From assembly GCA_043228905.1 (NCBI GenBank), contig JBHGNT010000017.1:15562001-15626000 (forward strand): a stretch of 64,000 nucleotides of DNA, in the 5' to 3' direction. The stretch comes from Azolla caroliniana (Eukaryota; Plantae; Polypodiophyta). Made by a program: the position numbers and the translations under genes. This document shows, in pieces, positions 1 to 64,000 of the stretch. How positions within the stretch are numbered: position 1 is the stretch's first letter; each line of letters begins with the position of its first letter. Below the pieces are notes generated by a model. It searched no databases, was not told where the DNA came from, and was given only the letters and a program-made list of their open reading frames with translations.

Positions 1-154
1 ATTCGGACGGCGAATGCAGCGCCCATTCAAATTACCGTAGCAGCCACGACACCCTAGACGAACCAGAGGACGAGCAGTCGGATACCTTGCCGACACCAAA
101 ACCGGAGTTAACGGAACTGGAAGCCCCAGACCGGCAAGAGGAGGAAAGACCTCC
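1..154 (+). mobile_element. 5' part of Ty3/gypsy element G1 (acidic/Pro-rich region ahead of the gag core), continuing at 5563
   Basis: Ends in GAGGAGGAAAGACCTCC, the same ~30-bp repeat unit that resumes at 5563-5670 just before the gag ORF; the two parts are separated by a TSD-flanked insertion. Confidence 0.75.
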
Positions 155-229
155 CCCGGGGGCTTCACTGTCAAAACTTGTATGATAGCACATGAGTTCA
201 TCAGAAAGGGTTTAAATTAATCTGTGAGA

Positions 230-2224
230 TACATAATATATATATATATGGGTATTAATAAAGATTTGAAAATATATTTACATAAGGGTATTATCAATTA
301 TGTTGGACAAAAAAATTACATAAGCCCATGAAATATTAGATATTTCAATGAGATAGTAAAGAATATATTATACAAACAATACTCAAATTTGGAGTAGCAT
401 ATATACATACATACATACATACATATACATACATATACCTACATTCAAACATTACATCCATGAATATGTATATACATACATTACACCCATTTATACATGC
501 ATACTGACTAAACATAAATATATGTAGAAATACATATTACCATATGTACATACACATACATACATGCATTACATACTACATACATATTAGAATCGGCCAT
601 ATATATTGACATAGGAGTATACATAATACTACATAAAAATTACATATTACATATATACATACACATTCTCACAAACATTTTTATATATTACATTTTACAC
701 ACATATATTATTATACACACAATTATATACAAATGCAAATATACAAACCAAACACAAAAAAATAAAGTACATTTTATATATATGTATACACATATACACA
801 CATTCCATACATACAATACAATACAATATATGCATACATACATACACACACGAACATAACACACATCACACATGCATACCACCTACATTCATATATCACA
901 CATCACACATGCGTATATACCTGTACATTCAAACATTACATCCATGAATATGTATATACATACATTACACCCATTTATACATGCATACTAATTAAACATA
1001 AATATATGTACAAATATATAACCATATGTAAATATGTACATACACATACATGCATGCATTACATACTGCATACATATTAGAATCAAGTTTCAACCATATA
1101 TATTGACATACATATATACATGTAACATAGTACATACAATAAAATTACATATGCATACATACATACACAAATGCATATATACATACAAAACACAGAAAAA
1201 TAAATTACATATTATATATATACACATACACATACATATTAATACCTAAGACTACATTTATATGTATACAAATCTTCATACTTACAAACAAGTTACATAT
1301 ATTACATATATATACACGTGCACACACACATAAATAAATTAGATATTACATAGCATATAATCCATACCTATTACACAATATACAAATTTACACATACATA
1401 AATTACATATATACATATATAGATATATTACATATGTAAATACATATTCCACATATCACCATATATATAGATTATACTGGACCATACAAACCACAATACT
1501 TACATACACACACACACATTAGGTATATGTATACTTACACATACATTGGATATATACATGCATATTACGTACATATTACAAACATAAATCCATATACGAA
1601 CCATATACATACTAAACATGAAAATATCCCAAAAATATACATACATAAATACATTACATATATACGCATACATACATTCATACATTTACATACATATGAC
1701 CACATACACACATACACATACATACATTAGATATATACATACATATTATGCACATATTACAAACACATTCATACTCATTGAATCATGTATATTGACATAT
1801 ACATATATGCATACACATACATGCATATCACCATATATATACGTACATATGCCTACAATGTTATAAGTTTTACAAGCATACATCCATACACCTATATACA
1901 TATATACATACATTACATACATGCATACACATAAATACGTTACATACACATACATACGTACGTTACATATGTACATACATATCATCACAAACTACAATAC
2001 ATACATATATACATAAATATTACGAACAAACATCCACACACTCATGTATGCATATATGCATATGCCATACACTATACACATACATACATTACATATTACA
2101 TATATACATAATACACATATGTACATTCATGCATGTACATACATACATTGCATATGCATACATTACAATCACACATTCATATACATTGAGTCATGTACAT
2201 TGACATATGGATATATGCATACAC

Positions 2225-2287
<63 letters not shown>

Positions 2288-4700
2288 ATACATATGCATA
2301 CACGTATGTACATTTGTACATAGACATACCTATATTCATTTATACATTGCTACATATACATACATTAGATATATACATAAATATTATGCACATATTACAA
2401 TCACACATCCATACACATTGAATCATGTACATTGTCATATGGATATATGAATACACATACATACACAGATAAATTACATATGGATATATGCATACACATA
2501 TGTACATTCGTACATGGACATACATATATTCATTTATACATTGCTACATATACATACACATTAGATATATACATAGATATTATGTACATATTACAATCAC
2601 ACATCCATATACGTTGAATCATGTACATTTACATATGCATATATGCATACACATACATACATACATTACATATATGCATACACATATGTACATTCGTACA
2701 TGGACTTACATACTCATGCATTACATACATGACATATGCATACACATATGTACATTCGTACATGAATGTTTGAATGTTATGTTTAGTATGTATGTATGTA
2801 TGTGCACGTAATGTATGCATGTATGAATGAATGAATATATATATGTAATGTATGCATAAAATATGTATGCTTGCATGAATAAACATGAATGAATGGTTGT
2901 TTCCCCCCCCCCCCCAATCACATAGAATTTAAATCTTGTAAAAATAAAATAAAATAATGAATAAAATGGTTACACTAATGACAGGATATCTTCTTTAAAA
3001 AATAAAATAAAAACATGAATGAATGGATATATGAATGTACATATGTGTATATATGTAATATGTATATTTGTATGTGTGTGGGTGTTTGTTTGTAATATGT
3101 ATGTATGTGTATGTAAAATTAATGTATATACATGAGGGGTATGAATGTTTAAGTTAAACTATAAAAGTGATAAGTTATAAAAGTGAAAACATTCTAAAGA
3201 AAAAATAAACATAATGTGGGAGAGGGGTTTGAATGAGAATAAGAAAAAATGGGTAAGGGGTAGGGCTAGAAATAGGAGAAAGTATGGGAGGGGTAGGGCT
3301 GAAAATAGGAGAAAGTTGGGGAGGGGTAGGGCTTAGAATATAAATATTTTTACAAGGGGTGAGTACATAAGCCAGTGACAAATATAACACCGTGCTATGC
3401 AGTAGAGTGTAGGGTTGGAGATACAACATGAATAAAAATGAAATACAAAATCCCGGCTACCATGTGTAGTCCCGGACATATGAACTACAAGAGAGATAAA
3501 GAGATATAAAAGGGAATGCATCGCTACTAAATGTAGTCACATGTTTACAAACAATATATATTATACATACACATACATACATATTTCAAACAAACATCCA
3601 CACACACATATGTATTATGCATACACATACACATACAAATATACATGCATTACATATTACAATTTACATATATACACATATGTACATTCATATATTCATT
3701 CATTCATGTTTATTCATGCAAGTATACATATTTTATGCATACATTACATATATATATATATATTCATTCATACATGCATACATTACGTGCACATACATAC
3801 ATTCATACTAAACATAATATTCAAACATTCATGTTTTTTTAAATTTAGATTTTTGCCGCCTCCTTTGCTCTACCTCGTCTCTCCTCATTGTTGTTGTCGC
3901 CTCTTCTCCCCTTGTTGCTTCTGTCCTCGTTTTGCTGCCTCTGTTTTCGTTTTGATGCCGCCACCGCTCGCCTTGTCGTGACGCTTTTGCTCACCATTAT
4001 TCTCTGTCGAGGCTGCCACAACTACTCTACAAATATTTTACAGGTACACATAAGTACAAACATCATACATAAACCAACACATAAATTCTTAGACTTACAC
4101 ACACACACACACACACACAAACATGCCATACATACAATATATACAATAAACGAAATTAATACAATACAATACAATACAATACAACATACATATACACATA
4201 ACACATACATACAATACAATATGTACACACACACACACATGTGTATGTGTGTGTGTGTGTAGAATATACATACACATATGGACACATATATATGTTGTAT
4301 GGAACATACACAGACACACACAAACATAACACACATCACACATGCTATACATACAATAAATGCAATTAAATACAATACAATACAATATGTACATACATAT
4401 TACACACATACCTATATACACATGCAATACAATACCTACACACACACACACACATGCATACATACACACACAACACACATGCATACCACATACAAACATA
4501 TACGATGTATGGAACATACATACACACACACAAACATAAAACACAACAGACATGCATACCACATACTAACTAACATAACAAACAACACACATGCATACCA
4601 CATATAAACATATATGATGTATGGAACATACATACACACAAATCACACATGAATACCACATTCACAATGCACACATACACACATATATATGATGTATGGT
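230..4700. repeat. Degenerate (TA/CA/TACA)n low-complexity tract, including a pure (CA)n run at 2227-2283
   Basis: Direct reading; generates the spurious HT/YI/CV-rich ORFs in the track. Confidence 0.95.
2761..3834. repeat. Long imperfect inverted repeat (foldback) around a purine-rich core (about 3135-3540)
   Basis: 2761-2895 is the reverse complement of about 3695-3834, and 3011-3130 of about 3545-3712. ORFs 2629..2886(-) and 3541..3981(+) share the peptide MFIHASIHILCIHYIYI. Confidence 0.8.
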
Positions 4701-5562
4701 TATATGAAAAGTGATAGGTGGGTCATTCTATTTGTAGATAATGGATGAAGAATCTATTATTGAAGTGTTTGAACATGAGAGGGATGATGAAGATAAACCT
4801 TTGGGCATTGTAAGTGTGAGAGGAAGTCTTACATATGCAAAGATCCAAGTCGAAATAATTGAGGACGGTATATTTTATGAACCATTTTCCTTTGTGTACA
4901 CAAAAAATAATATTTTGAATGGGAAACAATAAGAGAAAAAATAATGTTACGACTTCATATGAGTCTATCCATAAAACTAAACATAAGGTTAATTTGTTTG
5001 TAATTTCATTATTGATATGCATTTTGGATTGTTCCATGTCTGCTCTTTGAGATATATATATCAAGTTCAAGATTGTTTTATTGTAAATTACATTTTTTTT
5101 TTATCACGTTATATTCTTCATATGTCTCAATAAACTAAAAAAAACTTATATGTGGCTTATATATGTTATACCTCTAGTGTTTTGGGTAATGTTTTCTAAT
5201 TGTGTGTGTATTACTTTGTACTTTACACATTGTGTTTTTAATCTATGTGGCACTTGATGAAGCATTTCTAGGAATTGCATATGATGTTTAATGTTCATTC
5301 ATAATTTTGCGAGTCATCAATTGTAAAGGCGATCATTGATCCCTTCTACGATTGGAAACTACGTGTGCATGTATATTTTATATGTAAAGGTATTTAAAAT
5401 GGGTGGTTATCAAAAAATATATTGGTAGTAAGGGGTATTTTTATTAATCTTTTTTCTACAAAAGGGTCACTAAAATAGTAAAAACCATACGTATAAGGGG
5501 TTTATAAATGATGTCATGAATGCACGTGATACAACCGTCTTATATATAGTGGAGTCCCCGGG

Positions 5563-8500
5563 AGACCTCCGACACCGAAAGAAGAGGAGGAAAGACCTCC
5601 GAACCCGAAAGAGGAGGAGGAAAGACCTTTGACATAGAAATAAGAGGAGGGGAGACCTTCGACACCACCAGCCCGTGTTCCGACACCGGACGACGACATG
5701 CCGTTCCAATATCCCAAGTACCGGGATGATCCGGATGCGGAAGCTCATGTCTATGCATTTCTACAAACTTGGGAAGCAAACCATGTGTCGCAATGCTTGA
5801 CTGCCGCCGGAGTAGAATGCTCGAAGATTGCAAAGTTCGGCATGACCTTGGAAGGACCAGTCGCGCGATGGCGCTTGACGCACCCTCCCGACACCATAAC
5901 AACGTTTGAGGACTTAAAAACCAGATTTTTATAGTTCTTCAACAAGGAGATGGATCAACGGGAGATGGTCGGCCTATTCTACTCTATACGGCAGGAACCT
6001 ACGGAAACCATTAAGCAATTCGTAATCCGGTTCCAACGAATGCACAGCCAGCTAAATCGAGCACCACCGGAAGTAGAGGCTAAAGCAATATTCCTAGCAG
6101 CGCTCTGGGAACCCTTGCGTACGATGTGCGCAGTGATTGATTTCCGCACCAACACGATCGACCAAGTCATAGACCAGGTCAGGGAGATGGAGAAAACAAG
6201 CTCGTGGCTAACAATGGGGGCCCTCTAGCGTACATTACCGACAGAAGATGACTTACGTTTTCAGCAAGCCATACAATGTACAACTTGTCTCAATGCCGGG
6301 CACTTGACAATAGAATGTACTATGTGGACACAGTGCATGTTATGCCATTCCAGGGCGCACACAATGGACCGATGCGAATATAACTTGCTGAACCGGCAAG
6401 TGGCACCAATAAGGCAAATCGAACCCCAAAGTAACCGGGAGGAGGAAGAAGAACGCTGGCGGCGAGATGAGCGTTACCGGCTAGCGCAAGATGTCTGGTA
6501 CAATGACAGAAAAGACGCTCATGACCGAGACCGGCAAGATAGCTACCGGGACTACAATGGTGATCGATATGAGCGATACAACCATGATCACTCCCCCGGT
6601 TACAACCAACGGAGGGAGGATCAAGGCACTTATGAAAACTGGCCCCGACAGGGTTACCGGAACAAAAAACGCTTCAACAAAAAATGGAACGCTAGAAAGG
6701 AGGACCACCAATGGTAGCCGGACAAGGGCACACCGACCACCAATAGAACCTCAACCGGGTACTAGGGTGAACGCCGAATCCAGCAACACCCGGAAAGCGT
6801 ATTGCTACTATTGCCAGCAAGAAGGACATTATAGTAATCAATGTCTGGTTAAAAGCTACGAGAAATGACCAGCCATAAATATGGTGGTAGCAAAAGTCGT
6901 CGACATACAACAAGTCACCACTAGGGCAAAAGGCAAAACAACGAAGTGGGAAACACAAGAGGCAATCCGAAAGCAAGCCACCAAGTGGGTGAAGAAGGCA
7001 AATGAGCGGAATGTGGCTAAGCTTGAACATCAAAAGGAGAAACCTGAAGAGGCCACCGACACGATTCAACCGGAAAACCCAACATGGCAAGTGTTACAAG
7101 AATATCAAATTACGCTGCCATTGGGTCGGTTATTACAGCTAGTGCCCCGGTTTATGGAAGGGCTGAAATTAGGAATGACCACATCAAATCCGTTGCCAGC
7201 TCCTACAATCACCGCCTTCGTCAAAGGACGAGAACTACCAGGGACAATTGTGGATGGAGGATCGGACGTGAACGTGATTAGTCTACGGACTTGTAATACC
7301 CTAGGAATCCAGGAATGGGAGCCTTGGCCGTTTTGGCTCCGGATGGCGGATACAAGTTCGGTCAGACCTACCGGTTTGATACGGGATTTAGACGTAACTA
7401 TCGGAGGACACGCATTCCGCATCTCAGCGGTGGTTCTCTAGCTCAATGCGCAAGGGGCTTAGCCACTGTTGCTGGGCCACCCATGGCTAAAAACGGCGCA
7501 TATCAAACAAAATTGGCGGAAAAACATGATTACCTTCCGGCGAGGAAAGGCTAAAGTAAGAGTACCTACCCACCCTCGATCGAGTACCGGCAAGGAGCTG
7601 ACACTGCTATATGCGGAAGGTGTAAACATGCTCGAGGGGCTTGCGAACGAAGAGGTCGACCAATACTTAGAAGAAAACCCAAAAATTGTACCCCTATTTG
7701 AAATTGATGTGGTAGAAGTAGTGTCACCATATATAACGCAATCGAATGATGCCGGCCGGGAACCAGATAGGGAAGCTATTAGAGAATTACGGCAAGCACA
7801 GGAAGCTCTGGAGAGGGAGATGGCGGTATCCCAACGCGCGAAAGCATCCGAGTTAGAGGAAGTGAATTTAGGAACCAGGGACAACGCAAGACCGGTTCAT
7901 ATTGCTAAGGAAATGTCACCGGACAATAAGACGAAGATGATCACTTTATTAAAGGAATTCCGGGACGTATTCGCCTGGTCCTATGAAGACATGTGGGGGT
8001 TGGATCCTCAGTTGTACCAACACCAGATACATCTCAGTAAGGATGCCAAACCGGTAGCACAACAGAGTTACCGGATGAACCCTAACTATGCGACGAAGGT
8101 CAAAGAGGAAATTGACAAGTTGCTACAGGTCGGTTTTATCCGACCAATGAAAAAAGCTATATGGTTAAGTCCCATAGTCTTCATGCCGAAAAAGAACGGC
8201 AAGATCCGGGTGTGTGTCGACTACCAGAAACTCAATGCGGCAACAGTGACTGATGCCTTTCCACTTCCATTTACGGATGGAGTCCTGGACACGGTAGCCG
8301 GTCATGAAGTGTATAGCTTCCTAGATGGTTTTAGTGGCTACAATCAAATAAGGATGCACCCCGACGACCAAGACAAGATGGCGTTCATCACCGAATGGGG
8401 AATTTTCGTTGCAGTGGTAATGATGTTCGGGCTCAAGACCGCGCCGGCGACCTTCCAACCAATAATCATGGAAAAATTTTGCGAGTTCATCCTGGCATTC

Positions 8501-9356
8501 ATGCAGGTATTCTTGGATGACTTCGCCGTGTATAGCTGAGAAGGAGAACATCTCCAACACCTCCGGCTATGTCTTGAGAAATGCAGGAGTTATCGGTTAA
8601 GCCTGAATCCAGCAAAGTGTGTGTTCGGAGTAACAAGCGGTGCATTATTGGGCCATCTCGTCAGCAAGGACGGGATCGCAGTAGACACCGATAAGGTCAA
8701 AGCAATCTTAGAAGCACTAGCACCATCCACGACCAAAGCTTTGAATCGGTTTCTAGGGAAAATCCGGTGGGATAGCCGGATGCTCCGGTATTTGGCTGAT
8801 CTTGCTACACTATTGCATGCCGCGGTTCGCCGGACACCGTTTCAATGGACAAATACGGAGGATGAGGCTTACCGGGCACTGAAAGTACTGCTATCACAAG
8901 CATCGGTGGTGCAACTACCGGACTGGTCAAAAGAATTCCACATGTTTGTTGATGCGTCTGACATAGCAATTGGCAGCGCACTAATGCACCTGACTGAACC
9001 GAAATGGTACCGATTGGTTTATTATGCTAGCCGAAAGCTATCCCAGGCGGAACGAAATTATTCAACAACAGAAAGAGAAGCCTTAGGGATGATTTACAAT
9101 GTTACCAAGTTCAGGCACAATTTATTGGGAAGGAAATTTTCATTTCATGCCGACCACTCAACGCTATTATATTTGGTCTCAAAGGCATCGCTCACCGGCA
9201 AGTTGGCCCGATGGACATTGTTGCTACAAGAGTTTGAGTTTGAAATATAACACCGGCCAGGAATATAGCATGCGGTTGCCGATTATCTGAGCTGGTTAGA
9301 TTTCGGCAAGACCGGTGATGGAGTCCCGGATGAGTTTCCGGATCCCGAGTTGTTTA
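5563..9356 (+). pseudogene. Ty3/gypsy G1 gag-pol (Gag, three CCHC knuckles, protease, RT, RNase H), decayed; cut before integrase by a copia insertion
   Basis: Knuckles CTTCLNAGHLTIEC, CMLCHSRAHTMDRC, CYYCQQEGHYSNQC; protease IVDGGSDVN; RT SFLDGFSGYNQI...FLDD; RNase H VDAS...TTEREAL; many in-frame stops. The DGFSGYNQI signature resembles non-chromoviral (Athila/Tat-like) RTs. Confidence 0.93.
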
Positions 9357-9799
9357 TGTTAGGAAACAGGTTCCTCCGGATGGGAAGTGAGAAGAACATT
9401 ACTGATGAACAAACCGGATGACGAGTACCCAGCTACGGAGAGCCGGATGGTGCAAACCCGGTGAGAACCGGATGAGGAGTACCCGGCTACGGAGAACCGG
9501 ATGGTGCAGACCCGGTGAGAACCGGATGAGGAGTACCCGGCTACGGAGAGCCGGATGGTGCAGACCCGGTGAGAACCGGATAACGAGTGCCCGGCAAGAT
9601 CCGGATGATGTAGGCCCGGTGAGGAGCGCTCACCGGATGAAGAGACATATTCGTAAATATGTTTCTGACAGTCCATCGTGGCTATATTTGTAAATAGCCG
9701 AAAAGTCATATTAGTATAAATATGACTTAGGGCAAACTCTTTGATATGTATGTTGTTATTATTTTTGTTGGCGCAAGATTAGAGTGCGCAACTGTGTAC

Positions 9800-9854
<55 letters not shown>

Positions 9855-12800
9855 CGAAGAGTTCGTATCTCTGTTGTAACCGCCGCCTGTGGTGAAGATA
9901 GCAAGCTCGAGGTCGTTGCCTCGGTGCTTCACTATTGTACATTCTCATATAGTGATAGTTTGCAGTCTGTGGGCTACCGTGGTTTTTCCCTAGTTTGGGT
10001 TTTCCACGCTAACATCCTGTGTACTCCTCTCTCCATTGTGTCGTGCTTTCATTTCCCGTTTTCTGTGTATGATTCTAAGCTCGGTTGTGGCCAAGCGTTG
10101 TGCATAGGGAGCATGCAGTTCCTATCAAAGTGGTATCAGAGCGAAACGTAACAGAAAATGGACGATTCATTGGGAGGCATGTTCAAGCTCACAGGCTCCA
10201 ACTATTCGGTGTGGAAGTCGAAGATGAGGGACATGCTCGTGGTTAAAGACCTCTGGCTGCCGGTTCAGTTCGAGGACAAGAGATCGGACAAAATTGACGC
10301 CGCGATGTGGGAGGTGATGCACATGAAGACAACGGCGTACATACGGTGCTTCATCGACATGAGCCTATACAACAACTTCAATGAAGAGAGCAAGGCTCAT
10401 GAGCTCTAGGAGAAGATCGGCATTATGTTTCAAAACAAAAATGTTGTTAATAAGGTTTCGGTATTCCGGAAGCTAGTAAGACTCCGGTACCAAGATGGCT
10501 CCAGCATGGCGGAGCCCATGAATGCCTTCCAGGGGCTGATCCACCAGGCAACATCATTGGAAGTACCCCTTGCCGATGAGGTACTAGCACTACTCCTGCT
10601 CGGTTCCCTCCCAGATAGCTGGGAGACGTTGGTTGTCACCTTGGGCAACGCCGGGCCGGAAGGGAAACGGTTATCCCTAGCAAGAGTGAAGTCGAGCTTG
10701 CTAGATGAGGAGGCGTGTCGGAAAGATAAGGACACGAGCTTTGACTCCAAAGCGCTCATTACCGAATCAGAATGTGGAAGACAAAGAAACCGTAGTCCAT
10801 AGAACTGGGAAAAGTCGGGGACGCGGTCAAAGTCAAGTGGGAGGCCTACTTGCTTCTATTGCGGCAAGACGGGACACTTCCAGAAAAATTGTCGGCACTT
10901 CCGAAAAGACAAGGAAACCGACGGTACCGATTCGAAGCGAACACCGCTCCGGAACGATAAAGACCGGAGGGGACCGAACCGGAAGGGAACGACGGCAATT
11001 GCGGCAAATGAAGAAGAGTTGATGCTCATCTTGCCGGCGACGAGATGACCTAGGTGGTCGACATCGAAGCGTCGTTCCACCTTACCCCGGACCGGAAATG
11101 CTTCTCATCCTACTCAACCGGTGATCATGGCTGTGTCCGGATGGGGAATGAAGGTACATGCCGAATTGTCGGCATAGGAGACGTGTGGTTGACAACGCCA
11201 ACCGGATGCAAGCTGCTGCTGAAGGATGTTCGACACGTTCCGGAGGTTCGTTTGAACCTGATATCAACTGGTCGGCTAGATGACGAAGGCTACACGGGTA
11301 GCATCCGGAACGGTGTTATGAAGTTCAACAAAGGGAGCCTGATTGTGGCTTGGGCCCGGAAGGTCAACACGTTGTACCTGATGAATGCCCGGTTATGTCC
11401 GGAGGAAGTGAACGTGGCATCCGACACTGCCGGTGAGCTGTGGCACAAAAGGCTGTGTCACATGAGTGAGAAGGGGATGAACAGGCTTGCAGATGACAAC
11501 CTCATTCCAGTGAAGAACATGCACTTGGAGAAGTGCACTGATTGTCTGGCCGGTAACCAAAATCGAACCTCATTCCGAACAAGGTCACCGATGAGACGTA
11601 ATGCACCATTAGAGTTGGTGCATACTGATGTGTGTCAAGTGGACACGAAGTCACATGCAGGATCGCAGTACTTCATGACGTTCATAGATGACCACAGCCG
11701 GAAACTGTGGGCCACACTGTTGAAGACGAAGGATTAGGTGCTATCCGTCTTCAAAGAGCTCCACGCAAGACTGGAAAGAGAAACCGGTCGGAAGTTGAAG
11801 GCAGTTCGAGCAGATAACGGAGGTGAATGCTGGGGGCAGTTCGAGGAGTATTGTTGCTCGAAGGGAATCCGGTTCGAATTTACCGTGCCGAAGACGCCAG
11901 AACTAAACGGGCTGGCCGAGAGGATGAACCGGACCATAATGGAGAGGGTCTGGAGTATGCTGGCGCATGCAAAACTACCCAAGGAGTTTTGGGCTGAGGC
12001 GCTATCGACAACGACGTATGTGATAAATAGATCACCCTCAATACCCTTGGACGGAGACACGCCACAGAGAGTCTGGACCGGTAAGGAAGTGTCCTATCGG
12101 CATTTGAAGGTATTCGGGTGTCTTGCGTATGTGCATGTAGCTAAGGACCGGAGAGGAAAACTAGATCCGAAGAGGCCATGCATATTCCTCGGTTACGGCG
12201 ACGATGAGTTCGGCTACCGAGTGTGGGACCTGGTCGACAAGAAGGTATTCCAGAGTCGAGATATTATCTTCATGGAGGACAAGATGCTCGCCGATTGGGA
12301 GTCGGAGAAGAAGATAATGAACTCCGAGTCGACCGGTAAGGATCGATTCTACAATGAGCAGACCCAACCGGCAAGACACCGGTTAGCATTCGAGGAACCA
12401 GCCGGTTACGGTGAGGATAGCGAACCGGCAGAAGAAGAAGTAGAGGAAGCTAGAACCGGAACCGGCCAAGACCCCGAATCGGATTCGGATGAAGATCAAA
12501 TGGAGGAGCTGGTTACCGAAGCCCAAAGACGGAGATATCCTCTCAGAGAGAGAAGGGCCCCCCAAAGATTTCCGGACTCAGAGCATGTGCTGCTGACCAA
12601 TGATGGAGAGCCAGAAAGCTTCGAAGAAGCGAAGGATGACACCCACACCCGAAAATGGTTAAGTGCCATGTAGGATGAGATGGATTCCTTGCATGAGAAC
12701 CATACGTACAAATTGGTGGAGTTGCCGAAAGGAAAGTGGGCACTCTGAAGCAAGTGGGTGTACAAGTTGAAACCGGGAGATGCCGACAACCCCCCGATAT

Positions 12801-14443
12801 ACAAAGCCAGGATCATGGTGAAGGGGTTCCAGCAGAAGAAGGGCGTGGACTTCGACGAGATATTTGCCCCGGTAGTAAAGATGACGTCCATCCGAACAGT
12901 GTTGAGTATAGCGGCAAGCATGGACCTCGAGGTAGAGCAGTTGGATGTGAAGACGACATTTCTTCACGGTGACCTCGAAGAGGAGATCTACATGCAGCAA
13001 CCGGAAGGATTCATGGAGATAGGGGAGGAGCACCTGGTATGCCGGGTTGAAGAAGAGCCTGTACGGACTGAAGCAAACTCCCCGGAAATGGTACCGGAAG
13101 TTCGACTCCTTCATGACAGATCAAGGGTACCACAAGACGTAGGTTGATCACTGCGTGTTTGTGAAGAAGTTCGAAGGAGGCGACTTCCTGATACTCCTTC
13201 TGTACATGGACGACATGTTGATCGTCGGACGGGACCAAGCCAAAATACGGATGCTGAAGAAAGCTCTCAACCGAACCTTCGCGATGAAAGACTTGGGTCC
13301 GACAAGACAGATGTTGGGGATGCATATCATCCGGAACCGGCCAGTGAAGCAATTGTGGCTGTCACAAGAGAAATACGTGACAAAGGTGCTTCAGCGGTTC
13401 AACATGTCAGATGCAAAACCGGTCGGATCGACACTTCCGGCAAACTACAGGTTATCCGGTAAGCAAAGCCCGAAGACGAAAGCAGAGAAGGCAGATATGA
13501 TGAAGGTTCCATATGCCTCTGCCGTCGGGAGCTTAATGTACGCAATGGTTTGTACCCGACCGGATATAGGATTCGCAATCGGAGTGATGAGCCGGTTTAT
13601 GAGCAATCCCGGAAAGGAGCCCTGGAATGCGGTCAAATGGATACTCCGGTACTTGAAGGGCACCTCAAATATGTGTCTCTGATTCGGCTCCGGTAAACCT
13701 CAACTTGACGGTTTTACCGATTCGGATATGTCAGGTGATGTGGATACCAACCGGTCTACATCCGGGTATGTAATGACATATGTAGGGGGAGTTGTTTCAT
13801 GGCAATCGAGGCTGCAGAAGACGGTTGTGTTGTCAACCACGGAGGCAGAGTACATGGCGGCTGTGGAAGCCGGCAAGGAAATATTATGGATGAAGGACTT
13901 CATCAGAGAGCTTGGTATCCGGCAAGAAGAATACTGGCTCTATTGCGACAATCAAAGTGTCATCCACCTTGCTAAGAATGCAGCCTACCATTCCCGAACG
14001 AAGCATATCCAGCGAAGGTATCACTGGATCCGGGAAAGAGTAGATGACCAGGAGTTCGCGCTGACGAAGATCCACACGGCCCAGAACGGGTCAGATATGC
14101 TGACCAAAGTACTGATACCCGATAAGTTGGATGCATGCCGGAAGCGGATCGGACTAGTAAGACATCCCATGCCGGAGTGAAGGGGGAGTTTGTTAGGAAA
14201 CAAGTCCCTCCGGATGGGAAGTGAGAAGAACAATACTGATGAACAAACCAGATGAGGAGTACCCGACTACGGAGAGCCGGATGGTGCAGACCTGGTGAGA
14301 ACCGGATGAGGAGTACCTGGAAATAGAAGACCCGGTGAGAACCAAATGACGAGTGCCCGACAAGATCCGGATGATGCAAGCCAAGTGAGGAGCGCTCACC
14401 GGATGAAGAGACATATTCGTAAATATGTTTCTGAGAGTCCATC
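9357..14443 (+). mobile_element. Ty1/copia element C1 (5' LTR 9357-10127, PBS-Met 10131-10142, decayed gag-pol 10158-14180, PPT, truncated 3' LTR 14191-14443)
   Basis: LTR starts TGTTAGGAAAC at 9357 and 14191; TGGTATCAGAGC PBS; copia order PR-IN-RT-RH (HTDVC, NGLAER, YMDD, STTEAEY, KHI); PPT GAAGGGGGAG; multiple stops and frameshifts. Confidence 0.96.
9413..9585 (+). repeat. Three 57-bp tandem units in U3 of the C1 5' LTR
   Basis: ACCGGATGAGGAGTACCCGGCTACGGAGAGCCGGATGGTGCAGACCCGGTGAGA-type unit repeated; copy number differs in the 3' LTR and in the sister LTR at 18660-18894. Confidence 0.9.
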
Positions 14444-17400
14444 TCTACTCGGGGTACGATCAGTTCCAGCTAGCCATAGAGAGCAGTGACATCACGACAA
14501 TGCGAACTCCTCTCGGCCTAGTACAGATGTGTACCCTACCGTAAGGAGGGACGAACTCGGTGGCTCACATGGTGAACGCAATGAACAATGTGCTGAGGAA
14601 TTGTATCCCGGACATCACCATGCCGTTTTTGGACGACGTCCCGATCAAGGGATGCCCGGTGGAGGAAAAGGACGAGACGATCGGACCGGACAAGTGCTGG
14701 AAATTCATGGCGATGCACATCGATGACTGCGAGAAGGTGCTGCAGAGGTTGGAGGGCGCGGGGCTCACCTTCTCCGGCGAAAAATCGGCCTTCGGGCAAT
14801 CAGAGATCATGGTCGTCGGACACCTATGCGGGTCGTACGGCCGGAAACCGTCTCCGGCTAAGGTAGAAGCCATCTCCGCGATGAAGGACGACTGTAGCTC
14901 GGTCACGGAGGTTCGGAGGTTCTTGGGAGCGTGCGCGTTCTACCACATATGGATCCCGCATTACGCTCACGTCGCGGAGCCGTTATACGGGTTGCTGAAA
15001 AAGGGGCGAAAATTCGAGTGGAGAGATGAGCATACAGAGTCTGTCCGAAAGATGAAGGAAGCGCTTGCCGCAGCTCCGGCGCTCCGAAAGGCTATCTACG
15101 GAAAGGACACTCCAATTTACGTAACGATAGACACGAGTCCGACCGGGATCGGATGGGTCGTCAACCAAGAGGACGAGGACGGCATGCGTTTCCCGATCCG
15201 GTTCGGCGTGAAGGTCCTCAGCGAGCGACAGCGAGGATACGCCCAGGTTAAACGCGAGCTCTGGGGTATCGTTTCGGCGGTAAAGGCCGATAAAGACTAC
15301 CTGATCAGGGCAGAGGTAATTATCGAGACGGACTGCCTGCCAATTCTTGGCATGGTTTCCGGATGCGCGACGCCGGACCTGGCAATGCTCAGGTGGATAG
15401 CGTACATCAAGTCCCTGAATCCGGAAATACGACACATTTCCGGGAAAGACAATGCCATGGCCAACATGCTTTCAAGGGCGAGGTTCGAAGACGAGGGCGG
15501 CATGGTTTCGGAGGATGAGGAAGTCGGCGTGGACTTCTTCAAGGCGGCTCACGTAACAACCGGCAGGGAATGCACTCCAACGCTTAATGATTTGGACGAT
15601 AGCAAGTACGACGGGGAGTGACTGCAGATCGGCGGGTTCCTGAAAACAATGACACCGGATGCGGCATGGACAACGGATGAGGCCAACCGGATTTGGAAGA
15701 AAGCGTACCGATTCTTTCTCTGGGACGGGTACATATGGAAGCACCCGAAGAAGAGGAACGACATCCCGCTCCGAGTAGTGGCGAAGAAGGAGGAACAGGA
15801 GGATTTGCTGGCGGCGTACCATGACAGTCCTTGGGCTGGACACCGTGGAATGTGGGCCACGTTCGAAAAGCTAAAGGGGAAGTACTGGTGGCCGGGACTA
15901 TACCGGGACGTGCATCGGTTCGTGACGACTTGCGAAAGCTGTCGGGTGCACTCCATGATCCGACACCGGGACAAGCTTCACCCGACCTACCCTCCAACCG
16001 TCCACTTCAAGTGGATGGTGGATTTGGTGACGATGCCAATGGGGGTAGGACAGATGCGGTATCTGGTGCTGGCTCGGGAGGATCTAACGAACCAAGTTGA
16101 AGGCCGAGCCCTACAGAACAAGACGACTGCAGCCGTGTGCCGGTTTTTGATTGAGGACGTGGTATGTCGATACAGGTGCGTAGGGAAGATCGTGGCTGAC
16201 CGTGGTGAGTTGGACGCAGAAGAGGCCGAAGAGCTGTTCGACCGGCTAGGAGTCAAACTTTCGCTCACCACAACGTACAATCCGGAGGCGAACGGGAAGG
16301 TAGAGCGCGGACACGGGCCGATTGTCAAAGCGCTAGTACGGGCGTGCGGAGGCCAAGTTGGGAATTGGCCACGGCTGCTACCTTATGCCTTGTGGGCGGA
16401 CCGGACTACGCACAGTTCGGTAACCGGGTTCATGCAGGCAGAGCTTATGTTCGGACAGAAGCCGATCATGCCAACAGAGCGAACGATCTCCTCGTGGGCC
16501 ATGGTGGACTGGAGGGATGAGATGAGCCAGGAGGAACTGTTGGTGGCGCGGATTCGACAGCTCGAGCGGAGGCCGGAGGACGTAGAGCGAGCCGCGGAGA
16601 AACTTCGGGTAGCGAGGATAAGGAACAAAGCCTGGTTCGACCGAACACACCGGCTCCGGCCAAGGAAGATCGAGGAAGGCGACTGGGTGCTAGTCTACGA
16701 CAGCAGCCTCGACAATCAGCACAAGGCCACGCGGAAGTTCGCAAGGAGGTGGTTCGGGCCTTACGTAGTAACAGGCGCCAACGACAATGGGACGTACCAT
16801 CTCGCAGAGCTCGACAGTACGAGAATGGCGATACCGGTAGCGGGGAAGAGGATCAAAGCGTTCAAGAAACGACACGACGGTGAGCTGGAGCTAGGGGGCA
16901 CGGACAACAACGACGAGCAGCCCGAGGCGGAGGACGAACCGGTAAACGAGGAATAAAAGCAAGGACCGGTTTTCTCCAGTAGGAACCCAATTTTGGCGCA
17001 TACCGGTGGATGCGCGGTTAGGTGGGGGCGGATGTCATGAAGAAAACCGTCCCCAGGCGTGAACCGTGTATGGCGTGTGTGAACCGGCCTTTACACGTGG
17101 GCACGCCCCTTGATGTACAGTAGATAGGTAGGCACAAAGGTCAGATCCTAGGTAGCAATATTCTATAGGGAGAATCGAGGAGTATCTCTGTCCGAAAGGA
17201 CAGAGAATTAATGTGATGTAAACGGGTAAGACGGCCTCCCTCCTAGACCTATAAAAGAGAGGGAGACGGGGAGAGAAGGGCATGGCGCGCTAGAAGGAAC
17301 GAAGTGCTGTCGGACTGGGACCGAGCTCTTCTTCTCTGTCGTTCCCCATAGCTTTCTTTTGCGCAGGTTCTCAGGAGGCTGATTCTGCTCCGTGAAACGC

Positions 17401-17594
17401 CCGTGTGCTTCCGGCAGAATCTCCATCTTGCTCTCCTGTGTGCGTGGGTGATCAGGCGTCAGCATCCACCTCGCCGACCTGATCGGCTGTAACCGTTCGA
17501 GTCGTCTGCATACATACTCTAGTGTTCTCATCTCGTGTCTCCTGTGTTGTTGTGTCGCGTCCCCGTGCGCTTCTTTGTCTATACGTGAGTGAGC

Positions 17595-17640
<46 letters not shown>

Positions 17641-17709
17641 ACCTATTCCTCGGTCCAAGACCCCAGTGGTCCCACCTTGTTCTCCATGCACGCGCGTAAC
17701 AACGCGACA
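14441..17709 (+). mobile_element. 3' half of Ty3/gypsy G2a (RT-RNase H-integrase 14444-16956, PPT, 3' LTR 17033-17709); same lineage as G2b at 50142
   Basis: FLDDVPIKG RT, DTSPTGIG RNase H, HHCC zinc finger plus YNPEANGKVER integrase; PPT GGTGGGGGCGGA; LTR TGTCATG...CGCGACA. Confidence 0.94.
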
Positions 17710-18894
17710 CCGTTCCGGTTCGATGTCTGCTTCGAATCGTTGCCGTCGGTTTCCTTGTCTTTTCGGAAGTGCCGACAGTTTTTCTGGAAGTGTCTCGGCT
17801 TTCAGCAATAGAAGCAGGTAGGCCTCCCCCTTGACTTTGACCGTATCCTCGACTTATCCCGGTTCTGGGGACTACGGTTCCTTTGTCTTCCGCGTTCCGA
17901 TTCGGTAATGAGCGCTTTGGAGTCAGAGTTCGTATCCTTGTCTTTCCGACGCGCCTCCTCATCTAGCAAGCTCGACTTCACTCTTGCCAGGGATAACCGT
18001 TTCCCTTCCGGCCCAGCGTTGCCCAAAGTGACAACCAACGTCTCCCAGCTATCTGGGAGGGAACCGAGCAGGAGTAGTGCTAGTACCTCATCGGCGAGAG
18101 GTACTTCCAATGATGTTGCCTGGTGGATCAGCCCCTGGAAGGCATTCATGTGCTCCGCCATGCTGGAGCCATCTTGGTACTGGAGTCTTACTAGCTTCCG
18201 AAATACCGAAACCTGATTAACAACATTTTTGTTTTGAAACATAATGCCGATCTTCTCCCAGAGCTCAAGATGTTAACGTGGAAGAGTACAATAGAGAGAA
18301 GAGTACACAAGATGTTAACGTGGAAAACCCAAACTAGGGAAAAACCATGGCAGCCCACAGACTACAAACTATCACTATATCATAATGTACAATAGTAAAG
18401 CACCGAGGCAACGACCTCGAGCTTGCTATCTTCGCCACAGGCGGCGGTTACAACAGAGGCAACGACCTCTTCCTCTCTCTCTCTCTCTCTCTTTGTACAC
18501 AATTACGCACTCAAGTCTTGCACCAACAAGAAAGACAACTACAATACCACTAAGTTTGCCCTAAGTCATATTTATACTAATATGATTTTTCGGCTATTTA
18601 CAAATATCGCCCCGATGGACTCTCAGAAAACGTATTTACGAATATGTCCCTTCATCTGGTGAGCACTTCTCACCGGGCCTTCACCATCCGGCTCTTGCCG
18701 GGTACTCATCATCTGGTTCTCACCGGGTCTTCCGTAGCCAGGTACTCCACATCTGGTTCTCACCGGGTCTTCCGTTGCCGGGTACTCCACATCTGGTTCT
18801 CACCGGGTCTTCCGTTGCCGGGTACACCACATCCGAGTTTGCTCATCAACGTTGTTCTTCTCGCTTCTCATCCGGAGGGACCTATTTCCTAATA
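17710..18894 (-). mobile_element. Ty1/copia C2 fragment (partial 5' LTR 18894-18270 plus gag 18265-17710), same family as C1, inverted
   Basis: ORF 17802..18242(-) is nearly identical to 10425..10802(+); the LTR matches the C1 LTR in reverse complement; the LTR end, PBS and gag start are deleted. Confidence 0.92.
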
Positions 18895-19915
18895 GAAAAA
18901 AGCGGCGGAGGAGGAACAAAGGAAGATGGCCGACAACCTCCGTTGAGCAGAGGAAAGCTTGAGAAAAGGTCATCAAGTATATGACCGGCTGAAGGAAGAA
19001 AAAGAAAGACTCTGCAAGAAAAGGACAAACTCCGGCGCTCGGCTGAAGTAGAGATCGAGCGACTCAAGGAAGAACTTCGGCAACAAAAGAATCAGGAAGA
19101 TTGTGCTCGCCGTCTGATCAACCAACGGCTGAACCAGAAAACAAAGGACTTTGATCGGTTGCACTGGGATCACCAACACTTGGATGCGGAGCACAAGAAA
19201 TTGATCACCGAAAGTGATTTGCAGCAGGAGAAGTTATAGGAAGTTCAAGAGGAAGTTAACCGAACCGTGGCGGTTTTGGTAGAGGAACAATCGAAGGGGG
19301 TTGAAGTAGCAAAACAACTGGCAGAAGCGGCGAAAGAACGGGTAGACCTGACCTGACAGCACTCGAAGGCAACGGAGCGCGCGATAATGGCTCTGAACAA
19401 AGTTCAGACAACCTATCAGACCCAGCTCATGCACTACAAAAGCCAAGAAGTGGCAACCGCGAGCCTGATCAAACAATTGAAGGACGAAAAATAGGCCGCG
19501 GAGAACAAGTCGAAGATGGGGCCGGGGTGGATCCGGGATATTGTACTGGCATGGAGAGACCGAAAGAAAAGACTGGTAGAAGAAAATTCAGCTCAATGGT
19601 GGTCTCAATGGGCGAAGCAGGCGGCTGAGTTACAATTGCCACGATCGGATGCGGAGAACCAACAGAAGGACGACGACGATTTCTATAAATTAGACGAGGA
19701 AAACATTGTTGCCATAAGGGAGGAATTGTCGGACGACTTCCTATCATTAGTTGGGGACCACTTGGCGGCGGTGAGGCGATTGGTGGAGTAGTTGGACGAT
19801 GACCAGCTGGATACACAACTCAAGCTAGAGCGGTATGAACGAGAACGACGATGGCATGAAGAACTGCGACGATCAACATCAGTGATGAAGAGTCGTCTTC
19901 GGAGCAGGCGCTGAA
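18895..19915 (+). pseudogene. Decayed coiled-coil accessory ORF in the 3' region of a gypsy element (probably G1)
   Basis: One frame reads LQEKDKLRRSAEVEIERLKEELRQQK...MGPGWIRDIVLAW...ERRWHEELRR with a few TAG/TGA stops; CCGG-rich composition like G1; lies upstream of a purine tract and LTR-like block. Confidence 0.6.
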
Positions 19916-20391
19916 GGAAGCCGGAACGGGGGAAAGCCAGCCGTCTGGAACTCAAGAGGAAAAGACAAACATAACTCCGGAGGCGCAACCGAAGGATGGA
20001 AACCGGCACACCGAAAACCAGCAACAGGAGGAGCCACTAAAGGAAGGTCATTCGTAAGAAGCAGTGCACGCCGGACAACAACACTAGGAGACGCCAAAAC
20101 CAATAGAGCTAGAAAAGGAGGAAGAGCTGGTAAGACAAATAGAGCCGCAGGAAACTGAAGTGAAGCAGCCACAGCTAGAGCCGGAGCAACAACACGAGCA
20201 GCCACAACCGCAGGAACAACAGAAGTCGGGGCAACAACAGGAGGAGGAACAACAACAGCAACAGACGACTGAACAACTTCCTGAGGAACCATTGGAACCC
20301 TTAGATCAAAGCATTCTGGACATTTTAGAGGAAGAATGAAGGCTGGATCATGGGATTCGACGTACAAGGTACTGTCCCACAGGTGTGCCAT
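19879..20391 (-). CDS. Antisense 170-aa Pro/Val/Ala-rich ORF of unknown function, adjacent to the putative PPT
   Basis: Open from ATG 20391 to stop 19879; CxxC (CPEC) near the N-terminus and a hydrophobic central stretch; converges on the sense accessory ORF. Confidence 0.4.
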   Translation of the reverse strand: MAHLWDSTLYVESHDPAFILPLKCPECFDLRVPMVPQEVVQSSVAVVVPPPVVAPTSVVPAVVAARVVAPALAVAASLQFPAALFVLPALPPFLALLVLASPSVVVRRALLLTNDLPLVAPPVAGFRCAGFHPSVAPPELCLSFPLEFQTAGFPPFRLPSAPAPKTTLHH

Positions 20392-20420
20392 GTGTTAGCT
20401 AACCGACAAGGGAAGTCCAG

Positions 20421-20789
20421 AATGGGGAAAGAGGGATAATTAATAACTGGGAGCTGATTATTTATAATATAGAATTATTATGATTTTGAGAAGCGAACGG
20501 ACGGACCCGGAATCGGTATGCCGATCCAGATCTGGACCGGTTCGTAGCCGGTTGTCGGTTGGCACCGGTTTGTACCTAAAGTCGGAGACCTATAAAAGGG
20601 CCCGGTTAGATTGTAATCATTAGCGGATAATTAATAGAGTGTTGTTGTTCTGTATCTTAATCCTTGTTAATTACCGTTCTGTGCTAAGTGTAATTCATCT
20701 TACGCGTGTATTGTGACTAATGATCTTTTCGATTAGTAACCAATTAGGGTTTCATTAATAGTTCGGTCTAAGTTTATCTCACCGCAACA
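20421..20789 (+). mobile_element. Putative polypurine tract plus 3' LTR of gypsy G1
   Basis: AATGGGGAAAGAGGGA purine tract, CCGG-rich U3, CCTATAAAAGGG TATA box near 20590, T-rich U5-like tail. A canonical TG start is not evident, so boundaries are uncertain. Confidence 0.5.
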
Positions 20790-21429
20790 CCCTTTGGTGA
20801 AGTGTCTCAAGGGGACACCCTGTGTTAGGCCATTGGCCAACCCTAGCGATAACATACACTCCCAAAATATATTCCTACGTGCAATATCTTTCCAACGGCC
20901 TCGCGGTTTACGTACCTACGACCTATTATGCGCATGGTTTTACGCACCCAGTTTATGAACAATGTTACGCACCCGATTATGCACTGAATGTTGAGCTTGT
21001 CTCTCAACAATCATGAACTATCCTTTTTCAAAAATGTATACCAAATTAATGGACAATGGCACAAATTTAAGATGTCTCAATTGCAGAAACCTTTGCCAGG
21101 TGGAACTATTAATCGCATTTGATTATCCATATCTTCCACTCATAAAATGTTCTCAAAACATCTTTTGTGTAAATCTCAACCAACTTCTCCAAATACATTC
21201 TCATTTGAGTTAATGCTCGATTTAAGTTCATTTCGTTTTGAGTAACTCCAAGTTTATAAATATTCATTCTACAGCTAGCAAACATCTCTCTTCGTGGTTA
21301 AAGTAAATATCAAAAACTTGAACTAGATTGAATAACATGTGATACTGTGTATCTAGTTTTTGTACATCACCTAAATTTACATCATTGTAGAAAGAATCTA
21401 AAGTGGAATACGCAATCCTTCCACTTGTG

Positions 21430-22960
21430 AATGCGAACATGTTGAAGGGTCAACGGTAAAAAAAGCCAAAGTTAGACCCACAAGTTGAGATGAAGTCAAA
21501 GATGCGTAAAAGTGACTTGGTTATTGAAGATTTGGCCGAAGATTTGAAGCTCCTCCCTTGGCAGTCATTGCAGGGCATTAAAGACGATAGATTATTAATA
21601 TTTGTACTTTCTCGAGTGGTTGCCAAGGAGTTCAACTTAGATGAGATGGTTACTGAATTCCAAAAGCAAGTGTTTTTTTATTATGATAGGTTTTTCTTTG
21701 AATGGCTTCTTCATTTGCTATGAATATGGACCTTTGTTTTTATTCGATTTTTGGCCATAAAGTATACATGAAGATCCAGGAGTTTATAATGATGAAATTG
21801 TACCTGCCAACATGGGAAGAAGTTGAACAAGCATGCCCAACAACATTATCATATAAGGCTCTGGAAGAGTTCTTCATAGTATTTAGAGAATAGGTATGTG
21901 TGTTTACAGTTTTAATTGTTTTGATTTTCATGATAATTTCTTACTAAATTGATAAATGCAGAAACCGCCCCGATCAAAGAAAGTGGGTGACAATAATGAA
22001 GGCGTGTCAGAGGACTCGAATACGGTAAATAGTTTTCTACATAGAGCCTATCCTTTTCGACCATGTATATAATGGGGATGTGGTTAATATGCTTGACATA
22101 TTACCAAAGAGTCATTATACGTTACTTATTGTTGAAATACCGTATGGATTCTAAATCACGGGATCAACATATGATGGTGTGCCTTACAAGTATCCCCAAA
22201 TAGAAAAGATGGTAAAAGACTTTTCAGAGTTGACCCTAGCACCATTATGGAGGATCATAATATTTCATAGAATGGGTTAGTCATTATCCATTACTACGGC
22301 TTTGAAGTCGAGATGTCATTCAACAGAACATATGCATTGGTAAGCTACAAGTTGTTTTAATACACAATTACAAATGCACTTAATATTTTATGAAATCCAT
22401 TTATAAAACTATTGTATGATATAAATAGGATTAAAACAAATATAACAAATAGCTTGGGAAATCAGATGGTGAGTGTTGTTGAACATCTCTGTGTGGGGTA
22501 TTACGATGCAATCATGAAGAAGAAGGCTTGGGCACACGCGAATGAATGAAATGTTGTGAATTATATCATGTCTCCAATTGTGACAAAGAAGCTTCGCCAT
22601 GCATTTGGCGATAAGAGTCTAGTCAACCCCTACCAAAAACCTCAAAGTCTAATGAATCGCCTCATCGAGCTCTTTTCAAATCCGTATGATTGGGTTTTAG
22701 ATTTTTTTTCCCGAGATAGGTATATACTATAAGTTTAATCACATTAAATTAATTTAACTTTAGTCTTAGATTAAGTTTTCTTGACATGGGCAATTCCATT
22801 CTTCTATCAAGTACTATAACATCATGTGCATTAAAGATGTTCAGGAATTGTGTGGCATTGGAGAAGTACCCCCTAAACAAGTGAACTTTATTAAAATGAG
22901 GATCGATGGTATCTGGGATTGTCCCAATCAAGACCAAGAAGTTGGGGCAATCATATCAAT
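21430..22960 (+). pseudogene. Intron-containing beta-class N4-cytosine/N6-adenine DNA methyltransferase (N6_N4_Mtase-like), decayed
   Basis: Manual translation: HVYNGDVVNMLDILPKSHYTLLIVEIPYGF (22062-22151; motif III/IV, xPPY-like); intron GT22340-AG22428 splitting W of W-I-K; VNPYQKPQSLMNRLIELFSNPYDWVLDFFS (motif X/I); intron 22720-22810 (acceptor mutated to AA); GTITSCALKMFRNCVALEK...QVNFIKMRI. Three stops and at least two frameshifts. Confidence 0.88.
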
Positions 22961-23559
22961 GAAACTGAGATGTTCCAAATGACTTCTAGAGAACCAAATT
23001 TAGAACCTATAGATGAAGAAGCAAGGGAGCTTGTGGACTTAGAAGATGTATTATAGACCAAACACATCCACGATTTAGCCAAGCAAACGGAAGATGCCAA
23101 TGACAACAATATGCAACAATCAACTAATAACACGTTCACGTTCGCAAGTGGAAGGATCACACATTCCACTTGACAATGTAGATTCCTTTAATAATCTTGC
23201 GATTTCAAACAATTTTCAAAAACTTGATACACCAATATCACATGTTTTAAATAGCATATAAATCTTGCTGATTTTTTGAGATTTAATAAGTGTCAAAAGG
23301 ATCATTTCTAAAATTGGATAGTTTTTCGATAAATGTTTAAATGTTGACGGTTTGCAAATATGAAATGTACTTAACTTAAAGAAAAACACAAAGTGCCACC
23401 ATCTTCTACACCATATGCCTTCGCTAAACGTCGGTCCTTTTCTTTCAACGCTCTTTCAAAATGTGCAAGAAATGGTGTAGAAAATCAAGAATATCTTTAA
23501 CTTCTCTAGATTTGTTACTATCACTATCTCAAATGATCAAATTGTGCATAGTTTGGTCC

Positions 23560-23846
23560 ATCCACAACAAAGAAACATTTATGTGGGACCAAGGATGACA
23601 ACATGAGCATAACTTAGGTGACAAGGAAACTTGCAAGAACTCAAGGTGGGGATATTAAATGTTACGCATGTCGATGGCCATGACCTAGGGCACTGATTAT
23701 GGATTGCTGGACGTGGTGATGCATTAAAGATTTGTAATACATTTATCATTGACATTAATGAGGTGAATATCATTGTGTATGACTTTACACTAACAAAAGT
23801 TGGACGTTTAAGGAAGACAACAATAGACACAATAAAAGAGAAATGA
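23560..23846 (+). pseudogene. Decayed coding remnant, possibly the C-terminus of a DNA-transposon protein
   Basis: Broken frames read RNIYVGPR...GNLQELKVG...LWIA...NIIVYDFTLTKVGRLRKTTIDTIKEK*. The family assignment is only a recollection of transposase-associated C-termini. Confidence 0.3.
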
Positions 23847-26800
23847 AGGTGTCTCAAATTGAAGGCGAAAAAGATTTAGTGCACACAATTTGGAGACACC
23901 ATTGGTTTTAGGTGAACACAATGCTTTGGTTGGTACATTTGAAAATGAGGAGGAAGAGTCACAATTGTATATTAGCTATAATAACGTTCTCATGAAAGGA
24001 GTAATCACAATTATGCAAATAAATCCTAAATGTATATTTTGTGCAACGATACGTGACAAATTTAGACAACATTTTATCGAATGATATACAAAAGTTAATT
24101 GTTTTGAAATCTTTTGTGTTTGATTTCTTTAAGGTCTAAAAACTTATTAGTTGTCATTTTCCTTAAAAATATACAAAGTTACTTTTTGTATTTAACCAAA
24201 TTTTGATGTTTTCTATTTTACCAACTAGCAACATAATAGTAACTCATGTCTACAACCTCCACAAATCTTTTTAGATGCATAATATGGCTTCTGTTGTCTT
24301 TACTCTCAATTCTAGTTTGGGGTACTCACAATTATATGATACTTTGTCATTTGTTCGTAAGGTTGAAAAGTTATTGTAGTTGGGTTATTTTCGCTTGAAG
24401 GTGTCTCGTGTCATGTGTCATTGGAATATTTCTCTTGACATAATAATAACTCATAACTGCAAACTCAACAAATCCCTTATAGATGTATTTTAACATTTAT
24501 TAAGTGGGGTTTGAGTTTCATATTATGTACAATGATGATTAATACACTTCATGGAATTTCTGGACCTCAACCAAGAATTGGATAAAAAAATTGATAGATT
24601 GAATATAGGATTATTGATTTTCTTGTCTTGAAATTATTTAGTTCCAAATTCGGTTTTTAAGAAACGTACGCATGCGTGATGCTAAAATAAGGCATTTTTA
24701 CACATTTCACCAAGATATGAAAAAGAGAATGCGACATATTACCTGTTTCAAATGTCCCACTATTTACTATAGTAACATATGTGATTACCATTAATAGTAC
24801 ATAATATGACCTAAAGTTTAAAACTTTAAACTTTAAACCCTATTATTAACCCTAAACATACATGGATGGGAGAGGAGGGCAGCTTAGTGTCTCATCGGTA
24901 TGCAAAAATTAATGGCGGGGGAAGATGTGTAGTGTGCAGTGTCCACTATGCAAGGCTCAAGCAACAAATCGTTCAAGGCTGGATGGGAGAGGAGAGGAGC
25001 ATCGGGCATTCAAGTATTGTGGTCTCATTAGGTTGGGGGGATGTCAAGTACCTACCATTTGGGTCAACAAGCATAAAAATAAGAGCACTGGAATAAATAG
25101 AAAGCTCAAAGTAACACTAGAAAAGGGGAGATAGAGTAAATCTCATCCAAAACTAAAGGGGAAGTGGCCACTCTAACGTGAAAGAGACCCAACCCTATTG
25201 TAAAAAGATATAAAAGTCACCTTTTCATTTATTGGTTTTCTCCTTTCACGCAATCTTTTTTAGAGCTCTAACTCTAGCTCAATCTTTCACTTAAGTTTAG
25301 GAGTGATTAGGATTAAGTACCAATCAGCCGAACCCTCATAACTCCACCTCTTGTATGTGTGTAATATACTTTCTTCATGTATAATAATGAGTCCTTTCAA
25401 ATGCAACCATGTTTGGTCCAAGGCCCTTGTTTACTACTATCTTCAAGAGACAACATTTCCATATCTTCTTGTAATTTTAGGTAGCTTGGATTTCTACCTA
25501 CCCCTTATTTCATAGGCTCACCAAACTTTATGATGGGTCTTTTGAAGTGCTTTTGATGTCACTAGACTTGGTCTTTGGCCCTTGTACATATTTTAGCAGA
25601 TAGAAGTTCTATAAGTCACTTTAACTTTGTTAAAGGTTTCAAATGGCGTGGTCATGCTTATTTTTCCATATTATTTATTCACTTTCAAATCTAACTCACC
25701 AATGTTTGTTCAAGCCATTTTTGGCTATTCCATATTTCTAGGATGTTGAGATTTTTCTTCACCCCTTTTAATACAATATGTTCCTTGAACTTTTACAAGT
25801 TTATCATTATGTTTTGTAGCTTTGTTGAGTTCTCTTTATTGACATCATGTGGCATGGTTCCATGATCATTGGTGCATTATGGTTCGAAAGTCGTGAACTT
25901 GGCACATGCTACCAAGGGTTTCTACATTCTTTTGCATATCATCTATGTGGCCATGCATAACATCCACATGTATATTGTTGTTGTTGTAAATGGGTTTAGA
26001 AGATATTTTAATGAGCCCACTGTATGGGCCATGGGCCCAACAACATTCTGTTAGAGTTGCATGGTGTATGTGGCTCCATGTTCCAATGCTTGGCTTACTA
26101 CAAGTAGTCCTTACCATAAGGGTCATCTTTAAGTTGCCCAAGTACTCCCTAGGATCCCATTGTTACCCATTCCGAGGTCCATATTTTTAGCATCCCCAAA
26201 TTTTGGTCTGGATTTTCCAAGTTTGTGGGGTTATTATGAGATGGCTTACTATAAGTATCCTTTACCATTAGGATCATTTGCGTGACCCAAGTACATCTTG
26301 TGCTCTGACCTCTTTCCCATTCAAGGGGTCCATGTTATTTTGAGCTTTTTTGGACTTAATTCCCATGGTTGTGGAGCTAAGAGATGTCCATCCTTTACTA
26401 TGGACATATCATGACCTCAAATTTCCCATGGTTCTGGTGCTAAAAGATGTCCATCCTATGGCTAGACTTGGGATAAATTGTTTTATACTATGGACATATC
26501 ATGTGCCAACTATAGCCTTCCATTGTTCTCCAATACTCTCTAGGGGTATATTTTTCTACTCGAGTACAAGTTTTTAATTGTAGATCCATGATTTGTTCTC
26601 AAAATAGAAGGAGACAAATAGCTAAAAAGAGGTCAACGAACAAATGAAAATGTACTTCACAGGATAATAACAATAATAGATGTGAGAAAATATACACACC
26701 TTTAATGTCATAATTATATTTATAGACACTCCAATGTATGTATTTGAAATACTACAAAAACGTTCAAGTTCTAGATTTTGGTTATGGTTCCTTCAAATAA

Positions 26801-27373
26801 TAGAGATGACAAAGATTTCATTGAGCATTGCCATAAAGGTCATACATGACAGCAAGAGAAATTAAAGTGCTTTGTTTGTAACAATATGTTAATATAGACC
26901 TAAGGCATTGGCATTTTGTAACCTTATAAGGGCGGATAAGAGATGTGTGCCACGGACAATGTTTTCTTCAGGTTTCAATAGCAATGTGTCCTATGCTGTG
27001 CAAAAGAGCGTATAATGTTTATCCACATTTTAACACTCCGATCCTGAGGACAATGCTTAAACATTCATTACCTTCAGGTTTCTACTACGTTTTTCGCTGC
27101 AGATCAACTCTTTACTTTAACCTTGATGCTGGCCGAATTGGTTTAAGGAAATAAGAGGGGCTTTCGACCATCGTCAGATAAAAATGACTTTGCTATCGAA
27201 ACTGTTCCGATCTAAGTTCATGCTTTTCATCATAGAGCTCCTGTCATATACAAATATTCAAATATTTTCAATATGATTTATAATTTTGCCTGAATGGAGA
27301 TATGAAAAACTCCTAAACTTTGCTAAGATGGTATCTTAAGACGTGATGATGTTAGGATTCACCATTCTTATTT

Positions 27374-30300
27374 TCAAGCAAATGCATAGGGATCGTCAGC
27401 ATAAGGATCCAGTGATTTGCCACCAAATAGGTCACCCATGCTATTTGTATAAGTTCGTGATGGCTTAACCTGTCAGAAATTATTTGCATACTCTCTTTCC
27501 CATTTTTAAGAACTCTTAATTAGCTTTAAACGTCTTAATGTAGGTGTTACCTTTCGATGCTCACTAGTAGATGAAAGCCTTACACTCTTTCTGCTTCCCA
27601 TTCTTTTACTATCCAGTCCTGGTTGGCTCTGCATGAAATAAAATAATCACTTGCGTTATCGGTAACTAGAATGCATAACTCAAACACGCATTCTTCAACC
27701 GTCTTCTTCCTTTCTTACCTCGAACATTACTGTGCTTTTTGTCCTCTTACGTCTGATTGTTTTCCTTCCATCACTTGTAGCAACTTCATACTCATGATGT
27801 GTGACCTATGAATTATACATATTGTGAGATGTTTATTGAAAGCGTAAGAAAATTTCAACGCAATTATTCTTCTCTTGGTGCAATTTCATGCTCGTGATGT
27901 ATCTTTATACATCACAAATTGTGTGACTCTCTTCGAAAGCGCAAGGTTAGGAACTTTTGAAAATATTCTATTCGTAGGCAGAAGTTCAAAAATCTTACAG
28001 TCTTGCTATGCGTTGGAAGGTTCGCACTATCACATCTGCCTTTCTCAGTGATCATTGGCGTTTCCTCTCCTAGCGAAGGCTAGAAACTCAAAAGAAACTC
28101 TAACTTCAAAATCACAAATTGCTGAAGTCCATGACATTTTTTTAATTATTTGGATTATACTTCTATATTTGGATCTTTTGTTTCATTTGCGAAGACCCCA
28201 CCTGATCGATTTTCTTCCCACCGCTTAAATTACAAGCCTTAGCAGCACCACTAGAGAAGTTTTGATTAAGAGGAGTGACAGAACATTCCTACAGTATCAA
28301 TGCAATTAGATATTAGATTCGATCTGGCTCTCGATCTCTACCTGGAACATTAAACGTTATCCTACATCAAATACTAAATCCTCTTATTGGTATAGCTTTA
28401 CTCACCTGAAGACCACATCTGTTCTTTGCCTCTAAGATTTTACACTTCGACTCCCAGAGTGTAGCCTTCCTTTTGTACTGAACAAATTAGAACGAATTCA
28501 ACCAGGGTTTTGACACCGTAACCTTAGAAGAAGCAATGCCTGAGGCAAATTAGATTTATGAAATACCTCGTCCACTTCTTTTTGCAAAGAAACCCGAATT
28601 TCCACAATTGCCTGTTGATGGCTCTCTTCCAGCTTTTTACGATCTGATTCAAATTTACTGACAGCCTGTTCATACTGGTTATAGGAATATTACACACGTT
28701 ATAGGGAAATTGAAGATGAACCAAGAAGGCATGGAATAAATCGTATTTTGAAAGCCTACTTTGCTTGACGAGATTTTAAGTTCTTCTTCTCTCTTTAACT
28801 TTTCTTCCTTAAGCTGGTCTTCCAAAGCACACAACTGACTCTCCAATTTTGATGCCTTCTCATCAGTCTCAACAGTGAGAAAGTATATATTTACCTAAAT
28901 GACTTCATGTAGGGTTCCAAAACATGTGTCTAACAAGAATTTACCTTAGAACTATTAGACAATTTGCCAATTTTTAGTTTTTTTATCTCATCACTGAACT
29001 TTGTTTGCATCTCCTTGGTTTTCATCTCTGATTCTTGCATCCATTTAGTTTTCTCCTGCATATAAGTAAAAGTTATATCTCAAATTCTCCCCAGAAAAAA
29101 CTTTTCGACATCACAGGATCCAATTCATTGAGTTGGTTTTTCTATTACCATTTCTAATTGTTGGATTAACTCATTATTCTTGTTTACTGCGTCTTCATAC
29201 TGAAATTGAATCTTGTTTATTTCAGCCGCGTGAATGAGCATCATTTCCTTCAACTGGAAACAAAAATATTAAAAATTACTTGATTTACCTATGAAACAAG
29301 AATATAACATACATTTCCATTCTCCTGACTAGTCTAACATGCAATATGGAATACCTTTGCCTCATGTCCTTCGTTCTGAGCATTTTGATTTTCGAGGGCA
29401 GCCACCTTAATTTTGGAATCGCACTCTTCTTTCGCTGCTTCAAGCATAAGCTTTGCCTGATCAATAAGAGCAAGTTATTACTTGTGTACTTACGTTATAG
29501 AATAATCTAGTCCGCTTAAACTAGAAATAACTTTGAATCTCTAACATTAACCTTCTGTTCTTCCTTCTTTATCGCTTCTTTCGTTTCATTTTCATATTTC
29601 TTTCTCATATCTGTCATTTCCTGAAAAAGGAAGCTACATTATAAGCTGATAGAATTAAAATATCCCTTCCACCAATAGTTACGATGCATCAAACCTGATC
29701 GTTCCTTTCACTGATTTCTCTGATATGTTTATTTAACTCCATCTGTTTTGCTTCCAACTGTGTTTCCACATGTTTACGAATGTCATGCGCCAACCGTTCA
29801 GCCGACGTCTTTTGTTCTAGCGCCTGCAAATTTATTATTTGAAATTCTGTTGATTAAAACATTCAAATTTTCACAGGCTTCGCCTCTAGTCCTCTACGTA
29901 TATTGTTATATTTCAATTCATAGGTTCAAATCGCATGTTCTTCTTGGACCTCTGTACAACGATCTGTCAGACGCTTTTGTTCTTCCGTCAAACCCGCTAT
30001 TATCTGATCTTTATCCGAGCACGCAGCTTGGAGATCAAACTTTTCTTTCTCAAGTTGCACAAGTAATTCTGCATCGGCTAGAATTTTGCTGTTAAGCTTG
30101 GCAAGCTCATCTAGTTTTTCCTGGATTAAACTTTGCAGATTCCCGTTAACACTGTCTATTTCAGCCCTCAGAGCACAGTTTTCTCCGGTTAGATTCTCCT
30201 GAAAGTTCACACAAGGAAGAAATTGACATAAGTAGCAATACATTATGCACAATTCAATCGTTTCTACATCAATCATGACTGGAAAACATTCAACGGTTTC

Positions 30301-32502
30301 TTCAATTGCTTGAAATTACCTTTACTCTCGCCAAATCCTCAAGATTCTGAGTTAAGGATGACACGTCCTCTTGTAAGTTCTCATAACGGTGCTCCATTTC
30401 ATGTTTTACTTTGGACAGTTCACTGATCTTCTGTTGAGCACTCTGCAGTTCATTCCTCAAATTTTCTAATGCTAGAGAGCTTTCCCTTTGAGTTATTCCA
30501 TGACGTTCACTAAGAGATTGCATTTTCCTTTCAGCCTCTGTCATAGGAAAGGAATGTTTCATTTTAAAGGACACTATGAATGCTTAGTTTCCATTTGATT
30601 CTTATGAAACTGGTCAAATCTAATCTACAGGATACTTTATTTCTATCTGATTCTTAAAATTAGAGTTACAATGTCTGAACTAAAGATGTCTTCCTCGATA
30701 TACTGATATTTTCACCTTCCACTTGTCTGTCTAGATCGACTTTAACACCGTTGAGCCTCTGATATTCTAGTTGAAGATCCTTCAGTTCCTTCCACGCATT
30801 CTCCTTAGCATTTCTTTCTTCTTGCATCCATTCTTTGGAGCCTGCTATCTCAGTCAAGAGCTTTCCAATATTTTCCATTGCAAGACCATTACCTTCCTCT
30901 AGATCTTTCACTTTCACAGCCATCCGCTCTATGTTTTCTTTCAGCTCAGTGTTTTTTACTAATTCGCCAGCGAGCTTTGTATCTAGTGTCTCAACTTGAA
31001 GTTCTAGTTGATATCTAGCTTTAGTCTGAAAGGATCGAGTATCTCTTGTTCATGAAAAAACGTAAAACTGACAGTACTATTATACAACGCAGAAATGGTC
31101 CCATACCAGATTCTCCTTGATTTCATTAAGTTCTCGTAAACGAATCACATTCTGCTCAACTTCCTTTTGAGCTTTATCAAGTTGATTTTGAGTTGATGTA
31201 AATTTCTCTCTTTCTTGTTGAACAACAGTATTAAGAGTTGTTAAATTGATTTCGCGATCCGCTGCAGTTAAATTGAGAGCGGAGCAATGAATTCAAAATC
31301 CCTGAAAAAGCTACGTTTAAGATTAGCAGAATCCAAATGTATAAGATTCAAAATGCATACTTTTTTCAGCTTGAAGCTGGCGAACTCTATCAATTTCTTG
31401 CGCCAGAGATTGCAATGATTGCTCATGTAGCTTTTTTAAATCTGCATACTTGTTTTCCCCTTCACAGGTCGATGTTTACATGTAAGGTAAATTAATATGA
31501 ATTCCTGGTTCGATATTCTGAACTAGTCTAGGCAGCGAATAACCAGCTGATTCTCCTAAATTTTCAAGAGCTACTGCGGAATGAAATATGTCTTACAATC
31601 CGCAGTAATTCTTTCAGCGTTATCTTTCTTTGCAGACAATTCGTCCATCTGGATTCTAATGTCTTGATGAAACTTCAATCTTTCCGCAAGCTTTTCTTCT
31701 AATATCTGTTTAGCTTGTTCAGCTGCATCAGATTCCATCCCTTATATCTGTATGCACGGTAAACGTCTACTAGAGATGTAATATGCTATCACGAATCAGA
31801 TCTTGAGTCTCGGATAAACCTTCTCCAACTTGGTGTGCCAACTGTTGAAGTGTGTCCATCAGTTGATCGCAATATGTCTTTGAAGAAGAGAACTTGTATT
31901 CCAAACCATCCCAGAGCTTCATTGCTTCCTCTTGCTTGATTCTAAGCACAGAATTTTCGTTTCTCGTTTCTTGAAGAGCAGACTCTAGCAATCGAACTTC
32001 CCTTTCCGATTTATCAAGCTTCGAATACTGCAGATTGTCCCTATCCAGAATCAGATATCGCAAATTTTGCAGGTACTTACTCTAAAAACAATTCAGCAAA
32101 ACGCATAGCAGCGCATATGTACAGCAACGTGGAGATCAGTTTTGACAGATGCTTGTTCTTGAATCATTTTCTCTGTCACACAAACAATACAGATGAAAAA
32201 TAGACAGCATCCGTTATATTTGGAGCGAGGAAACAAAGAAGAATCCATTATATGTGGAGTTAGAAAACAAACAAGGATCCATTGATATATTTAGAATGAG
32301 AAATGACATCACCTGCGGTGAGTTTGAGCTGCGTTAAGCTTTCGCTGGCTTTGAAATCAGACTTCGTTGGAGGTTCCACCTTGTTCTGATTCTCTAATTT
32401 CAGGATCGATGATGATGATCCGATCAAAGGCGAACCTCTGGGAATGAGACGGCTATGGGTTTCCAGCCTCATGGAGCTGGACTTCTGGAGAATGGAATGC
32501 AT
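27374..32502 (-). CDS. ZYP1: Synaptonemal complex transverse filament protein ZYP1 (multi-exon; span from ATG to stop)
   Basis: Spliced N-terminus LTQLKLTA|[17 protein letters not shown]|YSKL...[31 protein letters not shown]; long coiled-coil exons; [14 protein letters not shown]; C-terminus [21 protein letters not shown]. All match plant ZYP1 hallmarks. GT-AG introns, e.g. exon 1 32502-32313 and exon 2 32172-32123. Confidence 0.93.
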
Positions 32503-32859
32503 CTTTCTCAGGTCAGACGTTGCCTCTGCAATAGCTGGTAGTAGTTATCTGTTTACCCCGACGAAACCTTAGCAAGCTTCCATTGGTGTTTAACAGCTAT
32601 ACTTCTTCTGAACATGCAGTCAGAGAGAAAGAAAGAAGCTTTCGAATTTATATAGTTTACTTTCGTTTTGCCAGAAAAAGGCGGGCTACTAAATGAGGTA
32701 AGAAATGTATGCCATTTTTAGACATTTGCAAAACCTACACTTCACTTGAACTAATCCTTTTGACATGAATATGATAGGAGGAGCAGTCAATAGTAATGAG
32801 GAGGTGGTTTCCTCGACACGATATGTTCGCCCTGCGAATTCATTCTAATTGAAACCCGA

Positions 32860-32883
32860 AAACCCTAACTAAACTTGGGCCCA
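32860..32883. promoter_or_regulatory. Telo-box (AAACCCTAA) next to site II/TCP motif (TGGGCCCA), about 360 bp upstream of the ZYP1 ATG
   Basis: Both motifs read directly (32860-32868, 32876-32883); the pair is a known plant promoter module. Function here untested. Confidence 0.4.
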
Positions 32884-32885
32884 CA

Positions 32886-33263
32886 CATTGATTAAGAAGG
32901 GTTTGAACCCATCGGCCTTGCTATGTATATGGTGGAAGGAATGCTTTATATGTTTACCTGGTGCGCCATGTCATTTGGCGCAAGGCCAGTATGTCGAATC
33001 ACTTTCTTGTCCCCCATTGAAATCTCCCCTTCGTGGGATAAGACCGATATAGGTTTCATGGGGCATAGCTAGTTCTCATTGATTAAGAAGGTCTGAACCC
33101 ATCGGCCCTTACGATGTATATTGTGGAAGGAATGCTTTATATGTTTACGTTGTGTGCCATGTCATTTGGCGCAAGGCCAATATGTCGAATTACTTTCTTG
33201 TCCCCTCCTGAAAGCTCCCCTTCATGGGATAAGACCGATGTAGGTTTCATGGGGGTGTCGCTA
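32886..33263. repeat. Tandem duplication of a ~190-bp unit upstream of ZYP1
   Basis: CATTGATTAAGAAGG...GGTTTCATGGGG occurs at 32886-33076 and 33077-33263 with scattered substitutions. Confidence 0.92.
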
Positions 33264-33769
33264 GCACTCGGCTCCCCATGCATGGCTTTATGACTATTGT
33301 CATGAACTTCTTGTGTCCATGCAATTTATAATAAATGAATCTCAATAATGGGTACATTCACTCATAGCAATGATCAAGAAAGGAATGAAACTTGATGCAT
33401 TCAACGAATATCATAATTTGTGAACCATCACGACCTTGAATGTATCACTTGTGTCAGAGGCTTCTCCGTGGGCATGCACTACTTGGGCATCCACACTCCC
33501 CATTACCTCCCCATTACAAAAAGTGTGTCAATTTAGAGAGAGTGAGAGGGAGAGTTTAAAGGCATATTCGATATGACAATAAATATAGCCATTTTAGCTT
33601 AATTTGAAATTAGAATTCACCAAATCCTAGCCTCCATCCTAATGAGAAGTGATATCTTTGTTTCATATTTTAGAGGTGAGACAAAAATGGAATTATGAGG
33701 TTGGTCCTATTTACATTGATACATGCTTACATATATGCATACACACACACATATACATACATACATACA

Positions 33770-33815
<46 letters not shown>

Positions 33816-34316
33816 CCATAGATAACCAACGTGGCTAGTTCTTTGTTGTTGAGGATAACATATTCGTTGTTGAGAAAGTGTTGAAGAAATGAAGGACGGT
33901 TGAATGCGGTACTCAAGAGGATGGTGTAATATGATGCAAAAGTAGTCATATTTTTAAATCCTGGGGAGGAGAAGATGACTAAACAATATCTAACCACTCT
34001 TCATGAAATTGTAGACCAAGAACAAAAGGATATTCTACTAAACAACAATGACATAAATTCACATGTTGAATTGAGTATTCCATAAAAGGATACCCTCAAA
34101 GACTTCTCCATATTTCTTGATAGAGGCATTATCCTTCTTTTACCCAAAAACTATGGACTCATAGTTTGGGCTCACTAAAGGATTACCGTCGTGGTGAACT
34201 AAAATGGGGTTTAAGATGTATACAAAAGTCTAAGAATGTCCTTTTGAAGCTATGTTCAAAATAGAACAACTAGAAGATCCCACTTTCCTATATTCTTGCA
34301 ATGACAAGTTAGTTTA

Positions 34317-37300
34317 TGTTGGGATTTCGGTCCCTCCGGATGGGATGTCCGGAGATGAATGACGGCAAGCCCGGTTGCGGTTACGGAACCGGATGATGAA
34401 GAGTACCCGGCATGAAGCCGGATGAAGAGTACCCGGATACGGATCCGGATGATGAAGACCCCGGTTACGGAGCCGGATGACGAATGTACCCGGAGAGAGA
34501 TCCGGATGCGGGGGACATATTTGTGAATATGTTTGCCAAGGGCCCTTGAGGCTATATTTGTAAATAGCCCGAAAGTCATATGTGTATAAATATGACTTAG
34601 GGCAAACAGTTTGTAGTTGTTGCTCATTTTTATGTTTTCAGCCGAGAGAGAGCAAAGTGAGAGCAGCCGAGAGAGAGAGAGAGAGAGAGAGGAAGGAAGA
34701 GGTCGACGCCTCTGTGTAATACCGCCGCCTGTGGCGAAGGCAGTGAGCTCAAGGTTGTTGCCTTGTAGCTTCACCATTGTACATCTCTGTGTATAGTGAT
34801 AGTTGGAGTTTGAGGACTCCCGTGGTTTTTCCCATTTAGGGTTTTCCACGTAAAACATCCTGTGTACTCTTCTCTCTATTGTCTTCGTGCATTTCGTGTA
34901 TTTCCCGTTTTCTGTGAATCGATCCTGTTCCTCGGTTGTGGCCGAGCACTGTTGTTCAACAAAGTGGTATCAGAGCGACGGTAACACAGAAAATGGAAGG
35001 CGGCAGCAGCGGGCAGCCGGGGATGATGGTGCTGAATGCGCAGAACTACGCCGACTGGAAGATAAAGATGGAGGATCTGCTCATTGTTCGGGACCTGTAT
35101 GAACCGATCGACAGGTCGGAAATACCCAAGGGGGTACTTGAGACGGAATGGAGGCTTCTGAACCGGAAAGCCGTTGCAACCATTCGGCAATACGTCGACG
35201 TGAGCGTTCTACAACACGTGGCGAACGACACCAACGCATATGAGATGTGGCGGAAGCTGTCGGGCCTCTACGAGAGGAAGAATGCGTTGAACCGGACCTC
35301 CCTGATGAGAAAGATAGTGAACCTCAAGTACCGGGACGGCGAGAGCATGGTGGAACACGTAAGCACGTTCATGGGATTCGTGAACCAGCTTGCGGCGATC
35401 AAGTTCCCGTTGGAGGATGCAATGCAAGCCATCATTCTGATGTGTACATTGCCGGAAAGCTGGGAGAACTTGGTGGTGACTCTTAGCACCTCCTGCACCG
35501 AAGATAACTTGTCTCTACAAACGGTAAAGACAAGCATTTTGAACGAAGAAGCGCGTCGGAGAGATAAAGAACCGGCCTCCGACTCGAAGGCGCTGCTTAC
35601 CGAATCGGAACGGGGAAGACAATGGAACCGGAGTCCGCAAAGACGGGAGAAGTCGGGGACCCGGTCGCAGTCAAGAGGAAGACCCACATGCTTCCACTAT
35701 GGGAAGCCGGGGCACTTCCGGAAGAATTGTCGGCATTACCGAAAGGACAACGGAGCCGACGACACCGATTCGAAGAAGTCACCGGAGAGAAACGGTGCAT
35801 ACCGAGGAGCCACGGACCGGAGAGGTCCGGATCGGCGAGGGCAGGACCGGAAAGGAACGACGGCACTCGCGGCAAGTGAAGAAGAGATAATGCTCATTAC
35901 CGAAGAGAGGGAGCTGAACCTTGCCGGTGTAGAGATGACCTGGGTGGTCGATTCCGGAGCGTCGTTCCACCTGACACCGGAAAAGAAATACTTCTCATCC
36001 TACACAGCCGGTGAGCATGGCTGTGTCCGGATGGGAAATGAAGGCACATGCCGGATTGCCGGCATAGGAGACGTGTGGCTGATGACATCAACCGGATGCA
36101 AGATGCTGCTGAAGGATGTGCGACACGTTCCGGAGGTCCGATTGAACCTGATCTCGGCCGGGAGGCTAGATGATGAAGGCTACACGGGTAGCATCCGGAA
36201 CGGTGTCATGAAGTTCAGCAAGGGGAGCCTGATAGTGGCTCGGGCCCGGAAGGTCAACACACTGTACCTGATGAATTCCCGGCTATGTCCGGAGGAGCTG
36301 AACGTGGCAGCTGACACTGCCGGTGAGCTGTGGCACAAGAGACTGTGTCACATGAGTGAGAAGGGGATGAAGAGGCTTGCAGAAGACAACCTTATTCCAG
36401 TGAAGCATGTGCACCTGGAGAAGTGCACCGATTGCCTGGCCGGGAAGCAGAACCGAACCTCCTTCCACTCAAGGCCACCGACGAGACGTAGTGTACCATT
36501 GGAGTTGGTGCACACTGATGTGTGTCAGGTAGAAACGAAGTCACATGGCGGAGCCCAATACTTCGTAACATTCATAGATGACCATAGCCGGAAGTTGTGG
36601 ACGGCACCGTTGAAGACAAAGGACCAAGTATTGTCCGTCTTCAAAGAACTCCACGCGAGAGTGGAAAGGGAATCCGGCAAGAAGCTGAAAGCGATACGAG
36701 CGGATAACGGAGGGGAATACCGGGGGCAGTTCACGGAGTACTGTCGCTCGAAGGGAATCCGGCTTGAGTTTACCGTGCCGAAGACGCCGGAACTGAACGG
36801 GCTGGCCGAGAGGATGAACCGGACCATAATGGAGAGGGTCCGGAGTATGCTGGCGCATGCGAAATTACCAAAGGGGTTTTGGGCTGAGGCAATGTCGACG
36901 GCGACATACGTGATAAACAGATCACCCTCAGTACCTTTGGACGGAGACACACCGCAGAGAGTGTGGACCGGTAGGGAAGTATCCTACCGGCATCTGAAGG
37001 TGTTCGGGTGTCTCGCATATGTGCATGTGGCAAAGGACCGGAGAGGAAAGTTAGATCCAAAGACCCGGCCATGCATATTCCTCGGTTACGGCGACGACGA
37101 GTTCGGCTACCGAGTATGGGACCCGGTCGACAAGAAGATATTCAGGAGTCGAGATATCATCTTCATGGAGAACAAGACACTCGCCGACTGGGAGTCGGAG
37201 AAGAAGATGAAGAGCTCCAAGTCGACCGGTGAGGATCAACTCTACGAGGAGCAGTCCCGACCGGCAAGGGACCGGTTAGCACTCGAGGATCCGGCCGAAG

Positions 37301-39723
37301 ACGGTGAAGAAACAGAACCGGCCGAGGAAGATGAAACTAATACCGGAACCAGCCCCGATCCCGAAATGGATTCGGATGAAGAGGAAACGGAGGAGCCGGT
37401 TACCGAAGCTCCGGAACGGAGATATCCTCTAAGAGAGAGAAGGCCCCCCCGGAGATTTCCGGAACCAGAGCACGTGCTGCTAACCGACGAGGGGGAGCCG
37501 GAGAGCTTTGAAGAAGCAAAGCTTGACACCCATAGCCGCAGGTGGTTAAGTGCCATGCAGGACGAGATGGATTCCCTGCATGAGAACCACACATATGAAC
37601 TTGTGGAGTTGCCGAAAGGAAAGCGGGCACTTCGGAACAAGTGGGTGTTCAAGCTGAAACCGGGAGATGCCGGAAAACCCCCGAGATACAAAGCCAGGAT
37701 CGTGGTGAAGGGGTTCCAGCAGAAGAAGGGCGTCGATTTCGACGAGATATTTGCCCCGGTAGTGAAGATGACCTCTATCCGGACGGTGCTCAGCATAGCG
37801 GCAAGCATGGACCTCGAGGTAGAACAGATGGACGTGAAGACGGCATTCCTTCACGGTGACCTCGAAGAAGAGATCTACATGCAGCAACCGGAAGGATTCG
37901 AGAAGAAAGGGAAGGAGCACCTGGTATGCCGGTTGAAGAAGAGCCTGTACGGACTGAAGCAGGCTCCCCGGCAATGGTACCGGAAGTTCGACTCCTTCAT
38001 GACCGACGAAGGGTACCACAAAACGCAGTCCGATCACTGCGTGTTTGTGAAGAAGTTCGAAGGAGGAGACTCTCTAATACTCCTCCTATACGTGGACGAC
38101 ATGTTGATCGTCGGACGGGACCAGGTCAAGATACGGACGCTGAAGAAAGCGCTTCACCAAACCTTCTCAATGAAGGACCTGGGTCCGGCGAGGCAAATAC
38201 TAGGGATGCACATCATCCGGGACCGGAAGAAGAAGCAGTTGTGGCTGTCACAGGAGAAGTACGTGACAAAGGTGCTTCACCGGTTCAACATGTCGGAAGC
38301 AAGACCGGTCGGGTCAACCCTCCCGGCAAACTGCAAGTTGTCCAGCAAGCAAAGCCCCAAGACAAAGGCTGAGAAGGAGGACATGATGAAAGTACCATAT
38401 GCCTCTGCCGTTGGAAGCTTGATGTACGCAATGGTGTGTACAAGACCGGACATAGGATATGCAGTTGGAGTGGTGAGCCGATACATGAGCAATCCCGGCA
38501 AAGAGCACTGGAACGCGGTCAAGTGGATACTCCGATACCTGAAGGGCACGGCAAACGTGTGCCTCCGATTCGGCTCCGGTAAGCCCGAATTCGACGGCTT
38601 TACTGATTCGGATATGTCGGCTGATGCAGATACCAGCCGGTCCACATCAGGGTATGTGATGACGTATGCAGGGGGAGTTGTTTCGTGGCAGTCGAGGCTG
38701 CAGAAGACGGTTGCGTTGTCAACCACGGAGGCGGAGTACATGGCGGCTGTTGAAGCCGGCAAGGAAATAATATGGATGAAGGACTTCATTAGAGAGCTCG
38801 GTATCCGGCAAGAGGAGTACCGACTCTACTGCGACAGTCAGAGTGCCATCCACCTTGCGAAGAACGCGGCCTATCACTCCCGGACGAAGCACATCCAGCG
38901 AAGATATCACTGGATCCGGGAAAGGATAGAAGACAAGGAGTTCGTGCTGACGAAGATCCACACGGACGAGAACGGGTCGGATATGCTGACCAAGGTGCTC
39001 ACACCCGACAAGCTGGAAGCATGCCGGAAGAGGGTCGGATTGGAGAAACATCCCATGCCGAAGTGAAGGGGGAGTTTGTTGGGATTTCGGTCCCTCCGGA
39101 CGGGATGTCCGGAGATGAATGACGGCAAGCCCGGTTGCGGTTACGGAACCGGATGATGAAGAGTACCCGGCATGAAGCCGGATGAAGAGTACCCGGATAC
39201 GGATCCGGATGATGAAGACCCCGGTTACGGAGCCGGATGATGAATGTACCCGGAGAGAGATCCGGATGCGGGGGACATATTTGTGAATATGTTTGCCAAG
39301 GGCCCTTGAGGCTATATTTGTAAATAGCCCGAAAGTCATATGTGTATAAATATGACTTAGGGCAAACAGTTTGTAGTTGTTGCTCATTTTTATGTTTTCA
39401 GCCGAGAGAGAGCAAAGTGAGAGCAGCCGAGAGAGAGAGAGAGAGAGAGAGAGGAAGGAAGAGGTCGACGCCTCTGTGTAATACCGCCGCCTGTGGCGAA
39501 GGCAGTGAGCTCAAGGTTGTTGCCTTGTAGCTTCACCATTGTACATCTCTGTGTATAGTGATAGTTGGAGTTTGAGGACTCCCGTGGTTTTTCCCATTTA
39601 GGGTTTTCCACGTAAAACATCCTGTGTACTCTTCTCTCTATTGTCTTCGTGCATTTCGTGTATTTCCCGTTTTCTGTGAATCGATCCTGTTCCTCGGTTG
39701 TGGCCGAGCACTGTTGTTCAACA
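34317..39723 (+). mobile_element. Intact, very young Ty1/copia element C3 (LTRs 34317-34961 and 39077-39723, PBS-Met 34965-34976, PPT 39065-39074, TSD GTTTA)
   Basis: TG...CA LTRs differing, by eye, in 2 substitutions and one GA unit; GTTTA at 34312-34316 and 39724-39728. Confidence 0.98.
34993..39066 (+). CDS. Copia Gag-Pol polyprotein (Gag, PR, IN, RT, RNase H), uninterrupted
   Basis: Single ORF from ATG 34993: WVVDSGAS protease, HTDVC/ADNGGEY/NGLAER integrase, YVDD RT, TDSD/STTEAEY/KHI RNase H. The zinc knuckle reads CFHYGKPGHFRKNC (second Cys to Tyr). Confidence 0.97.
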   Translation: MEGGSSGQPGMMVLNAQNYADWKIKMEDLLIVRDLYEPIDRSEIPKGVLETEWRLLNRKAVATIRQYVDVSVLQHVANDTNAYEMWRKLSGLYERKNALNRTSLMRKIVNLKYRDGESMVEHVSTFMGFVNQLAAIKFPLEDAMQAIILMCTLPESWENLVVTLSTSCTEDNLSLQTVKTSILNEEARRRDKEPASDSKALLTESERGRQWNRSPQRREKSGTRSQSRGRPTCFHYGKPGHFRKNCRHYRKDNGADDTDSKKSPERNGAYRGATDRRGPDRRGQDRKGTTALAASEEEIMLITEERELNLAGVEMTWVVDSGASFHLTPEKKYFSSYTAGEHGCVRMGNEGTCRIAGIGDVWLMTSTGCKMLLKDVRHVPEVRLNLISAGRLDDEGYTGSIRNGVMKFSKGSLIVARARKVNTLYLMNSRLCPEELNVAADTAGELWHKRLCHMSEKGMKRLAEDNLIPVKHVHLEKCTDCLAGKQNRTSFHSRPPTRRSVPLELVHTDVCQVETKSHGGAQYFVTFIDDHSRKLWTAPLKTKDQVLSVFKELHARVERESGKKLKAIRADNGGEYRGQFTEYCRSKGIRLEFTVPKTPELNGLAERMNRTIMERVRSMLAHAKLPKGFWAEAMSTATYVINRSPSVPLDGDTPQRVWTGREVSYRHLKVFGCLAYVHVAKDRRGKLDPKTRPCIFLGYGDDEFGYRVWDPVDKKIFRSRDIIFMENKTLADWESEKKMKSSKSTGEDQLYEEQSRPARDRLALEDPAEDGEETEPAEEDETNTGTSPDPEMDSDEEETEEPVTEAPERRYPLRERRPPRRFPEPEHVLLTDEGEPESFEEAKLDTHSRRWLSAMQDEMDSLHENHTYELVELPKGKRALRNKWVFKLKPGDAGKPPRYKARIVVKGFQQKKGVDFDEIFAPVVKMTSIRTVLSIAASMDLEVEQMDVKTAFLHGDLEEEIYMQQPEGFEKKGKEHLVCRLKKSLYGLKQAPRQWYRKFDSFMTDEGYHKTQSDHCVFVKKFEGGDSLILLLYVDDMLIVGRDQVKIRTLKKALHQTFSMKDLGPARQILGMHIIRDRKKKQLWLSQEKYVTKVLHRFNMSEARPVGSTLPANCKLSSKQSPKTKAEKEDMMKVPYASAVGSLMYAMVCTRPDIGYAVGVVSRYMSNPGKEHWNAVKWILRYLKGTANVCLRFGSGKPEFDGFTDSDMSADADTSRSTSGYVMTYAGGVVSWQSRLQKTVALSTTEAEYMAAVEAGKEIIWMKDFIRELGIRQEEYRLYCDSQSAIHLAKNAAYHSRTKHIQRRYHWIRERIEDKEFVLTKIHTDENGSDMLTKVLTPDKLEACRKRVGLEKHPMPK

Positions 39724-40301
39724 GTTTATAATGTCCCATGAAGAGGATTGGGTAAGTTTTGAGACATTTGAAGCAAGAGTCTTATTTGGTTTATGATGAA
39801 TTGTAAGTTTCCATTTATGTGACTTGTTAGATAATGTGCAATGAAATTTATTGTGTGAAATGGAGCATAAGGTTCATGGTTGGTTGGATCCATATATGTA
39901 ATGCATGGTTAGGAATTATTGTCAATAGTGGTGTAGGGAATAAACATGATCTAACTATTTTCCGAGTTTCTTTGGAGTGCACATACCTAACCATGAATGG
40001 TTTCCCACATTTATTGGGAAAGAACGCCCTAAAATGTAGCTCCTTCTTTGTTGGACAAGATTGTTTTCACAAAGTTATGAGAAATTTGGTAGGAGAGTTA
40101 ACTAGACAAAGGTTCCTTATCTTTACACGCTCTAGTATTCTCTAGTTTAGTTGCCGTTATTGGATTTTCCATGCATCTATACGCCGGAAACAAAAGTTGT
40201 CATTCATTAAACAATTATAAGATAGATTTAATGGATTTTTGGTATTAGATTCTCTCCCACAAATTATCATTGTTATCACTATCATGGTATACATGTTAGC
40301 T

Positions 40302-41816
40302 TGTGACAACCTCTCCTTGTTCATAACCCGGTGTCGCGAAGTTTCGCGCTTGTGTGTTACTTGGGCGGGACCATAGGGGTCTTGTACTAGGGAGTACGAA
40401 GGGATAGAGAAAACCCGAGGTTTGCTTAACGACAATACTACTTCCCGACCCCTTCGCGAGCAAGCATTCGTTGCGCCTTTGGTGAGGCCGGTCGCTTTCG
40501 TTGATCACGACTCATCGAGTTTTCGAGACCACCGCACGAGCCAAGTGATCAAACGGGTACAAGCAAAGATGAGCACGCAAGATGAACACACAAGGGGACG
40601 AGAACACAAACACGAATGCCCTTACGTCTTTATGAGGAGGAGAGGTGCATGGGCACGCCCAAACGCTCCCTCGTCACAATACGCCGAACATACAAGGAAA
40701 GGGACGAGAATACAAACACGAATGCTCGTACGTCTTTATGAGGACGAGAGGTGCATGGGCATGCCCGGACACTCCCTTGTCACAAGACGTCGAACGTACA
40801 AGGAAGACACAAAAAACACACACAAATGATCGTATGCCTTGATGAGGAGGAGAGGTGCATGGGCAAACCCGAACGCTCCCTTGTCACAAGATGACTAAAC
40901 AAGGAAGACACAAACACACGCACAAATGCTCATATGCCTTTATGAGGAGGAGAGGTTCATGGGCACGCCCGAAACGCTCCCTCGTCACAAGACGACCAAA
41001 CGTACAAGGAAGACACAAACACACACACAAATGCTCGTACACCTTTATGAGGAGGAGTAGTGCATGGGCACTCCCGAAACGCCCCCTCGTCACAAGAAGA
41101 CCGAACGTACAAGAAAGACACAAACACACGCACAAATGCTCGTACGCCTTTATGAGGAGAGGTGAATGGGCACGCCTAAAACGCTCCCTCGTCACAAGAT
41201 GTCCGAGTGTACAAGGAAGATACAAACACACGCACAAATGCTCGTACGCTTGTATGAGGAGGAGAGGTGCATGGGCACGCCCAAAACGCTCCCTCGTCAC
41301 AAGAAGGCCGAACGTATAAGGAAGACACAAACACATGCACAAATGCTCGTACGCCTTTATGAGGAGGAGAGGTGCATGGGCACGCCCGAAACGCTCCCTC
41401 ATCACAAGACGACCGAACGTACAAGGGGACGAGAACAAAGAAAGAAAGAAAAACACGAATGATATTGGCTAAAGAAATAAATATGTGTTCGATTCCAACG
41501 CAAGAGGGCCCTTTATAAAATAGGGTTTGATTACAATGTGGCAGTTTCTAGTTAACCACAAGCTCAACAAAACATAAATACTAAATGCCCTTAGAGACAA
41601 AAGCAAATCTAAACACGGAGCACGAACACGAAGAAGACGACCACACAAGCACCACAAAAATGCCGACCCCAACGAACCACGACCACCCGAACGGCGAGAA
41701 GAGAAATGGTGAAGATGAAAATGGAGAGCTCCGAAAGAAAATTGGTGATAGTCTCCTCCCAAATGAGCCCCCCTCGACCTCCTTTTATAGGAAAAAAAGG
41801 AAGGGGGGTCGCCACA
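40302..41816 (-). mobile_element. Probable solo LTR (1.5 kb) of an unidentified LTR element
   Basis: Ends TGTGACAACC / GGTCGCCACA (8/10 inverted, TG..CA); CCTATAAAAGG on the minus strand near 41785; no matching TSD. Confidence 0.5.
40580..41440. repeat. Tandem array of about 8 copies of a ~105-bp unit
   Basis: ATGAGGAGGAGAGGTGCATGGGCACGCCC recurs every 100-106 bp; yields 35-aa repeat pseudo-ORFs. Confidence 0.93.
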
Positions 41817-42121
41817 TTCTTCTTCAATGCAAAAGGAATAAAATTGCTTAAATCATGCTACATTGTAAGACCAGATTTGAACCTTACGCCTTTAGCTAAG
41901 AGTCAATATGTCTATCCACTAGACCACTAACTCTTCTTTATAATATATATAATTCTATATCTACAAATTCATAGCTTGTCTTCTCTCTACTTTTTATCTC
42001 TCCTCTCTCTTACTTTTTATGCAAGTTTCTATAGCTCCTTTCCACCCTTCCTTTTCTCTTTTCTTTAGTATGTGCACAATTAATTGTCTTTGTGTGCACA
42101 CACATTGCACATGCACATTTT

Positions 42122-42400
42122 TATTGGGGATATGTCCCTCCAATGGGAGGAACCGACTGTTCGGAAGTAGCCAACAGTCGAAGAGTCGAAGGAACAGATT
42201 GTTCGGAAATAGCCGACAGTCGAAGAGTTGACAACAAAGAGTCGATTATTCAAACATATTATTATTATTATAGTAATAATAATAGTAATGATATGTAGCA
42301 GTGGCTATAATTGTAAATAGTCCATACGATGTATCAGTATAAATACATCTAGGGAAAACATAGTAATGGGGACGACAATAGCGTGTGAGTTGTGCGAAAG

Positions 42401-42437
<37 letters not shown>

Positions 42438-45400
42438 TGGCGCCATAGTTGTGTGAGTAACAGCAAGCTTCAAGAGTCTTGTGTGGCTAATACACTTGAC
42501 GAAGTGTTGTAATATCTCTGTTGTATATCCACTATATAGTGAAGTTTCTACTCTCCCATGGTTTTCTCCCATTTCTGGGTTTCCACGTAAATCTCTGTGT
42601 ACTGTGTCGTTGTGTGGCTGTGTTGTGATTTTCAGTATAGTTTGATCTTGTGGTTTTACGAATCGATTCTCAACGGACTGGTATCAGAGCTTGAGGTGCA
42701 AGCATGGAAGGAAGTGTGAGCAGCTTCCCAGGCATGATAGTTCTAAACTCACAGAACTATGCAGACTTGAAGATAAAGATGGAGGACCTTCTGATAGTCA
42801 AAGACTGTATGAGCCAGTCGATAGAGCAGATATACCTAGGGGGTTATTGGAGTCGGATTGGAAACTTCTTAACAGAAAGGCAGTGGCCACCATCTGACAA
42901 TGCATCGACGTAAGTATCTTGCAACATGTAGTGAACGACACAAATCCACATGAGATGTGGCAGAAGTTGTCGGGTCTATATGAGAGTAAGAACGCGCTCA
43001 ATAGAACTTGACTGATGAGAAAGATCGTACGGCTGAAATACAAGGACGGTGAGAGATCGTCGAACACACCAGCGCATTCATGGGGTATGTGAATCAACTT
43101 GCTGCAACCAAGTTTCCCCTGGATGATGCGATGCAGGCCATCCTGCTGATGTGCACACTGCTGGATCGCTGGGAGAACCTGGTGGTCACACTCAGCGCCT
43201 CCTGTCAAGAAGAGAACTTGTCTTTACAAACCATAAAGACTAGCATCCTAAATGAGGAGGCAAGGAGGAAGGACAAGGGAGTCTTGTCCCAATCGGAGTC
43301 GAATGTAACACAACGTTCAGACATAGGAGGGAACCGGCAAAGAATTCCACTAAGGAGAGAAAAGTCCCAAGCCAGATCGAAGTCCAAAGGTAAACTAGTG
43401 TGCTTTTACTATGGTAAACTTGGACACTTCCAAAAGGACTATCGACACATGAGAAAAGACAAGGGTGACGGAAACAATGTCCAACCCAGGAAGATTCCTG
43501 ATGAGAAGAACACTTCTGCCATTGCTACGAGCAATGAAGAACTGTTGTTCATCTGTGAAAAGACAAGTGCAAATCTTGCAAGTGAAGAATGCACTTGGGT
43601 GATCTATTCCGGGGCATCATTCCACATAACTCCGTCGAGAGAGTATTTCTCGACTTACATAGTCGAAGATCACGGTTATGTGAAAATGGGTGATAGTGGA
43701 GAGTGCAAGATAGCCGGAGTCGGAAGTGTCCGCCTGACGACGTTGACAGGGTGTCGATTGACTCTAAAGGATGTTCAACACATCCCCAATATCATATTGA
43801 ATCTGATATCGACTGGAATATTAGATGAAAAAGGCTATAGTGGTAGCTTTTGGAATGGCAAGTGGAAGTTCTGTCGAGGAAATCTTATAGTGGCCCGAGC
43901 ACAAAAAGAAGGCACATTATATATGATGCATGCCCGACTGTGCAAATTGGAAGTAAATGTGGCAACCGACTCAGCAAGAGAAATATGGCATAAGAGGCTA
44001 GGTCACATGAGTGAGAAGGGAATGCACCTGCTAGCAAACAAGAAACTTCTACCAAAGGTCAAGGGAGTGCACCTGGAGAAGTGCGTCGATTGCTTAGTCA
44101 GAAAGCAGAATAAAGTAGCATTCCACACAAGACCACCGAGGAGAAGAGAAGTGCCACTACAACTAGTACACACAGACGTGTGCTATGTGGATGCTCCATC
44201 GCATCGAGGTGGATAGTACTTTGTGACGTTCATTGAAGATTATAGTCGAAAGACATGGCCCTTCGTACTGAAGTCGAAGGATCAAGTACTGTCGTTTTTC
44301 AAGGAGTTCCAGGCAAGAGCCGAAAGAGAGTCGGGTCGGAAGTTGAACGTTGTTCAAACTGACAACGGTGGCGATTATGGAGGGCAATTCGAGGAATACT
44401 ACAAGTGCCAAGGTATTCGGATCGAATACACAGTGCCAAAGACCCCAGAGTTGAACGGGCTTGCAGAGAGGATGAATCGAACAATCATGGAGAGGGTAAG
44501 GAGCATGCTCTCTCATGCGAAACTGTCGAAATCCTATTGGGTTGAGGTGATGTACACAGTTGTTTATCTGATCAACAGGTCTCCCTCACTACCATTAAAG
44601 GGTGATGTCCTACAGAGACTGTGGACAGGGAAGGATGCCTCCTACCAACACCTGAGGGTGTTCGGATGTTTCGGGTATATGCATGTACCGAAGGATCAGA
44701 GGTCAAAGCTCGACAGTAAGTCGAAAGCATGCATATTCATAGGATACTCGGAAGATGAGTTCGGCTATAGGCTATGGGACCTAGTCGACAAGAAGGTGGT
44801 CAGAAGTCGGGACGTAGTCTTTCTTGAAGATAAGACAATTGAAGACTGGAATGTTTTTTTCAAAACAAAATATCATTCCATTAGTTATATAAAAAGGTCA
44901 CAACAACTACAACATACAACAGAAGTCGGATACAACTCCCCAGTCAACCCCGACTATCGTCGATCTAAGGTCAAGTGAACCAACAACATCGGCTATTCGG
45001 AGGCGGCTAGTCGGCCCAGCCGAATCCGAATTGGTCGACTCGGAAAGATCAACCGACTATGAGTCAGAGTCGGCATAGCTGCTAAGGTCAATTGAAGAGT
45101 ATGAGTTGGAGTTGTCCAACCTGGAGATGTTGATTGACGTGCAGGAACCCGAGCGGAGAGAAGAGTTGGTAGAGACATCCGAAAGAGAGCCAACAATGAG
45201 TGGAAGGAGATACCCACTCAGAGAAAGGAAAGCACCAACAACATATGCCAGTCAATACATCCTCTTGACTGATGAAGGTGAACCGGAGTGCTATGAAGAA
45301 GCCATTGCCGACGAGCACAAAGAGAAATGGTTGAGCGCGATGCAAGATGAGTTGGAATCTTTGCACGAGAATTACACCTACGACCTAGTAGAGCTGTCGA

Positions 45401-47362
45401 AAGGTAAGAGAGAACTTAGGAATAAATGCGTCTACAAGGTGAAGACTGGAGAAGCCAACAGTGAGCCCCGGTATAAAGCCCGCATATTGATGAAGGGTTT
45501 TCAACAGAAAAAGGGCGTCGACTTCGACAAAATATTCGCACCAGTCGTGAAGATGACATCCATTTGAATTGTTCTGAGTATAGCAGCCAGTATGGACCTA
45601 GAGATCGAACAGTTGGATGTCAAAACCTCATTCTTGCACGGGGAGCTAGAAGAAGAAATCTACATGCAGCAACCCGAAGGCTTTGAGGAGAAAGGGAAAG
45701 AGAACCTGGTGTATCGACTAAAGAAAAGCTTGTACGTTCTGAAACAAGCACCACGCCAATGGTACAAGAAGTTCGAGTCCTTCATGATGGAACACCGGTT
45801 CCAGAAAACACAGGTTGATCATTGTGTGTTCATCAAAAGGTACAAAGAAGGAGACTTCTTGATTCTCTTGTTATATGTTGATGACATATTGATAGTCGAA
45901 CAAGACACAAAAAGGATTGGAAGCTTGAAGAAAGCTCTAAGTAGGTCGTTTGCCATGAAAAACCTTGGACCGACTAAACAGATCTTAGGAATGCACATAG
46001 TTCAAGACAAAACTCAAAAGGTGATATGGTTGTCATAACAAAAATATGTGAAGAAGATCTTACAAAGGTTCAACATGTTGGACGCAAAGCCGGTCGGCTC
46101 GGTGTTGCCGACAAATTGCAGGTTGAATGCGAAGCAGTGCCCGAAAGGGGAGAAGGAGAAGGCCGAGATGAGGAAGGTACCATATGCGTCGGTAGTCTAA
46201 TATATGCTATGGTTTGTACGAGACCAGACATAGCATTTTCTGTGGGAGCAGTAAGCTGATATATGAGTAATCCAGGAAGAGAACATTGGGCAGTGGTGAA
46301 GTGGATACTCAGGTACTTAAAAGGCACCTCATGGTGTGTCTAGGGTATGGTGTCAGGAAACCAGTGCTGGAAGGTTTTACTGACTCGTACATGTCGAGAG
46401 ATGTAGATTCAAGTCGATCCATGTCAGGGTACGTGATGACCTATGGAGGGGGAGCAGTGTCATGGCAATCACGACTGCAGAAGTTTGTAGCCTTGTCGAC
46501 TATAGAGGCAAGAGTATATGGCAGCGGTAGAGGCCGGCAAAGAGCTGATCTGGATGAGAAATTTTCTCAACGAGCTAGGGATGATGCAGAGGGAGTTATT
46601 GCTTCACTTTGACAACCAGAGTGCCATACATCTTGCCAAGAATGCTGCATTTTACTCCCGGACCAACCACATACAAAGAAGGTATCATTGGTTGCGCGAG
46701 AAGGTCGAAGAAGGAGAATTCACACTTGTGAAGATCCACAAGGATAACAATGGATCTACCTTGGACAGACTTAGATTCTGTCGACAGAAGATAGGATTGA
46801 CTGACTCCCTCCCACTGGAGTTAAGGGGGAGTTTGTTGGGGATATGTCCCTCCAGTGGGAAGAACCAACTGTTCGGAAGTAGCCGGCAGTCGAAGAGTCG
46901 AAGGAACCGACTGTTCGGAAATAGCCGACAATCGAAGAGTCGATTATTCAAACATATTATTATTATTATTATTATAGTAATAATAATAGTAATGATATGT
47001 AGCAGTGGCTATAATTGTAAATAGTCCATACAATGTATCAGTATAAATACATCTAGGGCAAACATAGTAATGGGGACGACAATAGCGTGTGAGTTGTGCG
47101 AAAGAGAGACGAGAGAGAGATAGTGCCGTCATAGTTGTGTGAGTAACAGCAGGCGTCAAGAGTCCTATGTGGCTGATACACTCGACGAAGTGTTGTAATA
47201 TCTCTGTTGTATATCCACTATATAGTGAAGTTTCTACTCTCCCGTGGTTTTCTCCCATTTCTCGACTTCCACGTAAATCTCTATCTACTATGTCGTTGTG
47301 TGGCTATGTTGTGTACTTTCAGTATCGTTTGATCTTGTGGTTTTACGATTCGATCCTCAACA
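42122..47362 (+). mobile_element. Full-length decayed Ty1/copia C4 (LTRs 42122-42675 and 46834-47362, PBS-Met 42679-42690, TSD ATTTT)
   Basis: Paired LTRs, PBS TGGTATCAGAGC, PPT AAGGGGGAG, ATTTT at 42117-42121 and 47363-47367; fragmented gag-PR-IN-RT-RH ORFs 42704-46830. Confidence 0.95.
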
Positions 47363-47367
47363 ATTTT

Positions 47368-47762
47368 GACCCCCCCTTTCGCCGGTTTTTCCCACACTCG
47401 AGCACGCCACATCATGACATCCACCCCCACCAAACCACACATCCTCCGGTGTGTGCCAAGAATGGCAAGTTGAGGGTGGTCAATAGTTCATTTCCTCCTC
47501 CTCATTTACCCCACAGCTTGTCATTTGTTGTGAGTTGTTCTGTCGACCCACAAGGCTTAAGGTAGTAACCGAGGCCAGTTCCCAACTTGCCCATTGCAAG
47601 CTCTTACAATGGCTTTTACGATAGGCCCGTGTCCACATTCTATCTTTCCATTAGCCTCCAGGTTATAAGCGGTCGTGGGAGAGAGTTTCACTCCAAGTCA
47701 ATCAAAGAGCTCTGTAGCTTCGTGAGCGTTCAACTCTCCTCTGTCGGCCACTATCTTTCCCA
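47368..47762 (-). mobile_element. Ty3/gypsy G3: integrase end, PPT and start of 3' LTR (LTR begins 47419, interrupted by C4)
   Basis: Minus strand reads GPIVKAIVRACNGQVGNWPRLLP, then GGTGGGGGTGGA-TGTCATG, the same PPT/LTR junction as G2a. Confidence 0.8.
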
Positions 47763-50700
47763 TGTTGAATGCGGGCTTCTAATGGACGTATTCACACCGT
47801 CTCCTTTTGTACACACTAGGCTTAAAGACTATTTATGTAAATAGTGAGAAGGGCAGTTGCCCTAAGTCAGTTACTATATAAACTGACTTTGTAACCCAAT
47901 TAGTGGTTTGTTGCTTTAAGTTGTAATATACTCTTTACATTGTGCCTAACCGTCTCTCTCTCTTTGGCGTACTAGTTGTATTTTTTGTCTTTGTTGCTAT
48001 AGATGTTACGATCTTGTATCTACTAACGATCTTATAGGAGCTTATAGAAGAAGAGTGGGGATCTTGTTCCGCATTAGATGACGGTGATCCCAACATTTGG
48101 TATCAGAGCTTGGTATTGTTTGATTCTGCTTCCGCCATCTATCTAACTTCCATTGGCAACTCTTCTGTTGTACACCTTGAAGATCTCGATTGGCAACTCC
48201 TCTTGAAATTACATCTAACGAAGAGAGACAACCGAAGGTCTGCACTCCATTGTTCGAAATCACCCTAGAAGTAAGTCAGTCAACTGTACTTCGACTCTGT
48301 GATTGTCGTTGCTCGGAGTGAGACCCTTCTCTTGAACAGGCCACATCCGTGCCTTACTCGATTAGGCAGAAATCGAATAGGTCATCTGACGCTATCTCCT
48401 CACTTGCCGTAACCACTCAAAGCAAACATGACTCCAGGGGCAACTCCAATCTGTGTTCCATTCGGTTGAACGACATTCGGGAGGACCAGCAGGCTCGGTC
48501 CCTCTCATCATTGCAATTACTTGAAACAGGATCAGACTGGAAAATCGCACATAATCCATGTTGGGAAATCTCGGAAAATTGACATTCAAAATCAGACAAT
48601 CAAATCCGGGTTCAATTTGACTAAGTCAATTGACTGTAGTTACTCCGAACAAGATTCATCTATATTCGAAACCGACACGACTTGTGTCCAACTCCAACTA
48701 GAACAACATCGAGTGAGCCTGACTGTTGCACTCCACCATAGTTCGTAGCGGACTCCGGACAAAGCCTACTCAACCAACACAGATGGCATCAACATCCGGC
48801 TCGTCAGAGATGAGTCTACGGAAGTTCGACAGATCGAACTTCAACTTCTGGAAGGAGCAGATGCAAGACTATTTAATAGTCAAGGGGCAAATTGACCCCA
48901 TTGAGAATGAAGACCCTCTGAAGGACACAAGGCCCTTGAATGGGAAAAGCTCAACAAAATCATCCAAGCCACCATTCAGATGCACCTATCGGAGTCTGTG
49001 TACTTCATGGTGCAATCGTGTTCGACTACCTTCCAACTATGGAAGACACTTTCGGACACTTACGAAAAGAAGGTTGCCGCCACCAAGATATACCTGATTC
49101 GGCGCCTTTATAACGTTCGGATGAAAGAGTACAATTTGGTCCAAGCACACCTCAACGAGTACGAAAGCTTAAGGTCCCAAATTGCAGCTCAGGGGACAAT
49201 CATTGAGAATGAACTAAACGCAATGTTGCTTATGAGTAGTCTCCCTTTGTCGTGGGAAACTTTCGTCACGACCGTGTGTAATGCGTCGACCACGGCCATC
49301 AAGTGCTCTTCAATCATGAGCTCAATTCTGACTGAAGCGGCTCAGAGAAAATTGTTTGCTAACGATTCAGCCAACAACGCTTACATAGTACAAGGTTTGA
49401 CTGACCAATCGAACAGCTGTGGAAGAAGTTCTTCATGGCAGCCGAACAATCAGCGAAGTCTGAGCAAGTCCTAGGATAATCAAGTCTGCAACTACTGCAA
49501 GAAACCTGGACACATCAAAGCCGATTTTCATGCACTCAAGGCCAAAAACAATAAGCCTCAGAGAGCCGAGCAGAAGAGTGGCCGACACGAGGAGATCAAC
49601 TATATCAGCTCTTCGGCTGAACTACTGACAAACGACCCGAATATACTATGATCAATTGAGAACTCAGTCGAATCAAAAGTTCTGCTTACGACTGAAGAAT
49701 CGAGCACATGGCTCTTAGATTCGGGTGCGTCCTTCCATGTGACTCCTCATCGATCCAAATTTCAGCAATACACAACACGACATTCTAACTCAGTTCAAGT
49801 AGGAAATTCGCAACGCTGTGACATAATTGGAATCGACACGGTAGAGCTCAACCTTGCAGGTGGCTCTACATTAGTACTACGCAATGTCTGACATGTACCT
49901 CAGCTCTCAAGTCCATTGATCTCGTTCAGACAATTGGATGAAGACGGCATCCGTGCTGGCTTCTCATCAGGAGGGTGGACGCTCCACAAAGGGAACCTCC
50001 CGCTTGCTCGAGGACTAAAGATACACTCATTGTATCCTTTGCACGTCACTCTCAGAGAGGGTGACCTATTTTTGGTTGACATTCCCGTGTCATCACTCTG
50101 GCACGGACAACTCAAACACCTCAGCAAGGTCGGCATCACGCTGTCGTGAAGAAAACCGTCCACAAGCGGAATCGGTGCACCGGAGCGTAGGAACCGGCTC
50201 TTCATGCACGTACGCCTTATGTTGTACATAGAAGATCCTAGGTAGGTAGATTCGGTAGGTAGGAAGTTAATGGGAAACAGCTCCTTCCTTGCCTATAAAA
50301 GGAGGGAGACGAGGAAGGGGGAAGGGAATCGCGAAGTAAGAGAGGACGAAGTGCTGTCGGATTGTGGGCCGAAGTCTTCTCTCTCTTCCATACTCCGTAG
50401 CTTCTTTCTGTGCAGGTTTCGTGAGGCTCGCGCTGCTCTGAGGAATGCTCGAGTGCTTCCGGCAGCACCTCCAACCTACTCCTTTCTTTCTGAGCGTTTG
50501 CGAACAGGCATCGACATCTGTTCGCCGGCCTGTTCGGTTGTAACCGACTTCGTGCTTCTCGTTGTTTGTCTCTGTTAATATATACATACATACCTTCGTG
50601 TCTCTCTGTGTTGGTTTCCCGCTCGCGTCTTCGTGTCGAAGGGCCGTGTCCCTGTGGATCTACGCTCGCAGCTAGTGGGTCTCTTCCCTTCTCCTTTCTC

Positions 50701-50772
50701 TCTTGCTCTTCGGTACAAGACCCCCGAGGTCCCGCCTCATTCCACGCATCCGCGAGGAATACCTCGACATCT

Positions 50773-50790
50773 TGGTGAACCCGACGTGAA
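50773..50790 (+). promoter_or_regulatory. Primer-binding site for tRNA-Trp
   Basis: TGGTGAACCCGACGTGAA is the 18-nt complement of the plant cytosolic tRNA-Trp(CCA) 3' end (...TTCACGTCGGGTTCACCA), 3 nt after the LTR. Confidence 0.85.
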
Positions 50791-50812
50791 AGAGGTGGCA
50801 GGAGAGCAGAAG

Positions 50813-52939
50813 ATGAAGGGGTCGGATCTTGCGGAGGCCATGGCTTCGGCCGTGGATCGGATATTGAGCGCGTGCGAGGGCACCGGCGCCCTCGACAGAG
50901 CCATTGAGGTGGTCATCGGTACGATCGGCCGGTTCAGCGGAAAGGATGCTACGAAGTATTTGGCGTCCTACGGGGCAAAAATGCTGATGCGGGACATTCC
51001 GAAAGAGAGGCGTCTGGCCGGGTTCCCCCGAGTGGCGATGCCGAGCATCCATGAGGAGGTGCTCGAGGTACGGGCGGAGAGCCGTACCTGGGAGGAGTTC
51101 GAAGGCCGACTCCTAGAGAAATACGGGCTGGACGACACGCTCCGGCTTTCGAAATGGGACTTCATGGAATGGATGGAGTCCCCCGGCAAGGGAAGAAACG
51201 CGTCGGCACTCCTCCGGGAGTTTGAGGAACGCTTTGCGCGCCTTTCGGCGCTTGACCGAACCGTTCTGGATACGAGCCGGGTCCTACTGTTCGTCAAGTC
51301 GGTGGACGAGCGGGACCGGGATCAAGTCGGCTCCTTGCTAGAAACCGAAGACGGGCTGACGACCGACTGGGCTACGGTTAAGAGAGTCTGTGGCCGTTTC
51401 GACAAACGGCGAGAATGGGCTGACAACGGGGCGACCGGAGCGGGCTCTGTCACAACAAGGAGGCTTGAACCGGCACCACAAGGGCGAAGGGCAGAGACCC
51501 GAGAGTGGCTCGAAACCGGTTCGGCTTCGACCGGCATGGTCAAGGACTCGTCCGGAGGAGCGGCGCTGGAGGAGTTGACGCGGGCGATAAAGGATCTCCA
51601 GATCGCCCAGGCTCGAAGGGAAGGCAGCGAACCGGCTCGTGACCGATGGCCGGCAGCAGGGAACAGGTGCATGTGGTGCGACGAGGTCGGCCACATTCGG
51701 AAGGACTGCGGCGATTTCGCAGAGGCGTTGAGGAACCGGGTGGTATACCTGTGGGAAGGCCGGGTGCATGCCGGCGATACCAGAAGGGCCCTAAACCGAA
51801 ACGACGGGCGAGGAGGTATGAAGAGACTGATGGAAGAGGCAGCGACCCAACACGTGGAGGCCATCCACTACTCGGCGTCGGCCGGTATTCGGGTCGGGGG
51901 CAGCGAGGCCCGAAAGGAGAGCAAAGACGGATTCTGGTCGGCAATGCTGGAAGGCCTCGCCGGCGCACGGCTGAGGAAAGATGAAGCGGACCGCGCTGAG
52001 AGACGGGTCCGGGAAATAACCAGGTGGAGCGACCCGGTCGAGGAGAAGACGGGCTTCGTAGAAGCCGCCTGCGGGAACTACGAGGCTCTGGTAGAAGACA
52101 AACGAGTGGGGAAAGCCGGAGCGGCCGGGCCCTCACAATGGTACGAGACCCGATTCGGGCAACGACGGAACGATGCCGATGGGTCCAGCGCGCAAGATAA
52201 CCCCAGGAAGGGCGGATACCGACTGAGGACGGAAATAGAAAGGACCACGGACCTACGAAAGGTCCTAGAAGAACGGATCCTCGACAGCAAAGTGGAGCTG
52301 TCATTGCAGGAGGTGCTAGGGATCGCCAAGAAGGAGTTCCACGACTCCATTGTGGACTTGGTGAAGCAGAAGAGGCTGTCGACGGAGATGGAACCGGAAA
52401 GACCGGTGGAGGTGCGGACGACGCACATCGACGACTTGGCGCTGGAAGATGAGTGGGCGGAGAGCCACTATTCGAGGCCACACTGGGCCCGAGCGACCAC
52501 GGAGACCCCGGTAAAGATCGGAGATGTTCAGGAACCGGTGGTGGCATTGGTGGACCACGGTTCAGAAATAAACCTGATGTCCATGGACTTCTATAAGAAG
52601 GGAAAGTGGCCGATCAACACCAAGCACGGGTGGAAGATACGGGCGGCGACGCGCGCCACCGAGGAACTGCACGGGGCCTACCCGAACGTGCGAGTCAAGA
52701 TCGGTGACGTCGAGATTGACCAGCACTTCTTCGTACAGGAGACGTCCTCGCACCCGGTCATATTAGGGGAACCATACATCACGGCGGCACGGATGGAGAC
52801 CAAGGTGCTAGACAACGGTTCGGCCTACACGAGGGTCAAAAGCCAGGACGGGCGCCATTCGGTCCAATTTCTGACGGTGCGACCGAACCACGAGCGAAAC
52901 CGTGAATCCCTCGGTGGCAAGAACCGGGAGGATTTTTAG
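50813..52939 (+). CDS. Gag-protease polyprotein of G2b
   Basis: Open frame after the PBS with knuckle CMWCDEVGHIRKDC and protease ALVDHGSEINLM...VILGEPY; ends EDF-stop. Confidence 0.9.
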   Translation: MKGSDLAEAMASAVDRILSACEGTGALDRAIEVVIGTIGRFSGKDATKYLASYGAKMLMRDIPKERRLAGFPRVAMPSIHEEVLEVRAESRTWEEFEGRLLEKYGLDDTLRLSKWDFMEWMESPGKGRNASALLREFEERFARLSALDRTVLDTSRVLLFVKSVDERDRDQVGSLLETEDGLTTDWATVKRVCGRFDKRREWADNGATGAGSVTTRRLEPAPQGRRAETREWLETGSASTGMVKDSSGGAALEELTRAIKDLQIAQARREGSEPARDRWPAAGNRCMWCDEVGHIRKDCGDFAEALRNRVVYLWEGRVHAGDTRRALNRNDGRGGMKRLMEEAATQHVEAIHYSASAGIRVGGSEARKESKDGFWSAMLEGLAGARLRKDEADRAERRVREITRWSDPVEEKTGFVEAACGNYEALVEDKRVGKAGAAGPSQWYETRFGQRRNDADGSSAQDNPRKGGYRLRTEIERTTDLRKVLEERILDSKVELSLQEVLGIAKKEFHDSIVDLVKQKRLSTEMEPERPVEVRTTHIDDLALEDEWAESHYSRPHWARATTETPVKIGDVQEPVVALVDHGSEINLMSMDFYKKGKWPINTKHGWKIRAATRATEELHGAYPNVRVKIGDVEIDQHFFVQETSSHPVILGEPYITAARMETKVLDNGSAYTRVKSQDGRHSVQFLTVRPNHERNRESLGGKNREDF

Positions 52940-52995
52940 AGAGGGCTGCCAAGGCGTGGGGCTGAGATAGTCCGGACACTCGGGAAAGACCCCAC
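52930..52995 (+). promoter_or_regulatory. Candidate -1 programmed ribosomal frameshift signal (G GAT TTT plus H-type pseudoknot)
   Basis: Heptamer 52930-52936 directly before the stop; 6-nt spacer; stem 1 GGGCTG(52943-48)/TAGTCC(52968-73); stem 2 GTGGGG(52956-61)/CCCCAC(52990-95); the -1 frame is the frame of the ORF at 53074. Confidence 0.7.
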
Positions 52996-55900
52996 AGCTG
53001 TACGATAGAACCGAAACCGAAGAAACCCTGTACGATAAGTAAAAAATTTTGCTTCTCCAACAACGGAGGGTGTATGATAGTCGGCATCGTTGGCCGAGAA
53101 AAGGCAAGGGCGGAAGTGCGACTTCAAGCGTGCGGAGTTCTCGGCCCGGACGAGGACATCAGCGGAGCCGTGGAGGCGGTCTCCTTCGACGACACCTTGG
53201 GAATGCTGAGGAAGGTAGCCGGAGAAGACCTTAACGAAGACCGGACGATACCGGTATGTTCCGAAGAGATGTACGATGTCATCGCGAACTTCAGTCAGGG
53301 GCTCGGGTCGGATCGGACGGCCCGAGTTAGCACGAAGTACAAGACTGTGGACCGGAAGGTAAGGCCAGTCGCGGCACCCTTACCGGAGGGCAGCGAATCC
53401 CGAATCAGAGGGGTTGCGTCGGACCCCAGTTTACGAGATCCGGTCTGCATAGGTCACACCTTCACCGACAGGACGCTCCGGGAGCTCAAAATCGATGGGG
53501 GCGGGTCCTGCTGCCAGCAGAAGAAGATCGGTTTCGGAAAATGCTCGGAAGGCACGGGAAAGCCTTCGCATTCTCACCGGGAGAGATCGGGTGCGTAGAC
53601 CCGACAATCGTGGAGCCGATGGTGATATTCACGGTATCGCATGTGCCGTGGAATCTCAAGCCGATTCCAGTACCGAGAGCTCACATCCCGAAGTTGATGG
53701 AGCTATTGAGGCAGAAAGTCGATATGGGCATTCTCGAACCGTCAAGTGCCCCAGACTCGAACCGATGGTTTACCGTACCAAAGAAAAACGGAACATTGCG
53801 CTTCATTCAAGACCTGCAGTTGGTCAACAGAGTGACCATTCGGAACGCAGGAATCGGACCGACCATAGACGAGTTCGCGGAGGCCTTCGCCGGAAGGTCG
53901 ATTTATTCGGTCAGTGATCTGTACTCGGGGTACGACCAGTTCCAGCTAGCCGTGGAGAGCAGAGACATTACGACGATGCGAACTCCCCTCGGCCTAGTGC
54001 GAATGTGTACCCTGCCACAAGGAGGGACCAACTCGGTGGCCCACATGGTGAATGCAATGAACAAGGTACTGAGGGATTGCATCCCGGACGTCACCATGGC
54101 ATTTCTAGACGACATCCCGATAAAGGGGTGCCCGGTGGAAGAGAAGGACGAGACACTCGGGCCGGATGGATGTCGGCGATTCGTGGCAACACACATCGAC
54201 GACTACGAGAGGGTGCTACAAAGGCTAGAGGGTGCGAGGCTCACCTTCTCCTGGGAGAAATCGTCCTTCGGGCAATCAGAAATCCTGGTGGTCGGACACC
54301 TATGTGGACCATATGGCCGGAAGCCGTCTCCGGCAAAGGTAGAAGCCATCTCCGCGATGAAGACCGACTGTAGCTCGGTTACGGAAGTTCGGAGGTTCCT
54401 GGGGGCATGTGCATTCTACCACATATGGATCCCGCATTACGCCCATGTTGCGGAACCGCTATACAGGTTGCTGAAGAAGGGGCGAAAATTCGAGTGGCGG
54501 GACGAGCACACGGAGTCGGTCCGGAAGCTGAAGGAAACTCTTGCGGCAGCACCGGCGCTCCGGAAGGCTATCTACGAGAAGGGTACCCCGGTATACATAA
54601 CGGTGGATACGAGTCCGACCGGGATCGGATGGGTCGTCAACCAAGAAAACGAGGACGGCATTCGGTTCCCGATCCGATTCGGCGCAAAGGTCCTCAATGA
54701 GCGACAGCGAGGGTACGCCCAGGTTAAACGCGAACTCTGGGGTATCGTTTCGGCAGTAAAGGCCGACAAAGACTACCTGATCGGGACAGAAGTGATTATC
54801 GAGACGGATTGCCTGCCAATTCTCAGCATGGTTTCCGGATGCGCGACACCGGACCTGGCGATGCTCAGGTGGATAACGTACATCAAGTCCCTGGACCCGG
54901 AAATACGACACATTTCCGGAAAAAACAACGCCATGGCCGACATGCTTTCGAGGGCGAGGTTTGATGACGAGGGCGGCATGGTTTCGGAGGACGAAGAAGT
55001 CGGCGTGGACTTCTTCGGAGCAGCGTACGTGACGACCGATGGGACGAGCACTCCGACACTTAACGACTTCGACGAGAGCAAGTACGACGGCGAGTGGCTA
55101 CGGATCGGTGGGTTTTTGAGGACAATGACGCCGGATGCGTCATGGACGAGGGACGAGGCCAACCGGATCCGGAAGAAAGCATACCGATTCTTTCTCCGGG
55201 ACGGATACTTATGGAAGCACCCGAAGAAGAGGAGCGGCGTCCCACTCCGGGTGGTGGCGACGAAGGAAGAACAGGAGGAGCTGCTGACGGCCTACCACGA
55301 CAGCCCTTGGGCTGGACACCGTGGAGCGTGGGTCACGTTCGAGAAGATAAAGGGGAAGTACTGGTGGTCGGGACTGTACCGGGATGTGCATCGGTTCGTG
55401 ACAACTTGCGAGAGCTATCAGATGCACTCCGTAGTCCGACATCGGGACGAGCTACACCCTACGTACCCTCCGACCATCCACTTCAAATGGATGGTAGATC
55501 TCGTGACGATGCCGATGGGAGTAGGACAGATGCGGTATCTGGTCCTGGCTCGGGAAGACCTGACGAACCAGGTGGAAGGCCGGGCCCTTCAGAACAAAAC
55601 GACCGCGGCCGTATGTCGATTCCTGATCGAGGACGTGGTATGCCGGTACGGGTGCGTCGGGAAGATCGTGGTTGATCGCAGGGAGTTGGACGCCGAAGAG
55701 GCCGAGGAGCTGTTCGACCGACTAGGAGTCAAGCTCTCGCTTACCACTGCGTACAATCCGGAGGCGAATGGGAAGGTGGAGCGCGGACACGGACCGATCG
55801 TCAAGGCGTTAGTTCGGGCATGCGGAGGTCAAGTCGGGAACTGGCCGCGGCTGTTGCCTTACGCGTTGTGGGCGGACCGAACTACGCACGGTTCGGTAAC

Positions 55901-56432
55901 CGGATTCATGCCGGCAGAGCTCATGTTTGGGCAGAAGCCGATCATGCCGATGGAACGTACGATCTCCTCATGGGCAACCGTGGACTGGAGGGACGAGATG
56001 AGCCGGGAGGAACTGTTGGCGGCGCGCATACGACAGCTTGAGCGAAGACCGGAGGACGTGGAGCAGGCTACGGGAAAGCTTCGGGTGGCAAGTATGAGGA
56101 ACAAAGCCCGGTTCGACCGGACGCACCGGCTCCGACCAAAGAAGATCGAGGAAGGCGATTGGGTGCTATTCTACGACAGCAGCCTCGACAACCAGCACCG
56201 AGCGACACGGAAGTTCGCAAGAAGGTGGTTCGGGCCTTACGTGGTCCAAAGCGCCAACGACAACGGGACGTACCATCTGGCGGAACTCGACAGCACGAGA
56301 ATGGCGATACCGGTAGCTGGGAAGCGGATCAAAGCGTTCAAGAAGCGTCACGACGACGAGCCGGATCCGGTTAACCTGGACAGCGACGACGAACGATCCG
56401 AAACCGAGGAAGAACCGACGGGCGGGGAATGA
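52936..56432 (+). pseudogene. Pol (RT-RNase H-integrase) of G2b, with one TGA (52963) and one apparent 1-nt deletion (about 53506)
   Basis: ORFs 53074..53598 and 53541..56432; DLYSGYDQ, FLDDIPIKG, VDTSPTGIG, YNPEANGKVER, WFGPYVV motifs. Confidence 0.92.
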
Positions 56433-59083
56433 AGGCTAGACCGGTTTTCTCCGTCCCAACTCAATTTGGCGCATGCCGGTGGATGCGCGGTTAGGTAGGG
56501 GCGGATGTCGTGAAGAAAACCGTCCACAAGCGGAATCGGTGCACCGGAGCGTAGGAACCGGCTCTTCATGCACGTACGCCTTATATTGTACATAGAAGAT
56601 CCTAGGTAGGTAGATTCGGTAGGTAGGAAGTTAATGGGAAACGGCTCCTTCCTTGCATATAAAAGGACGGAGACGAGGAAGGGGGAAGGGGATCGCGAAG
56701 TAAGAGAGGACGAAGTGTTGTCGGATTGTGGGCCGAAGGCTTCTCTCTCTTCCATACTCCGTAGCTTCTTTCTGTGCAGGTTTCGTGAGGCTCGCGCTGC
56801 TCTGAGGAATGCCCAAGTGCTTCCGGCAGCACCTCCAACCTACTCCTTTCTTTCTGAGCGTTTGCGAACAGGCATCGGCATCTGTTCGCCGGCTTGTTCG
56901 GTTGTAACCGACTTCGTGCTTCTTGTTGTTTGTCTCTGTTAATATATACATACATACCTTCGTGTCTCTGTGTGTTGGTTTCCCGCTCGCGTCTTCATGT
57001 CGAAGGGCCGTGTCCCTGTGGATCTACGCTCGCACCTAGTGGGTCTCTTCCCTTCTCCTTTCTCTCTTGCTCTTCGATACAAGACCCCCGAGGTCCTGCC
57101 TCATTCCACGCATCCGCGAGGAATACCTCGACAACGCACTTATCTAGAGTCAGATACATCCCCAAACTCTCCTTCTCGAATCATCAATTCTGCGAGCATT
57201 ACCAATACAGCAAACAAACAGCCGTGACACACCCAACATCTGCCCCGAGAGAATCGAGTCCACTCGATTTGGTCCACTCGGACGTATGTGGTCCTATGTC
57301 ACATCAATCCCTCAGTGGCGTTCTGTATTTCGTTAGCTTCATTGACGACTCGACTCAGAAGGTGTGGGCTTATCCGATTAAAACCAAAGATCGTGTTTTC
57401 TCGATCTTTTCCGATTGGCTCGCCATGGTTGACAATCAGTTCGGTCAAAAACTGAAAAGCTTTCGGTCCGATAACAGGCGAGAGTTCAAATCAGAGGAAT
57501 TCATCAAATTTTGTCAACAATGCGGCATACAACAGCACCTCATAGTCTGGAGCAGAATGGAATTGCCGAGCGAACGAATCGGACAATTTAAGAACAAATA
57601 GTTTCCAAGCTCCAACACTCCGAACTGTTGGATGGCTTCTGGGCAAGGGCCCTACTTACTACAGTACACATAATCAATATGTCATCGAGCAGGCCTCTAG
57701 GACTTCGAATAACTCAGGAATTATGGACCGGCAGTAAGCCAAATTACAACAAGCTGAGGATTTTTGAATGTGAGGCATATGCCCTCATCTCGAAAGATGA
57801 TCCCCAAAAACTTGCACCACAGTCCAGGAAATGTATTTTTCTCGGTTATGGATTTAGATGGCGAAATGGGATACCGACTCTGGGACCCTAAACACAGACA
57901 GATTGTCTGAAGTTCGTACGTCGTGTTCAATGAGTCAACTATGCATCAATCGGTCGAAAAGCCGATCAAAGTCCGAAGGGTAACTTTTTCCGATGTGCCA
58001 ACCCTTCCCGAAGGCCCAACGCACAACACACGGTCAGCTTCACGAGTAGTTCAACCTTCAAACACCAACTCGGAGAATTTTGACTTGACACAGCCGAACA
58101 AGTCGGCTTTGGACCATCTGACCATGGCAACCGATGCGACTAGTCCAATCATACCTCAAAGATCCGAGAGACTGTCACAACCCCCGGAGAGATACTCCCC
58201 TAGAATCTTCTTTATGGACGCCGGTGAACCGATGTCATACGAAGAAGCATCAGCGCTAGCCGATTCGGCCACCTGGCATCTGGCAATGGAGTCTGAAATG
58301 AACTCCATTCACGCAAACCAGACTTGGGACTTGGTCGAACTACTGAAAAATAAACGTGCTCTTCCATGCAAATGGGTCTATCGAATTAAGGAGACGTTTG
58401 ATTTGGCCAACCCAAAATTCAAATCAAGATTAGTAGCAAAGGGTTTTCAACAAAAACACAGCATCGATTTCGACGAAATTTTTTCGCCATTGCTGAAAAT
58501 GACCACCCTTCGCTTTATGCTCGACGTAGTGGCAGCCGAGAATTTAGAGTTGATTTGGCTAGATGTCAAAACAGCTTTCCTCCACTGTGATCTCGAGGAG
58601 GAAATTTATATGGAGTACCCGAAAGGCTTTGTGGCATCCGGCCAAGAACATCTAGTCTGCCGACTTGAGAAGAGTCTTTATGGCCTGAAATAGGCGCCGC
58701 GATAGTGGTACAAGAAGTTTGACGACTTCATCCAATCGATCGGCTTCTCAAAGAGCAATGAGGACCATTGTCTCTTCACGAAAACAGCTCGAGATTGATC
58801 ACCCATCTTCCTCATCATCTATGTAGACGTCATGCTAATCTCTAGACGCCATGCTTGCGAACTAGCTGAACTCGTTCGGCAACTGCAGTTGAAGTTTGCC
58901 ATGAAGGATCTCGGTCTGGCACAACACATCCTTGGTATGAAGATAAGTCAGAATCATAATCAACGATAATTGTTTCTGTCCCAGTTCGACTATTCTCAAT
59001 TGGACCATGAAGTCGAAACAAGGAGTACGGACGGTAGGCAATCGGTGGGTGCAATATGTAAGATGTAGAGTTATAGAGAAAAG

Positions 59084-59171
59084 GTTTAGGGTTTGAGTTT
59101 TGGTTTTGGTTTAGGGTTAGGGTTAGGGTTTAAGAATTAGGGTTTAGTGTTTGTTTCGGGCTTAGGGTTTA
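59084..59171 (+). repeat. Degenerate telomere-type repeats (TTTAGGG/TTAGGG); second copy at about 61427-61530
   Basis: GGTTTAGGGTTAGGGTTAGGGTTT etc. read directly inside both direct repeats. Confidence 0.85.
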
Positions 59172-59467
59172 GAGGATAAAAGGGTTTACGATTAAGTGCA
59201 AGAGGGGATAAAGTGAAAAGAAACACCAAGAATCATTTGAGCACACCCAAATCATTTGACAAACTTGGTGTAAGTGAGGCATAATAAGAGATAGAGGAAG
59301 GGGAGGGAGAGAGAGAGAGAGAGAGACGAGGGATTAATCACTAACATTAAAATTAGAAACAAGTTAAAACATAACCATAAGCTAAATAGTCTAGATTAGA
59401 GAGAGGGAGAGATTAAGAAGGAGACTAATTTTCATTAAGAAAAAGGAAAAATTACAAAACGATGGGT

Positions 59468-59528
59468 AATGGTCATGAGCAAACTAGTTTCGCCCCCTAC
59501 GGGGCTCATCAGTGCTACAATGACCATT
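59468..59528 (-). ncRNA. Type I hammerhead ribozyme (minimal stem III)
   Basis: Minus strand: AAUGGUCAU-UGU-AGCA-CUGAUGA-GCCCC-GUAG-GGGGC-GAAA-CUAG-UU/UGCU-C-AUGACCAUU. Both core boxes intact, 5-bp stem II, palindromic AACUAGUU stem III, stem I of 4+9 bp; predicted cut after GUU between 59482 and 59481. Confidence 0.9.
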
Positions 59529-60272
59529 CGGGGTGCATAGGTTTATATAAGGAGTTTTCGAAGTGGCTTTAGAGAAATGACAATATGGAGTGGGGTTGTG
59601 CTTATGGATGTGATTGAAAGGGGGGGAAGATTTGGAGAAGAAGGAAGAGGATTTTATGGGCTTTAATGTGATAAGGGGAAGGCTTTGGTATGAGGTTATA
59701 TTGTAAAAGGAGGGATAAGAAGAAAAGGGAGAGTTTAGGATATAAAATGTAAAAGTGAGGAAATATAAGGGGCATTAAGAGAGAGGGGGAAACAAGGCTT
59801 ACGTGAGATGATGAGAAGGGAATGAGAGAGAGGGAATGAGTAGACAGGGGAGTGAGTAGATATAGGAGGAGAGAGAGTGGGAAAACGTGAAAAAATTAAG
59901 AGAGAGCTTAAGGGGAGAGACAGGAGAGAGATGTGTGTGTAAACTACAAAAAGTAAGAGAGAGAAAGGAAAGAGGAGAGAGGTAAGGGAGAGAGACATGT
60001 GTGGGAAAAATAAAGGGGAAGGCTATACATTTAGGAAGAGGATGGGAGGGGTAGGGTAAGAAAAAGTAGAACATGGGTGAGGGTAGAAATATAAAAATAG
60101 AAAGTTGGAGAAAGAGTAAAAAGAAAACGAAGGGACTTACAAAGAGGAGGCTAAGGATTTAGAAAAAAGGACAAGGAGGGGTAAGGTAAGCAAAAAAAAG
60201 CGAGAGATCAGTGAGGGTAGAAGACTAAAAAAGGAATATGAAAATGAAAGGGTATATTGTGATAAGAAAAAC

Positions 60273-60316
<44 letters not shown>

Positions 60317-61659
60317 ATAAAAAGTAAGAAAGCTAAAGGAAAAGAGAGAGAGGTAGGAGTTAGAGAAGAGAGAAAGGGTATATCGACCCGCACTCCTCAC
60401 AAAGTCGTAAGGCAAACCCTAAATAAAAAGCTACTAAAAAGAAAGGTTAAGGGGAGGGGTAATGTTTAAAATATATAGAAAAGGAGGAGAGGGGCAACGT
60501 GTGAATATAATCTAAAGATTAGGTTTAATAAAAGTGTAGGAGAGAGGTATAAGTGAAACTAGGAGGAATTAGGGGTATGAGTGAAACTAGGAGGTAGGGG
60601 TATGAAAAAAATAGTAAACGGGGAGGGGTATCCAATATTTTGAGGAGAGGAAGGGTAGGATAGGAATTAAAAATGTCAAAATAATAGAGGGAGGGGTATA
60701 ATGAAATTGAGAAAAGTAGATGGAGGGGTAGAATGAATTTTAGGAGAAAATTAGGAAGGAGGGTTAGAGTGTGATTTCAAATGAAAGGGGGAAGGGTAGA
60801 GTATACGAATAGAGGTGAGAGAGGGTAGAGTGAAATATAGGAAAAGAAAATGGGAAGGGTAGAGATAGAGAAAGAGTAACAAAAATTAAAAGAGAAAGAG
60901 AAAGAGGAGAGAAATGGGGGATTTTGAGTGAAAACATGAAAACGGAGAGGGGTAGAGTGACAATTAGTTAAACAGACGAGGGGCATTTTTACAATTTTTT
61001 AGAAATCAAGGAGAAGAGGGGGAGTGATAAGGATTGTGCATATAAGCCAGCTACAACATGTAGTCCCGAGCATTAGTTAAAGAGGGAGAGGTGGGCACAC
61101 ACGGCTACCATGTGTAGTCTCGTGCTATTAATACAAAGAAGAGATAAAAGGGGCGAGTAATGAGTGTCAATGTTGCATGTTGGGATGGAAGAAGAAAACC
61201 GGTGTCGTCGTCGCAAGTGCCAATCAACGTGTTATGAGGGAACTCATCACGAAACGGATGCTCAATGGGTGTCGATGCACGACCGTCGTGGGTGCCATTC
61301 TCCGTTGAAAGGGCCTCCATAGAAAGCATGACGTATTCTCAATTGGACCGTGAAGTCGAAACAAGGAGTGCGGACGGTAGGCAATCGGTGGGTGCAATAT
61401 GTAAGATGTAGAGTTATAGAGAAAAGGTTTAGGGTTTAGGAATTAGGGTTTGAGTTTTGGTTTTGGTTTAGGCTTAGGGTTAGGGTTTAAGAATTAGGGT
61501 TTAGTGTTTGTTTCGGGCTTAGGGTTTAGAGGATAAAAGGGTTTACGATTAAGTGCAAGAGGGGATAAAGTGAAAAGAAACACCAAGAATCATTTGAGCA
61601 CACCCAAATCATTTGACAAACTTGGTGTAAGTGAGGCATAATAAGAGATAGAGGAAGGG

Positions 61660-61702
<43 letters not shown>

Positions 61703-63081
61703 GAGGGATTAATCACTAACATTAAAATTGGACGTGTCCTCGAACGCTTCGATATGCAATCGGCAAAATCTGCCTCTACCGCGTTCCCTATTCATACTTG
61801 GCTATCTCAGCGAGACTGCCTGATATCCTGTCCGGAGGGGGAAATTATGAAGTCGGTATCGTATGCACTGGCAGTTGGCTCCCTAATGTACGCGATGGTC
61901 ATGACACGGCCTGATATCGCTCACGCCATTAGAGTCGTCAACAAATTTATGCATAATCCCGGTTGATTGCACTGGAACGTAGTCAAGCATGTGTTCAGAT
62001 ATCTGGTGGGCACAAAAGACCTTGGTATTCTATTCGGCCCGAATGACATCTTAGGCGTAGTCGAATATACCGACTCTGACTTTGTGGGTTGCATAGACAG
62101 CCGTAAATCGACAACCGGATATTGTTTCAAACTCAGTAATGGAGCCATCTCATGGAAATTGAAACTTCAGGAGTGCACTGCCACATCACTGACCGAGGCC
62201 AAATACGTAGCCGCATCCGATGCAACGAAAGAGGCCTCATGGCTCCGTCGGCTGGCTTGCACGTTTCGACAATCCAAAATCGGCTCGGCTCCAACTGTGT
62301 ACAGTGACAGTCAGGGTGTTGTTGCTCTGTCGAAAAATCTGGTTCATCACAACGTCTCCAAGCATATCGATGTTTGATATCATTTCGTTCGGGACTACGT
62401 CATTATAGGGAAAATTGGTCTAGAGAAAATATCGACAACCGATAATGTTGCAAACGCATTAACCAAGTGCCTTTCAACGGATCGATTTCAATCACTTCGG
62501 CATCGAATGGGCGTAATGAAGAACCAGTCTGATTAAATCGGACACTCAGGACGTTTCTCAGACAATAGACCTTGATAGTTCGAACTTCGGCTTCAGTCTC
62601 TCCGAACTCGGCCAATCCGGCCTTCTGCTCTTCGGATTTCACTGACTCGAACGAATTCTCGATTGTTCGTAAACCTTGTATCAATCTGTATTGTACATTC
62701 ATTTCGGTCTACAGATTTCAAATGTATACACCCATTATGGGGGAGTGTTGAATACGAGTTTCTAATGGACGTATTCACACCGTCTCCTTTTGTACACACT
62801 AGGCTTAGGCTATTTATGTAAATAGTGAGAAGGGAAATTACCCTAAGTCAGTCAGCATATAAACTGACTTTATAACCCAGTTAGTGCTTGGTTGCTTTAA
62901 GTTGTAATATACTCTTTACATTGTGCCTAACTATCTCTCTCTCTTTGGCGTACTAATTGTATTGTTTTTCTTTGTTGCTATAGATGTTACGATCTTGTAT
63001 CTACTGACGATCTTATAGGAGCTTATAGAAGAAGAGTGTTGATCTTGTTCCGCATTAGATGACGGTGATCCCAATATCCCA

Positions 63082-64000
63082 CACATCCGTACTGGCAGAT
63101 AACATCTTCGAGTAAGAATTTACACACCCCCGCCGTCATTTTTGTTTGCTAAGGCTCGCCTTAGGCCCGTGTCTGCGTTCTATCTTTCCATTAGCCTCTG
63201 GGTTATAAGCGATCGTGAGAGAGAGCTTCACTCCAATTCGTTCAAAGAGCTCCGTAGCTTCGTGAGTGTTCAACTCTCCTCTATCGGCCACTATCTTTCC
63301 TACACATCCGTACCGGCAAATGACATCTTCGAGTAAGAATTTACACACCCCCGCCGTCGTTTTGTTTGCTAAGGCTCGCCCTAGGCCCGTGTCTGCATTC
63401 TATCTTTCCATTAGCCTCCAAGTTCTAAACGGTCGTGAGAGAGAGCTTCACTCCAAGTCGTTCAAAGAGCTCTGTAGCTTCGTGAGCGTTCAACTCTCCT
63501 CTGTCGGCCACTATCTTTCCCACACATCCGTACCGGCAGATGACATCTCCGAGTAAGAATTTACACACCCCTGCCGTTGTTTTGTTTGCTAAGGCTCGCC
63601 CTTCTACCTGGTTTATTAGGTCTTCTCTTGCTAGCACCAAATATTTCATTTGTCCTACTCCCATTGGCATTGAATCCAAATACACCATCCATTTGAAGTG
63701 TATGGTGAGTGGGTAGGTCGGGTGCAACTCGTCCCTATGACGTATGTTCGAGTGTATCTGGTAGCTTTCACATGTCCCCACGAAATGGGTGACATCCTTG
63801 TACATTCCCAGCCACCAATACTTCTCCTTTAACTTCTCGAATGTTGCCCACGTTCCTCTATGGCCTGCCCAAGGACTCTCATGGAACTCAGACACCAATG
63901 TTGTCTAGTCCTCTTCCTTGATGACCACTCGTTGTGGCATCTTTGCCCTTCTCTTTGGGTGCCTCCAGAGGAATCCCCCTTGTAGGAAGTACTTGTATGC
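63082..64000 (-). pseudogene. Ty3/gypsy G3 integrase region (continues beyond the window) with a 220-bp tandem triplication
   Basis: HESPWAGHRG...YNPEANGKIER homologous to the G2 integrase; the unit starting TAGGCCCGTGTC occurs at 47622 (split by C5), 63162 and 63382. Confidence 0.9.

Follow-up and report, generated by a model that had tools for sequence, protein, structure and literature searches.

Within a 64,000-nucleotide stretch of the Azolla caroliniana genome assembly (hereafter the window) a copia reverse transcriptase (RT) gene is interrupted by non-coding DNA that bears, on its minus strand, a hammerhead ribozyme motif and reverse-complement telomeric repeats. What kind of element combines these features, and how did it come to lie inside another retroelement?

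The limits of the insertion are set by the reading frame of its flanks and by the joints of empty sites. The target is a decayed copia element, whose RT runs on the plus strand from 57923 to 58993 on the left, ending in LSQFDY, and resumes as RT/RNase H from 61727 to 62377 on the right, beginning with IGRVLERFDM. Contigs assembled from public reads of three DNA runs represent paralogous copia copies lacking the insert, and these join 58992 to 61727 with a single C between, or 58993 to 61727 directly. Because of these joints, the insertion comprises exactly 58994 to 61726 (2733 bp, with the minus strand in RNA sense), with neither target-site duplication (TSD) nor loss of target. The preliminary description had proposed that excision of this interval restores the RT frame, that no TSD is present, and that the junctions show only 3-nt microhomologies, and flanks and empty sites agree with it on each point. 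The microhomologies are TAT on the left (58991-58993, identical to 61334-61336) and ATT on the right (61727-61729, identical to 59354-59356). The insert sequence has no TG..CA ends, TIRs, 5'-TC/3'-CTRR ends, A/B boxes, or poly(A). Repeat comparison found no second copy in the 64-kb window, and the present copy is interstitial, within the copia RT, rather than at a chromosome end.

The insert consists of one full unit of 2343 bp, read from 61336 to 58994 in RNA sense, preceded by a 5'-truncated partial copy (61337-61726, minus strand) of the last ~360-390 nt of the unit, a redundancy resembling a pseudo-LTR. The two ends match in three blocks (58991-59094 with 61334-61437, 98%; 59086-59326 with 61443-61683, 100%; 59303-59357 with 61678-61732, 96%), spaced by 2343 bp, apart from a 14-nt indel and a difference in (GA)n length. 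Compared with 58994-59353, the partial copy differs by two substitutions, the 14-nt indel, and the length of (GA)n. A 2343-bp unit with a terminal redundancy of about 0.4 kb had been described at the outset, and the repeat spacing reproduces the former and gives about 390 bp for the latter. In four related contigs (L001, L003, L002, and L019) the unit is continuous across the junction. Much of it (59540-60980, minus strand) is a pyrimidine-rich, non-coding body with short internal repeats and a plus-strand GC skew of up to +0.89. No credible open reading frame (ORF) is present in the insert, the ORF list holding just low-complexity ORFs and one of 74 aa (61329 to 61105), which is not conserved, as a sister subfamily (L002) has neither its ATG nor an open frame. 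No remnant of a Penelope-like element (PLE) protein was found in the insert body by tblastn. The view that the element encodes no protein is thus upheld. Since the insert has neither an ORF for a PLE-type RT without GIY-YIG nor a remnant of one, it can only be a non-autonomous derivative.

The hammerhead motif (59468-59528, minus strand) is of type I, with a predicted cut between 59482 and 59481, and was examined by Rfam search, folding z-score, covariance model, and covariation. Its core (59512-59482) has CUGAUGA, GAAA, the canonical U17 cleavage position, and a GUU cleavage triplet; stem II is GCCCC/GGGGC, helix III is the palindrome ACUAGU, and the fold z-score is -3.4. The search with Rfam hammerhead models suggested initially did not by itself recover the motif, the best model, HH9, giving 21.7 bits (E 0.1) against a gathering score of 52, and the hammerheads of its relatives also fall below threshold, at 29.8 bits or less; the Rfam model expects a helix III hairpin, and the motif here has a short palindromic helix III. 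A covariance model based on class A, one of four non-coding classes (A to D) of relatives, gives 98.9 bits for the motif as its sole match in the window. Homologues in 22 metagenome contigs preserve both stem I and stem II, and show compensatory changes there. Across these relatives 94% of cells are paired, compared with 80% in shuffles (0 of 500) and 33-45% in slid controls, and both sides change in 15 of 18 pairs, figures somewhat inflated by the fitting of the alignment to the model. Stem I, which lay outside the search pattern, pairs at every plant-type locus, covaries, and is open, as in type I topology. The CUGAUGA/GAAA core, the conservation of which had been proposed as a check, is identical in L001-L003, L012, and classes B-D, and the complete minus-strand type I hammerhead first described, with its cut site, is supported by this core and by covariation. 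Helix III varies yet stays palindromic, being AUUAGU with G-U pairs in L001, ACAUGU in L036 and L037, and ACGCGU in L035. The class A model also matches the hammerheads of L036 and L037 (33-36 bits, E about 1e-6), with stem I sequence in common. Judged by sequence, the motif is homologous among the four non-coding classes and RT-encoding PLEs.

Telomeric repeats stand in reverse complement, reading CCCTAA(A) in the RNA, in a tract (59085-59167, minus strand) placed about 310-400 nt past the predicted cut and about 95 nt from the 3' end of the insert; a second tract (61428-61524, minus strand) occurs in the truncated upstream copy. The C-rich repeats reported at first near the 3' end of the minus strand are kept in all relatives, and in L001, L002, and L003 they hold the same position, about 310-350 nt past the hammerhead. 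The autonomous element L035 shows the order RT ORF, hammerhead, about 200 nt, and (CCCTAAA)n. In L012 the 3' module described below is fused directly to telomeric repeats, as an internal scar.

The insertion ends in a conserved 3' module (58994-59051, minus strand), with the motif CGYACUCCUUGU and a hairpin at 59003-59014, that is found in classes A-D and in L036; a second copy (61337-61394, minus strand; hairpin 61346-61357) runs on into the next unit. Five independent insertions were compared, namely the present insert, L012 (beside a tRNA-His gene), L026, L032, and L016. All stop 7-16 nt past the hairpin, with variable 5' ends. In the present insert, L026, and L032, a truncated copy stands upstream of a complete unit, which terminates at the shared 3' site. 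Pairing of the hairpin is kept in all 7 sequences compared, but its covariation is not significant. Over 163 columns the module (CGCACUCCUUG), the hairpin, and the start of ORF1 show 72% mean column identity between classes A-D and L036. The 3' ends are thus confined to a family-wide window, and their position suggests that the module is probably the RT start region, a candidate RNA site at which a PLE RT begins copying. The initial reading of the insert as a 1.17-mer stands as to its over-unit length and microhomologies, but its ends are not arbitrary permutation points. Given a 3' end that lies in this window, the "1.17-mer" corresponds to the pseudo-LTR typical of PLEs, in which a truncated copy precedes a full one.

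The related contigs, which come from metagenome assemblies, include circles or tandems of 1940-2463 bp with one hammerhead each. The circles (L001, L003, L002, and L019) are recognized by a terminal overlap equal to the assembler k, and L020 and L032 contain tandem units directly. Related RT-only ORFs are found in L035-L037. The preliminary description had asked for an autonomous PLE sharing the ribozyme or terminal region, and L036, from the same sample series, is such an element: it encodes ORF1 and a 641-aa RT without GIY-YIG, and has in common with the insert the hammerhead, the 3' module, and the beginning of ORF1, over ~36 codons. In the insert these codons survive as a remnant at 61213-61329 (minus strand), inside the 74-aa ORF, as seen by nucleotide alignment and by BLASTP (aa 4-39 against aa 1-36 of L036 ORF1, 42% identity, E 5e-6). 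Among these contigs, no RT-encoding partner closely matches class A at the nucleotide level, the sequence in common with L036 being confined to short modules. A fragment of a second RT-encoding PLE, with 3033 homologues that include 580-aa Selaginella proteins, abuts a class A piece in L015; a shared 3' UTR was considered for this contig and rejected, as it is a composite of two elements.

Taken together, the insert is quite probably an ORF-less, non-autonomous derivative of an endonuclease-lacking telomere-type (Athena/Coprina-like) PLE, copied in trans onto a break. It keeps only cis elements, that is the first codons of ORF1, the pyrimidine-rich body, the hammerhead, the CCCTAA(A) tract, and the 3' module with its hairpin. 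The conserved hammerhead and tract and the modules common with L036 bear out the early proposal of a PLE-dependent element rather than an LTR-type plant retrozyme. Under the mechanism we propose, a PLE RT acting in trans would bind an RNA longer than one unit, most likely a read-through of a tandem array or else a template-jump product. A break in the copia RT would present a plus-strand 3'-OH ending in GACTAT, which would anneal to this RNA by TAT:AUA, 10-12 nt downstream of the hairpin and so within the family's usual RT-start window. Synthesis of cDNA would proceed through one full unit and then 390 nt of the upstream unit, and the ATT microhomology would link the cDNA end to the opposite side of the break. 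The lack of a TSD would be expected because the element encodes no endonuclease. The hammerhead may trim tandem transcripts to unit length, and its palindromic helix III would restrict cutting largely to paired copies, such as multimeric transcripts provide.

A retrozyme-type route, in which multimers are cut to 2.3-kb monomers, circularized by a host RNA ligase, and copied by a PLE RT for more than one turn, appears unlikely. It would account for an insert that exceeds one unit and is continuous across the cut site, for the single hammerhead per unit, and for relatives that assemble as circles, and it is the mechanism of animal non-LTR retrozymes, now tied to PLEs (PMC7229834; bioRxiv 10.64898/2026.07.22.740005). 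However, tandem DNA, as seen in L020 and L032, would yield circle-like contigs just as readily, and partial tandems occur throughout PLEs, also in clades that lack hammerheads (PMC8557442). The template used most by a PLE in vitro was uncleaved RNA (PMC11167929), and known retrozyme circles are smaller than 2.3 kb by a factor of about six or more. The circular-RNA template suggested early on is thus possible but not needed, as read-through RNA of tandem arrays also explains the structure. Still less probable, and indeed very doubtful, is an event at the DNA level, in which a piece of a 2.3-kb tandem (macrosatellite) was captured as filler at a double-strand break by microhomology-mediated end joining, with no RNA involved. 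The 3-nt microhomologies at both junctions, the lack of TSD and poly(A), and the tandem organization of the family would fit such capture, but the five dispersed insertions share their 3' boundary within about 10 nt and differ in their 5' boundaries, and the cis modules recur in an RT-encoding PLE. Filler capture would give random ends, and the polar ends therefore point to reverse transcription from a fixed start. That the hammerhead is a chance match in a solo LTR, Helitron, or SINE-like repeat is hardly credible: the Rfam score is low and the simple core pattern alone occurs in 28 of 100 window shuffles, but stem I pairing at every plant-type locus and covariation contradict chance, and the end structures and internal boxes of those repeat kinds are missing.

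Endonuclease-lacking PLEs, the kind to which these gene-less elements are related, are known mainly from animals and Selaginella. They combine reverse-complement telomeric repeats with hammerheads (PMC8557442), and a PLE RT is known to initiate at defined internal RNA sites (PMC11167929). The insert resembles Athena/Coprina and Selaginella elements in the type I hammerhead within a repeated terminal region, the reverse-complement telomeric repeats near the 3' end, the pseudo-LTR or head-to-tail arrangement, and the lack of TSD, and its family in the addition onto telomeric repeats traced in L012 and the modules common with L036. In contrast to them, it lacks an RT ORF and is interstitial, and its tract is separated from the 3' end by ~95 nt and from the ribozyme by ~310 nt, whereas that of Terminons has been described as terminal, directly next to the ribozyme (PMC12477314). 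Selaginella PLEs carry canonical type I hammerheads with a typical helix III, unlike the minimal palindrome found here (PMC4209133). Metazoan non-LTR retrozymes are likewise non-coding and tandem, with one type I hammerhead per unit and a dimer-type helix III, occur alongside autonomous PLEs, and are proposed derivatives of PLE terminal regions; their monomers, however, which are expressed as circular RNAs, measure about 170-450 nt, compared with 2343 bp for the present unit and 1.9-2.5 kb in the family, and their hosts are animals, whereas the insert is from a non-seed plant and has a telomeric tract and an ORF1-start remnant. Plant LTR retrozymes are also non-autonomous and hammerhead-bearing, but their type III hammerheads in true LTRs, PBS, PPT, 4-bp TSDs, 600-1000-nt circles, and mobilization by gypsy elements do not apply to the insert. 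The Terminons, Athena-based giants of bdelloid rotifers, likewise have telomere-complement repeats, a hammerhead, and chained units, but are giant, coding, and telomeric, while the insert is non-coding and interstitial, with a unit of 2.3 kb.

Telomere-associated retroelements are considered rare in plants, and to our knowledge plant retrozymes have been described only as LTR-type elements with type III hammerheads. The locus and its relatives suggest that a non-seed plant lineage has several gene-less type I hammerhead families derived from endonuclease-less PLEs, which matches a recent proposal for animals, where retrozymes would be non-autonomous PLE sequences. Exact insertions without TSD would also offer a picture of break-primed integration by an endonuclease-less RT in interstitial DNA. 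More tentatively, non-seed plants might hold 1.9-2.5-kb "non-LTR retrozymes," ORF-less derivatives of endonuclease-lacking PLEs propagated by hammerhead-processed, ligated circular RNAs. If so, such elements would retain a type I hammerhead dependent on dimer formation, a tract complementary to telomeric repeats, and a hairpin for RT start, their circular RNAs would be far larger than any known retrozyme circle, and a trans-acting RT could use these RNAs to patch broken chromosomes and chromosome ends.

Within the body of the unit, at 60385-60425 on the plus strand, inverted repeats (I1-I4) and local alignment identify a degenerate 3' module in inverted orientation with a CCCTAAA unit attached, a segment that aligns to the module-telomere junction of L012 with a score of 33 (shuffle mean 16.9, sd 3.0). 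A peak of read depth with loose ends was observed over the same interval.

Both flanks of the insert (58994-61726) translate as parts of a single copia RT, the left ending ..LSQFDY at 58993 and the right beginning IGRVLERFDM.. at 61727, with stop codons already present in the interrupted copia. In public contigs from three DNA runs, 61727 follows either 58993 with nothing in between or 58992 with one intervening C. These contigs are paralogous copia copies without the insert and, because they show the empty site, the boundaries of the insert are exact, with neither duplication nor loss of target. The insert itself is a 2733-bp block with a strongly purine-rich plus strand (GC skew at most +0.89). 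Direct repeats within it (58991-59094 versus 61334-61437, 98% match; 59086-59326 versus 61443-61683, 100% match; 59303-59357 versus 61678-61732, 96% match) define a 2343-bp unit and a terminal redundancy of ~390 bp; between the repeat copies there are two substitutions, one 14-nt indel and a (GA)n run of unequal length. The preliminary description, which reported a restored copia frame upon removal of 58994-61726, a 2343-bp unit with ~0.4 kb of redundancy, TAT and ATT microhomologies at the junctions and no TSD, is borne out on all of these points. No further copy of the element was found within the 64-kb window. A ~130-bp tandem duplication at 60620-60750, visible as a joint that goes back 131 nt in most other copies from three DNA runs and present also in the related locus L001, does not occur in the insert.

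The minus strand had also been described as carrying a complete type I hammerhead ribozyme, which lies at 59528-59468 with its cut predicted after U17, between 59482 and 59481. Stem I comprises a distal helix, AAUGGUCAU/AUGACCAUU, and a proximal helix, AGCA/UGCU; the core CUGAUGA is followed by stem II (GCCCC/GGGGC, loop GUAG), GAAA, and a helix III formed by the palindrome ACUAGU. An Rfam scan of the 64-kb window at gathering thresholds returned no match, and the core pattern alone is not rare by chance. The HH9 model of Rfam reached only 21.7 bits (E 0.1), below its gathering score of 52. A covariance model made from the members of class A, the class of the insert, matched in all classes and at a single place in the window. 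Given the low Rfam score and the commonness of the bare core, the case for the insert hammerhead rests on its relatives. A scan of metagenome contigs, in which nothing but the core and two initial stem II pairs was specified, yielded 29 loci, 22 of which fall into four plant-type classes. Stem I, unconstrained by the pattern, always pairs in these classes, with differing sequences: AAUGGUCAU/AUGACCAUU in class A, AUGGUCUUA/UAAGACCAU in class B, GGCCAC/GUGGCC in class C, and in class D a ten-pair form of the class B helix with the proximal stem GGCA/UGCC. Across the aligned classes 94% of cells are paired compared with 80% in shuffles (0/500 shuffles reach 94%), and 15 of 18 pairs have changed on both sides (slid controls, 33-45%); these figures lean towards structure because the alignment was fitted to a covariance model, although the signal is nonetheless large. 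Logan contigs point the same way: those of other families overlap only 59479-59515 and have flanks that pair into a stem I of different sequence, and paired one-base deletions are seen in stem II. Judged by this conservation the motif is a real hammerhead with predicted cleavage, of the minimal, dimer type described for PLEs (PMC4209133). The pattern also matched hammerhead-like motifs in contigs of other organisms, two with convincing stem I pairing (L030, L031) and two in GC-rich bacterial contigs (L011, L021).

Further copies were fetched from assemblies using the junk ORFs of the element as handles. In each family member the unit contains a single hammerhead, and a CCCTAA(A) tract starts 310-350 nt downstream of the cut. 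In reads, the element occurs under at least two organism labels and in six studies, mostly at 90-95% identity, and the family is multi-copy and diverged. Four contigs assembled as circles, since their ends overlap by lengths that are typical k-mer sizes of assemblers: L001 (94% identity to the insert, overlap 119, implied unit 2463 bp), L003 (92-95%, overlap 55, 2448 bp), L002 (~79%, overlap 77, 1940 bp) and L019, a member of the L002 subfamily (overlap 55, 1841 bp from a 1896-bp contig). Two class B loci, L020 and L032, contain two units in tandem on ordinary contigs, flanked by long stretches with LINE and other sequence that resemble genomic DNA. Head-to-tail tandem organization is thus a property of the family, and circular molecules are possible. 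At L028, a class C hammerhead element (229-258) lies just upstream of an L1-type LINE (1900-8101) encoding an ORF1 with a zinc knuckle and an ORF2 with APE endonuclease, RT and zf-RVT domains.

Downstream of the telomeric tract, alignment of classes A-D identified a conserved 3' module, in which ..ACCCxCCGAUGAUCCACCAUUC is followed by CGCACUCCUUGU and a 4-bp hairpin, G[A/G]C[C/U]-NNNN-GG[U/C]C, and which in tandem copies continues into a conserved stretch containing AUGGAGG. The hairpin pairs in 7/7 sequences, with covariation that is not significant (140/500 shuffles equal it). In five independent dispersed insertions homology ends 7-16 nt past this hairpin: 9 nt past it in the insert (at 58994), 12 nt in L012, where a tRNA-His gene follows ~115 nt further on, 16 nt in L026, and ~7-10 nt in L032 and L016. 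The 5' ends vary, that of the insert lying 131 nt after the ribozyme cut, and those of L026 and L004, whose flanks differ, both lying in the last telomeric repeats. Comparison of end points among copies, as recommended in the preliminary description, shows variable 5' ends but 3' ends that are not arbitrary. The insert, L026 and L032 share a layout in which a truncated upstream copy precedes a full unit that stops at the shared 3' site, as is typical of the pseudo-LTRs of PLEs (PMC8557442). A fixed 3' end with variable 5' ends is the polarity that marks reverse transcription begun at one set position, and it fits the observation that a PLE RT starts at specific sites within the RNA (PMC11167929). 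In the insert the TAT microhomology falls inside the presumed RT-start window, and short annealing may choose the exact start nucleotide. L012 (1130-1340, 1456-1530), a class A copy, also has one intact 3' module joined straight onto telomeric repeats, and after it a second module with which the insertion terminates. The hairpin of the L002 subfamily is CAUGACCAU-AUGGUCA, the two hammerhead stem I strands back to back, which could pair alternatively with the ribozyme or be a coincidence. Within the pyrimidine-rich body of the insert, 60385-60425 (plus strand) holds a short, inverted, degenerate copy of the module joined to a CCCTAAA unit; read depth peaks at this place, where loose ends of other families also fall, and the copy resembles the inverted truncated copies frequent in PLE insertions.

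Autonomous relatives connect this module to an RT. A 209-aa ORF in the related contig L015 has 3033 homologues, the long ones being RT-only proteins of ~550-640 aa matched at their C-termini, including three 580-aa proteins of Selaginella moellendorffii. Pfam RVT_1 matches the long homologues below threshold, and they lack a GIY-YIG domain; neither the 209-aa RT C-terminus nor the ORF1s had a Pfam match, and a PDB sequence search with a 641-aa RT returned none. L015 was considered as an RT ORF with a 3' UTR homologous to the insert body, and rejected as a composite in which a 5'-truncated RT-PLE ends near oriented position 1375 and is followed by a class A fragment; L034 diverges at the same point. 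The claim of a shared 3' UTR was accordingly dropped, and L015 shows an association of the two elements. Its RT-PLE fragment (reverse strand, oriented 240-1375) has its own hammerhead at 1214-1273, ~320 nt past the RT stop, with core CUGAAGA and helix III ACAUGU; in the L034 counterpart (717-1835) the core GAAA has decayed. Among the full autonomous units, L035 contains, in order, (CCCTAAA)n, ORF1, a 555-aa RT, a hammerhead (helix III ACGCGU), ~200 nt, and (CCCTAAA)n, the same succession of ribozyme and tract as in the insert. L036 and L037, from the ENA series of most non-coding copies, encode ORF1 and an RT of 620-641 aa, with a hammerhead (33-36 bits with the class A model) 240 nt past the RT ORF and 200 nt before ORF1. 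In L036 the ORF1 start codon follows the CGCACUCCUUG-hairpin module at a distance of ~45 nt, and the first 36 codons of ORF1 align to aa 4-39 of a 74-aa ORF at the 5' end of the insert unit (42% identity, E 5e-6). When classes A-D and L036 are aligned as nucleotides over 163 columns, mean column identity is 72%. Searches of class A against the autonomous contigs L033-L038 (blastn) found no long similarity, and 178 PLE proteins against the insert unit (tblastn) found no RT remnant, only the ORF1 N-terminus. The 74-aa ORF is closed in the L002 subfamily, in keeping with the earlier statement that the element encodes no protein. Since the ORF1 start, hammerhead, telomeric tract and presumed RT-start module are retained and the RT is absent, the insert is best explained as a gene-less derivative of an endonuclease-less PLE lineage. 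An autonomous PLE of the kind sought in the preliminary description, sharing short modules with the insert, is L036, and the proposal of a non-autonomous, PLE-dependent element gains support from the module and ORF1 start common to both.

The anatomy of the element suggests how insertion may have occurred. A break in the copia RT would expose ..GACTAT-3', which could pair with AUA of the element RNA a short way past the hairpin; from there a PLE RT supplied in trans would copy the whole unit and continue for 390 nt into the next unit upstream, and the cDNA end would be joined to ATTGGACG.. via ATT. On this scheme the RNA template would have to be longer than one unit, and the same DNA outcome would follow whether the RNA came from transcription through a tandem array, from a template jump between RNA ends or from a circle closed by ligation. 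The circular-RNA route known from retrozymes would be compatible with the insert, as a less probable alternative. Capture of the block as filler at the DNA level is contradicted by the polar distribution of ends, and a hammerhead arising by chance, to which the frequency of the bare core might point, is contradicted by the covariation. LTR, solo-LTR, Helitron and TIR identities are excluded by the end sequences and the missing TSD. The fusion of module and telomeric repeats in L012 is the scar expected from priming by a G-rich overhang, which indicates that the family also used chromosome ends; together with the position of the insert inside a copia RT, this agrees with the earlier proposal of internal and perhaps telomeric insertion.

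The insert probably works like a non-autonomous PLE, by analogy with the animal non-LTR retrozymes, which have been argued to derive from PLE pseudo-LTRs (PMC7229834; bioRxiv 10.64898/2026.07.22.740005). It is like these in tandem organization and type I hammerhead, but differs from them in size. Lacking an RT, it does not qualify as a PLE proper, nor can it be classed with the plant retrozymes, from which it departs in topology, ends and TSD, a distinction that the preliminary description had drawn correctly. RT-encoding, telomere-associated PLEs with hammerheads are known in plants from Selaginella (PMC4209133, PMC12477314), and a literature search found no paper on gene-less PLE derivatives in non-seed plants, the group of land plants to which the host belongs. 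New here are the exact empty site of the insert, the defined 3' boundary of the family, and a module and ORF1 start held in common, by which the non-coding families are linked to an autonomous PLE. The original observation is confirmed, and its interpretation as a PLE derivative is supported, with refinements. The adjacent region (53541-58993) consists of nested retrotransposons: a gypsy Pol ORF of 963 aa (53541-56432, plus strand) lies directly upstream of the decayed copia (56894-58993), its best matches (80%) being metagenome proteins and its nearest named proteins (~60%) those of the liverwort Riccia sorocarpa.
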